Below, piece after piece: positions 1 to 64,000 of a stretch of 64,000 nucleotides of DNA (the stretch's first letter is position 1; the number at the start of each line of letters is the position of its first letter). This stretch comes from Spirochaetaceae bacterium (GTDB lineage: Bacteria > Spirochaetota > Spirochaetia > DSM-2461). The notes under the pieces were generated by a model, which did not search any database, was not told where the DNA came from, and saw only the letters and a program-made list of their open reading frames with translations. The position numbers and the translations under genes were made by a program. The stretch covers positions 1,280,001 to 1,344,000 of the forward strand of contig OZ245056.1 of NCBI GenBank assembly GCA_965224705.1, written 5' to 3'.

Positions 1-2
1 TC

Positions 3-572
3 AGCTACGTCGATGCCGCAGACGGGGCGGTAACCCTTAATACTGAGCTATCTGCCCACGGAATAACGGTCACCGGAGGAAGTCCCAGTAATATAAAAAA
101 AGTTTTCGGTGATGTATTTACCGACCCCAAAGACGAACAGGCTTCTTTGGAACTGGCTCTAATACACTTTCAGACTGCCCCCAGAAATGTGGGAGGACAT
201 TGGGGGATTGATGATGCCAACAATGGTGATGGGATCTTCCTGAGCTATACATTTAGCACGCCGGTAAGTGTTGCCTCCGTTTTCTTATCTCCACGAAATG
301 ATGAGGGTGGTAAATGGAGGGAAAGGGTGAACCCGGTGAGCATAGCACTATATGATACTAACGGCACAGAACTGGGGAGATTCAATCGAGCCCACACCGA
401 TCCTAATAACGCGTGGGACTGGGTAACGCCCACCAGTAACTATAAAGGATATCAGACTACCCTGTTAACTCCGATAGAGGGGGTACACACATTGAAAGTG
501 CTTATTGACGAAAATATTACTCCAAACAGTCCAACCCAGTTCAACTATTTCAATGTTGGGTTGGAATTTTAG
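3..572 (+). CDS. 3' part of a probable secreted/surface protein with a C-terminal beta-sandwich (discoidin/F5-8-like) domain; runs off the window start
   Basis: The frame of ORF 147..572 is open back to base 3. Beta-rich sequence (FLSYTFSTPVSVASVFLSPR) resembles coagulation-factor/galactose-binding domains. Confidence 0.5.
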   Translation, partial: SYVDAADGAVTLNTELSAHGITVTGGSPSNIKKVFGDVFTDPKDEQASLELALIHFQTAPRNVGGHWGIDDANNGDGIFLSYTFSTPVSVASVFLSPRNDEGGKWRERVNPVSIALYDTNGTELGRFNRAHTDPNNAWDWVTPTSNYKGYQTTLLTPIEGVHTLKVLIDENITPNSPTQFNYFNVGLEF

Positions 573-661
573 CCTTGATGCAGGGGTTTTGGACATCAAT
601 CTCTTGATCTGGGCTTTACCGAAAATAAAACATACTGGTTAAGCACCGAAAATGAAACAGT

Positions 662-935
662 GTGAAGATGGCCCAGGTACTGGAAGTGCGTTTATATGGC
701 TATTACCGTTGGATTCGCATGGGATGCCCTGACGAGAAGACGCGGGACAGGGAAATGATTGACGCTATAAGGCTTGTCCAGCAGGAAAACTCTTACAGAA
801 CGGGTTCTCCCCGCGTGCATAAGGAACTAAAGAAAAAGGGGTATGGCATCGGTCACAACAAGGTGGCCCGCCTCATGAGTGAAAACGATTTAAGATGCCG
901 CACTTAAAGAGCTTATATCAGAACGACCGTATCGG
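662..935 (+). pseudogene. IS3-family transposase OrfB N-terminal (HTH) fragment
   Basis: GYYRW...YRTGSPRVHKELKKKGYGIGHNKVARLMSENDL is typical IS3 OrfB. In-frame stop at 905-907, then RAYIRTTVSD. No DDE domain follows. Confidence 0.8.
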
Positions 936-1096
936 ATCCGGCAAATATGCTTAATGGAATATTGTAATTTTTCATTAAAGTTCAACTGTATTGCAAAAGA
1001 TAACACCAACCTGCTTTTTGTCAGCAGCATGGGGTTCGCCTCACTCGCCCCGTTAAAGCCTATGAGAAATAGGTGAATCGCATTCCAAAAGGTTAG

Positions 1097-1226
1097 CGAC
1101 AGGAACGGGACTGTAAAGTGATTATCGCCATCGCCGAAAAAATCCCGAACAACGTGCTCGAGGAAGATCCCAGGCTCCTCATGTGGTACGATCAGGCTGT
1201 AACACGTGTGGGGGGGGGGCGATTAA
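1097..1226 (+). pseudogene. Start-less C-terminal remnant of a large DNA methyltransferase (resembles BREX type 3 PglXI C-terminus)
   Basis: Translates RQERDCKVIIAIAEKIPNNVLEEDPRLLMWYDQAVTRVGGG. This matches my recollection of the conserved tail of PglXI-like methylases; not verified by search. Confidence 0.45.
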
Positions 1227-1260
1227 CTACAGATGGACACAGATTAAATGGAGAGAGAAT

Positions 1261-2667
1261 ATGTTAAAGAATTTGCGCATACAGAATTTTAAGGGGTGGA
1301 AGGATACAGCTTCTATTCGTATGGCCCCCATCTCGCTGTTTTTTGGGACCAACAGCTCAGGAAAATCCAGCATTGGACAGTTTCTGATGATGTTGAAACA
1401 AACCGTTGAATCTCCGGACCGTAAAGCTGTTTTCTATCCGGGCGGTAAGAACTCTGCTGTTCAGCTTGGTTCCTATCAGGAGATGGTCTTTCACCGTAAT
1501 CCGGAAAATAAAATCAGCTTTGAATATGATTGGTGTTTGTCTTCTTCCACTAAGTTTAAGGATCCCAACTCCGGCCAGTCATACACATATAATCAAGTTG
1601 CATTCAATGCTGAGGTTGGACCTGGAAATAAAGAGCAACACACCCGGGTAGTCGACAAATTCCAATACGAGCTAAAAGATTCAGATACTAAGAGCCTTTC
1701 TATCGGTATGGAAAGAAAAGCGGATTCAAAGGCAGAATATAAAGTTGATGCAACAGATTTTTCACTCAAACGCAATAAGGGTCGTGCCTGGTATCCCAGA
1801 GCACCTGTTCGTTTTTATGGATTTCCCGATGAAGTGGTTGCATACCACCAAAATGCTGATTTCGTTCAGAAATTGAATTTACAGCACGAAAAACTATTCC
1901 GGTCCATTTGCTATTTAGGTCCTCTACGTACAAAAGCGGAACGCTTGTATTCCTGGACCGGGATGGAACCCGAAAGTGTGGGCTATGCTGGTGAAAACAC
2001 CGTGGCGGCCATCTTAGCTGCTCGAACTCGAAGAATAAGTATGGGCTATAAAAAAGCAACAAAGCCCTTTGAACAAATCATTGCCATGAAACTAAAAGAG
2101 ATGGGCCTGATAGAGAAGTTTGAGGTTAACCCTATCTCTGAACAACGTCAGGAATATGAGGTTAAGGTTTGCACCAAAGGTTCAAGAGACTGGGTTGATT
2201 TACCCGATGTTGGTTTTGGTATTTCTCAGGTTTTGCCTGTATTGGTGCAGTGTTTCCATGCCCCGGCAAACTCCATTATTATTATGGAACAACCAGAGAT
2301 TCATCTTCATCCCAATGCGCAGTCGGCTTTGGCTGATGTAATGATTGATGTGATCAATTCCAGAGAAAATGGAAAAGACCGAAATATTCAGCTCATCATC
2401 GAGACTCATTCAGAACACTTCCTACGCAGGCTTCAGCGCAGGATCGCAGAGAATATCGTTTCTCAAGAAAAAATATCCGCCTATTTTGCCAATGTCAGCA
2501 GAACACCGGCCAAATTGGAACCATTGCAGATCGATATATTCGGAAGTATTCAAAACTGGCCGGAGAATTTTTTCGGTGATGAAATGGGTGATATTACCGG
2601 ACAGGCCAAAGCTGCCATGAAAAAACGGATGGAACAGAAATCTCAGAATACGAAGGTTTCTGAATGA
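1261..2667 (+). CDS. ABC-type (AAA_15/AAA_21-like, DUF3696-like C-terminus) ATPase of conflict-system type
   Basis: MLKNLRIQNFKG start after GGAG SD. Walker A GTNSSGKS, signature VGFGISQ, Walker B/D-loop IIMEQPEIHLHP, H-loop IETHSEH, C-terminal NWPENFFGD. No TM partner. Confidence 0.85.
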   Translation: MLKNLRIQNFKGWKDTASIRMAPISLFFGTNSSGKSSIGQFLMMLKQTVESPDRKAVFYPGGKNSAVQLGSYQEMVFHRNPENKISFEYDWCLSSSTKFKDPNSGQSYTYNQVAFNAEVGPGNKEQHTRVVDKFQYELKDSDTKSLSIGMERKADSKAEYKVDATDFSLKRNKGRAWYPRAPVRFYGFPDEVVAYHQNADFVQKLNLQHEKLFRSICYLGPLRTKAERLYSWTGMEPESVGYAGENTVAAILAARTRRISMGYKKATKPFEQIIAMKLKEMGLIEKFEVNPISEQRQEYEVKVCTKGSRDWVDLPDVGFGISQVLPVLVQCFHAPANSIIIMEQPEIHLHPNAQSALADVMIDVINSRENGKDRNIQLIIETHSEHFLRRLQRRIAENIVSQEKISAYFANVSRTPAKLEPLQIDIFGSIQNWPENFFGDEMGDITGQAKAAMKKRMEQKSQNTKVSE

Positions 2668-3191
2668 GTTATCCGGATCTGTGTATAGTGGATACGAATG
2701 TTGCCAAAACGGCCAATCTTGCGACTCAGCCTGATCCAGAAACCAATTTTCCGGATGAGTGTATCAATGCTTGTGTTGCAGCCATTGAACATGTCATTCA
2801 AAAGAACGGTTTAGTCATTGATGCGGGAGATGAAATTTTTGATGAATATAGTCAGCAGCTTTCAATGGGCGGACAACCCGGCATAGGCGACAGTTTCATG
2901 AAGTGGGTGCATGATCATCGTTGGACTTTGCCGGAGTCTCAACGAGTTAAAATCACCAAGAATGTTGAATCATACGATGAGTTTCCTGAACATGAGGATT
3001 TAAATTCTTTCGATAAATCCGATCGCAAATTTGTGGCTGTTTCGAATGCACATTCAGGTAAACTAACTATTCTCCAGGCAACAGATAGTAAATGGTGGGG
3101 ATGGAAAGATGCGTTGATTCAATGCGGCATAGCGGTTCAATTTATATGCGAATGCTACATCCAGGCTAAATTTCAGGAGAAAATGGGATAA
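2664..3191 (+). CDS. PIN-domain ribonuclease-like protein
   Basis: N-terminal IVDTNV and further acidic motifs EIFDEY, FDKSDRKFVAV, ATDSKW. ATGA overlap with the ATPase stop. Confidence 0.7.
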   Translation: MSYPDLCIVDTNVAKTANLATQPDPETNFPDECINACVAAIEHVIQKNGLVIDAGDEIFDEYSQQLSMGGQPGIGDSFMKWVHDHRWTLPESQRVKITKNVESYDEFPEHEDLNSFDKSDRKFVAVSNAHSGKLTILQATDSKWWGWKDALIQCGIAVQFICECYIQAKFQEKMG

Positions 3192-3874
3192 TGAAAGACG
3201 ACTTCTTCAAATTCCCTTCAACACCTCATCTGGCCACACTTGAAGACGTGGAAGTCCGGGACAGCAAAGTTTTGTCCGAAGCAGAACGACTGGATTTCCT
3301 GAGACATGAAGTTGTTGTCGAAGAAAAAGTCGACGGTGCGAATCTGGGTTTATCCTTTAATTCAGAAGCTAATCTTTCCCTGCAAAACAGGGGAACTTAT
3401 TTACAAGTGTCGGGTGTGGGGCAATGGAAAAAAATGGAGCAATGGCTAAACCCTAAAATGGATGTGCTATTTGAAAGTATAACCGATCGTTTCATCCTTT
3501 TCGGCGAGTGGTGCTACGCACGGCATTCTGTTTATTACAACCGTTTACCTGACTTATTCCTGGGCTTTGACTTGTATGACAAGCAGGCTAAAAAATTTTT
3601 CTCAACTGAGAGAAGAGATAAATTATTCAAAGAAATGGGAATCTTTGGTGTCCCACAGATTGCTAAGGGCCAGTATAGCGTATCAGACATAGAAAACCTT
3701 TTAACTCAATCAAAAATTTCAGATGAACCTGCAGAAGGCTTATACCTCCGAATCGATCAAGAGAAATGGCTATTAAATAGAGCCAAGCTGGTTCGACCCT
3801 CTTTTATTCAGTCCTTAGAAGCACACTGGTCTTGTTCGGCAATCAAACCGAATCGCCTGGATTCAAATAGATGA
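3191..3874 (+). CDS. ATP-dependent RNA ligase family nucleotidyltransferase
   Basis: Motif I EEKVDGAN, Ia LQNRG, III LFGEW, IIIa FLGFDLY, IV EGLYLR, V RAKLVR. No OB domain. TAATG overlap with the PIN gene. Confidence 0.85.
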   Translation: MKDDFFKFPSTPHLATLEDVEVRDSKVLSEAERLDFLRHEVVVEEKVDGANLGLSFNSEANLSLQNRGTYLQVSGVGQWKKMEQWLNPKMDVLFESITDRFILFGEWCYARHSVYYNRLPDLFLGFDLYDKQAKKFFSTERRDKLFKEMGIFGVPQIAKGQYSVSDIENLLTQSKISDEPAEGLYLRIDQEKWLLNRAKLVRPSFIQSLEAHWSCSAIKPNRLDSNR

Positions 3875-3974
3875 GAGATGCAAAGTGACTAAGTCTCAAA
3901 ACATCTGTGTTTATTCGTGTTCATCTGAAGAAAGCCGACAAGCAGGTGAATTTCACCGATGATGAGAGCAGGCA

Positions 3975-6443
3975 TTATGTTTCACGTGAAACAATATCAG
4001 GTACGACGGCTCCCTCTTCGCCTGGTTGCCGCACAATTCCGATCAATGAATCATCCTCATTAATATTCAGAATACGAACACCAAAAGCAGCCCGTCCCAT
4101 AACAGAGACCTGATCTACAGCAAATCGCAGGGCTTTCCCCTGTGCGGTTATACCGATACAACTGTCTATGTCTTTCACTGGAAGCAGGGCAACAACTTTT
4201 CCTGTCCGTTTATTCGGAGTATATGCCTTTTGCCCTCCGGTTCCTCTTCCATGAGAAAGAAATTCATCATTTCTCGTTCTTTTGCCATATCCCATTTCTG
4301 TTACAAGGAGCATCATTTCATGTTCTCGGACAGGGTAAACACCGATGATTTCATCCTCTTCTGCACATCTTATTCCCCTTACTCCTCTAGAAGCTCTTCC
4401 CATACAGCGTACAGACGATACGGGAAATCGCAACCCCTTCCCCTGGCGAGTTGCCAGAAAAAAGTCTTCCTCTCCTTTAACGAGTACGGCTTCAACAAGT
4501 CGGTCGCCCTCATCCAGATTGATGGCAATAATTCCCCTTGTACGTGCATTTCTAAAGTCGTATGTGGCCACTCTTTTAATCACACCCCTCCGAGTTGCCA
4601 TAATAAGCGTTGTCTCTTTATCAAAGCTCTCCAATGGAACCATTGCTGTAATATCTTCTTCTGGAGCAAATTCAAAAATTGTTTTCAGATGCTTTCCTCT
4701 ACTGTTTCGGGATCCTTCGGGTATCTCGAAAACCTTGATCCAGTACGCCTTGCCTTCAGAAGTGACAAAAAGAATATGTCTGTGTGTTGATGAAAGAAAA
4801 ACATGCTTGATGAAATCATCTTCCTTGAGATCACTGGTCCGGGCCCCTTTTCCGCCACGCCCCTGCTCCTTATATTCTGTTGCTGCAATTCTTTTGATAA
4901 AGCCCCGGTTCGATATAACAACAACAACATCCTCTTCTTCGATTAAATCTTCGAGATTCATCTGTAGAACTTCTTCGTGAACAATTTCCGTCTTTCTTGG
5001 TACTCCATACTTCTCTGCGATTTCCTCTGTTTCATTCTTTATTACTTTGAGGATTTTCTCCTCGCTGGCGAGGAGATCCTCCAGATAAGAAATAGTCTTC
5101 CGTACCTCTTCAAGTTCATCCAGGATTTTCTGTGCCTCAAGACTGGTCAGCTTTTGCAGGCGAAGATCAAGAATTGCCTGGGCCTGTTTCTCTGAAAACT
5201 GATACCTGCCCATAAGATTGGTGCGTGCCATAACGACGTTTTCAGACGTTTTTATTATTTCAACAATTGCATCGATGTTCTCAAGTGCTCTTTTTAAGCC
5301 GGATAGAACATGCTCCTTTTCCCTGGTTTTCGTTAAATCAAAAACACTTCGCCTTCGGACCACTTCCTGCCGATGCCTGACGAATTCGGAAAGCATCATT
5401 TTGAGATTAAGCAGCTCTGGTCTGCCATCAACAAGAGCAAGGTTATTGATACTGAAATTGACCTGGAGAGAAGTCTGAGAAAAAAGCTGGTTCATTACAA
5501 CTTTGGGACTTGCATTTCTTTTTAGCTCAATAACAATCCTTATTCCCTCTCGATCAGATTCGTCCCGTAAATCGGATATTCCATCAATTTTCCTGTCTCT
5601 GACAAGTGCCGCTATCCGCACCATCAAGGAAACCTTGTTTACCTGGTAAGGAAGCTCTGTAACGATGATGGCAAATCGATCATTCTTCATCTCCTCAAGT
5701 TCATAGCGAGCCCGAAGAACAACCTTGCCCCTGCCTGTATGGGCTGCCAGTTTGTATCCCATATCGCCATAGATCAAACCCTCTGTCGGAAAATCCGGGC
5801 CTTTTACATATCCAAGTAATTCGTTGATTGAAAGATCCGGGTTCTCAATCAAGGCCGCTATAGCTGATGAAATCTCCTTTACATTGTGGGGGGGCATATT
5901 GGTTGCCATTCCAACAGCAATGCCGCTGGCACCATTGATAAGTAGATTAGGAACGGCCGCCGGCAATACAAGTGGTTCCGTCATGGAATCATCATAGTTT
6001 GGACCGAAATCAACGGTTTCCTTCTTAATGTCTCGAAGCATGGGTTCTGCAATACTCGCCAGACGGGCTTCGGTGTATCGCATGGCCGCTGGCGGATCAC
6101 CATCGATGGATCCAAAATTTCCCTGCCCCTGAACCATTGGCACTCCAAGGGAGAAATCCTGTGCCAGTCGAACCAGTGCGTCGTAAATAGATTGATCCCC
6201 GTGAGGATGAAATTTGCCCAATACATCGCCGACAATGCGTCCACATTTCTTGTACGGCCTATCATGACGCAGACCCATTTCACTCATGGAGTAAAGGATC
6301 CGCCGATGCACAGGTTTCAGCCCATCGCGGACATCGGGTAACGCCCGGCTGACAATGACAGACATCGCATAGTTCAAATATGACTCTTTTACTTCATCCT
6401 CAATAGCAATGGGTATAACCCGGCTTTGTCCCTGTTCATTCAT
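3975..6443 (-). CDS. gyrA: DNA gyrase subunit A
   Basis: [36 protein letters not shown] active site, GyrA-box-like QGRGGKG, beta-pinwheel repeats. Confidence 0.98.
3978..3993. promoter_or_regulatory. parS site (ParB-binding centromere)
   Basis: Perfect 16-bp palindrome TGTTTCACGTGAAACA matching the canonical parS, about 6 kb from oriC. Confidence 0.9.
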
Positions 6444-6453
6444 TGAGCAGCTC

Positions 6454-8367
<1,914 letters not shown>

Positions 8368-8442
8368 TTATCCTAAAAAGAAGACTTCCAATGCTACCAT
8401 TTATTTTTTTCAAAGTCTACTATTCATGTTCTATGGAGAGTT

Positions 8443-9831
8443 ATGATGGACAATGATTACAAGGTTTTCTGGGATGAAGCGACTCGTCAACTGTTGAAAG
8501 AGAATAAAATTAATCAGCAGGAATATGAAATGTGGTTTCTCAAAATGCTTTACACCGGTCAGGAGGGACATTCTCTTATTTTCAGCGTACCATCAAAGTT
8601 TTATCGAGATCAGGTAATATCCCGCTATCTTGTACTGGTGGAAGACCGATTATCAGAACTCTCCGGGTCGAACCTATCCTTGAAATTCGAAATAAGAAAT
8701 TCAAAAAATGATAGTTCGGACGGCGATACTGCGGAGAACCGAGTAATAAAAACCTCGTCTGCCAGGGATTCAACGGCTGATACTGATCAGGAGCGTAAGC
8801 CACACAGTCAACTCCGGGGAGATTATACATTTGATCAGTATGTTATTGGCAACAATAACTCATTTGCTGTCAGTGCAGCTCAAGCAATCAGCACTGCTCC
8901 TGGAAAGAAATACAATCCCTTCTTAATTTATGGCGGAGTTGGTCTGGGTAAAACTCATCTCATGCAGGCCATTGGCAGTCATATCCACTACTCAATGATC
9001 AAAAAAAAGGTTGTATATATTACTGCTGAAACGTTCATCAATGAATTTATTCAATCAATACAAACGAATACTCAACGTATCTTCAAGAATAAATACAGAA
9101 AAGTTGATGTTCTCCTTATCGATGATATCCACGATCTTCACGGTAAAAAAGAAACCCAGGAAGAACTCTTTCACACATTCAATGCATTGTACGATGCCAG
9201 AAAACAACTGGTATTCACCTGTGATAGACCTCCATCTGAACTCAAAAATTTCGCAAGCCGATTACAAAGCAGGTTTGATCTGGGATTGAATGTTGATCTT
9301 CAGCCTCCAAACTTTGAAACTCGATATGCAATACTGAATAAGAAACTGGAATCCATACAGGTTGATATTCCTGAGAAAGTAATCGATCTCATTGCCCGCA
9401 ATGTTACATCCAATGTTCGAGATCTTGAGGCTTCACTTACAAAGATGGCAGCTTACAGTGATCTGGTGGGTAAAAAGATTACCCTCGAGATAGCAAAACA
9501 TCAGTTAAAAGGTGTCTTCTCGGGGATTTTGAGTCCAAAAATAACCATAGATAGGGTACAAAGAGCTGTTTCTGAGTATTTTAACATTACACCTGCTGAT
9601 TTGAAATCAAAGAAACGAACAAAGCAGGTAACTTTTCCCCGACAAATCTCCATGTATATAATCAGGGAGATAACTGACTTCTCAACAACTGAAATCGGAT
9701 TAGAATTTGGTGGAAGAGATCATACGACTGTTATGCATTCCTGCCAGAGAATTGAGAATCGAATGAAGATCGACCCTACTATTGAGCCTTCAATTGCAAA
9801 CCTGATACGTACAATTAAAGAAAGTGGATAA
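8443..9831 (+). CDS. dnaA: Chromosomal replication initiator DnaA
   Basis: YNPFLIYGGVGLGKTHL, LLIDDI, QEELFHTFNAL, FGGRDHTTVMH. Confidence 0.98.
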   Translation: MMDNDYKVFWDEATRQLLKENKINQQEYEMWFLKMLYTGQEGHSLIFSVPSKFYRDQVISRYLVLVEDRLSELSGSNLSLKFEIRNSKNDSSDGDTAENRVIKTSSARDSTADTDQERKPHSQLRGDYTFDQYVIGNNNSFAVSAAQAISTAPGKKYNPFLIYGGVGLGKTHLMQAIGSHIHYSMIKKKVVYITAETFINEFIQSIQTNTQRIFKNKYRKVDVLLIDDIHDLHGKKETQEELFHTFNALYDARKQLVFTCDRPPSELKNFASRLQSRFDLGLNVDLQPPNFETRYAILNKKLESIQVDIPEKVIDLIARNVTSNVRDLEASLTKMAAYSDLVGKKITLEIAKHQLKGVFSGILSPKITIDRVQRAVSEYFNITPADLKSKKRTKQVTFPRQISMYIIREITDFSTTEIGLEFGGRDHTTVMHSCQRIENRMKIDPTIEPSIANLIRTIKESG

Positions 9832-10052
9832 TCCGGGTATAACTCTTCATCCTGTGGATAACAGGGATAAATCTACTTTTTATACATTAATTATCCCCAC
9901 AATATCAACAAGTATTTTTCCATACAGTATAACATTTTAAATCGGTTTTTAATGTTTCCACAGCCCCTATTACTACTACTACTGATTATAAATAGATATG
10001 AGTAATGCCTGTCAATTCTTACATCAGGATGCACCACACCTTCTTATCCATA
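9823..10052. other. Probable oriC: DnaA-box cluster, GC spacer, DnaA-trios and AT-rich unwinding region
   Basis: Perfect box TGTGGATAA 9853-9861. Near boxes AGTGGATAA 9823-9831, TTATCCCCA 9891-9899, GTTTCCACA 9954-9962, TTATCCATA 10044-10052. GCCCC then TATTACTACTACTACT at 9968-9983. Confidence 0.85.
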
Positions 10053-10056
10053 CAAA

Positions 10057-10087
10057 TTGACTCTTTAATTATAATCGATTATTATAA
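10057..10087 (+). promoter_or_regulatory. sigma70-type promoter for the RND operon with overlapping inverted repeat
   Basis: TTGACT-17 bp-TATTAT (10057-10085). TTATAAT-N5-ATTATAA inverted repeat at 10069-10087. Confidence 0.5.
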
Positions 10088-10092
10088 AACCC

Positions 10093-11178
10093 ATGTTCAA
10101 TATTAGAAAACTGAATCTCTCATTGCTGATACTGGCAGTAGTTTTAACATCCTGTTCACGTAAACCTGACAGCAATACAAACGCAACCTGGGAACCTCCT
10201 GAAGAGGGAACTCAAAGTCTTGCTGTAGAAGGTATTATGGTTAGCCGAGGATTTCTTGTTGAAAAAATTCAAAGTACTGGTGTTGTTGAAGGCATCAGGG
10301 AAGCCTGGGTTGTATCAGAGACAGAAGGTTTGATAAAAGAATTACATTTCAAACTTGGTGATTATGTAAGAAGTGATGAAGTGCTATTGGTCATTGAAAA
10401 TGATATCGCTGCGCAAAACCGTGATCTGGCCCAGGGACAATACAGGACAGCACAGTTGGAATTCCAGGCATCTGAGCAATCAAGAGAGAATGGAAGCATA
10501 TCTGAACTTCAATTCAGTCAGGTAACAGACCGGCTTCTTGCCGCAAAATCGGCGATGGTCGCAGCAGTCGATGCGTATGAGAATACCTTTCTCAAAGCTC
10601 CTTTTTCCGGAGCAGTTGCCACCAGAGGTAGTGGGCTTGATGTTGGAAACTATCTCTCCCGTGGAGTGAGGGTTGCCCGTATTGTTGATTATTCTTCTTT
10701 TCGATCTGAAATCAGTGTGGGAGAAGGGCAGATTCTGCTGATCAGGGAGGGATCGGTTGTAGAGGTAACAGGAAAGGATGGATTGACTCGAAATGGAAGA
10801 GTCAGTGCTGTATCAGCAGGCAGTGATGGAAGTACAGGGAGTTTTACGGTCGTGGTGGAGTGGGCCCCAATGGAAAACGACAGGCTTAAATCAGGTATGT
10901 CTGTGGACATTGCTATAGAGGTAAGCGGAGGAGTAGAAAAAATCATTGCTCCGGTTACGGCTGTCCGTTACCGTGGTGGTGAGAGTTTTGTTTATGTTGA
11001 TTCCAATGGTCAGGCTGAACCTCGTCTTATTGATCTTGGCAGCAGGCTGGGTGAAAGGATTGAAGTCCTCTCAGGTCTGGATGCTGGAGAAGTTATTATA
11101 ACCAGTAGACTGGCTTCAATAACACCGGGATATCCTGTTATAGCAACTGTTATAAACAGAGATGAAGGTACTGAATGA
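10093..11178 (+). CDS. RND efflux periplasmic adaptor (membrane fusion protein), lipoprotein
   Basis: Lipobox LTSC, lipoyl-hairpin architecture, LKAPFSG, LKSGM, IEVLSGLDAGE. Confidence 0.9.
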   Translation: MFNIRKLNLSLLILAVVLTSCSRKPDSNTNATWEPPEEGTQSLAVEGIMVSRGFLVEKIQSTGVVEGIREAWVVSETEGLIKELHFKLGDYVRSDEVLLVIENDIAAQNRDLAQGQYRTAQLEFQASEQSRENGSISELQFSQVTDRLLAAKSAMVAAVDAYENTFLKAPFSGAVATRGSGLDVGNYLSRGVRVARIVDYSSFRSEISVGEGQILLIREGSVVEVTGKDGLTRNGRVSAVSAGSDGSTGSFTVVVEWAPMENDRLKSGMSVDIAIEVSGGVEKIIAPVTAVRYRGGESFVYVDSNGQAEPRLIDLGSRLGERIEVLSGLDAGEVIITSRLASITPGYPVIATVINRDEGTE

Positions 11179-14100
11179 AAATAGGTCAGTTTTCAGTTAA
11201 AAATCCAGTTCTCATCAATATTATTATGTTTGCATTACTCGTTATGGGAACTATTACCCTTTTTAGAATTCCCAAGGAATTGTTTGCTGAAGTACCGTTT
11301 TATTTTGTTGTAATACAGGTTCCCTGGCCAGGTGTATCAGCCCAGGAAGTGGAGCAGCAACTGACGATTCCAATAGAAAATGAAATGCAGGGCCTGGATG
11401 ATCTGGATTCTGTTACCTCCTTCAGTACTGAAGGTATTTCCATCGTCAGTGTTCGATTTAATGATGGTATAAGCAGGAATCGTTTCGATAAGCTTACAAC
11501 GGATGTGAATAATCGGTTTTCGAAGGTTTCCCTGCCGGATGATACAATAGATCCTTCTGTCGATACATTTTCCTCCAATGACTTTGCTCCTGTTATTGAA
11601 ATAATTCTTTCTGGAAACGTCGGTTATGAAGAACTAGTTAAAACAGCAGAAGTGCTTGAAAGTCCATTGCTTCGAATACCGGAAGTCGATGATATAGATC
11701 TTATCGGTGTTAGAGACAGGCAAATTGTTCTTTCAACAGACCGGGCGGCCCTTGAATCACGGAGTATTTCCCTGAATGAAATGCTTCAGGCCATCAAGTC
11801 GCGCAATGTCAATGTTCCAGGAGGAACATTGAAAACGAATACTCGAAATTATCTTGTGCGTACCATGGGTGAGATAGATGAAATTGAAGACTTCGGCGAT
11901 GTCGTTATCCGCCGAACAGCGGATATCAATGGTTCAGTCAGGGTCAGGGATGTTGCAGAAGTCATGGATGAGTATGATCCGGATGGATCTCAAGTTCGTT
12001 TCGATGGCGATACCGCTGTTATGCTCAGAGTAATAAAGATCCCCAGTGGGGGTTCTATAAGAATTATAGAATCTGTAAAAGAAGTGATGAATGAATGGGA
12101 TGACAGAATTCCCAATGATATAAAAGTGAGTTATCTCAATGACTCATCGGTTTATATTAAATCCAGCATGAAAATACTGCTGATTAATGCCTTGATTGGA
12201 TTGATCTTTCTTATTGTGATTCTGCTCATTTTCATTGGATTCAGGAATGCAATAATCACAGCACTGGGTATTCCTGTCACATTTGCTATTACATTGATCA
12301 TCCTGGAACTGACGGGTCAAACTTTTAATACGAACACTCTTTTCGGCATGATTCTTGTTTTAGGACTTGTTGTGGATCATGCTATTGTCATCATTGAGAA
12401 CAGTTTTCGTTTTCGTCAATTGAATCTCAATCGACATGATGCGGCAATAAGGGGAACCAACCAGGTAGCCATACCGGTTATTGCAGCCACAGCAACCACA
12501 GTTGCGGCGTTTCTTCCACTCATGATACTGCCGGGAGTAATGGGGAAGTTTTTAAGGGTAATTCCATTCACGGTAACCATCGCACTTGTCGCTTCTACAG
12601 CGGAAGCTCTTCTGTTTTTACCATCGCATTATGCTGATTGGCCCGAAGGCCGGAAGACAAAACTGGAAGGAAAAATATTCAAAGCATTCCGTTCCCGATT
12701 TCGCCGCCTTTCAGCCAAAACATACAGATGGAAAAAACTGACGGTACTGCTTACAATTCTTTTCATGTTTGCATCTTTTGGATTGATTCCTTTACTTCAG
12801 CAGGATTTATTCAGTGATGAAGATATTGCCACGTTTTATGTAGATTGCACAATGTCCCCGGGTACACCCATCCATAAAACCAATCAGGTTATCAGCAAGT
12901 TTGAGGAAAGACTTCTCCCGTTAGTTGGGAATGGGGAAGTAAAGGCCATTACAACATCCGTGGGTTTCATGGCGGGAGAAACAGGAAACTCAGAGGGGGC
13001 TTCCGTTGCCCAGATTTCAGTGTTCCTTGTTGAAAAAGACCAGGGAAGGGAGCGTTCCGTTTCCACGATTCTTGCCGAGGTAGAAGAATTAACGAATGAT
13101 ATACTGGGGCCGGAAAAAGTTCTTTACAGAAAAATCAATAGCGGACCACCAACAGATCCCCCTGTGTCGTTCAGAATCTTCGGTAACAGCTATGATGATC
13201 TTCTGGTTGTAGCGGATCGCATACGAAGTGAACTGGCTGAGGAAGAAGAAATTTTTAACATCCAGGACAATTATGAGATGGGCTCCCAGGAAATGGTAAT
13301 CCAGGTGAATGAGGAAAGGGCCACATCATTTGGACTATCAGTTTCATCCGTCGGGCAGTATATCCGCTCCTCAGTGGAAGAAATTAAGGCGACAACTTTC
13401 TTTAAAGACAACGAAACAATAGATGTAATCGTCAGATTTTCTGATGCAGGAAACTATGATCCCAGTTTTTTGAGCCAGTCAAGAATCATCTCCCCAAAGG
13501 GTATAGCCGTTCCTTTATCTGCGGTTGCAGAAGTGATAAGCGGGGATTCACTTGCTTCAATCAAGCGTTTCGATGGGCGCCGCGAAATAACTGTTACAGC
13601 GGATGCGTATTCTAAAAGAAACGTTCCCTCCATCAACGAGCGGGTAAAGGAGATCTGGTCAGCAGAGTATTCCAGCCGCTACCCAGATGTCGAATTAACC
13701 GTTGGCGGAGAATTCGCAGAATTCAACAATCTTCTGATCAAAATCGCCCGATTATTTCTGGTTGGTATCTTCCTGATATATATCATCCTTGGTACTCAGT
13801 TCAGGAGCTATTTACAGCCATTTCTTATTATGTTCTCTGTTCCGCTGGCATTTTCAGGAGTTGTAATCTATCTCACAGTAACAGGAACTTTGTTCAGTAT
13901 TCCGGTTCTCTATGCCGGTGTGGCACTGGCTGGAATTGCTGTCAATGACGCCATTGTTTTAATCAGCTTCATCAATGAGAAACGCCGAGAAGGCCTATCG
14001 GTTAAGGATGCAGTTCTGGACGCAGCAGAAACCCGTTTTCGCCCGATTCTGTTGACCAGTCTCACTACAATCGCCGGACTGGCTCCAACAGCATTTGGAA

Positions 14101-14261
14101 TCGGCGGAAAATCTATTTCATGGGGCCCCATGGCAGGAACAATAGTATTCGGACTGATTTTTTCAACTCTGGCAACCCTGGTCTTTATACCGGCATTTTA
14201 CGGAATGCTGTTTGATCGAAGTTCAAAGAAAAAGGTAGAATCAATTGAAACAACAGCGTAA
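11175..14261 (+). CDS. RND efflux permease (AcrB/AcrD/AcrF family)
   Basis: 1028 aa, LVVDHAIVIIEN, RFRPILLTSLTT, 12-TM pattern with two large periplasmic loops. Confidence 0.95.
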   Translation: MKIGQFSVKNPVLINIIMFALLVMGTITLFRIPKELFAEVPFYFVVIQVPWPGVSAQEVEQQLTIPIENEMQGLDDLDSVTSFSTEGISIVSVRFNDGISRNRFDKLTTDVNNRFSKVSLPDDTIDPSVDTFSSNDFAPVIEIILSGNVGYEELVKTAEVLESPLLRIPEVDDIDLIGVRDRQIVLSTDRAALESRSISLNEMLQAIKSRNVNVPGGTLKTNTRNYLVRTMGEIDEIEDFGDVVIRRTADINGSVRVRDVAEVMDEYDPDGSQVRFDGDTAVMLRVIKIPSGGSIRIIESVKEVMNEWDDRIPNDIKVSYLNDSSVYIKSSMKILLINALIGLIFLIVILLIFIGFRNAIITALGIPVTFAITLIILELTGQTFNTNTLFGMILVLGLVVDHAIVIIENSFRFRQLNLNRHDAAIRGTNQVAIPVIAATATTVAAFLPLMILPGVMGKFLRVIPFTVTIALVASTAEALLFLPSHYADWPEGRKTKLEGKIFKAFRSRFRRLSAKTYRWKKLTVLLTILFMFASFGLIPLLQQDLFSDEDIATFYVDCTMSPGTPIHKTNQVISKFEERLLPLVGNGEVKAITTSVGFMAGETGNSEGASVAQISVFLVEKDQGRERSVSTILAEVEELTNDILGPEKVLYRKINSGPPTDPPVSFRIFGNSYDDLLVVADRIRSELAEEEEIFNIQDNYEMGSQEMVIQVNEERATSFGLSVSSVGQYIRSSVEEIKATTFFKDNETIDVIVRFSDAGNYDPSFLSQSRIISPKGIAVPLSAVAEVISGDSLASIKRFDGRREITVTADAYSKRNVPSINERVKEIWSAEYSSRYPDVELTVGGEFAEFNNLLIKIARLFLVGIFLIYIILGTQFRSYLQPFLIMFSVPLAFSGVVIYLTVTGTLFSIPVLYAGVALAGIAVNDAIVLISFINEKRREGLSVKDAVLDAAETRFRPILLTSLTTIAGLAPTAFGIGGKSISWGPMAGTIVFGLIFSTLATLVFIPAFYGMLFDRSSKKKVESIETTA

Positions 14262-15024
14262 CAGTCGACATTATCGAATATGGCCAGTATTTTTGATTTT
14301 TTTCCCCATTTTTGAAGTCTTTGCCCATGATACTCCAGCGGTGGATTTATCAGATACTGATCAGATAGCAGTTGAAACCGGAATGGCTCTTTTTGAGCGG
14401 GCCAGTAATGAGGTCTGGGCGAACAATGCCCCTCTTGAGAGCACGATGACTCTTCTTGATCATGCGGAAGAGAGCTTTTCTGCTCTAAGAGACAATGCTG
14501 CGAAAAATTACTTTCTTGCTCAGGTGGAAATCTATCGAGGGAGGATCACCTATATAACGTCAACGAAATCAAGGGCCCGCCCATATTTTTCGAGGGCGAT
14601 GGAGCTGGCCGAGGAATCTGTCAATGAAAGGGAGAGTTCTGACGGCTACAGGGTTCTTGCCTCGGCCGGGGCTTCCTGGATGTCAACAAAAGGCCTGGCA
14701 GGTATAATGGAGATGAGCCAGAAAGTAAAGGAGTGGTCGGATACAGCCCTGGAAATCGATCCTCGAAATGCCCTGGCAGCGGTAATCAATGCCCAGGGAC
14801 TTATCCATGCGCCCAGATTTGCAGGCGGAGATCCAGAAGAGGCCATACGCCGATTATCCATTCAACTCAGGCGGCAGGATCTCTCTGATATTGAACGATT
14901 TCAAACCCTTCTGGGATTAGCCCAGGCCCACAAAAAACTTCGACAGAACGAAGATTTTCTTTTGCGATGTAATGATGCCAGACTGATTTTCCCTGAGAAT
15001 CGTATGCTGAAAGCCTGTAAGTAG
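14245..15024 (+). CDS. Secreted helical/TPR-like hypothetical protein
   Basis: Signal-peptide-like N-terminus, helical repeats (ALEIDPRN), overlaps the RND permease stop. Confidence 0.65.
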   Translation: MKQQRNSRHYRIWPVFLIFFPIFEVFAHDTPAVDLSDTDQIAVETGMALFERASNEVWANNAPLESTMTLLDHAEESFSALRDNAAKNYFLAQVEIYRGRITYITSTKSRARPYFSRAMELAEESVNERESSDGYRVLASAGASWMSTKGLAGIMEMSQKVKEWSDTALEIDPRNALAAVINAQGLIHAPRFAGGDPEEAIRRLSIQLRRQDLSDIERFQTLLGLAQAHKKLRQNEDFLLRCNDARLIFPENRMLKACK

Positions 15025-15028
15025 AATT

Positions 15029-15075
15029 GAGTGTCCGAAAGCCTGTAGAGATGAAATGAAGAGACCGCCTCTACA
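15029..15075. repeat. Solo end of family B element
   Basis: GAGTGTCCGAAAGCCTGTAGAGATGAAATGAAG...GCCTCTACA is nearly the reverse complement of 59206-59250. Confidence 0.7.
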
Positions 15076-15094
15076 GATGATGGTGAAAGAGAGA

Positions 15095-16597
15095 CTAATC
15101 CGGCAGTCTATCACTCACTTCTGTTATATCTCTTAAATCCTCCGCTGTTTTTTTGCTTATTTCATCTTTTGATATCCGCCAGGTCCAGTTTCCATGAGAT
15201 GTTCCAGGTGTATTGAATCGAGCGTCACTTCCCAGACCTGAAATGTCCTGTATGGGTATTACAGCCAGATTTGCAGCAGATTTCATTGCCGCGAGTACGA
15301 TGGCTTTTGCAAATTCCCTGCTGCTGATATCAGAAGACAGCTTCAAGTACTTTTGTGCGGTTAATCTATTGGACTCGGAAGTAGAATCATACCATCCGGC
15401 ACAGGTGTCATTGTCATGAGTTCCTGTGTACACAATACAGTTCTGGGTGTAGAGATGGGGAAGGTAGTTGTTTTCTTCGGATGAATCAAAGGCGAATTGG
15501 AGAACTTTCATGCCGGGAAAGTCAAATTCCTTCATCAGTGCAGTGACGTCTTCGGTAATTATGCCCAGGTCTTCAGCGATGATGGGAGGAGTTCCAAGGA
15601 CATCTCTAACATGTTGAAAGAGTTTTTGTCCCGGGGATGGAATCCACGTACCATTAACGGCGGTTTGTTCTCCGCAGGGGATGGCCCAACAGGCAGCAAA
15701 ACCCCGAAAATGGTCGATTCTTAAAACATCGTATTGTTCCAGTTTGTTTTTTAAGACTGATATCCACCAGGAAAAATTGTTTTCTTCCATAGTTTCCCAG
15801 TTGTACAGGGGATTGCCCCACCGCTGACCTGTTGCACTGAAATAGTCTGGCGGTACTCCGGAGACAAGGGTTGGACTTCTGTTTTGATCAAGAAGGAAGA
15901 GTTCTGGCCGGGACCAGCAGTCAGAAGAGTCACTGGATACAAAGATGGGCTGGTCACCAATGATTTTTATTCCCCTGCTGGAAGCCGCTTTTTTAATTGT
16001 CTTCCACTGCTTATCGAAGATATACTGTATAAAGGAATGATATTCAACAGAAGGGGAAAGTTTTTCCCTCATGGAATCGATGGCTGATGGTTCTTTGAAC
16101 CTGAGTGATTCTGGCCATTGATCCCATGGCTGTCCACCCTGGTTCGTTTTGATGGCCATAAACAGGCAGTAGTCATCAAGCCAGGAGGCATTTTTCTCCC
16201 GGAAGCATTTAAAATCAGCGGACTCTACTACTTCGCTGGACTGCTGCCAGGCCTTGTAAAGAATCGCTGCTTTCAATGGGATGAGTTTTCCATAGTCAAC
16301 CCTCCCCGGCGGAAATCTGGAAAGAGAAACCAGGTCATTTTTTTCCAGAAGTCCCAGCTCAATGAGATTTTCAAGGTCGATAAGATTTGGATTTCCGGCA
16401 AAGGCACTGAAACCCTGATATGGAGAGTCTCCATATCCTGTTGGAACAAGAGGACAGATTTGCCAGTAGCTTTGTCCGGCTTCCTGGAGCCAATCCAGGA
16501 ATACATGGGCTTGTTTACCAAGTGTTCCTATACCAGACTGACCCGGAAGGGCTGTGGGATGAAGGAGAATGCCACTTCTGCGAGGGAAATTGCTCAT
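15095..16597 (-). CDS. malQ: 4-alpha-glucanotransferase (GH77)
   Basis: RRSGILLHPTALPG, GDSPYQ, GVPPDYFSATGQRWGNP, LRIDHFRG, IAEDLG, YTGTHDNDT. Confidence 0.96.
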   Translation of the reverse strand: MSNFPRRSGILLHPTALPGQSGIGTLGKQAHVFLDWLQEAGQSYWQICPLVPTGYGDSPYQGFSAFAGNPNLIDLENLIELGLLEKNDLVSLSRFPPGRVDYGKLIPLKAAILYKAWQQSSEVVESADFKCFREKNASWLDDYCLFMAIKTNQGGQPWDQWPESLRFKEPSAIDSMREKLSPSVEYHSFIQYIFDKQWKTIKKAASSRGIKIIGDQPIFVSSDSSDCWSRPELFLLDQNRSPTLVSGVPPDYFSATGQRWGNPLYNWETMEENNFSWWISVLKNKLEQYDVLRIDHFRGFAACWAIPCGEQTAVNGTWIPSPGQKLFQHVRDVLGTPPIIAEDLGIITEDVTALMKEFDFPGMKVLQFAFDSSEENNYLPHLYTQNCIVYTGTHDNDTCAGWYDSTSESNRLTAQKYLKLSSDISSREFAKAIVLAAMKSAANLAVIPIQDISGLGSDARFNTPGTSHGNWTWRISKDEISKKTAEDLRDITEVSDRLPD

Positions 16598-17148
16598 AGT
16601 GTCTGCTCTTCCAATCTGGAGACAGTATCGGAAAAGATCTCAAAATTCGATTCAGAGAAGAATACTAACGTAATCTTTTCAGGTAGATGATGTTTGAGAA
16701 TCCAATCTGTTAGAACAGACCAGACGACTGCTGCCGCTTTGTCATGGGGGTAGCCATACACACCTGTGGAAATTGAAGGAAAGGCCAGCGTTTTCATACC
16801 CGTTTCGGCTGCCTTTTCAAGAGAGTTTCGATAGGCATCGGCCAGAAGTTTATCCTCGCCTTTCTTTCCTCCAGACCATACCGGCCCAACAGTATGAATG
16901 ACATATCGACAGGGCAGGTTTCCGGAACCAGTTACAACGGCCTGACCGACAGGGAGCCCCGCACGCAGTGTTGAGTTCCTCAATTTGCGGCATTCATCCA
17001 GTATGGCTGAACCGCCCGCACGATGAATGGCACCATCCACCCCTCCTCCCCCCAGAAGGGAGGAATTGGCAGCATTAACAATGCCATCCCCCTGAAAAAC
17101 TGTTATATCACTTATCAAAGCTTCCAATCGCCCATCATACCATTTCAT
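16594..17148 (-). CDS. Macrodomain protein (O-acetyl-ADP-ribose deacetylase, YmdB-like)
   Basis: IVNAANSSLLGGGGVDGAIH, VIHTVGP, AFPSISTGVYGYP. Confidence 0.92.
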   Translation of the reverse strand: MKWYDGRLEALISDITVFQGDGIVNAANSSLLGGGGVDGAIHRAGGSAILDECRKLRNSTLRAGLPVGQAVVTGSGNLPCRYVIHTVGPVWSGGKKGEDKLLADAYRNSLEKAAETGMKTLAFPSISTGVYGYPHDKAAAVVWSVLTDWILKHHLPEKITLVFFSESNFEIFSDTVSRLEEQTL

Positions 17149-17229
17149 AAGACATTACTCCTGAAAGATACTGACATGAAAATGGATATTGATCCATTCA
17201 GAGAATCATGATAAATTGTTTTTATCTCT

Positions 17230-17303
17230 GGGGGGTTAGCTCAGTTGGCTAGAGCGGTTGGTTCGCAATCAACAGGTCGTCGGTTCGAATCCGATATCCT
17301 CCA
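17230..17303 (+). tRNA. tRNA-Ala(CGC)
   Basis: Cloverleaf GGGGGGT/ATCCTCC with G3:U70 Ala determinant, anticodon loop TT-CGC-AA, TTCGAAT T-loop. CCA not encoded. Confidence 0.93.
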
Positions 17304-17415
17304 ATTTGGAAAGTTGTCCATGACAACAAGTCATCCCTTTCACATTGCTGGTTGCTCCCATGTTTGTTTGCACAGCTGATTGAATTGACCGTGACAGATG
17401 AAGGAAGCAGATCAG

Positions 17416-18243
17416 ATGCAGGAAAACGATAGCCCATTACTATTACAGGAAATCAGCCGCTACATATATGAACAAAGTGGAATTTATTTTTCAGATCTGA
17501 ATATGGTTCTTTTAAAAAGTAAACTGAAAGAACGCTTAAAGATCTTGAACAACGAAACAGTAGCGGCGTATCTTGACCGATTACAGACGGATAATGAAGA
17601 ATTAATAGACTTTCTGGATGCGATTACAACGAATCTTACCAGCTTTTTCAGAAATACAGGCCATTACAAGACATTTGTACAATATGTTATTCCCAAACTG
17701 ATTGAGCAGAAGCCCCTGTCACACAGCTATCATGTAAGGCTGTGGAGTGCCGGTTGTTCTACAGGGGAAGAATCCTATACAAGTGCCATGGTTCTCCAGG
17801 AACATCTGCCAGCCCACTGGACATTTGATGTGATTGCCTCTGACCTCAGCCTGAAATCGCTGGAAATAGCGCAAAATGGATTCTATCCTGAATCGAAATT
17901 GAAAAAAGTGCCTGAAAACTACCGTGAGAAATACTTTGTTCACCATGATGAAGGCTGTGCCGTGAAGGATTTCATCAAAAAGAAGGTAACATTTGATTAC
18001 CATAACCTGAACTTTGAATCAGGATATCGAAACTTTGATGTCGTATTCTGCCGCAATGTATTAATCTACTTTGACAATAACTCTCAGAGAAATCTGATCA
18101 ACCATATATGGAAGACAATGTCAGATCTTTCTTACCTGTTTATAGGACATTCTGAATCGTTATTCGGAATGGATACATCGTTTGAGTACATTGAAACTGA
18201 TAACGGATGTTTGTACAAAAAAATTGTCCCTGAGGAGAATTGA
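17416..18243 (+). CDS. cheR: Chemotaxis protein methyltransferase
   Basis: TTNLTSFFRN, LWSAGCSTGEESY, FDVVFCRNVLIYF, IGHSESL. Start may instead be 17398. Confidence 0.93.
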   Translation: MQENDSPLLLQEISRYIYEQSGIYFSDLNMVLLKSKLKERLKILNNETVAAYLDRLQTDNEELIDFLDAITTNLTSFFRNTGHYKTFVQYVIPKLIEQKPLSHSYHVRLWSAGCSTGEESYTSAMVLQEHLPAHWTFDVIASDLSLKSLEIAQNGFYPESKLKKVPENYREKYFVHHDEGCAVKDFIKKKVTFDYHNLNFESGYRNFDVVFCRNVLIYFDNNSQRNLINHIWKTMSDLSYLFIGHSESLFGMDTSFEYIETDNGCLYKKIVPEEN

Positions 18244-19377
18244 GTGAATTCTATAAAAGTACTCATCGTTGATGACTCTGCATTGATGCGGGGAATTATT
18301 GTAAAAATGCTGGAAAAAGATAAGGCAATCACTGTTTCCGCCGTGGCAACAAATGGCATGCATGCACTGCGAAAAATGCAATACCACTCTCCAGATGTCA
18401 TAATACTTGATCTGGAGATGCCGGAACTTGACGGTATTGGATTTCTAAAGGAAAGAAAGAAACGCAATTGGAACATCCCGGTCATAATCCTTTCTTCGCT
18501 GGCAAAAAGAGGGGCTGCAATCACCATTGAGGCCCTGGCCCTTGGCGCATCAGATTTTGTAACAAAACCAGCAGGTACAAAGCCGAATGAAATAAAAGCA
18601 ACTGAGACAATACTCCTTGATATGGTAAAAGCATTGGGTAAAACGTACAGAAGGAAGCAAATTGATTCAGGCCATTCCTCAAGTCTTATGGATAAGGAAG
18701 AAGAGGGAAATCAAGACCAGGGAACCGCCTCCTACCCTCAATGGCCTGCATTGAAGCCCATCACGCCATTTGGAACTCCAAGAATAATTGTTATCGGAAT
18801 CTCTACTGGAGGACCTGATGCACTCAGACAGCTTTTCAGTCGTATTTCACCTGATATCACGGTTCCGATTGTTGTTGTACAGCACATGCCGGCAGGTTTT
18901 ACTCATGAGTTTGCTAAAAGTCTTGACAGTATATGCCCCTTGAGAGTGAAAGAAGCTGAAAGCGGCGATCTCCTCAAAGCAGGCAGAGTTCTGATTGCTC
19001 CTGGTAATAAGCATATTATTGTTGAGAACCGTTCCCTTGGTACTATTGTACGAACAGAGGGCGGTGAAAAAAGAAATGGTCACAAGCCGTCGGTTGGTAT
19101 CTTGTTTGATTCCGTTGCCAAAACATTCGGGAATGCAGCCATCGCCGTCATTATGACCGGTATGGGTATAGATGGTTCCAGGGAAATTGGAAACATATAT
19201 GCGGAAGGTGGTATGACCATAGCCCAGGACGAAAAAAGCTCAGTTGTTTATGGGATGCCGATGGCAGCAGTCGCCCATGGATACATCTCCAGGGTAGAAA
19301 ACCTGGAAGGTATTATCAATGTGGTGAATGAACTGTGCAAATGCTCGCCTGACTCTCCTCGCTCCAGCCATCTATGA
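18244..19377 (+). CDS. cheB: Chemotaxis response regulator protein-glutamate methylesterase
   Basis: Receiver (IVDDS, LDLEMP) plus GISTGGP, VQHMP, MTGMGIDG, AQDEKSSVVYGMP. Confidence 0.95.
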   Translation: MNSIKVLIVDDSALMRGIIVKMLEKDKAITVSAVATNGMHALRKMQYHSPDVIILDLEMPELDGIGFLKERKKRNWNIPVIILSSLAKRGAAITIEALALGASDFVTKPAGTKPNEIKATETILLDMVKALGKTYRRKQIDSGHSSSLMDKEEEGNQDQGTASYPQWPALKPITPFGTPRIIVIGISTGGPDALRQLFSRISPDITVPIVVVQHMPAGFTHEFAKSLDSICPLRVKEAESGDLLKAGRVLIAPGNKHIIVENRSLGTIVRTEGGEKRNGHKPSVGILFDSVAKTFGNAAIAVIMTGMGIDGSREIGNIYAEGGMTIAQDEKSSVVYGMPMAAVAHGYISRVENLEGIINVVNELCKCSPDSPRSSHL

Positions 19378-19412
19378 GTACCTGAAAACAGCAAATTAAT
19401 GACGAAATTTCC

Positions 19413-19441
19413 GCCTGCCTGCGTGCAGTATACAGGCAGGC
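19413..19441. repeat. REP-like/terminator hairpin
   Basis: GCCTGCCTG-N11-CAGGCAGGC. Related hairpin CTGCCTG-CTG-CAGGCAG at 24761-24777, also just after a stop codon. Confidence 0.5.
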
Positions 19442-19452
19442 AAAAGCGAGTA

Positions 19453-19481
19453 TTGACAAATCATTGTTTGATCTGTATGCT
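19453..19481 (+). promoter_or_regulatory. sigma70 promoter
   Basis: TTGACA-17 bp-TATGCT, followed by AAGGGAGG SD. Confidence 0.7.
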
Positions 19482-19514
19482 GTAACCATAAAATAAAGCC
19501 CTTAGAAGGGAGGT

Positions 19515-20621
19515 ATGCTTATGGCAGAAGTGAATTTAAAGGATATCACCAAAATCTATGATGGTGGAATCAAAGCAGTCGACAAAGCCAACATTGATAT
19601 CAAAGATCAGGAATTTGTCGTTCTCGTCGGACCCTCAGGTTGTGGTAAATCTACAACTCTTCGGATGATTGCCGGTTTGGAAGATATTTCCGATGGCGAA
19701 TTACTTATAGACGGTAAATTGATGAATGATGAGGCCCCGAAAGACAGGGATATCGCCATGGTTTTCCAGAACTATGCACTCTACCCTCACATGTCCGTCT
19801 ATGAAAACATGGCATTTGGCTTGCGTATCCGCAAATTCCCAAAAGCAGAAATTGATGCTCGTGTAAAAGAAGCCGCTCAGATTCTTGACATTGAAGAACT
19901 CCTTGAGCGTAAACCGAAAGCACTCTCTGGCGGCCAGAGACAGCGTGTTGCGGTTGGGCGGGCCATTGTTCGAAAACCCAAGGTTTTTCTCTTTGATGAA
20001 CCTCTTTCCAATCTGGATGCCAAGCTTCGAGTGCAGATGAGGGCTGAAATCTCTTCACTGCATACACGACTGGAAGCAACCATGGTGTATGTAACCCATG
20101 ATCAAATTGAAGCTATGACGATGGGAGACAAAATTGTCGTGATGAAAAGCGGACTGATTCAGCAAATTGGGTCGCCATTAGAACTGTACAACAAGCCTGT
20201 CAATCGATTTGTTGCAGGATTCATGGGAACTCCCCCGATGAATATTGGAGTTGCGGACATCGTTGAAGAAAATGGAAAGATTATGGCCAAAGAAGAAGGA
20301 ATGGTTGTGGTCTTCCCAAAGAGCAGGCATGAATTGCTCAAACCCTATGTAGGAAAAAGAATTCTGCTGGGAGTCCGGTCAGAAGATCTCACTTTCACTA
20401 AGAAACCGACGGAAAACAATCTACGGGCATCAGTCACCGTAATTGAACCCCTTGGAAATGAAACGCATCTTTACCTGAATACGAAAGAGAATCAGTATAT
20501 TGCCCGGGCTCTTCCAGAGAATGAGTTCAACGTTGGGGATGAAGTGGATTTCACCCCCAGCATAGACAAGGTACATCTGTTTGATTACGAGACAGAGATG
20601 TCTCTTCTTCACTCCGAGTAG
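19515..20621 (+). CDS. Carbohydrate ABC transporter ATP-binding subunit (MsmX/MalK-like, stand-alone)
   Basis: GPSGCGKST, VFQNYALYPHM, LSGGQRQR, DEPLSNLDAKLR, TOBE C-terminus. Confidence 0.93.
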   Translation: MLMAEVNLKDITKIYDGGIKAVDKANIDIKDQEFVVLVGPSGCGKSTTLRMIAGLEDISDGELLIDGKLMNDEAPKDRDIAMVFQNYALYPHMSVYENMAFGLRIRKFPKAEIDARVKEAAQILDIEELLERKPKALSGGQRQRVAVGRAIVRKPKVFLFDEPLSNLDAKLRVQMRAEISSLHTRLEATMVYVTHDQIEAMTMGDKIVVMKSGLIQQIGSPLELYNKPVNRFVAGFMGTPPMNIGVADIVEENGKIMAKEEGMVVVFPKSRHELLKPYVGKRILLGVRSEDLTFTKKPTENNLRASVTVIEPLGNETHLYLNTKENQYIARALPENEFNVGDEVDFTPSIDKVHLFDYETEMSLLHSE

Positions 20622-20636
20622 AGTTTCTCGTTTTAC

Positions 20637-20710
20637 TACGCCCAAGAGGATTCGAACCTCTGACCCTCGGCTTAGAAGGCCGATGCTCTATCCAGCTGAG
20701 CTATGGGCGC
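20637..20710 (-). tRNA. tRNA-Arg(TCT)
   Basis: Reverse strand GCGCCCA-TA-GCTC...TCGGC-CT-TCT-AA-GCCGA...AGAGG-TTCGAAT-CCTCT-TGGGCGT-A. Confidence 0.95.
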
Positions 20711-20746
20711 TCAAAGCAGTCATTCTATAAAAATACCCTGGAAGTG

Positions 20747-22120
20747 TTAAGATCCGGAGAAGATGGAAATGGGACATCCTGCCAACTTATTCAGTGAGCT
20801 ATCAACAACCCTGCGCCGTTTATTCATCTCAGCGGCTATTTCTTCCATTCCGGATCGGGCAATATCCAGACGAAGATTTCCCGGCGTACCGGTACTTGTT
20901 CTCTCGGCAATAGCGGCGGTCGGATTCTTCCCGGCAAATTTCTCAGGGTGAGTTCCCACCTCCAGATAGGCTTCACGAAAGCTCATTCCCTTTGCAGCCA
21001 GGGCTATTGCCGCATCAGTGGCAAAAATACTCCGGTCAAACGATTCCAGTAATCGGCTGGAATTCACCTGGAGGTTTCTCATTGTTAAACCAGACACTTC
21101 CAGCATATCCAGAACTGTATCAACGGAGCTCAATGTGGGGCCTTTCGTTTCCTGATAATCGCGGTTATATCCTGAAGGAAGGGAGCGGACAATGTTTTTT
21201 ACCTGGGTTGACCAGGCCCCTATTGAAGCGGCTTTAGCACGCATGATTTCTAATCCGTCAGGATTACGCTTTTGAGGCATGATGGATGACCCGGTGCAAA
21301 GATCGGGGGGAAGAGTAAACCAGCCAAATTCAGGCATGGAGAAAAGAATGATATCCGCAGCCAGTTTTGAAAGGGTAAGGGCAATCTGTTCTGTGCCATC
21401 AATCAACCGGGATTCAAACTTCCCCCGGCAAAGACCACTATATGCCGCATTGTTCTGCACTCTGGCAAAACCCAGCAGTGACGCTGTCATTTCCCGATTC
21501 AGGGGTAATGGAACACCGTAACCCGCTCCCGTACCCAGTGGGCACTGGTTGAAATAACTGTAGCTGACGGCAATTCCTCGAACATCATCCAGAAGTTGTT
21601 CCGCAAATCCTCCTGCCCAGAGGCCCACAGTAGAAGGCATGGCCGGCTGCATATGTGTTCGGCCGGGCATCGGTATGCCCTTATTCTTTTCGGCAAAGTC
21701 TAAAAGGTCTGCAACAATCCGGGTCCCTGTTTCTACGAGATGGAAGATGGCCGAACGCATCCATATACGCATGGCCGTGAGAGCCTGATCATTTCGGCTT
21801 CGTCCAAGGTGAATACGGTTTCCAGGATCGCCAACAAGTCTGACTAAACGGTTTTCCAGGGCCGTATGGCCATCCTCATCGGAGGCCTTGATATCGAATC
21901 GATTCTCCTCATTTTCTTTTAGAACATACCGCAACCCTTTTCTCAGTGCCCTGGCCTCTGAGGATGTGAGAAGGGTAATAGATTCCAGCATAATGACATG
22001 AGCTAAACTGCCCATTATATCCGCTGGAATCAGCCGTGCATCAAGGATGTAATCATTACCAACGGTGAATTCTTCCAGCAGGGGATTCAATCCATCTCCT
22101 TTCGACCATAGTTTGCTCAT
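20747..22120 (-). CDS. argH: Argininosuccinate lyase
   Basis: HLGRSRNDQ, MPGRTHMQPA, TGSSIMPQKRNPD, LPSGYNRDYQE. Confidence 0.95.
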   Translation of the reverse strand: MSKLWSKGDGLNPLLEEFTVGNDYILDARLIPADIMGSLAHVIMLESITLLTSSEARALRKGLRYVLKENEENRFDIKASDEDGHTALENRLVRLVGDPGNRIHLGRSRNDQALTAMRIWMRSAIFHLVETGTRIVADLLDFAEKNKGIPMPGRTHMQPAMPSTVGLWAGGFAEQLLDDVRGIAVSYSYFNQCPLGTGAGYGVPLPLNREMTASLLGFARVQNNAAYSGLCRGKFESRLIDGTEQIALTLSKLAADIILFSMPEFGWFTLPPDLCTGSSIMPQKRNPDGLEIMRAKAASIGAWSTQVKNIVRSLPSGYNRDYQETKGPTLSSVDTVLDMLEVSGLTMRNLQVNSSRLLESFDRSIFATDAAIALAAKGMSFREAYLEVGTHPEKFAGKNPTAAIAERTSTGTPGNLRLDIARSGMEEIAAEMNKRRRVVDSSLNKLAGCPISIFSGS

Positions 22121-22134
22121 TGAGTTCCTCCTAG

Positions 22135-22295
22135 GAGTCTGTCGGACTTACGCCTCACGGCTCGATTTTTGCCCTTTTTCCCTGCTGCTGCGTTGCCAAA
22201 ATACTCACGTAGCCCAGCTACGCTCCGTTTTTGTCGCCTTGCATCAGGCAAAAATCATCAAAAATCGCCTCGAAGTCTTAAAGTCCGACAGACTC
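22135..22295 (+). mobile_element. Family A MITE, core A1 (161 bp), CTAG duplication
   Basis: CTAG|GAGTCTGTCGGACTT...AAGTCCGACAGACTC|CTAG. Near-identical copies elsewhere in the window. Confidence 0.9.
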
Positions 22296-22502
22296 CTAGG
22301 GACAGTATAGACATCTGGGAAGGATCGGTATCAAGGTCAGTTTCGCCATTAATCTCTAAAATACTGTTCTTTCAAGAGGTTCTGTCTGCGTGAAATGGTG
22401 AATAACCGCCGGAATCAGTACACATCCTTCTTTTTTTTCATATTTGCTTTATTCTGCTATTGCATAAAACCGAAAAGAGAAGTATCACCTGGAAATCAGA
22501 AA

Positions 22503-24035
22503 ATGCATACCATCACGGATGACGAATTCAGGCCATTAATCAAACCCCATCTCAAGGATTTCATATCCCTTTATTCAGCAATAACTCAGATGAAACCCAG
22601 GGATATACCCAGACCTCTCATTGGCCGACTGCTGCTTGAAGCATCAAAATGCGAAGAAATGCTTGATGCTTATGGAGCAATAAGAAACAAAAAATGGTCG
22701 CCGATTCGTATAGCCGTGGCAACGGCAAAATCTTTCAGCCGGGTTATCTACAATCTTTTTCATCTTCTAAGGACCTTGCCTCAGTATAAGCTCATCAACA
22801 TTGAAAGTTCATTTGCCGCATCCACAGAGAAAACCCTGGAAACCCTACTCAGTTCCATTGCTATCAATGCGGAGTGCTTTATGAGAGTGGCAGGTAAACT
22901 GCAGCTCACAGAGGATCTCTGGCCCATTGAGCATTATGGATTTCAGGATGTGACAATTCGGGGGCGGCTGAAGGCCAATCAACAGAGAAGAATTGTACAG
23001 AATCCAAAAGAAACGGCAATGTATCTGGCAACAAACATGCTCAAACTAGTTGAAAAAAGCAGCTGGCTGAATGTTTATAAAACGATGGAATCCAACAAGT
23101 ATCATGCCAGTATACCGGATGTGATAAGCGAGGAAAAACTCCGTCTGCTGGCCAATAATTTTCACAGCCTGCAATCTCTCTATGACACGTATCTTTCAGG
23201 ATCTGATATTGCAGAAAAGGATGAGAAGCTTCCTGGGATTCGAGGGAATATCTCAGTTGTGTTTCATTTGCTCGATACGGCCGTAACTCTTATTCACTTC
23301 TATGAGCGGCATGCATTAAGAAATTGGAACAGAAAGCTGCGTACTCCACTTTCCAATTCAGAACTGCTGGAAATTATTATCAGCTACTTTGTTAAAAACG
23401 CTATTCAGTTCATTTCTTCAGAGCAGAGTCTTTGTCAGGATATACTGAGAACATATTCCATTCAAAGTGAAATCAAGACGCCAATTCCCAGTTATAGGGG
23501 GTTTCATGTGCGGCCATCGACCCTCATTTCAAAAATTGTTACTCACTATGGCAGTGATGTTAAGATGATTCTGGAGACCAAGGAGTATGATGCTTCAATG
23601 CCGCTGGAATTATTCCGGGCAAACGAAGTACTCAACAAGCGTAAGCGGGATACCATTGTTCGGTATGTTATGGAACATACTCTTCTTGAAAATGAAGAGG
23701 ATGCGATATTTGATAAAACTCAAATGAAGCACTCTTTGAGAATGATTTTCTTTGATATGTTGAAGAAGCAGAGAATTATGAATTATAATAGCAATTTCAC
23801 CTTTGAGGATATAGATCCCTATGAAGATGAAACACTTGCAGAATTTGTTAAACGTGTGATCACCCGTTATTTAGCTGCTGGCAACATTGATATCATCAGC
23901 AATGATGAGGTTGTTTTCCAGGGTGATTTGCGTGTATTGGAAGACATCAAGATTTTTGCTGAAAGTGGATATGGTGAAGACAAGTTTGGAAACAATACAG
24001 TTCTGCCGGAACAGTTGTCCTACTTGAAACGGTAG
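22503..24035 (+). CDS. Large hypothetical protein with a C-terminal HPr-like domain
   Basis: YRGFHVRPSTLISKIVTHYGSDV resembles the HPr His15 motif GLHARP. Start uncertain (ORF open from 22395). Confidence 0.7.
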   Translation: MHTITDDEFRPLIKPHLKDFISLYSAITQMKPRDIPRPLIGRLLLEASKCEEMLDAYGAIRNKKWSPIRIAVATAKSFSRVIYNLFHLLRTLPQYKLINIESSFAASTEKTLETLLSSIAINAECFMRVAGKLQLTEDLWPIEHYGFQDVTIRGRLKANQQRRIVQNPKETAMYLATNMLKLVEKSSWLNVYKTMESNKYHASIPDVISEEKLRLLANNFHSLQSLYDTYLSGSDIAEKDEKLPGIRGNISVVFHLLDTAVTLIHFYERHALRNWNRKLRTPLSNSELLEIIISYFVKNAIQFISSEQSLCQDILRTYSIQSEIKTPIPSYRGFHVRPSTLISKIVTHYGSDVKMILETKEYDASMPLELFRANEVLNKRKRDTIVRYVMEHTLLENEEDAIFDKTQMKHSLRMIFFDMLKKQRIMNYNSNFTFEDIDPYEDETLAEFVKRVITRYLAAGNIDIISNDEVVFQGDLRVLEDIKIFAESGYGEDKFGNNTVLPEQLSYLKR

Positions 24036-24089
24036 CAGGATACCAACATACAATTAATTAATCGAATAAAGACTTTTTACGGAGGATAT

Positions 24090-24710
24090 ATGGAAGCAAT
24101 ATGCCTGGATCTTGAAGGAGTGCTTGTTCCAGAAATCTGGATTGCCGTGGCCTGTAAGAAACAACTGGATGAACTCAAACTCACAACGAGAGACATAGAC
24201 AACTATGATGACTTGATGAATCACAGGCTGAACATACTCCACAGGGAAGGAATACTTCTTGATGACATTCTGGAAATTATCAACGGCCTGGAGCCGCTGG
24301 ATGGTGCACTGAGATTCACGGCAGAACTGCGATCTGAAACCCAACTCATCATACTGTCGGATACATTTGAGCAATTTGCTGCCCCTCTGTTAAAAAAACT
24401 TGATCGGCCCAGCCTGTTCTGCAATACACTTGAGATCGACAAAAATGGGCGGATCGTCGGATACAAGCTCCGGCAGCAGGATGGTAAACGCAGGGCTGTT
24501 GAGGCCTTCCGGAGCATGGGGCTTCGTGTTTTTGCTGCCGGGGATTCCTACAACGATGTATCCATGCTTCAAGCCGCTCACACCGGGATGTTTTTTCGAG
24601 CACCGAAATCAATCAGAGAGCAGTACCCTCAATTCCTCGGCACGGATAGTTATGAGGAACTCCTGGCAGGAATCCGGAAATTCTGTCGGTCAAAGCCCGA
24701 AACTGAGTGA
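24090..24710 (+). CDS. thrH: Phosphoserine phosphatase / homoserine phosphotransferase (HAD)
   Basis: CLDLEGVLVPEIW, LTTRDI, ILSDTF, AAGDSYND. Confidence 0.92.
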   Translation: MEAICLDLEGVLVPEIWIAVACKKQLDELKLTTRDIDNYDDLMNHRLNILHREGILLDDILEIINGLEPLDGALRFTAELRSETQLIILSDTFEQFAAPLLKKLDRPSLFCNTLEIDKNGRIVGYKLRQQDGKRRAVEAFRSMGLRVFAAGDSYNDVSMLQAAHTGMFFRAPKSIREQYPQFLGTDSYEELLAGIRKFCRSKPETE

Positions 24711-24821
24711 ATCAGGGATTTCGGCACGATAGTCAAGGAACATCAAGAAGAGATTTTCGCCTGCCTGCTGCAGGCAGATCGATAAAGGCCGTGATTGCCT
24801 TCCGATTCATAACCCGGAAAA

Positions 24822-26387
24822 TCAGATTGAGAATCTGCCCTGCCTGGCCAGGTAGAGAGCTATCATCCGGGCAGAAACGGTTCGGCTGGATTCAGATGAG
24901 ATATAGCAGGGGATTTCCGGGAAATCAGTGAACTCATAGGAACTCCGAAGTCCCACCACGACCAGTTTATCCCGAACATCACGAGCCATTGTGTGCACCA
25001 TGCGGTGTTGAGCTATTTTGTCGAAGTCTTCACCCGGCAATGGATAGTCTTCTGTAACCAGGAGAATCCGGTCGAAGCGGGAAGTATCCGGCGGTTCTTC
25101 GCAGGCATGGATTTGAACGTTTGGGAAATAGGTTCCTAATTCCCGGGCAAAAGAATCAAAGGCTGGCTCTTTCTGATTCGGTCCAATACCCCGCCTGTTG
25201 ATAAGACGGTTGTAGGACTTTCGCGGTGCGGCACTGACAACAGCCATCCGCATATCGCTGGAAAGAGGAAGGAGATTCATCCTGTTTCGCAGGACCCGGA
25301 TAGCTGCAAATGCCGCACTCTCAGCGATTTCCTGTTTCCCCTGATCAGAGAAAATTGCCGTGGGGTTTTTGAATCTTTCCTGCTTGAATTTGAAGATTCT
25401 TGACAGTCTTTCATGGATAATGTTCAGGGAAATACGATTGTTTCTAACAGCTTCAATGATACTCTCAATGGAAGCGATCTGTTTGTCCAGATAGTCTTCG
25501 GAGTGTTCGTAGTGTTCCTCTGAGAGCATTATAAGGTCTGCCCCGGCTTCCAGAGCTTTCAAGGTGGCCTCCGCCGGTGAATAGTTTTTCCGCATGGCTC
25601 CCATATTCATGCTGTCTGTGATGATCAGCCCGGTGAATCCCATCTGGTTACGAAGTAAATCGGTAAGGATTGTTTTAGACAGAGTCGCGGGATTACAGGA
25701 GTCAAGCTGGGGGAAGAGAATATGACTTGTCATGATCATGTCCACACCGGCATCTATGGCAGCCTGAAACGGTAGAAGCTCATTCTCTTTCAATTCCTCT
25801 ATGGACTTGTCTACGACGGGAATATCCCTATGGGTATCGTCCTGGGTGTCTCCATGCCCTGGGAAGTGCTTGGCTGTGGCTATTCCCCCATGATCTTTGA
25901 TTCCACGAACGGCGTGTTCGACATGGTGCCCCACCGCCTGAGGGTCTGTCCCGAAGGAGCGGGTTCCTATGATGGGGTTATTGGGATTGAGATTCACATC
26001 GGCACAGGGACCAAGAATGGTCTGATAACCCACCGCTCCCATCTCTTCTGCAAATACTCCGTACATCCTATAGGTTCGCCCAGGATCATCACCAACACCC
26101 AGAGCCAGGTTTCCCGGTCCGGTCACGGAATTCGGCACCAGAACTCCCCAGGCACCTTCCTGGTCCACTCCCAACAAAAGAGGAACTCGTGCTGCTTCTT
26201 GAAGAGCGGTACTCAGTCTACGTGCTCCTTCAAAGGTTTCAGCATTATCCTGGCTTATGTAACAGCCTCCTATTTGATACTTCTGTATCAGGGGGACAAT
26301 TTTTTCCGGGTCATCACCGGGAAATGCAAGTATGAAAAGTTGTCCAACTTTCTGGGAAAGGGGAAGATCCTGCCAGGGTTCCATCAT
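24822..26387 (-). CDS. GH3 beta-N-acetylhexosaminidase (NagZ-like, two-domain)
   Basis: VDQEG, IGTRSFG, KHFPGHGDTQDDTH, ITDSMNM. Confidence 0.88.
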   Translation of the reverse strand: MMEPWQDLPLSQKVGQLFILAFPGDDPEKIVPLIQKYQIGGCYISQDNAETFEGARRLSTALQEAARVPLLLGVDQEGAWGVLVPNSVTGPGNLALGVGDDPGRTYRMYGVFAEEMGAVGYQTILGPCADVNLNPNNPIIGTRSFGTDPQAVGHHVEHAVRGIKDHGGIATAKHFPGHGDTQDDTHRDIPVVDKSIEELKENELLPFQAAIDAGVDMIMTSHILFPQLDSCNPATLSKTILTDLLRNQMGFTGLIITDSMNMGAMRKNYSPAEATLKALEAGADLIMLSEEHYEHSEDYLDKQIASIESIIEAVRNNRISLNIIHERLSRIFKFKQERFKNPTAIFSDQGKQEIAESAAFAAIRVLRNRMNLLPLSSDMRMAVVSAAPRKSYNRLINRRGIGPNQKEPAFDSFARELGTYFPNVQIHACEEPPDTSRFDRILLVTEDYPLPGEDFDKIAQHRMVHTMARDVRDKLVVVGLRSSYEFTDFPEIPCYISSESSRTVSARMIALYLARQGRFSI

Positions 26388-27349
26388 CGACCACTCCTTT
26401 GTCCGCTCTTCATCATGATGGTGACTGAAAGGATGATGATAACACCGCGGAAGATGAGTTGACTATCGGGTTTGAGATTCATAAGCACCAGGCCCGTATT
26501 GATCATGCCCATGAGAAGGGCCCCCACAACGGAACCTAGAATCCTGCCCTTTCCGCCAAAAAGACTGGTGCCGCCGATAATGACGGCCGAAATCACCACC
26601 ATTAGATCATTTTCTCCCAGCGTATACCGGGCCCCCTGGAGCCGTCCGGCATAGAGGATGCCGGAGAACGAGGCCAGAACAGCGTTAAGTATGAAAACCT
26701 TCAGTTTCACACGCTTAACTTGAATGCCGGAATAGATCGCCGATACGCCGTTGCCTCCTGTAGCCAGAACTTCTCTACCAAAGGGAGTTCTATTGAGCAA
26801 AAGGAATCCAAATCCTGTCACGATCAGGGTCCAGAGGAAAAGAATCGGCACCACTCCCAGATCCCCTCCGCCGAAGATGAAGGCGAAAACGTCATTGTCG
26901 ATTGGTATGGACTGGAGTTGAGTGACCCATCGCGCAGTTCCGGTTACTATACCCATCATTCCCAGAGTCACCAGAAAACTGGGAATCCCCACATAGCCAA
27001 CAAATACTCCGTTTATCCCCCCCACCAGGAGTCCTACCAGCAATCCAACTGAAACAGCCAGGAATACACTCTGAGTCCCGCGAAGTGCCAGGGCCGTCAA
27101 CACGGCAGAAAGTGCGACGGTCGATCCGAAGGAAAGATCAATTTCTGCGGATGAAAGAACAAAGGTCATACCAACCGACATAATGGCAATCATCGCTGTC
27201 TGACGAGCAATATTCATAAGATTCTGGGGCTTTAGAAACCCCCTGCCGGAAAGTGTCACTGCAAAAAGTATAAAAATCCCCGCAAAAACAAAATAGATAA
27301 CAAATTCACTCCATTCAATTCTCTGACGCCGACTTAACTCCTGCTGCAT
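26384..27349 (-). CDS. Monosaccharide ABC transporter permease (RbsC-like)
   Basis: IDLSFGS, IPSFLVTLG, VIIGGTSLFGGKG. Confidence 0.92.
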   Translation of the reverse strand: MQQELSRRQRIEWSEFVIYFVFAGIFILFAVTLSGRGFLKPQNLMNIARQTAMIAIMSVGMTFVLSSAEIDLSFGSTVALSAVLTALALRGTQSVFLAVSVGLLVGLLVGGINGVFVGYVGIPSFLVTLGMMGIVTGTARWVTQLQSIPIDNDVFAFIFGGGDLGVVPILFLWTLIVTGFGFLLLNRTPFGREVLATGGNGVSAIYSGIQVKRVKLKVFILNAVLASFSGILYAGRLQGARYTLGENDLMVVISAVIIGGTSLFGGKGRILGSVVGALLMGMINTGLVLMNLKPDSQLIFRGVIIILSVTIMMKSGQRSGR

Positions 27350-27365
27350 AGCCCCTCCCAAACGC

Positions 27366-28862
27366 CTACTGAACTGCTTCCAGAAGCTGATTTTCCGATA
27401 GAGCCGTATCCGACAATTCCTGTACTATCTTCCCTTTTTTCACGATATAAGTCCTATCACAAAAACTTGCGATCTCCTTGAACTCCGAAGAGACAAATAC
27501 GGCTCCATGACCTTTTGTTACATAATCTCTCACCAGAGCCATTATCTCCGCCTTTGAATGTATATCAATCCCAAAAGTCGGATCGTCCAGCAGAATAATC
27601 GATGAGTTGGCAGCAAGACACTTTGCAATAACAACCTTCTGTTGATTTCCCCCCGAGAGGAAACGCACGATCTGGTGTCCTCCGGTGGCTTTTATCTGAA
27701 ACTTCTCAATGTATGCTTCAGAAATGCTCTGCTCTTTCTTGAAGTCGAGGAATCCCCGGGAGCATATTCTTTTCAGAATTGAAACCACCATGTTGCAGCG
27801 GATGCTGAAATCCAGAACCAGTCCCTGGAGTCTGCGTTCTTCAGGCACCAGACTTATCCCGCAAGCGATTGCATGATGGGGAGAACGAATCCATTGTTCT
27901 TCCCCCTTAATAAGAATTCTTCCGCCCGTCACAGAATCTATTCCATAAATGGCCCGGAGAATTTCCGTCCGCCCACTTCCCAGCAGTCCCGCAAGTCCCA
28001 CGACTTCCCCTGGGTTCACAACGAGGCTGACATCGTGGATGTGCCGGGTAGAAACCTTATCCAGGACAAGAAGCGGCTGGGCATCGGAGGACCGATGGCT
28101 GTGTGTCCATTCGCTCCGCTTTTCATCCCTCCCAAGCATACCCGACACTATTTCGCTTATGGATGTTTCCCCGGTATTTTTTGTAAAGATGTATTTTCCG
28201 TTTCTCAGTATCGTTACCCGGTCACAGATTTTTATGATGTCTTCCAGGTAATGAGTTATGTATATGATGGCAATGCCCTTTTTGCGAAGTTCCCTCACCG
28301 CTTGAAAGAGCACTTCAATCTCGATATTGGAGAGAGAGGCTGTTGGTTCGTCAAGAATAAGGATTTTTGGATTCCTTGAGATGGCCTTGGCTATTTCAAC
28401 GATCTGACACTCCCCCATGCTGAGGCGATCAACCATAGTTGAGGGGGGAATTGACCCAACACCCAGTGCTGCAAGAAGTTCGGCAGCCCTTTCAATTTCC
28501 CCCTTCTCGTCGATAAGTCCAAAACTTTTACAGGGTTGGTAGGACAGGAAGATGTTTTTCGCTACCGTCAGAGTTCCTACAAGACTCAGATCCTGGTAAA
28601 CCATCGCCACACCCTGATCAAAAGCCTCCTGGGGGGAGAAACTATTCAGGAACGGGTTTCCATAGAAGCTCATGGTACCGGTGTCCGGTTGATAGACACC
28701 GGTAATTATTTTCATAAGGGTCGATTTTCCCGCACCGTTGGCACCGACAATACCGTGGACTTCTCCCGGCTCCAGCTGGAACTCGACATCCTCAAGAACC
28801 TGAACTCCGCTGAACGAAATCCCGATTCCCTGCATTGTCAGGGCGGGAGCAGACACGCCCAT
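27366..28862 (-). CDS. Monosaccharide ABC transporter ATP-binding protein (RbsA-like, tandem)
   Basis: GANGAGKST, LDEPTASL, LSGGNQQK. Confidence 0.93.
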   Translation of the reverse strand: MGVSAPALTMQGIGISFSGVQVLEDVEFQLEPGEVHGIVGANGAGKSTLMKIITGVYQPDTGTMSFYGNPFLNSFSPQEAFDQGVAMVYQDLSLVGTLTVAKNIFLSYQPCKSFGLIDEKGEIERAAELLAALGVGSIPPSTMVDRLSMGECQIVEIAKAISRNPKILILDEPTASLSNIEIEVLFQAVRELRKKGIAIIYITHYLEDIIKICDRVTILRNGKYIFTKNTGETSISEIVSGMLGRDEKRSEWTHSHRSSDAQPLLVLDKVSTRHIHDVSLVVNPGEVVGLAGLLGSGRTEILRAIYGIDSVTGGRILIKGEEQWIRSPHHAIACGISLVPEERRLQGLVLDFSIRCNMVVSILKRICSRGFLDFKKEQSISEAYIEKFQIKATGGHQIVRFLSGGNQQKVVIAKCLAANSSIILLDDPTFGIDIHSKAEIMALVRDYVTKGHGAVFVSSEFKEIASFCDRTYIVKKGKIVQELSDTALSENQLLEAVQ

Positions 28863-28863
28863 A

Positions 28864-29964
28864 TCAGCGATTAAGGGCCCTGTCTACTTCTTCCGGCAAT
28901 GGCCGTCTCAAAGATTCCTGCCACTTCGTTTTGAGATTCTCTCTGGTAACCGATGTGGCCGGCACCGTAACAAAGGGCGGCGTTTTCTGATCCAGGGCAT
29001 CCAGGGCTCCTATTTTGGCGGCCGTAGCACCTAACTCGTAAGGGAGATCCGCAACGGTTCCAACCAGATTGCCATTTTTTGCCATATCAAGGGCGTTCGT
29101 CTCACCAAGATCCATCGTGAAAACCATGAGATCTGATCGATTAGAAGAACGGGCGGCTGCGATAACACCCTCAGCGATTTGATCCCAGGGAGCATAAATC
29201 GCCTGTACTTCGGGATGCTGGGTCAGTATTGCAGAAGCAATCGTCTCTCCATCCGAGGGATTGGCGATACCTGTTTCCTTAAGAATTTCAATGCCGGGGT
29301 ACTTACTTCTTAACACCGTTGCCACAGCCTGATCCCGCTGGTTCGTCACATAGTAATCGGCATCGTGATACAGCAGTGCGACCTTGCCCCGGCCATTCAT
29401 TTTGGAGTTCATAAGGTCAGCCACAAGTTTACCCATGCCAAAGAGATCGTCCGTCACCACAGAAGCGTAGTCCTGGCCATGAACAAAGTCCTTGGGCAGG
29501 TTGCTGATAAGAACGATACTTGTCCCCGACTCTATCACCGGGCGAAGAGCCGCCGCACCCGAGACGGCATCAACAATGAGCGTAACAATGATATCGACTT
29601 CTAAAACGGCGGCTGATTCGATGTCGGAACGCTGCTGATTTGCGTCAAAACCCGCTTCCGTCACCAGGACAACCTCAATACCCAGATCCTCAAAAGTTTC
29701 ACGAGCCCCCATGGTGAGAGAATTCGTGAAGTCGGCACTAACGTGCATGAGGATGGCGGCCTTCAGGCCCATCCCTCTCACCTTCGTCTTTTGGTCATCG
29801 GAAAGTACAATTGTGTCATATGAAACGGGTTTGTTCCCAGCCGGGCCGATGGTGCTCAAGACGGCTTCCGGTGCGGCTTCCGTATCCACATCCGGCTGAG
29901 GCCCTGCGATTATCGGCATCCCGACAATACATAAAACCAATCCAACTAATACAAGATTTTTCAT
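28864..29964 (-). CDS. Sugar ABC transporter substrate-binding protein
   Basis: Signal peptide, periplasmic binding protein type 1 pattern, first gene of the operon with AGGAG SD. Confidence 0.88.
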   Translation of the reverse strand: MKNLVLVGLVLCIVGMPIIAGPQPDVDTEAAPEAVLSTIGPAGNKPVSYDTIVLSDDQKTKVRGMGLKAAILMHVSADFTNSLTMGARETFEDLGIEVVLVTEAGFDANQQRSDIESAAVLEVDIIVTLIVDAVSGAAALRPVIESGTSIVLISNLPKDFVHGQDYASVVTDDLFGMGKLVADLMNSKMNGRGKVALLYHDADYYVTNQRDQAVATVLRSKYPGIEILKETGIANPSDGETIASAILTQHPEVQAIYAPWDQIAEGVIAAARSSNRSDLMVFTMDLGETNALDMAKNGNLVGTVADLPYELGATAAKIGALDALDQKTPPFVTVPATSVTRENLKTKWQESLRRPLPEEVDRALNR

Positions 29965-30217
29965 CTTTCTCCTCCTAAAATATTCTTACCCTGTATTCGA
30001 CATAAAAAATACCGGGAGTCCCAACCGGATGGAGCCTCCGTTTCAACCGATATTTTTTAGATTCATAAAACTCTGATTTCATCTTGACTTCCGGCATGTA
30101 TTCAGAATGTGCCACTGAATTCTCTTCCCTGGATTTTTAATCCAGCTAAACAGTTTCATAAAGGTTGCACAATAGTGAATTCTTGTCAAGAGAAGGACAC
30201 AAAGTCAGTAATGAGTG

Positions 30218-31054
30218 TTATACCCGCCGTCGTTTTTTAATACGACCTCTCTGTAACCGGACAATGACAGTGCAGATGAGAAACATTATGGACAGAGCCA
30301 GAACAATGGTTGGCCCGGATGCCATGTCAGCATAGAAGGACGCATAGAAACCAGTCAGTGTTGCCAGAACAGCCATCAATAGCGACAGACCAATGATTGT
30401 CGTCAATCTCCGTGAAATCAATGATGCTGCCGCTCCCGGGGTTACAAGGAGGGCAAGAACAAGAACCACTCCCACTGTTTGAATGGCTGCTACAGTTGTA
30501 AGAGCCAGTAAGCCGAGAATGAGATAGCGTACCAGTTCCGGTGATAAACCGATTGACATTGCATAGGTCGGGTCGAAGGATGCGGCTGTGATTTCCTTAT
30601 GGCACAGTAACAGTGTTCCGGTCACTGTAAGTGTCACAGCTCCCATAAGAAGGAGATCCCTGGCTGATATACCCAGGATGTTGCCGAATAAAATGTGACG
30701 GAGATCGCTGAAAGTAGCGATACGTCCCAGCAGGAGCAAGCCAAGGGCGAAGAAACCTGCAAAAACCACTCCGATAGCAGCATCCTCATTCAGTTTCCCC
30801 TGCCGGGCGATGAATCCAATGCCAAGCACTGCCAGGGTCGCCGCTGTTAATGCTCCCCAGAACAAACTGATGCCCAGCACATAAGCAAGAACGATGCCCG
30901 GAAGCACAGCGTGAGAGAGAGCATCTCCCATGTAAGACATGCCTCGCCAGACTACAAACGCACTGAGAGAGGCACATGCAAGGGCCACCAGTAAGCCGCC
31001 AGCCAGACCACGCAGGAGAAGGGTTCCCTTCAAAGGTTCAATTAAGAATTCCAT
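30218..31054 (-). CDS. Zn/Mn ABC transporter permease (ZnuB-like)
   Basis: GDALSHAVLPG, ILFGNILGI, VGVVLVLALLVTPGA. Confidence 0.93.
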   Translation of the reverse strand: MEFLIEPLKGTLLLRGLAGGLLVALACASLSAFVVWRGMSYMGDALSHAVLPGIVLAYVLGISLFWGALTAATLAVLGIGFIARQGKLNEDAAIGVVFAGFFALGLLLLGRIATFSDLRHILFGNILGISARDLLLMGAVTLTVTGTLLLCHKEITAASFDPTYAMSIGLSPELVRYLILGLLALTTVAAIQTVGVVLVLALLVTPGAAASLISRRLTTIIGLSLLMAVLATLTGFYASFYADMASGPTIVLALSIMFLICTVIVRLQRGRIKKRRRV

Positions 31055-31854
31055 GGATGATAGTTTTTGTGGAATTCAAAGCCATAGGCTCTGGCAATGG
31101 TTTCGGGTGTGAGTACCTGGCCGGGTGTACCGTCGGCAATAATACGCTTATCCAGAAAAACGGCCCGGGTGAAATGGTTCGGAAGGACTCCCAGGTCGTG
31201 AGTAGAGACAATCACGGCCTTACCCTGAATTGTAAGCCGTTCCAGAGTGTGGTAAATGAGCTCCTGTGTGGAGATGTCCACGTGGTTCAGCGGCTCATCC
31301 AGCAGAAGAAGGTCGGCGTCATGGGCCAGTGTTCGGGCCAGCATAACTCTCTGCTGCTCCCCCCCCGACAATTGACCAACCTGTCTGTTAACCAGATGCA
31401 TGATGCCCATGGCCTCAAGAGCAGAATCGACAGCTGTCTCATCCTCAGGGCGGGGGTTTTTGAACCAGCCAAGATGAACGTAGCGGCCCATCATAACAAC
31501 CTGTCTGACACTGACTGGAAACTTCCAGTCCACCCTGGATCGCTGAGGAACCATCGCCACTCTGTGCAGACAATCGGCGGCAGGATGACCATAGACACTG
31601 ATTAAGCCCTTAAATTGTTTCTCAATACCTGGAATAAGATTCAGAATTGTTGACTTGCCCGCACCATTCGGCCCCACAAGAGCAACTCTTTCACCAGGCT
31701 GGACAACAAAGTCGATTTGCTCCAGAGCATCCTCATCGGCTGCTGGGTAGCGGAAGCTTACACCTCTGCATTCCAGGGCTGGACTGTGGGGTTGTGTGGG
31801 TAGATCACACTGACCGCCATAGAAAAATCGGGGTAGTGCCACTTCAAGAACCAT
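31042..31854 (-). CDS. Zn/Mn ABC transporter ATP-binding protein (ZnuC-like)
   Basis: GPNGAGKST, VPQRSRVDWKFP, LSGGEQQR, LLDEP. Confidence 0.93.
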   Translation of the reverse strand: MVLEVALPRFFYGGQCDLPTQPHSPALECRGVSFRYPAADEDALEQIDFVVQPGERVALVGPNGAGKSTILNLIPGIEKQFKGLISVYGHPAADCLHRVAMVPQRSRVDWKFPVSVRQVVMMGRYVHLGWFKNPRPEDETAVDSALEAMGIMHLVNRQVGQLSGGEQQRVMLARTLAHDADLLLLDEPLNHVDISTQELIYHTLERLTIQGKAVIVSTHDLGVLPNHFTRAVFLDKRIIADGTPGQVLTPETIARAYGFEFHKNYHPWNS

Positions 31855-32815
31855 CTCCAGTACCCGAAACCCCAGGGGTCAGTGCCTCAACAATGAGTTC
31901 GGTGTTATAGAGCATCAGATCCAGGTAGTCATCTCCCCTCTCTCCCTCATGGGCCAGGGCACCGGTGTTCAGGATAACCACAGAAAGATTTTGTGTATCA
32001 TCTGCCAGTGTTTTTGCCATCTGCCTGATGCTGCGGCTGCCTGTCTCGGCAACAAAAAGAGCCCGAATACCTTCTTTCTCAATGGTCGTCTGAAGTTCCA
32101 CCAGATGCCGTGCGGATGATTCAACCTGGTCATTTGTGTGAGGAATGATGTTGTCAATCACTGTGAAGCCGTAATCCCTGGCGAAATAGGCGAAGGAGTT
32201 ATGATCCATCACCAATTTCCTCTGATCCACTGGAATACTCTCGGTAAGTCTCAGAATCTGATCATCAAGGTTCGCAAGCAAATCGACATATTTCTCTCCG
32301 GCGCGGGCATAATTATCGGCATTTTCCGGATTTTCGCTGGAGAGAACATCAACTATGGATCGCGACCAGATCATCACATTGCGAGGAGAAATCCATACAT
32401 GAGGATCGGCAGCTTCATCTTCATGATCGTCATGGTCATCGTGGTCATCATGGTCATCATGGATAAGGTCGAGTTCCAGGGACAGGTCTACAATGACAGG
32501 TTCACGGAGGGAATCAAGTATGGGCAGAAGCTGAGTTTCAAGGCCGAGGCCATTGATGAAGATAAGATCGGCTGATTCCAGATGGGCCAGATCACCAGGG
32601 GCAGGTTCCCACGAGTGGGAATTCTGTCCTGGAGGCATAAGAGTTTCCAGGGCGGCATTACTTCCCAGAAACTGAGAGACAATGTCGCCAATGATACTTG
32701 TTGTTGCAACAACTTTCAGAGGGAGATTTTCCTCAACAACAGGTTTCTTTTTTGTACAGCCCGTAAGAATGGCAATAACCATTAGAAGGGCAGTTATTTT
32801 TTTTGATGCTTTCAT
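31844..32815 (-). CDS. Zn ABC transporter substrate-binding lipoprotein (ZnuA/AdcA-like)
   Basis: Lipobox LTGC, NSHSWEP, His/Asp-rich loop HDDHDDHDDHDDHEDE (9-bp repeat near 32421-32462), DPHVW. Confidence 0.92.
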   Translation of the reverse strand: MKASKKITALLMVIAILTGCTKKKPVVEENLPLKVVATTSIIGDIVSQFLGSNAALETLMPPGQNSHSWEPAPGDLAHLESADLIFINGLGLETQLLPILDSLREPVIVDLSLELDLIHDDHDDHDDHDDHEDEAADPHVWISPRNVMIWSRSIVDVLSSENPENADNYARAGEKYVDLLANLDDQILRLTESIPVDQRKLVMDHNSFAYFARDYGFTVIDNIIPHTNDQVESSARHLVELQTTIEKEGIRALFVAETGSRSIRQMAKTLADDTQNLSVVILNTGALAHEGERGDDYLDLMLYNTELIVEALTPGVSGTGDGS

Positions 32816-33087
32816 TAAGTTTTCCTTTCGTGCTCACAGGTAAGATGGCTCTCAGAACAGTCGTCACAGGTTTGGACCTGGTGGTGCCGGGTGAATTCAT
32901 CCCAATGCTGGCGCTGGGATATGCTCAGGGTGCCGGTTCCACCGCAGAGGGGACAGGAGTTTCCCAATGCCGCTAAAACAGCCATGCGAATGAAATCGGA
33001 TCTGTTTGCTATTCCAGCCATGGCTTCGGCCAGGGACTCATTCACTTTGAAAGTGATCATTTCTGCCTTGTTCCGTCCAGTCGACAT
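32815..33087 (-). CDS. Ribbon-helix-helix (CopG-like) regulator with Cys/His-rich C-terminal metal-binding domain
   Basis: ITFKV strand plus NRSDFIRMAV helix, then CPLC...HH...CDDC..HLTC. TAATG-coupled to the SBP gene. Confidence 0.75.
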   Translation of the reverse strand: MSTGRNKAEMITFKVNESLAEAMAGIANRSDFIRMAVLAALGNSCPLCGGTGTLSISQRQHWDEFTRHHQVQTCDDCSESHLTCEHERKT

Positions 33088-33096
33088 ATTAGCTGA

Positions 33097-33125
33097 AAGG
33101 TATTACATTGTAATACTTCAGTCAA
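33097..33125 (-). promoter_or_regulatory. Promoter with perfect palindromic operator in the spacer
   Basis: Minus strand TTGACT-17 bp-TACCTT. GTATTACA-T-TGTAATAC at 33100-33116. Confidence 0.7.
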
Positions 33126-33396
33126 GAGATATTTCTCTTTTTTTGTATTCTTTACATTAAATTATCTCACAAGAAAGAGATGCCTTCACTTCAACATGCT
33201 TCCGGACACTCGGAAAAAGTCTCCGATTTGGCATGAATGCTATTGCCAATGAGTTTTATCTTCGTCAATTCACCTCTGGAAAGTCTGGACAGGCCTCAGC
33301 CCTGGCCAGCTTTGCCGCATTTCAATTAAAGGGTGATTATCAGAACGAGAAATAGTTCTTGACCATCCGCTCCATACCCTGGAATAATGAGACCCC

Positions 33397-35022
33397 ATGA
33401 GGAAGTATGTATTTGTTACAGGCGGTGTGTGTTCCAGTTTGGGGAAAGGCATTGCCGCCTCTTCCCTTGGGTGTCTTCTGGAAAGCCGCGGTTTGTCGGT
33501 GTGCATGATCAAAATTGATCCCTATCTCAATGTAGATGCCGGCACAATGAGTCCCTTTCAACACGGAGAAGTCTTTGTTACAGACGATGGTGCCGAAACA
33601 GATCTGGATCTCGGTAATTATGCCCGATTCACCAACTCACCCCTCAGTGCTGCCAATTCCATCACTACGGGTCAGATTTACCAGGAAGTGATACGGAAGG
33701 AACGCAAGGGAGATTACCTGGGCAAATGTGTGCAGGTTGTTCCCCATATAACGGATGAAATAAAGCGCAGAATTTATGCACAGGGAGAAAAACCTTCCAT
33801 TGAGGTTACTATTGTTGAGATAGGCGGCACCGTTGGAGACATAGAATCCATTCCCTTTCTTGAAGCTGTGCGGCAGATCATACACGAAGGAAGTCGCCAA
33901 AACACCCTGAGTGTTCATGTCTCCCTTATCCCAACATTATCCACTGGTGAGTTAAAAACCAAACCAACACAGCATTCGGTGAAGATTTTGAGGGAAATAG
34001 GCATACAGCCGGATGTTCTTCTTTGCCGTATTGCAAAAGAAATGGACACATCCATGAAACGTAAGATTGCCAATTTTACGAATATTGACTATGAATGTGT
34101 TCTCTCAGCCCATGATGTGCACACCTCAATCTACGAGATACCCATTGCGTACAGAAAACAGGGGCTGGATATTATTGTCTGTGATCGGCTGGATCTTCAA
34201 TGCAGCGTCGACAGGTTTCGCCCCTGGGAGGTGGTAAATGAGACCTGGCACAATGCTGCTGAAACCGTTGAAATTGCAATGGTTGGGAAATACATAGAAC
34301 TTGAAGACTCATATAAATCCATCGACGAGGCCCTTGTGCATGGAGCTGTTGCCAATGGAGTAAAGCTCAAAATCAAGAAAATTGATTCTGAAAAACTTTC
34401 CTCGTTTGAACTTGCAAAGGAGGCATTGAGAGAGGTTCAGGGAGTGCTTATTCCTGGCGGATTTGGCGGTCGTGGTATCCCGGGCATGATTGAAGCTGTT
34501 CGAGTTGTGAGAGAGAACAATATACCCTTCCTTGGAATATGTCTGGGTATGCAGATTCAAATTATTGAATGGGCCAGAAATATCCTTGGTATTGCTGATG
34601 CCAACAGCGTTGAATTCACACCCGACGGCCCATCCAATGTCATCGCATTGCTGGAAGAGCAGGTTGATATTACTCAATATGGTGGAACGATGAGACTTGG
34701 ATTGTGTGAATCTACAGCCGTGGAAAATACTTTCATCCATACGGCCTATGGCGCAAGCACCATCAGGGAACGTCATCGGCACCGGTATGAAGTGAGCAAT
34801 GAGTACAGAGAGGTTTTAACAGAGTCTGGATTGGTTTTTTCCGCCTTTACTCCTGATAAACTTCTGGTAGAGTCAGCAGAATGGCCGAATCATATCTGGT
34901 CGGTTGGTGTGCAGTTCCACCCTGAGTTTACATCCAGCCCGCTCAAGCCTGGCCCCCTGTTCAAGGCTTTCCTGGCGGCAGCGGCTCGATGTGACCCTTA
35001 TCGAGTGTCAGAAAGCCTGTAA
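33397..35022 (+). CDS. pyrG: CTP synthase
   Basis: FVTGGVCSSLGKG, DPYLNVDAGTMSPFQHGEVFV, GICLGMQ, ERHRHRYE, QFHPEF. Confidence 0.98.
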   Translation: MRKYVFVTGGVCSSLGKGIAASSLGCLLESRGLSVCMIKIDPYLNVDAGTMSPFQHGEVFVTDDGAETDLDLGNYARFTNSPLSAANSITTGQIYQEVIRKERKGDYLGKCVQVVPHITDEIKRRIYAQGEKPSIEVTIVEIGGTVGDIESIPFLEAVRQIIHEGSRQNTLSVHVSLIPTLSTGELKTKPTQHSVKILREIGIQPDVLLCRIAKEMDTSMKRKIANFTNIDYECVLSAHDVHTSIYEIPIAYRKQGLDIIVCDRLDLQCSVDRFRPWEVVNETWHNAAETVEIAMVGKYIELEDSYKSIDEALVHGAVANGVKLKIKKIDSEKLSSFELAKEALREVQGVLIPGGFGGRGIPGMIEAVRVVRENNIPFLGICLGMQIQIIEWARNILGIADANSVEFTPDGPSNVIALLEEQVDITQYGGTMRLGLCESTAVENTFIHTAYGASTIRERHRHRYEVSNEYREVLTESGLVFSAFTPDKLLVESAEWPNHIWSVGVQFHPEFTSSPLKPGPLFKAFLAAAARCDPYRVSESL

Positions 35023-35182
35023 AACCCCCTTCAACCCATCCCGGAATTCCAACCTCATCCTAAACCTTCACAAGTTGGTGTAGAAGTTCCTCGTAGCCGG
35101 TGACTTTTTTCGCATAGTAATCAATTGAAAAAGTCTGGGAAGAAAAGGTTTTTGTTGCATTAACAAGCTTCCTGACACTGGA
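35001..35182. mobile_element. Family B MITE (182 bp), TA duplication, internal deletion derivative of 51115-51745
   Basis: TA|TCGAGTGTCAGAAAGCCTGT...ACAAGCTTCCTGACACTGGA|TA. Interior matches pieces of the 51.1-51.7 kb element. Confidence 0.85.
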
Positions 35183-35276
35183 TAATGCCCCAAACCATCA
35201 CCTGTGACACGGAGAGAGTGTATGAACAGCCTGGGAATGGCGGGACTCTGCCTGACCCGGAGAAAAAGAACGAAAA

Positions 35277-36089
35277 TTAATTCGAATTAATCTCTGAGAT
35301 CTCTACTTCGAAACTTATCGGTATGTTTGGGTTGCCATGAATATCTTCAATAGTTTTCTCTTTTATATCGACACTCAATTTACCAGGGACCAATTCCGTA
35401 TCAAGTACAAACACCAATGCATCATTAAAGCTGCTGGAGCTCCCGAAAGCTCCTATTGACACCGAGTTGATTGTCAGCAGGTTGCTGCCTTGTTTGAAAG
35501 TCACAAAATCCTTAATGTTGGTTTTAACATCTTTAACACTGTTTGAAAAAAACCGTATCTCTTCCTTGAAAAGTATTTTCATTTCTTTCTTTTTTGTAAT
35601 CGAGAATGGTCTCTCACTCATAATATAAGAAACCTCTTCGGGGCCAGTTACATCCTTAACTGCCTTTTTCGTTATTGTCAGAGTTGATGTAATAGGGTTT
35701 CCATCCTCAACAAGCTTCAGTGTATTCGGCTTAATTTCAATCTCAACAGTATCATCTATCTGAATATTTGCATCGCGAAACATTAAGTACATTCTCGATT
35801 CATCCAGAGAAGAAATCTCAGTAGCCATCGAGCCAATGTCATTCGGATCCAAAGTTTTCGAAGTGTCATTTATGGTCAGTGTAAATGTTTTGTTCCCCTC
35901 ATCCACCCATGCTACTTTTTGCCTGAATTTCATGGCATAAAATCTGCTTCCTTCTTCAATATCATCCTGATGTAAAGCAAGCAAAGAGTTAGAGTCATGG
36001 AATGAGATTTTCAACCCTAATGGTGAACAGGAAAAAAACAAACTGACCAATGCTGTCAGAGCAAATAGAATATGTATTCTGTGCCGCAT
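35277..36089 (-). CDS. Hypothetical lipoprotein (Ig-like beta domains)
   Basis: Hydrophobic leader ending LFFSC, GGAGA SD. Confidence 0.7.
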   Translation of the reverse strand: MRHRIHILFALTALVSLFFSCSPLGLKISFHDSNSLLALHQDDIEEGSRFYAMKFRQKVAWVDEGNKTFTLTINDTSKTLDPNDIGSMATEISSLDESRMYLMFRDANIQIDDTVEIEIKPNTLKLVEDGNPITSTLTITKKAVKDVTGPEEVSYIMSERPFSITKKKEMKILFKEEIRFFSNSVKDVKTNIKDFVTFKQGSNLLTINSVSIGAFGSSSSFNDALVFVLDTELVPGKLSVDIKEKTIEDIHGNPNIPISFEVEISEINSN

Positions 36090-36222
36090 AAAGATTCTCC
36101 TTCCGGGGTTCCTCAGTAGAATTCACCATGAAGGTATGACCTGCCTCATGCATTTGGAGAGAGCACTTTGAACTGATGAGGTCCTGTTTAATCCGCTACT
36201 GAGTTTTCTTAACCTCTTCTTA

Positions 36223-36251
36223 ATTCTACAGGAATATTTGCTCCCTGTCAA
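36223..36251 (-). promoter_or_regulatory. sigma70 promoter upstream of the lipoprotein gene
   Basis: Minus strand TTGACA-17 bp-TAGAAT. Confidence 0.6.
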
Positions 36252-36493
36252 GTTTTTGTGCCAACAATGGGAATTCCCCACGAACAAAAAATTGTACGAA
36301 TCCCTTTTCGATACCCTGGATTTGGTCCCCGGAATCAGATTACTCCTGCTACAGAGACATTTTGTCATTCAGGAGGGACATGATGAATAAACGGCTCAAG
36401 TTCCTCAAGAAGGAATTTAATCTTCCAAAAGAAGCAATCCTTATTTTCTGTTCGAACTGGTACAACAACAGGTTCCCATGTATCATGATATGA

Positions 36494-37603
36494 GTGGAGG
36501 CTCCATTGTATTTAGCCATAGATCTGGGAACTGGAGAAGGAACGAAAATCACTGTTTTTCCAAATTTGTCAGAGTGTCATCCGGAAACAGTTGTTCATAT
36601 TCAAGACTATGGTCCGGATTTTAATTCATACAGCTGTATTCTGGATTCATCGATAAAAAAATACCTCAACAGCATTGGGGTGAAACTCAGTTCAATCAGG
36701 TCAATTGGAATAGCAGCGGCAGGAATCTTGAAGAGTGATGGAACTTTTCAATTAATCCAGAATCTTTCCCAATTCAACAATCACAATTTATGCCAGACTG
36801 TATTGGACCTGTACGGCAAACCAACTGCTATCGACAACGATGCCAATGCCGGGGCCATGGCAGAATGGAGTGTCCTGCGAATGGAATTACTCTACTGGGT
36901 ATTCGGTGGAGGTTGGGGTGGGGCCTGGGTTAGCAGAAATGGAGAGGTGCGTTTTCCATCAACAGAATGGGACGGCCGCGATGAAAGCCTGCACATCAGT
37001 AATGAACCAGGATACGCCATTTCCTTTAATAAACTTGACCTTAAAACCCTGTTTTCAGAAATACATGCCTCGTATGAACGGTTTGAACAAATTCTGCTGG
37101 AGGAATCAGGCGAAAAGGCTGTAATCGGGCCAAAAGGCAATCCTCATACCCTGCGTGCAGAAACAATTCTATCCGGACCGGGCCGATGCCGTTTGTTTCG
37201 AGCTATTGTTGGGGATGACGATTTCTTTGAACGGTTCCTGGATCCCGGTGAATCAAAACAAATGGACAATACGTCAATCGCCGGGAAGCACATAAGCAAA
37301 TTATCCAGCATGCGAGTGGAAGCGGCGATAAATACAGATAGGCTTTTCGGCAAAATCCTTGCTCGTGCAACCCGGGAAATTCTGCGTCAGGGTATAAAGG
37401 ACAACATGTCTGAGAGTATTCCTGTCTGCCTGGGCGGTAAGTCAAGCTATGCCCTGCCTTATTTCGGGCCATCAACCCAGCGGCTGTTAGGAAAAATGGG
37501 TTACATGACCTATCTGAGACCATCTGTCATTGATGAAAGAGGGATAAATGCCAACCTGCTGGGAGCGGCTGTTCTTGCCGCCAGGGCCAATGGAGATATT
37601 TAG
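36494..37603 (+). CDS. ROK-family sugar kinase-like protein (atypical)
   Basis: LAIDLGTG, IGIAAAG, IDNDANAGAMAE, GGGWGG, C-terminal ANLLGAA. Confidence 0.75.
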   Translation: MEAPLYLAIDLGTGEGTKITVFPNLSECHPETVVHIQDYGPDFNSYSCILDSSIKKYLNSIGVKLSSIRSIGIAAAGILKSDGTFQLIQNLSQFNNHNLCQTVLDLYGKPTAIDNDANAGAMAEWSVLRMELLYWVFGGGWGGAWVSRNGEVRFPSTEWDGRDESLHISNEPGYAISFNKLDLKTLFSEIHASYERFEQILLEESGEKAVIGPKGNPHTLRAETILSGPGRCRLFRAIVGDDDFFERFLDPGESKQMDNTSIAGKHISKLSSMRVEAAINTDRLFGKILARATREILRQGIKDNMSESIPVCLGGKSSYALPYFGPSTQRLLGKMGYMTYLRPSVIDERGINANLLGAAVLAARANGDI

Positions 37604-37608
37604 AGTCT

Positions 37609-38358
37609 ATGATCAATAAATCCTATAAGAGCCTGATTTTACGGTCATTCATATTACTCATTGCAGCACCTCTCAGTGCTGATGGGCCGAGAACGGCAGC
37701 AACCACGGAATGGACAGCGGCCTTCTGTCGGGCGGCTGGAATCACCGATGTCGTGGTACTGGCACCATCTGGTTTGATTCATCCGCCAGATTATGAACTG
37801 CGACCATCAGACATTCCAGCATTGATAAATGCAGAACTCATTGTATATGGCGGTTATGAAATCATGGCTGAAAGAATTCATTCCCATGTCGCTGGAACCG
37901 GCACAAAGCTGTTGAGAATTGAAACAAGCTACGATACCACAATCCTCAAGAAATCAATCAACCGTATTGCCATGGAAGCAGGGACAACTCCAGGTGGACT
38001 TGAAAGGATTAAAAAAGCATGGGAAGAGGCCCGATACATGCTGTTGGAAGCAGACATTGCAGGCAAGGGAGTGATAGCTCATCAGTTTCAGGTCCCCTTT
38101 GCAAAAGAAGCGGGGTTTATCATCAAAGGAGTTTTTGGCCCCATGCCGCCAGGACCAAAACTTATTGCCGAATCCTCTTCAATTTCAGCTTCGTTTGTAC
38201 TGGACAATGCCCATAACCCAATAGGGTCTCCCATTGTGGAAGTGCTGAAAGATGCCGCTCTGGTACAGCTTATCAATTTCCCGGGTCAGCACGGCACGAG
38301 AGAATTGGCCGATGTGATACTTCACAATGCGAAAGCATTGATTGAGTCTGCACAATAG
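37609..38358 (+). CDS. Metal ABC transporter substrate-binding-like protein (short)
   Basis: Signal peptide, HPPDYELRPSDI, AELIVYGGYE resembling cluster A-I SBPs. Confidence 0.65.
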   Translation: MINKSYKSLILRSFILLIAAPLSADGPRTAATTEWTAAFCRAAGITDVVVLAPSGLIHPPDYELRPSDIPALINAELIVYGGYEIMAERIHSHVAGTGTKLLRIETSYDTTILKKSINRIAMEAGTTPGGLERIKKAWEEARYMLLEADIAGKGVIAHQFQVPFAKEAGFIIKGVFGPMPPGPKLIAESSSISASFVLDNAHNPIGSPIVEVLKDAALVQLINFPGQHGTRELADVILHNAKALIESAQ

Positions 38359-38464
38359 ACTCAAGTTGATCCCAGGGGATTTCGCTGAAACTCATAAATC
38401 CCGGTGCCTTGACCAAATCGACTCTTCGTTATAAATTCATCTCTTCAACACAAGGAGAGATGAT

Positions 38465-38653
38465 ATGTCCAAAGCCCACCGTGGCCAACCCCTCAAACAG
38501 GAAATACCAGGCTCCGGCCGCGGAATCTGCCCGATCTGTAAACGATCTGGAATAAAACTGCTCTATGAACATGAAGTGGAAGAAGAAAAAATAACCATCT
38601 GCAAGCAGTGTCATGCTGCAGAAAAAGCGGGAAATCTCAAAAACACCGTTTAA
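38465..38653 (+). CDS. Small zinc-ribbon protein
   Basis: AAGGAG SD. CPIC and CKQC pairs in 62 aa. Confidence 0.7.
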   Translation: MSKAHRGQPLKQEIPGSGRGICPICKRSGIKLLYEHEVEEEKITICKQCHAAEKAGNLKNTV

Positions 38654-38661
38654 GAAAACCC

Positions 38662-39171
38662 CTACCAATGCTCGTAGCTGATAACACGGTCTCTTGAAAG
38701 ACGATCCACCTTGATCTTCTTATCATTTGTATGACCAATAGCAAGCAGAAGCAAAGTTTGTATGGAATATGGTAGATTGAGAATGCTCTTTGCCATTTGT
38801 TCATCATAGGATCCGAGAACAATGGATCCAAGTCCCTCATGAGTTGCCTGCAGGGACATATGGGAAACAGCAAATGCAATGTCCAGTGGATGACTTGGCT
38901 GACCATTCGGCATTGTGTATTGGATATTAGTAGTGCATGCGGCGATGATACACCCTGCTTGAAGGATACGCTTTTCACCAAAACAAGCTCTGGCCAGAGC
39001 CTCCTTTTTTTCAAGTTGTGTGATTGCAATGAATCGCCATGTTTGCCGGTTCTTGGCCGATGGGGCCAATCGACCAACTTCAAGAATTCTGCTGAGAACC
39101 TCAGGATCAATAGAACGACCATCAAAGGATTTAGCCGTGGATCTTTGTTGAAGAACTTCAAGAATGCCCAT
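38662..39171 (-). CDS. Nitroreductase family protein
   Basis: RSTAKSF, APSAKNRQTWRF, LQATHEGLGS. Confidence 0.88.
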   Translation of the reverse strand: MGILEVLQQRSTAKSFDGRSIDPEVLSRILEVGRLAPSAKNRQTWRFIAITQLEKKEALARACFGEKRILQAGCIIAACTTNIQYTMPNGQPSHPLDIAFAVSHMSLQATHEGLGSIVLGSYDEQMAKSILNLPYSIQTLLLLAIGHTNDKKIKVDRLSRDRVISYEHW

Positions 39172-39393
39172 TTATACAGTATAACAAAGAAGTCTCATGT
39201 TTGGAAGATCCCTGATGAAAAGATATTCTTTGAGCGTCACAGGAAAAAGAGGATACAAAAAAATCTCCGAGCCTAATAGCCGATAAGTCTCCGTTTGCTG
39301 TCACTCGCTTCGCCCTGCGGGGAAATTGCCCTTTGGCGAAACGGTATGTACAATAATGTGTAATGCAACAATATTCATTCCTGAGGAGTTAAA

Positions 39394-39597
39394 ATGGAAA
39401 AAAGAGATTTGAACATTAAAAGCTTGGCAATAGGATTTTTATTAGCTATAGCCATAATTCTATCGATAGGTGCAGTCGGTGAATTAAATGAAGTAGGAAG
39501 GTATCAGATTTCATCAGTAGGGGACACCCCTTCCCGGGCGTGGATCATTGATACAAAACTGGCGGTGTTAAGCAGGGTAGCAAAATCGATTGATTAA
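39394..39597 (+). CDS. Small membrane-anchored hypothetical protein
   Basis: GAGGAG SD, IKSLAIGFLLAI TM segment, GRYQI...IIDT motif. Confidence 0.55.
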   Translation: MEKRDLNIKSLAIGFLLAIAIILSIGAVGELNEVGRYQISSVGDTPSRAWIIDTKLAVLSRVAKSID

Positions 39598-39631
39598 GGA
39601 TTATAATTTCTTGTATCATTAGGGTGTCTAG

Positions 39632-39792
39632 GAGTCTGTCGGACTTTAAGGCTTCGAGGCGATTTTTGATGATTTTTTCCTGATGCAAGGCGACAAAAAC
39701 GGAGCGTAGCTGGGCTACGTGAGTATTTTGGCAACGCAGCAGCAGGGAAAAAGGGCAAAAATCGAGCCGTGAGGCGTAAGTCCGACAGACTC
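39632..39792 (-). mobile_element. Family A MITE, core A1
   Basis: Reverse-orientation copy, flanks CTAG / CTGG. Confidence 0.9.
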
Positions 39793-39806
39793 CTGGAGGG
39801 GGGAAG

Positions 39807-40055
39807 TTGCCAGAAATAACAAGGTTTTTAGGAATTATAATTTCAATGTACTTTGATGAACACAATCCTCCGCATTTTCATGCCAAGTATAATGAATATC
39901 GGGCATCTGTGAGTATAAAGGAATTGAGCATCATTGCCGGAGCTCTTCCTACTAGGGTTCAAGGACTTGTGGAAGAATGGGCGAAATTACATCAGGATGA
40001 ACTCCTTCAAATGTGGACATCAAAGGAATTTCATCATATTGAACCTCTCGTTTGA
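39807..40055 (+). CDS. DUF4160-like putative toxin
   Basis: MPEITRFLGIIISMYFDEHNPPHFHAKY is the family signature. Confidence 0.85.
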   Translation: MPEITRFLGIIISMYFDEHNPPHFHAKYNEYRASVSIKELSIIAGALPTRVQGLVEEWAKLHQDELLQMWTSKEFHHIEPLV

Positions 40056-40070
40056 TAAAAGGATACGATT

Positions 40071-40325
40071 ATGGAATGCATTTATGTATCAAAGGCAAAT
40101 TATATAAAAGATTTCGTGATATTTTTGGAATTCAATACTGGAGAATCGGGAGAAGTCGATCTAAAGGATGCTGTCTACAGCTATAAAATCGCAGAGCCGC
40201 TGCGCGATCCCGCTTGTTTTTCAAAATTCTATCTTGATTCATGGCCAACGCTCGCTTGGGATTGCGGGTTTGACATAGCACCTGAATCCCTGTATTTCAG
40301 AGTAACGGGTAAAGGTAGAACTTAA
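40071..40325 (+). CDS. DUF2442-like putative antitoxin
   Basis: LEFNTGESGEVDL, TLAWDCGFDIAPESLY. Adjacent to DUF4160. Confidence 0.85.
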   Translation: MECIYVSKANYIKDFVIFLEFNTGESGEVDLKDAVYSYKIAEPLRDPACFSKFYLDSWPTLAWDCGFDIAPESLYFRVTGKGRT

Positions 40326-40576
40326 GCCGGAAGACAGCGAACAAGCTGTATAATTTCCTACTGATCGACGGACAGGTTCATGGTGAAATAAACAAAGCCC
40401 TTATCTATGAGCTAATTCAAAAACTTTCTATAAGTATCAGTTAGAGAAGGAATGACGTTGCCCCCGATGCCACCTCGACTAAATTCTCATTGAAAATGAA
40501 GATTTTGCCAGGTCTTTTACATGAAAAAAGCCATTTTTCTATGTTTTGGGCATACTTCTCCCCAAAAACAGGAATC

Positions 40577-40770
40577 TCAGCCCATTTCTTCTATGCCGCT
40601 TCGTTGTTCAGGCTGGCAGAATGAAATATTGAAGTATCTTCTGTGCGGTAAGACAAAGAACCCACACATCAACCGAAAAAACACCTTCTCATGCCCTCTG
40701 ATGTAAAGCCGTTTGGGAAGAACCGAATCCTTCAGATGGGAGTTGGCCCGCTTTAAGAAAAAGGCAAAAT
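40577..40770 (-). pseudogene. C-terminal fragment of a DDE transposase (IS5/IS1182-like)
   Basis: RANSHLKD...IRGHEKVFFRLMCG resembles the E-x-N-x-x-LK...RGxxKV tail. Possible IS end GAGCTAATTCAAAA at 40409. Confidence 0.5.
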
Positions 40771-40832
40771 TTAATAAGAAAAATATGTATAACATAGATT
40801 GTAAGCAACTTGCCCACGATCTATAATGAACT

Positions 40833-42007
40833 ATGGATTTAATCACAGAACGACCATTCAAACAATTCTTTGACGAGATTCAGGGATCGACGATCAAGAC
40901 ACTCTGAGTGGCTATGCCTTTCCTGTCTGAATCTGTAGTGAACAACTACATGATTGAGTTTCTTGTCAAACGTAAGACAAAGCTGATTTTTATTACAAAC
41001 CTATCCTCGCTACACATTGCCATGTCGCTCTCTAATCCAGCAAAGCCGCTTCTTAGACTTATGAAGAAACTTGAGAACCGAGTAGAGATAAGAAGAGCAC
41101 AGAATCTTCATGCAAAGCTCCTGCTCGCTGATGAGTGGAGAGGCCTCGCAGGGTCATCCAATTTAACGCAAGGCGGAGACCAAACCAACTGGGAACTTAA
41201 TTTCATGCTGCGAAGGACCAAAGATGATAAGACCAAAATCGCAGAGCTGATAGATTGGTTCGATAGTCGACTTACACAAAGTATCTCTGTAACGAAGAAG
41301 GACTTAGAGGCTATTGAGAAATCATGGAGTATGTACGAAGGGATGCGAAATAGCATAAGACCAGAAGTATGTCTCGGGGGAGAATACTGGAAGAAATTAC
41401 AGCAATTCGCCCATAGGCAAGAAGTTAAATTCGATACAGCACATAAATGGCTAACGGAAAAGGACTCCGAAAAAGAAATAACAAAGAATACAAAGAACAA
41501 GCTGATATTTCTTCGCAACCTTGGTGTCGTATCTGGCTGGGACAAGGATAAAGTCTATATCGCTATACCAAAACCTGAGTTTGTAGACGACCGACTAAAG
41601 AGTGCAAAACTTATTTCCAATCATGTCACTAAATTCAGTGCATTGATCCAGGCCATGGAGCCTGTCGGACTTACGCCTCACGCTCGATTTTTGCCCTTTT
41701 TCCCTGCTGCTGCGTTGCCAAAATACTCACGTAGCCCAGCTACGCTCCGTTTTTGTCGCCTTGCATCAGGAAAAAATCATCAAAAATCGCCTTGAAGTCT
41801 TAAAGTCCGACAGACTCCATGTGTAGGGTGAAGCAAGCTACCTATAAAGATCTTGAGGATTTGCGGTACCCGTGGGTTCATGGACGAACCCACATTATTG
41901 GGGCGAAGTGTGCCCGGCATGACCAATATCCACAGGAATCAAAGGACAAGGATGTTAAAGGTGAAGGGGGAACATGCAGTCGTTCTGTTGGAACGATGAG
42001 TATCTGA
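40833..42007 (+). pseudogene. Phospholipase-D-family (HKD) nuclease, inactivated by a nonsense codon and a MITE insertion
   Basis: LHAKLLLAD...GSSNLT. In-frame TGA at 40905-40907 (TL*VAMPF). Removing the MITE rejoins IQAM to CRVKQ in frame. Confidence 0.75.
41658..41817 (+). mobile_element. Family A MITE, core A1 (160 bp), CATG duplication
   Basis: CATG|GAGCCTGTCGGACTT...AAGTCCGACAGACTC|CATG inside the PLD gene. Confidence 0.92.
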
Positions 42008-42122
42008 TCAGATGAGACCAGCCACTGGGGAGTGTTACACCAATTCCTGACGTAACAGGGAAAGAGGAATTATGCGGTCCACTTATCTTTAAGCGTTTCA
42101 ACGACCATGCCTCATGTGTCCT

Positions 42123-42374
42123 CTAAAAATGCCGGAAGTATTTCCTATCTCCTCCATAGGGACGGCCCGTCCTTTGCCCATAGATAAAGAACCCCTGTGG
42201 TAAATGTTTTTCTATAACCCGAAGATGATGGAGAAAGGCGCGGTGTTCGCAATTCAGCGGTTCGGGGAAACAATCCTGTAGTTCATATTTAAGCGGCAGG
42301 GCAATCGCATCTAATTCTATCCCAAAAAGAATGAAGAAGACTGATTTTGGGGGATCGAATGGAGTTTCCTTCAA
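42123..42374 (-). pseudogene. Possible N-terminal fragment of a DDE transposase (IS5/IS1182-like)
   Basis: FPEPL...HRAFL...TGRPY...YFRHF resembles the GRP-containing N-terminal region of this group. Confidence 0.4.
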
Positions 42375-42413
42375 TAGTAGGAGTTTGTCAACTTTTTGTT
42401 ATCATTGTGAGGT

Positions 42414-43641
42414 GGTAACTTGTCAAGTTAACGGTCCACTTTTTTCATGAAACTCATGATGACCTGTCTTTCAAGCTGTCAAATGAATCCCTATGGCCTC
42501 ATTGGCCGATCGTCCACCTATAATATCCGCCGTGGGCAGTTGTTTACCCAATCCTGTATCTCCCTGATCTCCTTCTTGCTGTAGCACCCTATATCACTAC
42601 CTCCGGGTATGAATCGCCGTACCACGCCATTGGCATTTTCATTGCTTCCCCGCTCCCACGATGAGTATGGGTGCGCGTAGTAAATAGTTGATCTCTTGCC
42701 CCGGGTCAGGCAGGAGCGTTCCATCTTCTGGCTGTCCATAAATTCACAGCCGTTGTCGCATGTGATTGACTTAAACACCTTCCGAAACTGCCGACTGCCC
42801 AGCTTTCTCTCTATCTTATCCAGAGTTTTTACCAGGCTCTTTGATGTCCCGTCGGGCAGCTTTTCCATCATGATAAACCGTCCTGATCGCTCAAGGAGAG
42901 TCATCAGAGTTTGTTTGCCCCTGCCTTCAGCTCCGACAATGCTATCGATTTCCCAATGACCAAATTCTTCCCGTTTTTCAATATAATCCGGTCGGGTTGA
43001 AATACTCTTCATGGCTGACTTTGCTCTGTTGTGCTTCTTATAGCCTTTTGAGCCCTTCTTATGCCTTCTTTTGCCCCGGAGCAGGCAATCCCTGGCATCC
43101 CCCAGCAGACCTTCATGAATATACCGGTAGAGGGTTCTTGTGCTGATTCTTGTGTCCGTTGGCCATGAGAGCTTCTTATAGTGCATGATGACCGCGTCAG
43201 GGCTGTATTTCTTTGCAAGGAGCTTTCTGATTTCCTTGACAAGTTTGTAATCGGCACCAGGCTTCAATTCGGGCCCCTTTGCTTCAAGCTCCCTACGAGC
43301 CTTCCCCTGGGCAATATCTGCGCTATAGGTCTGATACTCAGATAAGTCACTATTGCGAAGCCTGACGGCCCCTCGGTTGAGTTCTCTTCGTATGCTTCTT
43401 TCACAGCGATCCAGGATGCTCGCCATCTGTTTGATTCTTATCCTGTCCTTCCCTTTTTTGCGACTCATTCTTTCCAGAATAAGCCGTTCTTCCCAGTTGA
43501 AGTATTTCCCCCTTCTACTGCTCGTGTTATTGTACTCTTGCCCCATGTTAACTCCTGTTTTGTTTGTTTTAAGTAGTATACATGAGTTTCATGGGGCTTT
43601 TTTACCCTCCTTATTGCGGACAGTTAATGTTACAATTCACC
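42414..43641 (-). mobile_element. IS30-family insertion sequence (transposase 42518-43546, frameshifted near C-terminus)
   Basis: SIRRELNR, GHWEIDSIVG, ITCDNGCEF, YAHPYSSWERGSNENANG. Imperfect 26-bp TIRs GGTAACTTGTCAAGTTAACGGTCCAC / GGTGAATTGTAACATTAACTGTCCGC. Confidence 0.9.
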
Positions 43642-43866
43642 ACCTCAAGTTTCATGGGACTTCTTCTTCTTGTTATAGCGGACAGTTAATTGTACAATTC
43701 ACCGATATATGACTGAGCAGTAGATCTGGATCTCCTTAAGTCTTCAAAGTATGATGATGATCAAATCGGAGGAAACAGTGATATTGTCAGCATTTCATTT
43801 CGATAAGTGGTTATACGCAACACTTTTTTTGTACGTTCTTCGCATGCAGAAACCCGGAGGTTTAAC

Positions 43867-44466
43867 ATGAACCCAGATTTGTTTTTTGATGCTCTTGGTT
43901 TCTATCGGTGGACGATCATACCTTTTGGTTTGTTTCTTGGTTTACTTGGTTACCGAATGTACAAAATCTCCCTGTATATTATCGGCCTTTTCCTCGGAAT
44001 TACCATCAGTCCCTGGCTCGGAGGGATCCTCGGCAATGAAAATCTGGGGCTGATATTGGGAATTCTCCTCGGAGTGACCCTGGGAGTTGTGACGCATATA
44101 GTGTTTCGACTCGGTCTTTTCATTGCAGGGATGACAGGAGGTTACATCGTTGTCAGCCTTGTCATACCGGAATTGAATGCTGACCTCAGCTCTATACAGG
44201 AATTGGGATGGTATGCCATAGCTGTTGTCAGCGGCGGATTGTTGACGATCCTTCTATACAAGTTTTTTATTATTCTAATTATCACTATAATCGGGACTTA
44301 TATGATATATATGACGACGAATCAATTTCTTCCACCAGAGATAGAAAGCTGGTCATGGGTTCTCTATGTCATTCTTCTTCTCGTTTTTTTCATCGTTCAG
44401 ATTTCAGCTCGCAATGGGCATCCGGATCCCATGACAAGGATTCGGCGACAACGCCGTTGGCGCTGA
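43867..44466 (+). CDS. Multi-pass membrane protein (DUF4203/TMEM198-like)
   Basis: GGAGG SD, GYRMYK, about 6-7 Gly-rich TM helices. Confidence 0.7.
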   Translation: MNPDLFFDALGFYRWTIIPFGLFLGLLGYRMYKISLYIIGLFLGITISPWLGGILGNENLGLILGILLGVTLGVVTHIVFRLGLFIAGMTGGYIVVSLVIPELNADLSSIQELGWYAIAVVSGGLLTILLYKFFIILIITIIGTYMIYMTTNQFLPPEIESWSWVLYVILLLVFFIVQISARNGHPDPMTRIRRQRRWR

Positions 44467-46305
44467 TCACCGCTGCTTATTCCTCCCCGACCTGACATCC
44501 CGGCCAATTTCACGGCTTTCCAGGGTCTTCCCAAGGAATTCCCTGACGGTTTCAGCAACTTCATCTCCAACGCCAGCTGTTTGTGCAATTTCAGCGGCAC
44601 TTCTTTCGTAAATACCTTCCAGGGTTTTAAATGACTTCATAAGCCTGGCACTTCTTGCCGGACCAATTCCCGGTACTCCTTCCAGCGTTGACAGAGTAAT
44701 GTCTTTCGAGCGAAGAAGTTGATTTCGGGCAGTTGCAGTTCGATGAGCTTCATCCCGAACATGCTGCAGTATGCGTAAACCAGGATCACCAGGCGGCAGC
44801 CATACGGGATCAACACGATGAGGCAGCCATATTTCTTCATTCTTCTTTGCCAGCCCCAGTAGAGCAGTTTTTTTGTCGATCTCCAATGCTTTCAGTATAT
44901 TTAACGCCGCAGAAACCTGGCCGCGGCCTCCATCAACCAGAATTAAATCCGGTAGAGGTGATTCTTCATTGAGCAGGTGCTGACACCGTCTGCCCACGAC
45001 TTCCGCTATCGATTTATAGTCGTCAATGGCTCCGTCCGTGCTTTTGATTCCATAGAGTCTGTAGCCGCTTTTGTCTGGACGGCCATCCAGAAAAGATACC
45101 TGTGAGGCGACTGTATGCTTTCCGTGAAGATGAGCGATGTCGAAACCTTCAATTCGAAGGGGAATTTCAGGCAGGGACAGGATGCGCTTGAGTTCTTCCA
45201 GAGCAGGAAGATCTCCTTCTTTCCGAATAATGCGATCCAGTTCTGCCTCTGCATTCTGCCTGGCCATGGCCAGAATGGCCACATCTTTTTTTTTCTCAGG
45301 GATCTGAATCTGTAAGAGGTTGTTATCATCTTCCTTAAAAAACTGTTCAACGAGGGGGCTGGGAGCCTCTGGAATAAACAGAACGCCAGGACGCGGACGG
45401 TTATTTTTAGCATAGTACTGAAGAAGAAATTCCGGCAGAGCCTCTCCTGCATCACCAGCATACTCATTGAAATACAGTTGACGATCTGCAACCAGTCCCT
45501 CCCTCGTCTGAAGAACGGCGAAAACAATGTGCCGTCCTGAAACTGCATAATCCATATAGTCCCGTGCATCCTCATTGAAATCCATCACGGTATGCTCTGC
45601 GTCCAGAACATCCAGGGTTCCAAGGGCATCTCTGAGTTCAGCGGCTTTTTCAAAATTGAGTTCCGCTGCAGCAGATTTCATATTCTTTTCCAGTTCTTTA
45701 CGGAAACCAATGGTTTGTCCTGCCAGCAAGGTGCGTATCTTTTTTACACTTTTACCGTATTCATCCTCATCTACGTTGCCAATGCAGGGTGCTGAACAGC
45801 GTTTTATGTGGTAGTACAGGCAGGGGTTGTCTCTTTTTTTCAAGGATTTACACCGTCTCATGGGATAGAGTTTATGTATAAGTTCAATATAGATATCCAC
45901 TGCTTTGGCCTGAGGATAGGGACCATAGTAATCGGATCCATCCTGTAAAACGCGCCGGGTTCGAAATATTCTGGGGAACTTTTCATTTGTAATTCGTATT
46001 ACCGGATAAGTTTTTCCATCTTTGAGAGTGATGTTGTACTGAGGGTTGTATTTCTTGATAAGGGCATTTTCCAATACCAATGCTTCATATTCCGTTGAAG
46101 TAAGAATAGCATCAATATCCTCAGTATTTCTCATAAGAAAACTGGTTTTAATGCCAAGCTTTCCTGAGAAATAGGAGGAAACACGAGATCTGAGATTTCT
46201 TGCCTTTCCCACGTAGATAACTTCTTTTTTTTTGTTGCGCATTACATAGACCCCCGGAGTTACAGGGAATGCCGCAATTTCAGTTTTAATTCTATTCGTA
46301 TTCAC
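44467..46305 (-). CDS. uvrC: Excinuclease ABC subunit C
   Basis: PGVY...IYVGKARNLRSRV GIY-YIG, RIEGFDIAH, PDLILVDGG, RDEAHR, HhH. Confidence 0.97.
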   Translation of the reverse strand: MNTNRIKTEIAAFPVTPGVYVMRNKKKEVIYVGKARNLRSRVSSYFSGKLGIKTSFLMRNTEDIDAILTSTEYEALVLENALIKKYNPQYNITLKDGKTYPVIRITNEKFPRIFRTRRVLQDGSDYYGPYPQAKAVDIYIELIHKLYPMRRCKSLKKRDNPCLYYHIKRCSAPCIGNVDEDEYGKSVKKIRTLLAGQTIGFRKELEKNMKSAAAELNFEKAAELRDALGTLDVLDAEHTVMDFNEDARDYMDYAVSGRHIVFAVLQTREGLVADRQLYFNEYAGDAGEALPEFLLQYYAKNNRPRPGVLFIPEAPSPLVEQFFKEDDNNLLQIQIPEKKKDVAILAMARQNAEAELDRIIRKEGDLPALEELKRILSLPEIPLRIEGFDIAHLHGKHTVASQVSFLDGRPDKSGYRLYGIKSTDGAIDDYKSIAEVVGRRCQHLLNEESPLPDLILVDGGRGQVSAALNILKALEIDKKTALLGLAKKNEEIWLPHRVDPVWLPPGDPGLRILQHVRDEAHRTATARNQLLRSKDITLSTLEGVPGIGPARSARLMKSFKTLEGIYERSAAEIAQTAGVGDEVAETVREFLGKTLESREIGRDVRSGRNKQR

Positions 46306-46396
46306 CCTTGAATCTTTCGTTTTTGGTCTGGCGGGGGAGTTCTTTTAGAGATGTCCCTCAATATACCGATACTAGCATTAAACTGGAAAAATTGAA

Positions 46397-47662
46397 ATGA
46401 AAAAAATCATACTGATAATCGCTGGATACTTCATCCTGACATTCCATTTTCTACAGGCAGAATCCATACGCTATGGAGGAGAATCCGGATGGAACAACAC
46501 CCTCCTCCTCAATTTGCGTCAAATCGAAGGATGGATGGGTAAAAGTGCTTTAACACTGGCCCCACCTGGCAGAAATCCTTTTTCAGACGAAAACTCTGAT
46601 ACCGGATCCATTGACATGCTTTTACTGTCAGAGTCTGGAGGATTGATCAATCCACCTTCACTATATGATATTGAAGGCAGTTATAGAATCTCACAAAATG
46701 TTCCCGGAAGAAGCAATACTTCCATTCGCCCCGGCAGAGGCGGCCTGAAACTCTTCCCTTCCCCGGATGCGATGTGGTCGCCAGGTCGAATATGGGGGGA
46801 TTTCACTCTGGAATTCAGATTGAAGCCGTCAATACTCAGAGAGGGAGAGGTCTTTTTTTCATGGGAAGGTCGGGATAAATCCGGGAGAACTCAGTCTGTT
46901 ACAGCTCAGGTAAAAAAACGACGGCTTGTATGGAAGTTTGAGCATTTTTTTCAGAAAAGTTTTCCAAGATCTCTCGCGTTTTCGCTTACCAGCACACCCC
47001 TTGTTCCTGAGGTATGGAATCATCACAGGATTCGATTCAAATTCGATGATTCTTCGCCGGATAATACTGGTTCCTCTTCAGGCTATCTTGAATACCTCAT
47101 TGATGGTATTCCAGTCGATTCAATGTTTACAACTCATGATGGTCGAGAGGGACGGAATATCTTTGTACCCCGTATTGGTGAGTTATCAAATCAACCCATA
47201 CACCTTGCCCCTGATTTCAATGGCTACTTTGATGAATTTCAACTTAACTCTACAACTTTAACTGATCATCCATCTGGTTCTTATATTAACCAGAATGCAG
47301 CTATAAATGGGAAGGGACGTACCACACCCATTTCTGCTGGTTATCCAACTTCTTCTTTGACAGGGATTACAGCTCGATTTGATACTCCGGGTCTTTCGCA
47401 GATACGATTTTTTGCCCAGGCATTTGACTCTGAATCAGCTGCATTCGCGGCAGGTTTCCCAGATCCTGGTAATCCTGACTGGGTTGAATTGAAAATGAAA
47501 GCAGAATCTGAAGATCCAATGGGTTTTGGCAATTGGTACGATGGAGAGCCGGAGGCAATCATTGTTGGCCGGTACTTCGTCGTTGGATATGTATTCCAAC
47601 CGGATCCTGCCAGGGATAGCGCACCAGTTCTTTCCGTACTTGACGTGATCTATGCTCCTTGA
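46397..47662 (+). CDS. Secreted LamG/concanavalin-like domain protein
   Basis: Signal peptide, DFTLEFRLKP, WNHHRI, FNGYFDEF. Confidence 0.65.
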   Translation: MKKIILIIAGYFILTFHFLQAESIRYGGESGWNNTLLLNLRQIEGWMGKSALTLAPPGRNPFSDENSDTGSIDMLLLSESGGLINPPSLYDIEGSYRISQNVPGRSNTSIRPGRGGLKLFPSPDAMWSPGRIWGDFTLEFRLKPSILREGEVFFSWEGRDKSGRTQSVTAQVKKRRLVWKFEHFFQKSFPRSLAFSLTSTPLVPEVWNHHRIRFKFDDSSPDNTGSSSGYLEYLIDGIPVDSMFTTHDGREGRNIFVPRIGELSNQPIHLAPDFNGYFDEFQLNSTTLTDHPSGSYINQNAAINGKGRTTPISAGYPTSSLTGITARFDTPGLSQIRFFAQAFDSESAAFAAGFPDPGNPDWVELKMKAESEDPMGFGNWYDGEPEAIIVGRYFVVGYVFQPDPARDSAPVLSVLDVIYAP

Positions 47663-47771
47663 TTTCCTCCCTGTTCACCGAGGGGGCCAACACCGGAATA
47701 AAATGGCAGGAATTTCCTGGAGTTCTGCCATGGAGGCCGATGCTGACACGAAGAGCTGTTTCCGATGAAAA

Positions 47772-50189
47772 CTAATCTGATTTGAATTTCCCTATCAGTA
47801 CATCCCAGAAGTATTTGAAATAGCCTCCATTGGAGTTGCTGCCGCCAACCAACCATATCTCCCCGTTATATATTACGGCACTGGTGTATGCACGCCGTAC
47901 ACTATAATGATCGGAGCTTCCTATTCTATCTGCATTACTCTCTGAGCTGCTCCAATCCTTACCATTGACTGTAGACCATAGACCACCAGTTTGCCCGGCA
48001 ATCAACCACAGTCTGCCATCATTTACAAGAGCAATCTTCCCAGAGTCCGACACCCATGGAGCTTCCGCAGCTTCCTGCGTCCAGGAAGGGTCCCCAGCCG
48101 TATAACTCCAGACATCGTTAAGATTATCTCTTTCATACTCCTTATATACTTCATCATATCTGGTGCCAAAACCACCGATGAAGAATATTTTTTCAACACT
48201 GTCAACAGTAAACACAGCAGCACTCGCGGCCAGACGTCCGGACCATCCTGCACTGTCCATGACTTTCATCCACACCTTTCCGTCATCCGAACTCCAGACA
48301 TCATTGAACAACTCATCCTCATCGAAACTGTCATCGATATTATCGCTTCCGCCGAATAGCCAAATAGATCCATCATACACCACGGTGGAGTGACCATAAC
48401 GGGGGGCCCAGATATCACTATCATCGGTGCCGCTCCCGGATCCAGATGATTCCTTTCGCCAGTTTTTGCCATCCGCCGAAGACCAGACATCATTAAGAAG
48501 ATGGGCGTCACCATTATCATCAACCGAGTAGCCGCCGAATATCCACATACGTTCCTCACCACCAACGGAGAACACCACACTGCTATGATCCGAACGGGCG
48601 GCCCAGGGAGCATCATCGACTTCAATGTTCCACTTCACACCATCCGTGGAACTCAAAACAGAGTCTCTACGGCTTGAGTAAACTCTTTTGTCACCACTAT
48701 GAAGAGTTCCAATACCGCCCAATAGCCAAACTCTGTCCTTGAACACCAGGCTGGTATGGCTTACAGGAATATTATCGACCGCCCCATAATTGTACTTATG
48801 GCTTTGCCTCCACTCAATCGCAATGCCGGATGTCTCAGTGCTTTCAGATGACTCAGTACCTTCCGATGACTCAGAACTCTCAGATGACTCAGTACTCTCA
48901 GATGACTCAGTACCTTCAGATGGCTCAGTGTTGCCAGATGGTTCAGTCTTGTCAGATTTAACATTGGGCTCGAATTGTTTCATAGCAGAATCAAGGAGTT
49001 GAGAATCAAAGAGTTGGGCCAGTCTGTCAAATGCGATATCGGATATTTTCATTTCTACTCCATCAATAATGAAGGAGCCAGAAAACCGATTCTGTGCGGA
49101 GGATTCGGCAGAGGAGCCCAATGCATATAAACTCGACATCGCAAGTTGTTTGAATTCGATTTTTGCACCAGATGCTGCCGCAGTACCATCCCAAATGGAG
49201 GTGACTTCTCTAAATTCTTTTTCGCCTGATGCGTTCTCCGTACTATCCTTTGTGTATTTGGAGTTGATGATAGTCGCGGTGTTTAGATCCAACTCAAGAT
49301 CATTATAGGCCGCCAATCCATTAGCCGGGGGGATATGCATCCTCAAATCGAGTCTCCAGCCCTCTTCCCAGGAACCATCAGGAGCCGCAGCAAAACCATC
49401 AGCAATTTTTTTCCTTCGATTATAATACTCGCCCCTATCACTCAGCCCAAAGGACTCAAGACTTCCATCACCATCCTTCAGCGTCAACGCGAATTTAAGG
49501 CTTGATAAGTCGAATAATTCTGCATAATTTCTCTCATCAAACCCTGCCATTGCGGTATTTATTTTTTTCAGGAATTTCACCAGCTTATTCCAGGGTCTCA
49601 AAGCCTGAGTATTTATCTTTTTATCTTCCCCGCCATCACGGCTTTTAATCATGATGGAACCGGATTGGATATCACCATCTTTTCCGAACCAAGTTCCATC
49701 GTACGCAATGGGAATCTTCCTATCGAGTGGAGTACTTGCCTCCATACTGTCCAGAACTTCAAATTCAATATCCCCATCCATACTCCAGCTATCATCAACA
49801 TAGACGGAAATTTTGACGGTTCCTGCGACCTTTCCGCCATCAGGAAATTTCACAACAATTATCTTGATCGGCTGTTCAATTTCAGCGGCCAGAGCCTGTA
49901 CGGACGAGGAAGCAGTAATCTGCTCAACCCTGCCTGTTACTCCTTCATAGGTTACATCGGAACCTTGAGCCAGCTGTTCATTATTAACCACCTGTTCTTC
50001 AATCGCAGATATGAAGCCGACAGATTTATCTGCAGCCGCAAGCTGATCATCGGCCAAAGTCGGCAATGTCACTACCGAGCTGTCATCAGCGGCAGGCTCA
50101 ATTGAAGGATCAAAGATGTTCTGACATCCTGCCAGGAATAGAATGGAGGTCAATCCAAACAGAATGTACCATTTATTTCTTTTTAACAT
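47772..50189 (-). CDS. Lipoprotein with Ser/Glu/Thr linker and C-terminal Kelch-like beta-propeller
   Basis: Lipobox LAGC. Repeated R..H.SVV....W..GG....NDVWSS.DG..W blades. Confidence 0.8.
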   Translation of the reverse strand: MLKRNKWYILFGLTSILFLAGCQNIFDPSIEPAADDSSVVTLPTLADDQLAAADKSVGFISAIEEQVVNNEQLAQGSDVTYEGVTGRVEQITASSSVQALAAEIEQPIKIIVVKFPDGGKVAGTVKISVYVDDSWSMDGDIEFEVLDSMEASTPLDRKIPIAYDGTWFGKDGDIQSGSIMIKSRDGGEDKKINTQALRPWNKLVKFLKKINTAMAGFDERNYAELFDLSSLKFALTLKDGDGSLESFGLSDRGEYYNRRKKIADGFAAAPDGSWEEGWRLDLRMHIPPANGLAAYNDLELDLNTATIINSKYTKDSTENASGEKEFREVTSIWDGTAAASGAKIEFKQLAMSSLYALGSSAESSAQNRFSGSFIIDGVEMKISDIAFDRLAQLFDSQLLDSAMKQFEPNVKSDKTEPSGNTEPSEGTESSESTESSESSESSEGTESSESTETSGIAIEWRQSHKYNYGAVDNIPVSHTSLVFKDRVWLLGGIGTLHSGDKRVYSSRRDSVLSSTDGVKWNIEVDDAPWAARSDHSSVVFSVGGEERMWIFGGYSVDDNGDAHLLNDVWSSADGKNWRKESSGSGSGTDDSDIWAPRYGHSTVVYDGSIWLFGGSDNIDDSFDEDELFNDVWSSDDGKVWMKVMDSAGWSGRLAASAAVFTVDSVEKIFFIGGFGTRYDEVYKEYERDNLNDVWSYTAGDPSWTQEAAEAPWVSDSGKIALVNDGRLWLIAGQTGGLWSTVNGKDWSSSESNADRIGSSDHYSVRRAYTSAVIYNGEIWLVGGSNSNGGYFKYFWDVLIGKFKSD
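48826..48951. repeat. Seven 18-bp tandem units encoding the SE(G/S)TES linker
   Basis: Consensus TCAGATGACTCAGTACCT. Confidence 0.85.
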
Positions 50190-50324
50190 GATGAACTCTC
50201 CTCTCCACGCATATCACAGCGACTATACTGAGAATCAGTATAAAACCTGCTGCATCGTTTATATAATGACAATATACTGGTTATCAGTGTAAAAACAACT
50301 TCTTTTTTACTTAATAGCAAATAC

Positions 50325-51020
50325 CTACCCTTCAAATTTGTTAATTAAATACTCACTTGAAAGATTTTTTGCTACATCATAAGGATCACAATGCTGCCCT
50401 TCCTCGTTGAAGTCTATGGGGCCAATTTTTTTGGCCAGGGCAAGTGCGTGTCCATGAAGATATTTGTTCCGATGTCCAATTCCCTGCACAGCGACCCCCA
50501 TTGCCAGCAAGACTTGCTTATCGGCTTCAGCATAATGCTGCTCAATGTAACGAAGATATCCTGAGAAGTATTGATCGTCCGGAGCATTTTTCTTCTTTGA
50601 TTTTGATAATTCATATAGAAGACCGTATCCACAGCGTTTACGGGTCTCATCATTACCTGGAATCCAGTCCTTTATCAGGTCCAAAACAAAATCAGTCTTA
50701 CCAAGAGTGGCATCACAGGACGAGAAGACATGACACAGATATCCTCCTTCCAATTGCTCAACCTGTGCTTCAATCTGCTCCCTTGTAATTTTTTTGGGGT
50801 CATCAATCAGCATTGAAATTATTCTTGCATCATAATTATCAGTTTCCCAGAGTTCGGCTGCTAATTCAGCGTTCCGACCAATTTTCTTCGCAAGTTTCCG
50901 AAGAACGGTTAAGCCTATTCCGAAACTGTTCAAATTGCTCCGGTTCATCTTTTTCCAGTTTTCGATACCTCGCTGATTTTTATTATCATCTAATAGTTTG
51001 AAAACTTCATTTTTCTTCAT
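50325..51020 (-). CDS. DNA alkylation repair protein (AlkD-like HEAT repeat)
   Basis: FGIGLTVLRKLAKKIGRNAELAAELWE, YDARI. Confidence 0.85.
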   Translation of the reverse strand: MKKNEVFKLLDDNKNQRGIENWKKMNRSNLNSFGIGLTVLRKLAKKIGRNAELAAELWETDNYDARIISMLIDDPKKITREQIEAQVEQLEGGYLCHVFSSCDATLGKTDFVLDLIKDWIPGNDETRKRCGYGLLYELSKSKKKNAPDDQYFSGYLRYIEQHYAEADKQVLLAMGVAVQGIGHRNKYLHGHALALAKKIGPIDFNEEGQHCDPYDVAKNLSSEYLINKFEG

Positions 51021-51114
51021 AACTCCTTAATTATCGTTTATACCTGAGTAGTTTTGCAAGGAAGTCTACATAGGATAGGGGGAAAGAATTCCCGATACTA
51101 CTGAGTTTCCCGTA

Positions 51115-51745
51115 CCCAGTGTCAGAAAGCCTGTAAAACCTCCTTCAACCCATCCCGGAAGTCCAATCTCATCCTAAACCTTCACATATCCGCCTGAGAT
51201 TGGCAAACCCGGTCTCATAGATGAACTCGGACTCACTTCCGGCGAAGATGTTGATGTGGTTGGGACAGTATTGAGAGAAGGAAAAGGACTCCAGTCCATC
51301 TGCGGCCATGGGGAGTTTTTTCAGCAGCCGGGCATGGATTGCCATGGCGGAACGGGCCAGTCTTTCACATCGATTCTGTACCGTATCGGAAGAAACCTCC
51401 AGATGACGGCTGATGTCATTCACACCGGAAGAGGTCACCATCTGCTGTAGAAGTTCCTCGTAGTCGATGACTTTTTTCGCATAGTAATCGATTGAAAAAG
51501 TCTGGGCGGAAAAGGTTCTTTTGCAGTCATTGCAAATGTAGCGCTGGACTGTTCCAAATGCTTCTGTGTGGTAGGAACTGTGTATCGAAAACCAGTTTTT
51601 TTGCTCTGGGGCACTGAAATGGATACATTTCGGGTTGGGGCAGTGAGGGAATAGCATGGTCAAACTCCTTATAAATTGTTTTCTTACTATGTTATAACGA
51701 ACCTGACAGGGGTTTTGCTGCATTAACAAGCTTTCTGACACTGAA
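51115..51745 (-). mobile_element. Family B element with truncated transposase (Zn-ribbon + HTH, IS1-like N-terminus), TA duplication
   Basis: TA|CCCAGTGTCAGAAAGCCTGT...ACAAGCTTTCTGACACTGAA|TA. ORF with CPNPKC, QRYICNDCKRTFS, DISRHLEVSSDTV, cut short. Confidence 0.8.
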
Positions 51746-51811
51746 TACAGAAGACATGAAAAAAACTATTGCCAAAGCCTAAGTAGAAATCATACCCTAT
51801 ACATAAATCCC

Positions 51812-52936
51812 ATGAAGCATAATGTGTTTCGAATACTGTATAATGGCAGTGATAAAGAAGCATTCTCCCATCTGAGCGATGGATTACCTGATACGATGGA
51901 ACTCATCTTCACTCCGAGGGATAATAATTTCGATGATTTGCTGAGAACATATTCCCCACAGGTGATCGTACTGCCTTTTGAGAATTCCTACCCAGAACCG
52001 GACGATTTGATGTACCTGAGGATGATGATAAATAAATCCAATACCTACAGTGTTATTGTAATCGCCCGCCAGTTAACTGTATCACAGGCGGTTTGTCTGA
52101 TGAAAGTTGGGGCCTATGATTGTTTGTTGGGGGATGTCTCAGGCACAGTATTGGAAATGATCATTTCTCGTCTGATGCATGAGACTTGCCCAGCAAATTT
52201 CTCGGAAGACCTGATTCTTGGAGATAGTCAGGAGATGAGAAATCTTCGCAAAAAAATATGCCAATATGCCAGGTTCAACTACCCATGCCTGATAAAGGGA
52301 GAAACAGGCAGCGGCAAAGAACTGGTCGCAAAAACTCTCCATTCTCACAGTAACCATAAAGATGGTCCATTTGTACCTGTCGATTGTTCGACATACCCTG
52401 ATGATCTGCTTGGGGCGGAGTTGTTCGGATCTCGCAAAGGTGCATTCACTGGTTCAATTGACAGAAAGGGACTATTTGAAAGTGCTGAAGGCGGAACGAT
52501 CTTTCTTGATGAGATAGGGGAATTAAGCCTGCAGGGACAGGTAAAACTCCTCCGGGTTCTTGAGGAAAAAACAATTCGCCGCATTGGCTCCAGTGTACTT
52601 CGGTCGATAAATGTCAGAATAATAGCAGCGACAAATCAAGACCTTAAACAGCTTATCACAGAGGGGCGATTTCGTTCCGACCTGTTATTTCGTCTCAACA
52701 TCCTGAATCTGACGGTTCCTCCCCTTAGACAGCATCGCGAAGACATACCACTTCTCACCCGGCATTTCCTGAGTAAAATTCCCTCTGCCACCAGAAGAAT
52801 CGACTGTTCAGCAATACAGAATCTGGTGAACTATGATTGGCCGGGCAATGTGAGAGAACTTCAAGCTGTTATAATCAGATCTTTCGTCGGTACCAATTCC
52901 ATGACTATCGGAGCTGCGAATATAGTTTTTGACTAG
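51812..52936 (+). CDS. sigma54-dependent activator (bEBP) with degenerate receiver and no C-terminal HTH
   Basis: GETGSGKE, ELFG..KGAFTGS, FLDEIGE, RFRSDLLFRL, WPGNVREL. Confidence 0.88.
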   Translation: MKHNVFRILYNGSDKEAFSHLSDGLPDTMELIFTPRDNNFDDLLRTYSPQVIVLPFENSYPEPDDLMYLRMMINKSNTYSVIVIARQLTVSQAVCLMKVGAYDCLLGDVSGTVLEMIISRLMHETCPANFSEDLILGDSQEMRNLRKKICQYARFNYPCLIKGETGSGKELVAKTLHSHSNHKDGPFVPVDCSTYPDDLLGAELFGSRKGAFTGSIDRKGLFESAEGGTIFLDEIGELSLQGQVKLLRVLEEKTIRRIGSSVLRSINVRIIAATNQDLKQLITEGRFRSDLLFRLNILNLTVPPLRQHREDIPLLTRHFLSKIPSATRRIDCSAIQNLVNYDWPGNVRELQAVIIRSFVGTNSMTIGAANIVFD

Positions 52937-53097
52937 GAGTCTGTCGGACTTACGCCTCACGGCTCGATTTTTGCCCTTTTTCCCTGCTGCTGCGTTGCCA
53001 AAATACTCACGTAGCCCAGCTACGCTCCGTTTTTGTCGCCTTGCATCAGGAAAAAATCATCAAAAATCGCCTCGAAGCCTTAAAGTCCGACAGACTC
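52937..53097 (+). mobile_element. Family A MITE, core A1, CTAG duplication
   Basis: Inserted at the CTAG containing the bEBP stop codon. Confidence 0.92.
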
Positions 53098-53101
53098 CTA
53101 G

Positions 53102-53290
53102 GAGCCTGTCGGACTTACGCCTCACGGCTCGATTCTTGCCCTTCTCTCCAGAAGCAGGCCTCCTGCTTGCTTCTTCCGAGCCGCCTTCGTTCGTTTTCGC
53201 CGCCATCCGTGGCGGCTTTTCCTCGCCATCGCTCGGCACTCTCTCAGGATCATCAAAAATCGCCTTGAAGCCTTAAATTCCGACAGACTC
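53102..53290 (+). mobile_element. Family A MITE, alternative core A2 (189 bp), tandem with the previous copy
   Basis: Same arms, different interior with hairpins AGAAGCA...TGCTTCT and GCCGCCA-TCCG-TGGCGGC. Confidence 0.88.
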
Positions 53291-53395
53291 CTGTTGGAGC
53301 AGAAGACAGGATCGTGAACATCCAGGAACCGTTTCATCACTGAAGCAGTGCCTGTTCTTGATAACATACAACCCTCCATAGTACAGTAGGAACTC

Positions 53396-56300
53396 ATGTA
53401 TAACAAAGTTGACCCTCAAAACGACTTTCCTCGAATGGAGGAAAAAATCCTTCAATACTGGAAGGAAAACCAGATTTTTGAAAAATCCATTGCGAATCGT
53501 TCGTCTCAGGATGAATTTGTGTTCTATGACGGCCCTCCGTTTGCAACAGGGCTGCCGCATTTCGGTCACTTTGTACCCGGTGCTATAAAAGACATCATCC
53601 CCCGTTACGCTACGATGAAGGGCAAAAGAGTTGAACGCCGATTTGGATGGGATTGCCATGGATTGCCGGTTGAATATGAGGTGGAAAAAGAAATCGGGAT
53701 TTCCGGCAAAGCCGCAATTGAAAAATATGGTGTGGCAGAATTCAATGAAATCTGCCAATCCATTGTTCTGCGTTATACCAGTGAATGGCAGAGAATAATG
53801 ACCCGTTCCGGACGCTGGGTCGATTTTGATAACGATTACAAAACCATGGAGCCAGACTACATGGAGTCGATCTGGTGGGTGGTGAAATCTCTTTGGGATA
53901 AGAAACTCATTTACCAGGGACATTACATCCTGCCCAACTGTCCCCGCTGCTCAACACCACTGTCCAATCATGAGCTCAATCTGGGCGGTTATAAAGAAGT
54001 TCACGATCCAGCCATTACTGTCCGATTCCAGACAAGAGAAGACAGGAACACCTGGTTTCTGGCCTGGACTACAACCCCCTGGACCCTCATCAGTAATCTG
54101 GGACTGTGTCTTGGTTCTGACATCGACTATATCAAGGTTGAGAAACTTTCCAGTGCTGAATTCTACATTCTTGCTGAAGCCCGCATTGAAGACTATTTCG
54201 AATCGGAAGACGAGTACAGGATTATCTGGCAGAAAAAAGGTTATGAGCTTGACAACATTGGCTACGAGCCCCTCTTCCCCTACTTTGCAGAATTACAGAA
54301 CGAAGGAGCATTTAAAACCTTTACAGGTAATCATGTATCAACAGACGATGGTACAGGTATCGTCCATACAGCTCCTGGATTTGGCGAAGATGATTATGAA
54401 GTTATGAAGGAGACGGGGCTTCCCATGGTTTGCCCGGTGAATGATGAGGGACTGTATACTGACGAAGTCAGTGACTATGCGGGCCGATTTGTGAAGGACT
54501 GTGACAGGGATATCATTAAAAGGCTGAAAGATTGTGGTGCCCTTGTTAAACGGGATCAGATTCTCCATGCCTACCCTCATTGCTGGCGCTGTGAGAGTCC
54601 TCTCATTTATAAAGCAGTCAGTTCATGGTTTGTGAATATTCAGAGGATCAAGGCAGCCATGCTGGAGTCCAATGATAAGGTGGACTGGATACCAGGTCAC
54701 TTAAAAAAAGGACGATTCGGTAAGTGGCTGGAAAATGCCCGGGATTGGGCCATCAGCAGGAACCGTTATTGGGGAAATCCCATCCCAATCTGGATATGCA
54801 GTACCTGCGGTGAGCAGGAATGCATTGGCAGTCTGGACGAGTTATACAGGAAGATCAGCCAGGAGGCCAGAAAGAAACATGAAGCTGAGGGCGGCGATCT
54901 CCACAAACACCATATTGATGAACTCTCATGGCCCTGTTCCTGTGGGGGGATGATGATACGGATCCCGGAAGTACTGGACTGCTGGTTTGAATCCGGGGCC
55001 ATGCCCTACGCCCAGGTTCATTATCCCTTTGAGAACAAGCAGTGGTTTGAGGAGCATTTTCCGGCAGACTTCATTTCGGAAGGTCTGGATCAAACCAGGG
55101 GCTGGTTCTACACTCTCACTATCCTGGCTGCGGCATTATTTGGATCTCCGGCATTCCAGCATGTTGTTGTAAATGGTCTAGTGCTGGCAGAAGACGGCAG
55201 GAAAATGTCCAAGAAACTGAGGAATTATACAGACCCGGGAGTTATCATTGACATGTTTGGGGCTGATGCTCTCAGGCTTTTCTTAATGAATTCAGCAGCA
55301 GTGAAGGCGGAAAGCCTCCGTTATTCAGATAACGGTGTCCGTGATGTACTCAAGGGTGTTCTTATCCCTCTATGGAATGCCTATAGTTTCTATGTAACCT
55401 ATGCGAACATTGATAATGTCCGGCCAGAGGGCCTGTCCGATGACGCACAGAATCCCCTGGATCAATGGATCCTTTCGGAGACAGCCTCCCTGGTGGAGAC
55501 TGTTGGCCGAATGCTGGATGCCTATGACATACAGAAAGCCATTGAACCCATTCTTGTCTATATAGATGCTCTCAACAACTGGTACATTCGCCGATCACGC
55601 CGACGTTTCTGGAAAAGCACTCATGATGGCGACAAATTGGATGCCTATTCCACATTATGGACAGCTCTCATCACCCTGACCAAAGTCATCGCCCCTTTTA
55701 CGCCCTTCATTGCCGATGAGATTTACCTGAATCTGAAAAACAGGAACGACCCGGAATCTGTCCACCTGTGTGACTGGCCGGATGCTGGGAATTTTTCCAG
55801 GAATGAGATTCTGGAACAGAAGATGGAAGTAACCCGCCGTACCATAGGTTTGGGCCGATCACTTCGCAACACCCATGATCTGAAAATCCGTCAGCCGCTG
55901 AAGAGCCTGTTTATTGTCACACGGGATTCAACAGAAAAGACAATACTTCTTGAAATGGCTGACCTTCTCAAAGAGGAACTCAATATTAAAAATGTTTTAT
56001 TCCGGGAAAATGAAGAAGATCTGGTGGAATACATGGCAAAGGCTAATTTCAAGGTACTCGGTAGAATACTCGGTAAAGACATGAAGGCCGCTGCCGCCCG
56101 CATTGCAAAGCTCACCCCTGGAGAAATACGCAGCCTGATTGATGGGGCAGAGCTGTCCATTGATTTTGATGGTTCTGAAAACTCTGTTCTGGAACTCACC
56201 TCCGAATCAATCGAAGTAAGACGCAATGAAAAATCCGGTCTCAAGGTTGTCAATGAAGGTTCTCTTACCCTCGCCCTGGACCCGGAAATTACTCCGGAAC

Positions 56301-56560
56301 TTCTCTCCGAAGGCCTGGCACGAGATCTGGTACGGGGCATACAAAATCTACGAAAGGAAAATGGTTTTCAGGTAGCCGACCACATTACTCTTGAACTGAG
56401 CGGTACAGATGAGATACATGATGCCTGTCAAACCTTCAGGGATTACATAGCCGGAGAAGTTCTGGCTGATAATCTGATTCTGTCTGAGTCTCCTCTCAAA
56501 GACAGCCAGGAACTCACTGTGGGAGAGTTTCCCGTTTTTGTTAACCTGAATCGTGTATGA
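53396..56560 (+). CDS. ileS: Isoleucine--tRNA ligase (type II)
   Basis: DGPPFATGLPHFGH, FGWDCHGLPVE, WTTTPWTL, DWAISRNRYWG, EGLDQTRGWF, KMSKK. Type II C-terminus. Confidence 0.97.
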   Translation: MYNKVDPQNDFPRMEEKILQYWKENQIFEKSIANRSSQDEFVFYDGPPFATGLPHFGHFVPGAIKDIIPRYATMKGKRVERRFGWDCHGLPVEYEVEKEIGISGKAAIEKYGVAEFNEICQSIVLRYTSEWQRIMTRSGRWVDFDNDYKTMEPDYMESIWWVVKSLWDKKLIYQGHYILPNCPRCSTPLSNHELNLGGYKEVHDPAITVRFQTREDRNTWFLAWTTTPWTLISNLGLCLGSDIDYIKVEKLSSAEFYILAEARIEDYFESEDEYRIIWQKKGYELDNIGYEPLFPYFAELQNEGAFKTFTGNHVSTDDGTGIVHTAPGFGEDDYEVMKETGLPMVCPVNDEGLYTDEVSDYAGRFVKDCDRDIIKRLKDCGALVKRDQILHAYPHCWRCESPLIYKAVSSWFVNIQRIKAAMLESNDKVDWIPGHLKKGRFGKWLENARDWAISRNRYWGNPIPIWICSTCGEQECIGSLDELYRKISQEARKKHEAEGGDLHKHHIDELSWPCSCGGMMIRIPEVLDCWFESGAMPYAQVHYPFENKQWFEEHFPADFISEGLDQTRGWFYTLTILAAALFGSPAFQHVVVNGLVLAEDGRKMSKKLRNYTDPGVIIDMFGADALRLFLMNSAAVKAESLRYSDNGVRDVLKGVLIPLWNAYSFYVTYANIDNVRPEGLSDDAQNPLDQWILSETASLVETVGRMLDAYDIQKAIEPILVYIDALNNWYIRRSRRRFWKSTHDGDKLDAYSTLWTALITLTKVIAPFTPFIADEIYLNLKNRNDPESVHLCDWPDAGNFSRNEILEQKMEVTRRTIGLGRSLRNTHDLKIRQPLKSLFIVTRDSTEKTILLEMADLLKEELNIKNVLFRENEEDLVEYMAKANFKVLGRILGKDMKAAAARIAKLTPGEIRSLIDGAELSIDFDGSENSVLELTSESIEVRRNEKSGLKVVNEGSLTLALDPEITPELLSEGLARDLVRGIQNLRKENGFQVADHITLELSGTDEIHDACQTFRDYIAGEVLADNLILSESPLKDSQELTVGEFPVFVNLNRV

Positions 56561-57414
56561 AACCAGAGCAACTGACCATTGTATTAATCCTCTTCATTTC
56601 CTGCCGAACAATGCCGGTAGCCCCCTATCCGGATGTTGTCCATTGGATTCCTGTAGAATCGGACATGCTTGTTCATCTTGTTGTAAGCGGAAATGAAGAC
56701 CTTACGGAAATTCTTGTGAGTCTCACTGGACTTCAACCGGAAACAGTAAACCCCATACTGGAACGGACTGCTGTGTTTACAGCCGGATTGGAGATGAATG
56801 ACGAGCAGTTTGACTTCTCTACAATTCCAATTCATGTCGCGGCCGTGGGGATGTGGCCCCGAGGTGTCCTTGGCAGTGTGTTGGGAAAGGACTGGACACG
56901 AAGGAAAAGGAATGAATTCGTGTGGGATGGCCCTGACGGCCTTGGCATTGCAGCCCCGACCCATGAGTTAATTCTCCTTTCCCGCGGTCGACTGGATTCC
57001 CTTGCCGCTCAGCAACCCCAACCTCCATTGATGAGTGCTCAACGTAGTGAGTTGTTTACTGATGCTGATTTTTCTCTGTTAGTCAGCAATCCTGATCTGG
57101 CCTCCAGGATCATACCCCAGGTGGCAGGAAAGATTGACAGTTTTCTTTTGACCATCAACAAGGATGTCAATCAGGACTATTTAGTTTATTTCCAATTGAC
57201 AGCGGCCCGGGAAGAGCTGGCCCCTTCTCTTGCCCTGGCGCTGCGTATCGCTCTGTCTGCACGCCTTGGAAAATCATCCATTGCTGGGGAGAAAGAACTC
57301 CTTGGATCGTTGGAACTTGAGGTAAGCGATGAGAGGATCCATTTAAGATTCCCACCGGTGGATTTCACCCTGCTTCGCTCACTCAGCGCTGGATTAAATC
57401 CTTTCGAAAGGTGA
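56557..57414 (+). CDS. Hypothetical lipoprotein
   Basis: Leader ending LFISC, ATGA overlap with ileS. Confidence 0.7.
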   Translation: MKPEQLTIVLILFISCRTMPVAPYPDVVHWIPVESDMLVHLVVSGNEDLTEILVSLTGLQPETVNPILERTAVFTAGLEMNDEQFDFSTIPIHVAAVGMWPRGVLGSVLGKDWTRRKRNEFVWDGPDGLGIAAPTHELILLSRGRLDSLAAQQPQPPLMSAQRSELFTDADFSLLVSNPDLASRIIPQVAGKIDSFLLTINKDVNQDYLVYFQLTAAREELAPSLALALRIALSARLGKSSIAGEKELLGSLELEVSDERIHLRFPPVDFTLLRSLSAGLNPFER

Positions 57415-57418
57415 AATA

Positions 57419-58033
57419 ATGCTGGCCGTCATTGATTACAATGCAGGAAATCTTACCAGTGTCGTAACAGCTCTTCGTCATATCGGAGTTCAGTATGTGG
57501 TCACCTCAAATCCTGGAACTGTTCAAGCAGCCGATAAGGTAATCTTCCCGGGTGTGGGAGAAGCCCAACAGGCTATGACAGAACTCCGTTTCAGGGGTCT
57601 TGATGAGACTCTCAAGGCTTATGCTGAAAGCAATAAGCCTTTACTGGGCATTTGTTTAGGAGCTCAAATCCTTCAAGAGTTCTCTGTTGAGAGTAATACT
57701 GATCTTCTGGGCCTGATCCCCGGCAGTGTGAAACTATTCCCGGGGGGGAAGGGGTGGAAAGTTCCTCAAATCGGGTGGAACACAATCATTCATGATAACT
57801 CTGCTCTATTCAAAGGCATTCGTCAGGAGAGCTCATTTTATTTTGTACACTCATATTACCTTTCACCGCATCTATCGACCGGTGAACCCTCGCCCTGGGT
57901 GTGTGCCACATCGAATTATGGAATTGAATTTGCGGCAGCCCTGCATCGGGGCAATATCTGGGGAACTCAATTCCATCCGGAAAAAAGTGGCCCCAACGGT
58001 CTGGCCGTATTGAAGAATTTCATTGACTGGTAG
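57419..58033 (+). CDS. hisH: Imidazole glycerol phosphate synthase, glutaminase subunit
   Basis: IDYNAGNL, FPGVG, LGICLGAQ, FYFVHSY, QFHPEKS. Confidence 0.96.
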   Translation: MLAVIDYNAGNLTSVVTALRHIGVQYVVTSNPGTVQAADKVIFPGVGEAQQAMTELRFRGLDETLKAYAESNKPLLGICLGAQILQEFSVESNTDLLGLIPGSVKLFPGGKGWKVPQIGWNTIIHDNSALFKGIRQESSFYFVHSYYLSPHLSTGEPSPWVCATSNYGIEFAAALHRGNIWGTQFHPEKSGPNGLAVLKNFIDW

Positions 58034-58039
58034 GAAAAC

Positions 58040-58807
58040 ATGTTTCAGAAAAGAATTGTTATCTGTCTTGATGTACGAAATGGAAAAACAACAAAGGGTA
58101 TACGCTTCAAGAACAATGTCGATATTGGCGATCCGGTGGAAATGGCCTTCAATTACTATCGCCAGGGTGTTGATGAATTGGTGTTCTACGATATTACAGC
58201 ATCGGCTGAAGGCCGTGGGATTATGATCGACGTCGTGAAGGCTGTAGCAGAAACAATTTTCATCCCTTTTTGTGTTGGCGGAGGTATACGCAGCCTTGAC
58301 GATATGAGGGAAGTTATAATGGCCGGTGCGGAGAAGGTCAGCATCAATTCAGCGGCTGTTCGCAAACCTGATATAATTACCGATGGTGCGAAACACTATG
58401 GCTCCCAGTGCATCGTACTTGGTATGGACGTTGAAGCCGATACGGCCATGCCTTCGGGTTACGGAGTTGTTATCGATGGGGGTCGAGTGAGGACTGGACG
58501 GGATATGCTGGAATGGGCCCGGGAGGCCGAGGACAGAGGAGCCGGAGAGATAGTTCTCAACTCGATTGATGCCGATGGAACCCGGGATGGGTATGAGATC
58601 ACGGCTACTCGTCTGGTGAGTGAACATGTGGGCTTACCCGTGGTTGCCTCTGGCGGCGGCGGGGTTCCCAGTCACTTGATTCAGGTTCTCACCGAGGGTA
58701 AGGCGGATGCAGCATTGGTAGCGAGTATGGTTCACTATGGTGATTTTTCTGTACAGGACATCAAAGAGGAGCTGAATGCGGCGGGAATATCTGTCCGGAT
58801 TAATTGA
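58040..58807 (+). CDS. hisF: Imidazole glycerol phosphate synthase, cyclase subunit
   Basis: [36 protein letters not shown]. Confidence 0.96.
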
Positions 58808-58857
58808 TCATCGGTGAGTTCCAGATCCCGGTAGAACCTGCTGCATTGCTACCCTTA

Positions 58858-59252
58858 CGTAGTGTCAGGAAGCTTGTAGAAGTCTGCTTGCATTGTACTA
58901 GGAGTCTGTCGGACTTTAAGACTTCGAGGCGATTTTTGATGATTTTTTCCTGATGCAAGGCGACGAAAACGGAGCGTAGCTGGGCTACGTGAGCATTTTG
59001 ACAACGCGGTAGCGGGAAAAAAGGGCAGAAATCGAGCCGTGAGGCGTAAGTCCGACAGACTCCTAGGGTAAGGTGAAGTTTTCTGCTTGATATAGTTGCT
59101 CTTATACTGTTTTTGGTTATGATTTAGTGAAAAACCATTTTGATCGTTGAAAATTCACGCCGATCGAACACCATCGTAATTATTTTACCCAGAATATATT
59201 ATTCTTGTAGAGGCTGCCTTCGTTTCATCTCTACAGGCTTCCGGACACTCCG
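58858..59252. mobile_element. Family B element interrupted by a family A copy
   Basis: Ends AGTGTCAGGAAGCTTGTAGA (58861) and TCTACAGGCTTCCGGACACT (to 59249) are inverted. Confidence 0.65.
58902..59062 (-). mobile_element. Family A MITE, core A1 (diverged), CTAG duplication
   Basis: CTAG|GAGTCTGTCGGACTT...GACTC|CTAG. Confidence 0.9.
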
Positions 59253-59258
59253 TTATTC

Positions 59259-59573
59259 CTAAATATTTCCACGGCGTGGAATGTTTGTGTTCCTGTTCTG
59301 ACTGATGGTTGCCTTCCCCTGCGGATAGGGCTTCCCCCGGTTTCTTTGAGTCTCATTCGTTCTGACCGTATTATCAGAACCGGGTTCCTCTGATACTGGC
59401 TCGGCTTCTCTCTCCCTGGCGGCTTCCGCCAATTCGTTGTGTTTTTCCTTCTCATCACCATCCAGATGACATTTCTTGTATTTCTTCCCCGACCCACAGG
59501 GGCATGGATCGTTTCGTCCTGTCGTTTTCAAGCGCTCATTGTATGCTGGAATATCCATGTGTTCAGTATACAT
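59259..59573 (-). CDS. SEC-C motif protein
   Basis: [18 protein letters not shown]. Confidence 0.85.
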
Positions 59574-59715
59574 ACTGGCGAAAGTAATGTGAATACAATA
59601 GAACTCATTTCGATCTGACTGTGAGGACTGATATCGACAGCCTATATGATGACGTTGTACGGATGGCTGCTTGAATTCTGCCCTTTTGCACTGCCGACAT
59701 CAGGGTTGTCCTCAG

Positions 59716-59888
59716 GAGTCTGTCGAACTTTGAGGTTTCTGGAGTGTCAGTAAGCTTGTTGAGTTTTCGCTTTTTCAAGTAATTGCAAGGTGCTAAGTCA
59801 TCAAAACAGTCGTATTAAAGGAATGTTTTTCAATTTAACAAGCTTGCTGACACTCTGTAAGGCTTTGAGGCGTAAGTCCGACAGGCTC
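59716..59888. mobile_element. Core-less family A element carrying a nested family B MITE (about 59740-59857)
   Basis: GAGTCTGTCGAACTT...[AGTGTCAGTAAGCTTGTT...AACAAGCTTGCTGACACT]...GAGGCGTAAGTCCGACAGGCTC. Confidence 0.8.
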
Positions 59889-59949
59889 CTGGATCCCGGA
59901 TTACCCTCTGACTGTAAACTGGCCGGGGATTGTTATCTCCTTCGAGAAA

Positions 59950-60732
59950 TCAGCCGAAGATGTCGGAGCGCAGGAAGCCGTAGTCATCAAAGCCCCTGCG
60001 CAGGCTGAAGAGTACCGACAGGAGTGTTGATATTTCCGCCGCAGCCGTGATTGCAAGGATGATGACAATCTGGTACTTGATAGCGATGCCCGGAGGTGAT
60101 CCGCCCATAATCTGCCCGGTCATCATCCCGGGCAGAAAGACGAGGCCGATAGTCGCCGTGTTCGCAAGCATGGGCTCGAAACCGGCCCGGTAGGCCGTTC
60201 GCAGATAGGGTGCCACTGCTTCGCTCACCGTGGCACCCATGGTTACGAGTGCGGCATGTCTCTCCCTGTCTCTTAAAATGGAGCCGTAGAAACGTTCCAG
60301 GGTAATGATGGTTCGATTCATGCTGTTGCCGAGTAACATGCCGGCGAGTGGTATGAGGTAGCGGGCATCGTAAAACGGGTCGGAGGTAAAGACGAGCAGG
60401 GTGAAGTATGCAAGTACCAGTCCTATTCCGAGCATAAGAGCTGGAAGCGTGAAGCGAAACATGGCAAACCGCAGGCCGGAACCATGAAGCAGGGATACGT
60501 TGGCCACGATCAGCATGATGAACACGTAGCCCAGGTTCACTGCGGGGTGGTTCCAGGCGAAAATAAAGGTCAGGTATAACCCGATGAGCCAGAGCTGAAC
60601 AGCCATTCGTCCAAAACCCACCGCCAGTGCTGCATGACGGTGGACTCGAAGCAGGGAGAGGATGCCGAAGGACAGCAGCAGGGGAACGAACGCAAAAATC
60701 ATTCCCCATGTTGTAATATCACGGCTGCCCAT
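59950..60732 (-). CDS. ABC transporter permease, UPF0014 (FetB/YbbM-like)
   Basis: RMAVQL, YLIPLAGMLLGNSM, GLVFLPGMMTGQIMGG, KYQI. Confidence 0.9.
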   Translation of the reverse strand: MGSRDITTWGMIFAFVPLLLSFGILSLLRVHRHAALAVGFGRMAVQLWLIGLYLTFIFAWNHPAVNLGYVFIMLIVANVSLLHGSGLRFAMFRFTLPALMLGIGLVLAYFTLLVFTSDPFYDARYLIPLAGMLLGNSMNRTIITLERFYGSILRDRERHAALVTMGATVSEAVAPYLRTAYRAGFEPMLANTATIGLVFLPGMMTGQIMGGSPPGIAIKYQIVIILAITAAAEISTLLSVLFSLRRGFDDYGFLRSDIFG

Positions 60733-61375
60733 TCGGTTCTTCCTCACTGCATGCAGCTTTCAGTTCAATGCAGGGTGAGGCTACGGCGATCCAGTCTTCA
60801 TCATGGGTTACGGCGAGGACAGTGCTCTTTGCATCCGCAAAGATTGCGTCCTGGACAATGCGCTGGTTTTCCGAATCCAGGGCCGCTGTCACCTCGTCCA
60901 GCAGCAGCACATCGCGTTCGAGCAAAAGGGCCCGGGCGAGAGCAAGCCTCTGAGACTCTCCTCCCGACACCTCCCTTGCAAGGGTATCAAGGAGGGAGCG
61001 ATCAAGCCGGAAACGCTCCAGCATCTGTTCTACCTTGATCTCGCTCGGATACACATCCCTGTTGGCTCGTAAGCGAAAAGGAAGCAGCATGTAGTCGCGA
61101 ACGATTTCGTCCTCAAAGAATGACAGCGATTGAGGAACGTACGCAATTTTTCTTCGAATCATGCCAATTGTTTCTGGTGCGACTTTCTGTCCGTTTAGAA
61201 AGACGCGGCCATGGCTTGGACGGTGCATTCCTGTGAGCGTTCGCAATACGCTTGTTTTTCCCGAGCCTGACTCTCCGCACAATACCGCCTTTTCGCCAGG
61301 GGCTACGGAAAAACTTAAACTACGGACAAGCTCTTTGCCGTCAATATGGACGGACAGTTCTTCTACCTTAATCAT
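60719..61375 (-). CDS. ABC transporter ATP-binding protein (FetA/YbbL-like)
   Basis: GESGSGKT, VSGGESQR, LLDEVTAALD, VTHD. Confidence 0.9.
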   Translation of the reverse strand: MIKVEELSVHIDGKELVRSLSFSVAPGEKAVLCGESGSGKTSVLRTLTGMHRPSHGRVFLNGQKVAPETIGMIRRKIAYVPQSLSFFEDEIVRDYMLLPFRLRANRDVYPSEIKVEQMLERFRLDRSLLDTLAREVSGGESQRLALARALLLERDVLLLDEVTAALDSENQRIVQDAIFADAKSTVLAVTHDEDWIAVASPCIELKAACSEEEPNGQP

Positions 61376-61553
61376 GGTTCAGCCTTAACAGTACGCAGAA
61401 TAGCAGACAAACAGCAGCATGAGATCTTGCGGGGACTAAAGGGTCCCGGGACGACAAATAATGTAAACCTTCCGGGATGAAATCAAGGTATTGTACTCAA
61501 ATTCCTTCATATGATCCCTGCTATGGTAACCGTAAACGATTATCGGAAACAAG

Positions 61554-61839
61554 GAGCCTGTCGGACTTACGCCTCACGGCTCGATTTTTGCCCTTCTCTC
61601 CAGAAGCAAGCCTCCTGCTTGCTTCTGGAGAGCCGCCTTCGTTCGTTTTCGCCGCCATCCGTGGCGGCTTTTCCTCGCTATCGCTCGGCACTCTCTCAGG
61701 ATGCGAGTCCATAGACTCGCATCCCCTGCTGCTGCGTTGCCAAAATACTCACGTAGCCCAGCTACGCTCCGTTTTTGTCGCCTTGCATCAGGAAAAAATC
61801 ATCAAAAAGCGCCTCAAAGTCTTAAAGTCCGACAGACTC
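61554..61839 (+). mobile_element. Family A MITE, composite A2+A1 core (286 bp), CAAG duplication
   Basis: CAAG|GAGCCTGTCGGACTT...core A2, junction hairpin, core A1...AAGTCCGACAGACTC|CAAG. Confidence 0.9.
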
Positions 61840-61922
61840 CAAGGCTCCAGGCCAACCCTATATTTTCTTTCCTCCTCGTCCGGGAAAGGCAGGCCCCGGA
61901 TGATAACTGCTTCGGCAGGACC

Positions 61923-64000
61923 TTATCTCCCAGACTCATACGCCAGGAAAGAACCAAGCCATGTTTCGGCCTCGGATTGAGTCATATTCCTGCGGACGGC
62001 ATAATCTGACACCTGTTCTTCGGTCAGCCTTCCCACACTGAAATACTCAATACCCGGTCGACCAAAAAGATAGGCGCACACCGAGGGGGGGGGAGTCATC
62101 ATGGAGCTTTCTGTCAGTCTTACCCCGATGGATTTCTCGACATCAAGTAGTTTGAATATATCTCTTTTGATTGTATGATCCGGACATGGGGGATAGCCGG
62201 GGGCAGGACGGATGCCATCATAGGCACCTGAAAGTATCCGCTGCGGATCATTGTCTTCATCCGGTGAATAGCCCCAGAGATCAACTCGAATATGGTGATG
62301 AAGCCATTCCGCCACCGCTTCACCAATGCGGTCCGCCAGAGTCTTAATCAGAAAGGATCCATAATCATCCCTGGCGGCTTTCCGGGCAGCCAGAGCTTCC
62401 TCTTCGCCGATACCTCCAGTTGCAACAAAAAGTCCCACCCAATCCCTGACACCGCTTCCCTCCGGGGCAACCCAGTCGGCCTGCGAAAGATAGTACTTCG
62501 TCTCCTTCTTTAAACCGGTTTGCCGCATCTGCGGCAGTGTCAAGACCGGCTGCTCATCGTCATGCTTCCGGTAAATTCGAATGTCATCCCCTCTGGACTG
62601 GGCAGGGAATATACCGGCCACAGCCGCCGCTTCAAGCAGGTTTCCAACCTGAATCCTATCCAGCCAGCTTCTGGCATCATTCATCAAGCGGCGAGCTTCC
62701 ATCCCCTTCTCAGGATGATCCAGGATGGCAGGATACTTCCCATCAATCTCCCATGCCCTGAAGAAAAAACTCCAGTCAATCAGGGGAATCACTTCGCTGA
62801 GAGGGATGTTTCTAAACGATTTCACACCTGTAAAACGAGGTTCAGGCAACTGGTTTTCCAGGATCCAGCCGCCCGGCGGCTGCCATGGCTTTGTTCTCAC
62901 CTCCTCCAGAGTAAGATGAATCCTTTCAGCAATTCTATCCGTTTTTTCCAGACGGACTTCTTCCTGCCTTTTTTTCAGGCGGGCAATGTACTCCGGGAGG
63001 GATCTGGAATCGGTCAAAGCGTTCACCACCGTTGGTGCCAGAGAGGCATCTTTAATATGAACGACAACCCCTGAGTAAGCAGGCGCTATTTTCAGGGCTG
63101 TATGAACCTCACTGGTGGTTGCTCCCCCAATGAGCAGAGGCTTCTTCCAACCGCGATCCTCCATGGCCTTTGCCACTCGAACCATTTCATCCAGACTTGG
63201 GGTAATAAGACCGGACAGTCCGATAATGTCGGCCGAGATATTATCGGCATGATCAAGTAAGTCTTCGACAGGAACCATGACACCCATGTCGATGGTTTCA
63301 TAACCATTGCACTGAAGAACAACCGCTACAATGTTCTTTCCAATGTCATGGACATCCCCCTTAACCGTTGCCAGAAGAATGCATCCCCGTGATTTGCTGC
63401 TGTTTTTACTGGCTTCAAGACTGGGCTGGAGTACACCCACCGCCCTTTTCATCACCCGGGCACTTTTTACAACCTGGGGCAGAAACATTTTCCCCGATCC
63501 AAAGAGTTCTCCCACCTTATTCATACCATCCATAAGGGGGCCCTCAATAACGCTCAAAGGATCTCCCATGGAAATTCGCGCATCTTCCACATCCTCGGCA
63601 ATCCATCCGGTAATTCCTTTTACCAGGGCATGCGTCAGTCGGCTCTCAACAACTTCCTCCCGCCAGGCAAGGTTTTCAACAGAGGGTTTTCCCTCTCCGG
63701 TAAAGGATTCGGCAATGTCCAGAAGCCGATCCCCGGCATCTTCCCGTCGAGCCAGAATCACATCCTCAACTCTTTCCCTCAGTTCACTGTCAATCTCATC
63801 GTAAATTTCCAACTGGCCGGCATTGACTATTCCCATCGTCAATCCGGCAGCAATTCCATGGTAGAGGAAAACCGAATGCATGGCTTCCCGGATGACACTA
63901 TTGCCCCGGAAGGAAAATGAAACATTGCTGATACCGCCGGAAAAGCACACCCCCGGCAATTCCTTTTTTAGAAATCTCACAGCCTCAATATAATCTCTGG
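61923..64000 (-). CDS. metH: Cobalamin-dependent methionine synthase, 3' part (runs off window end)
   Basis: [61 protein letters not shown]. Frame open to the window edge. Confidence 0.97.

Follow-up and report, generated by a model that had tools for sequence, protein, structure and literature searches.

The window, by which we mean the whole stretch of 64,000 nucleotides that was analyzed, carries near its start a cassette of three + strand genes. The features of the cassette and its immediate surroundings are as follows.

662..1100, + strand: insertion-sequence debris (context only), an HTH_21 transposase fragment with stops plus repeated short pieces
1261..2667, + strand: gene 1, soluble ABC ATPase with a C-terminal DUF3696, 468 aa; HEC-03 ATPase, PADLOC PDLC04148
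2664..3191, + strand: gene 2, PIN (VapC-fold) nuclease, 175 aa; HEC-03 PIN, PADLOC PDLC04147
3191..3874, + strand: gene 3, ATP-dependent RNA ligase (PF09414), 227 aa; its clade occurs next to HEC-03-type PIN genes
3975..6443, - strand: intact gyrA (822 aa), convergent downstream neighbor (context only)

The initial annotation had described three intact, translationally coupled genes with retained catalytic residues, and this description held. All three ORFs were found as described; genes 1 and 2 share a 4-nt ATGA overlap (2664-2667), and genes 2 and 3 overlap at TAATG (3189-3193). K35 of the ATPase lies in a Walker A motif (residues 29-36), D10 is the first of the PIN acidic residues, and K46 of the ligase falls within KxDGxN. 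A GTG at 1183 that would lengthen gene 1 was dropped because homolog alignments start at the ATG at 1261. A single contig of sequencing run X3, which comes from a study separate from that of the best-holding run, spans 1229-3761 with 81 differing letters and no gaps, so the reading frames of the cassette are not an assembly artifact. In 40 of the 116 rows of this comparison there were 29 changed codons, 15 silent and 14 non-silent, a tally too partial for inferring selection. Within 1100-3900, word depth in run X3 was ~29x on the contig carrying the cassette and 3-4x on the gyrA contigs; this depth is not a copy number, and that sample may include a further strain or element with a near-identical cassette. 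Coverage by RNA-run contigs was confined to short stretches of the three genes, which does not demonstrate transcription, and a scan for promoters and terminators stayed at chance level (6 found and 6.2 expected).

Decayed neighbors, also claimed at the outset, were present on one side only. Upstream, the HTH_21 fragment (662-907) has in-frame stops, and the short pieces at ~940-1100 are multi-copy elsewhere in the genome; downstream, gyrA is intact and is followed by gyrB and dnaA. This gyrA-gyrB-dnaA cluster (3975-9831), which the cassette adjoins, is an unusual site for defense cargo. A Pfam scan of the 45 other window ORFs of at least 110 aa gave no recognizable defense family except for one PLD-like and one Macro-domain ORF, and this copy of the cassette is outside any defense island. 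At 40908-41792 and 42521-43546, where long ORFs are scarce, a PLD-like (PLDc_2) ORF lies near an rve-type transposase ORF. Farther upstream, an aBig_2 (atrophied-Ig) repeat protein at L230:8128-12572, whose end corresponds to window position 572, is encoded as two ORFs (991 aa and 480 aa) with a stop and a short gap between them; it is possibly a large gene that has been split.

The trio had been put forward as a candidate new system. This did not stand, since the ATPase and the PIN match the two models under which PADLOC catalogs HEC-03. The ATPase matched PDLC04148 at 425 bits over nearly its whole length (residues 1-461 of 468, model positions 1-457 of 458); the runner-up PADLOC model was Menshen NsnB, at 198.5 bits. 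Its Pfam matches were AAA_15/AAA_21/DUF3696, and its motifs include a signature-like DVGFG (316-320), a Walker B variant, hhhhEQPE (339-346), and a His switch (381-385). The PIN matched PDLC04147 at 104.6 bits (model positions 4-152 of 159), and this was its sole PADLOC match. The A and B labels that PADLOC gives to HEC-03 are swapped relative to the available text of Payne et al. 2024 (bioRxiv 10.1101/2024.01.29.577857), where HEC-03 is a two-gene ATPase-PIN system that blocks phages in E. coli. In the part of that preprint available to us, HEC-03 lowered plaquing by several orders of magnitude, both genes were required, and induction of the two-gene form was apparently toxic. The reading of the cassette as a defense module is thus supported by its match to a pair that is anti-phage as two genes, and the cassette is very probably an HEC-03-like defense.

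The PIN itself had no Pfam match, PIN_3 included, and weak matches to PIN_3 (PF13470) appeared in 21 of 115 PIN homologs (E cut-off 0.05, lowest E 1.7e-4). Its structure model, built with 115 sequences, reached a pLDDT of 97.2, and the top structural matches to the model were VapC toxins (Z 8-9.1, rmsd 3.4-4.2, 117-131 residues aligned), the best at Z 9.1 and rmsd 3.6 over 125 residues. Foldseek with the model gave no match at E ≤0.001, and a sequence profile of the PIN retrieved no PIN structure. The predicted fold is VapC-like, as supported by the model. Acidic residues D10, E61, D117, D120, and D141 were kept in 85 of 85 PINs of the ligase-bearing branch and were conserved equally in the ligase-less HEC-03 branch. 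The PIN is a long form; its insert at about residues 19-23, together with Q138, K143, and W147, is specific to the ligase-bearing branch. We infer that the ATPase is the infection sensor and the PIN the RNase effector.

The third gene encodes a bare nucleotidyltransferase domain that matched Pfam RNA_ligase at 104.5 bits; nothing else in the genome matches PF09414. The ligase motifs (I with K46, Ia, III, IIIa, IV, and V) are all intact, and every one of 29 PIN-linked ligases retains KxDGxN. Its nearest solved structures, at weak E values of 0.004-0.007, are archaeal circularizing enzymes, described in the available part of PMC2577357 as ligases that circularize single strands; JGI's automatic label for homologs is 'ATP-dependent RNA circularization protein'. 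A single-sequence model of the ligase had a pLDDT of 35.1, and a complex prediction for PIN plus ligase (score 0.00, controls not folded) counts neither for nor against an interaction. The ligases in phage records were all distant (8 records, ≤27% identity). As far as our searches reach, this clade of 227-aa stand-alone ligases with no healing partner is biochemically uncharacterized, and a literature search, outside which most subscription journals lay, found no experiment on the ligase-bearing form.

Whether the ligase accompanies the ATPase-PIN pair elsewhere was examined by gene neighborhood. GTDB genomes were scanned with the PIN, and the best 80 of 143 relatives (58-79% identity) formed a close set. 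In this set of the best 80 of 143, the ATPase lay upstream of the PIN in 79 of 80 loci, the remaining locus having 4 bases upstream. Among the 79 loci with at least 300 downstream bases, 76 had the ligase immediately after the PIN. At least 750 bases were available in 75, and the ligase was close to full length in 70 of them; the remaining 5 were 2 with ligase stubs and 3 with no ligase. In the two stub loci, the ligase is reduced to an N-terminal remnant (approximately L003:8537-8671 and L015:8528-8623) beside an intact ATPase and PIN, which suggests that loss of the ligase is tolerated. Fifteen named phyla were represented among these best 80, one archaeon included, and 7 loci were unassigned. 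On plasmids, 12 records had a PIN of 34-37% identity; of the 5 opened, 4 had the ligase third and 1 had an HNH nuclease. The latter, Acinetobacter plasmid CP119202.1, carries an HNH endonuclease in the ligase's slot (L083:6526-7284) and an ATPase annotated in two pieces. In the reverse search, all plasmid ligases of at least 37% identity were on PIN-bearing records (9/9).

More distant relatives gave a different picture. Short, more distant PINs, used as seeds for a metagenome scan, defined a two-gene branch, in which the ligase was present in 0 of 64 loci (from the best 80 of 477 relatives) and no conserved substitute third gene was found. For an even sample, we ran the HEC-03 PIN model against 1,986 genomes of six phyla, of which 56 matched, centre genomes included; of the resulting 60 loci, 48 remained once 6 from centre genomes and 6 that were fragments or ran into contig ends had been set aside. 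The ligase was present in 19 of these 48 and absent from 29, and the top two matches to the model in the sample both lacked it. A Pfam scan of 22 ORFs downstream in ligase-less loci found no ligase; the ligase profile derives from the close set, so these counts may miss highly divergent ligases. The co-occurrence that the initial annotation had set as its test was therefore recovered across many phyla, at nearly every close locus and at a substantial share of evenly drawn ones. The ligase is a real partner for part of the HEC-03 family, and the three genes are a widespread three-gene variant of HEC-03, not a new system.

On a tree of ATPase plus PIN (66 rows, FastTree, midpoint root, 7 of 60 loci omitted), the ligase label needed 5 changes, compared with a mean of 21.7 after shuffling, and fell on two separate branches. 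This tree is compatible both with one gain of the ligase followed by losses and with repeated gains. In the ligase tree, 29 PIN-linked ligases were set apart from 3 healing-linked ones, and the ligases of the two PIN branches interleaved. Matches to the HEC-03 PIN were patchy, with 7 of 401 genomes positive in the window's phylum, and a distant blastn search of complete E. coli genomes with the Aeromonas trio gave no match. The patchy spread, the plasmid copies, and the insertion-sequence debris fit a mobile cassette.

The 3 healing-linked ligases come from the next tier of similarity (30-33% identity), and in all 3 records opened the ligase sat beside a gene with HD and AAA_33 kinase domains, with no PIN. 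These plasmid-borne pairs (L167-L169) are sister repair operons of the ligase clade. Their ligases carry the same motifs, but the operons have an HD + AAA_33 gene and no ATPase-PIN pair; with no such gene adjacent, membership of the window's cassette in a ligase plus HD-kinase repair operon was rejected. That no kinase or phosphatase accompanies the trio, as noted from the start, was upheld by tblastn with 3 of these HD + AAA_33 proteins, which gave no match in the 80 close loci (best of 143) or in the genome. AAA_33 had no match over the cut-off in this genome and RtcB was not found there; at 95.2% completeness, healing genes that appear absent from the genome are not excluded.

Among the best 80 of 143 close loci, BREX genes were found in 26 and bracketed the cassette in 19; type I RM genes were found in 7. 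PglXI, BrxH, PglZ, BrxA, and BrxC were each confirmed on one representative. The gene order resembles that of BREX type 3. HmaC lay beside 10 loci, all of them ligase-less (L179, L183, L208, L210, L213, L091, L102, L138, L158, and L163), whereas BREX matches occurred beside the ligase branch only (L001-L080), a split that is suggestive only since flank lengths differ between the sets. A host-system preference is possible, with two-gene HEC-03 beside HmaC and the ligase branch inside BREX.

Self-repair is the role that we favor for the ligase, by a modest measure, and we hold the complete account, HEC-03 in a three-gene form with a resealing ligase, to be the best explanation at close to an even balance. 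In this account, the ATPase and PIN would jointly block phage, as demonstrated for the two-gene relative. The ABC ATPase would sense a phage product and switch on the PIN, by analogy with PARIS and OLD-type systems; the trigger could plausibly be a product that inhibits the BREX or restriction system by which the cassette is often surrounded. Sensing of infection and activation of an effector by related ATPases are discussed in the available part of Payne et al. 2024. The PIN, to judge from its VapC fold, would cut RNA, most likely tRNA, and stop translation. The dedicated ATP-dependent ligase would then reseal the 3'-OH/5'-P breaks made by the PIN without a healing enzyme, and would thereby buffer leaky activation or permit recovery as an accessory that is dispensable for defense.

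The chemistry of the ends bears directly on this last step. ATP-grasp ligases require 5'-P/3'-OH ends, according to the accessible part of PMC7824862. The initial proposal that the PIN leaves such ends is backed for VapC by the available text of a review (PMC7180214), which also gives tRNA as a VapC target, but is contradicted by that of PMC6459853, where VapC products carry a 5'-OH that the ligase could not join unhealed. The apparent lack of a healing partner in the 80 close loci of the clade and in the genome would count for resealing. Counting against it, an HNH nuclease, an effector, can occupy the third slot, the nearest solved ligases are, weakly, archaeal circularizing enzymes, and the present copy stands outside any defense island. 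In addition, because 29 of 48 sampled HEC-03 loci have no ligase and their PIN acids are equally conserved, toxicity appears manageable without it; and since two-gene HEC-03 defends in the available account, the ligase is not needed for defense in that tested form.

Three other roles for the ligase were considered. It could be a second weapon that adenylates or circularizes PIN-cut RNA, blocking phage repair and making the damage irreversible. Phages mend cut tRNA via Pnk and Rnl1, and a bare nucleotidyltransferase domain whose nearest solved relatives circularize single strands, the JGI label on its homologs, and a slot exchangeable with an HNH nuclease would all suit such an enzyme. We consider this role unlikely: those solved relatives are only weakly akin in structure (E no better than 0.004), the label is automatic, and ligases of the closest sister clade occur beside a healing enzyme, which indicates a repair ancestry. 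In its boldest form, which we regard as improbable to a similar degree, the ligase would set the fate of PIN-cut RNA in an abortive-type defense by AMP-capping or circularizing fragments against phage Pnk/Rnl repair, a counter-counter-defense present at ~40% of the HEC-03 loci sampled and serving as a backup nested in BREX.

It is less probable still that the ligase repairs host RNA cut by other nucleases, whether from a phage, a competitor, or a neighboring defense system, and is itself just co-regulated cargo that accompanies HEC-03. The interleaving of ligases from the deep and main PIN branches, which points to swapped partners, and the ability of two-gene HEC-03 to function alone in the available account would be expected from such an arrangement. 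Against it, the ligase clade was never found away from the PIN on plasmids (9/9 records), its position and coupling are fixed, and tree distances correlate (Spearman 0.62, with 0 of 1000 permutations as high), although co-transfer alone would suffice for this correlation. Lastly, the ligase-fold protein might not act on RNA at all and might be an antitoxin at the protein level, working through binding or AMPylation of the PIN or the ATPase. There is precedent in the MNT-HEPN antitoxins, and the branch-specific features of the PIN (the insert and the three residues named above) could form a partner surface. We judge this very unlikely, as every RNA-ligase motif is conserved as for nucleic-acid ligation and the branch-specific residues may stem from shared ancestry alone.

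Resealing by the ligase matters for the question of whether RNA-cutting anti-phage defense is reversible dormancy or suicide. The same ATPase-PIN defense with and without a dedicated ligase is a natural comparison, and reversal of RNA cutting by a system's own gene is thus directly testable. At about 40% of the sampled loci, a two-gene definition of HEC-03 overlooks a third gene.

Several known systems resemble the cassette in part. Menshen (NsnABC) likewise has a DUF3696 ABC ATPase, the NsnB of the runner-up model, followed by a PIN-fold protein, but its sensor is a DUF262 protein and its PIN is inactive and joined to a second nuclease, neither of which occurs here. Membership was rejected because no DUF262/ParB NsnA gene is present (upstream is insertion-sequence debris) and gene 2 encodes a lone PIN domain whose acids are intact. 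PARIS (AriA/AriB) shares the combination of an ABC ATPase and an RNase effector; for AriB, 5'-P/3'-OH ends are expected and the 3'-OH has been confirmed. Its effector is Toprim and it has no ligase, whereas gene 2 has no AriB or Toprim match and is predicted to fold as a PIN; the AriA match here is partial (105.6 bits), and membership was rejected. A row resembling the trio appears in the available part of PMC9122126 (Rousset et al. 2022; Table S1A, row 2753), where an E. coli P4 satellite hotspot (NZ_KE701472) lists a DUF3696 ATPase, a hypothetical protein, an RNA_ligase, and another hypothetical protein; the row is unnamed, the main text as available never mentions 'ligase', and the likeness lies in the table annotation alone.

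HEC-03 is the closest characterized system, with an ABC ATPase gene followed by a VapC-like PIN gene and near full-length model matches here. The tested form has two genes, and Payne et al. 2024 never use the term 'ligase' in the main text as available; the cassette here adds the ligase, and its defense activity is presumed by analogy. The three-gene arrangement has its own precedent. According to the available text of PMC5499597 (Matelska et al. 2017), some PIN_3/COG1569 genes share operons with an ATP-grasp ligase, an ATPase, and an HNH nuclease, and Burroughs and Aravind 2016, as cited there, proposed a conflict system in which the ligase neutralizes nucleases. These operons, which are a prediction only, agree with the cassette in combining an ATP-grasp RNA ligase, an ATPase, and a PIN, and in the role given to the ligase. 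As to PIN class, gene 2 itself gave no PIN_3 match and some of its homologs gave weak ones; as to the HNH gene, it is absent from this locus and takes the place of the ligase on a plasmid. Both the architecture and the repair hypothesis were apparently anticipated in 2016, so far as the available account goes. The trio in all likelihood belongs to this predicted ligase-ATPase-PIN(-HNH) family, and the experimentally validated HEC-03 is now linked to the 2016 computational prediction.
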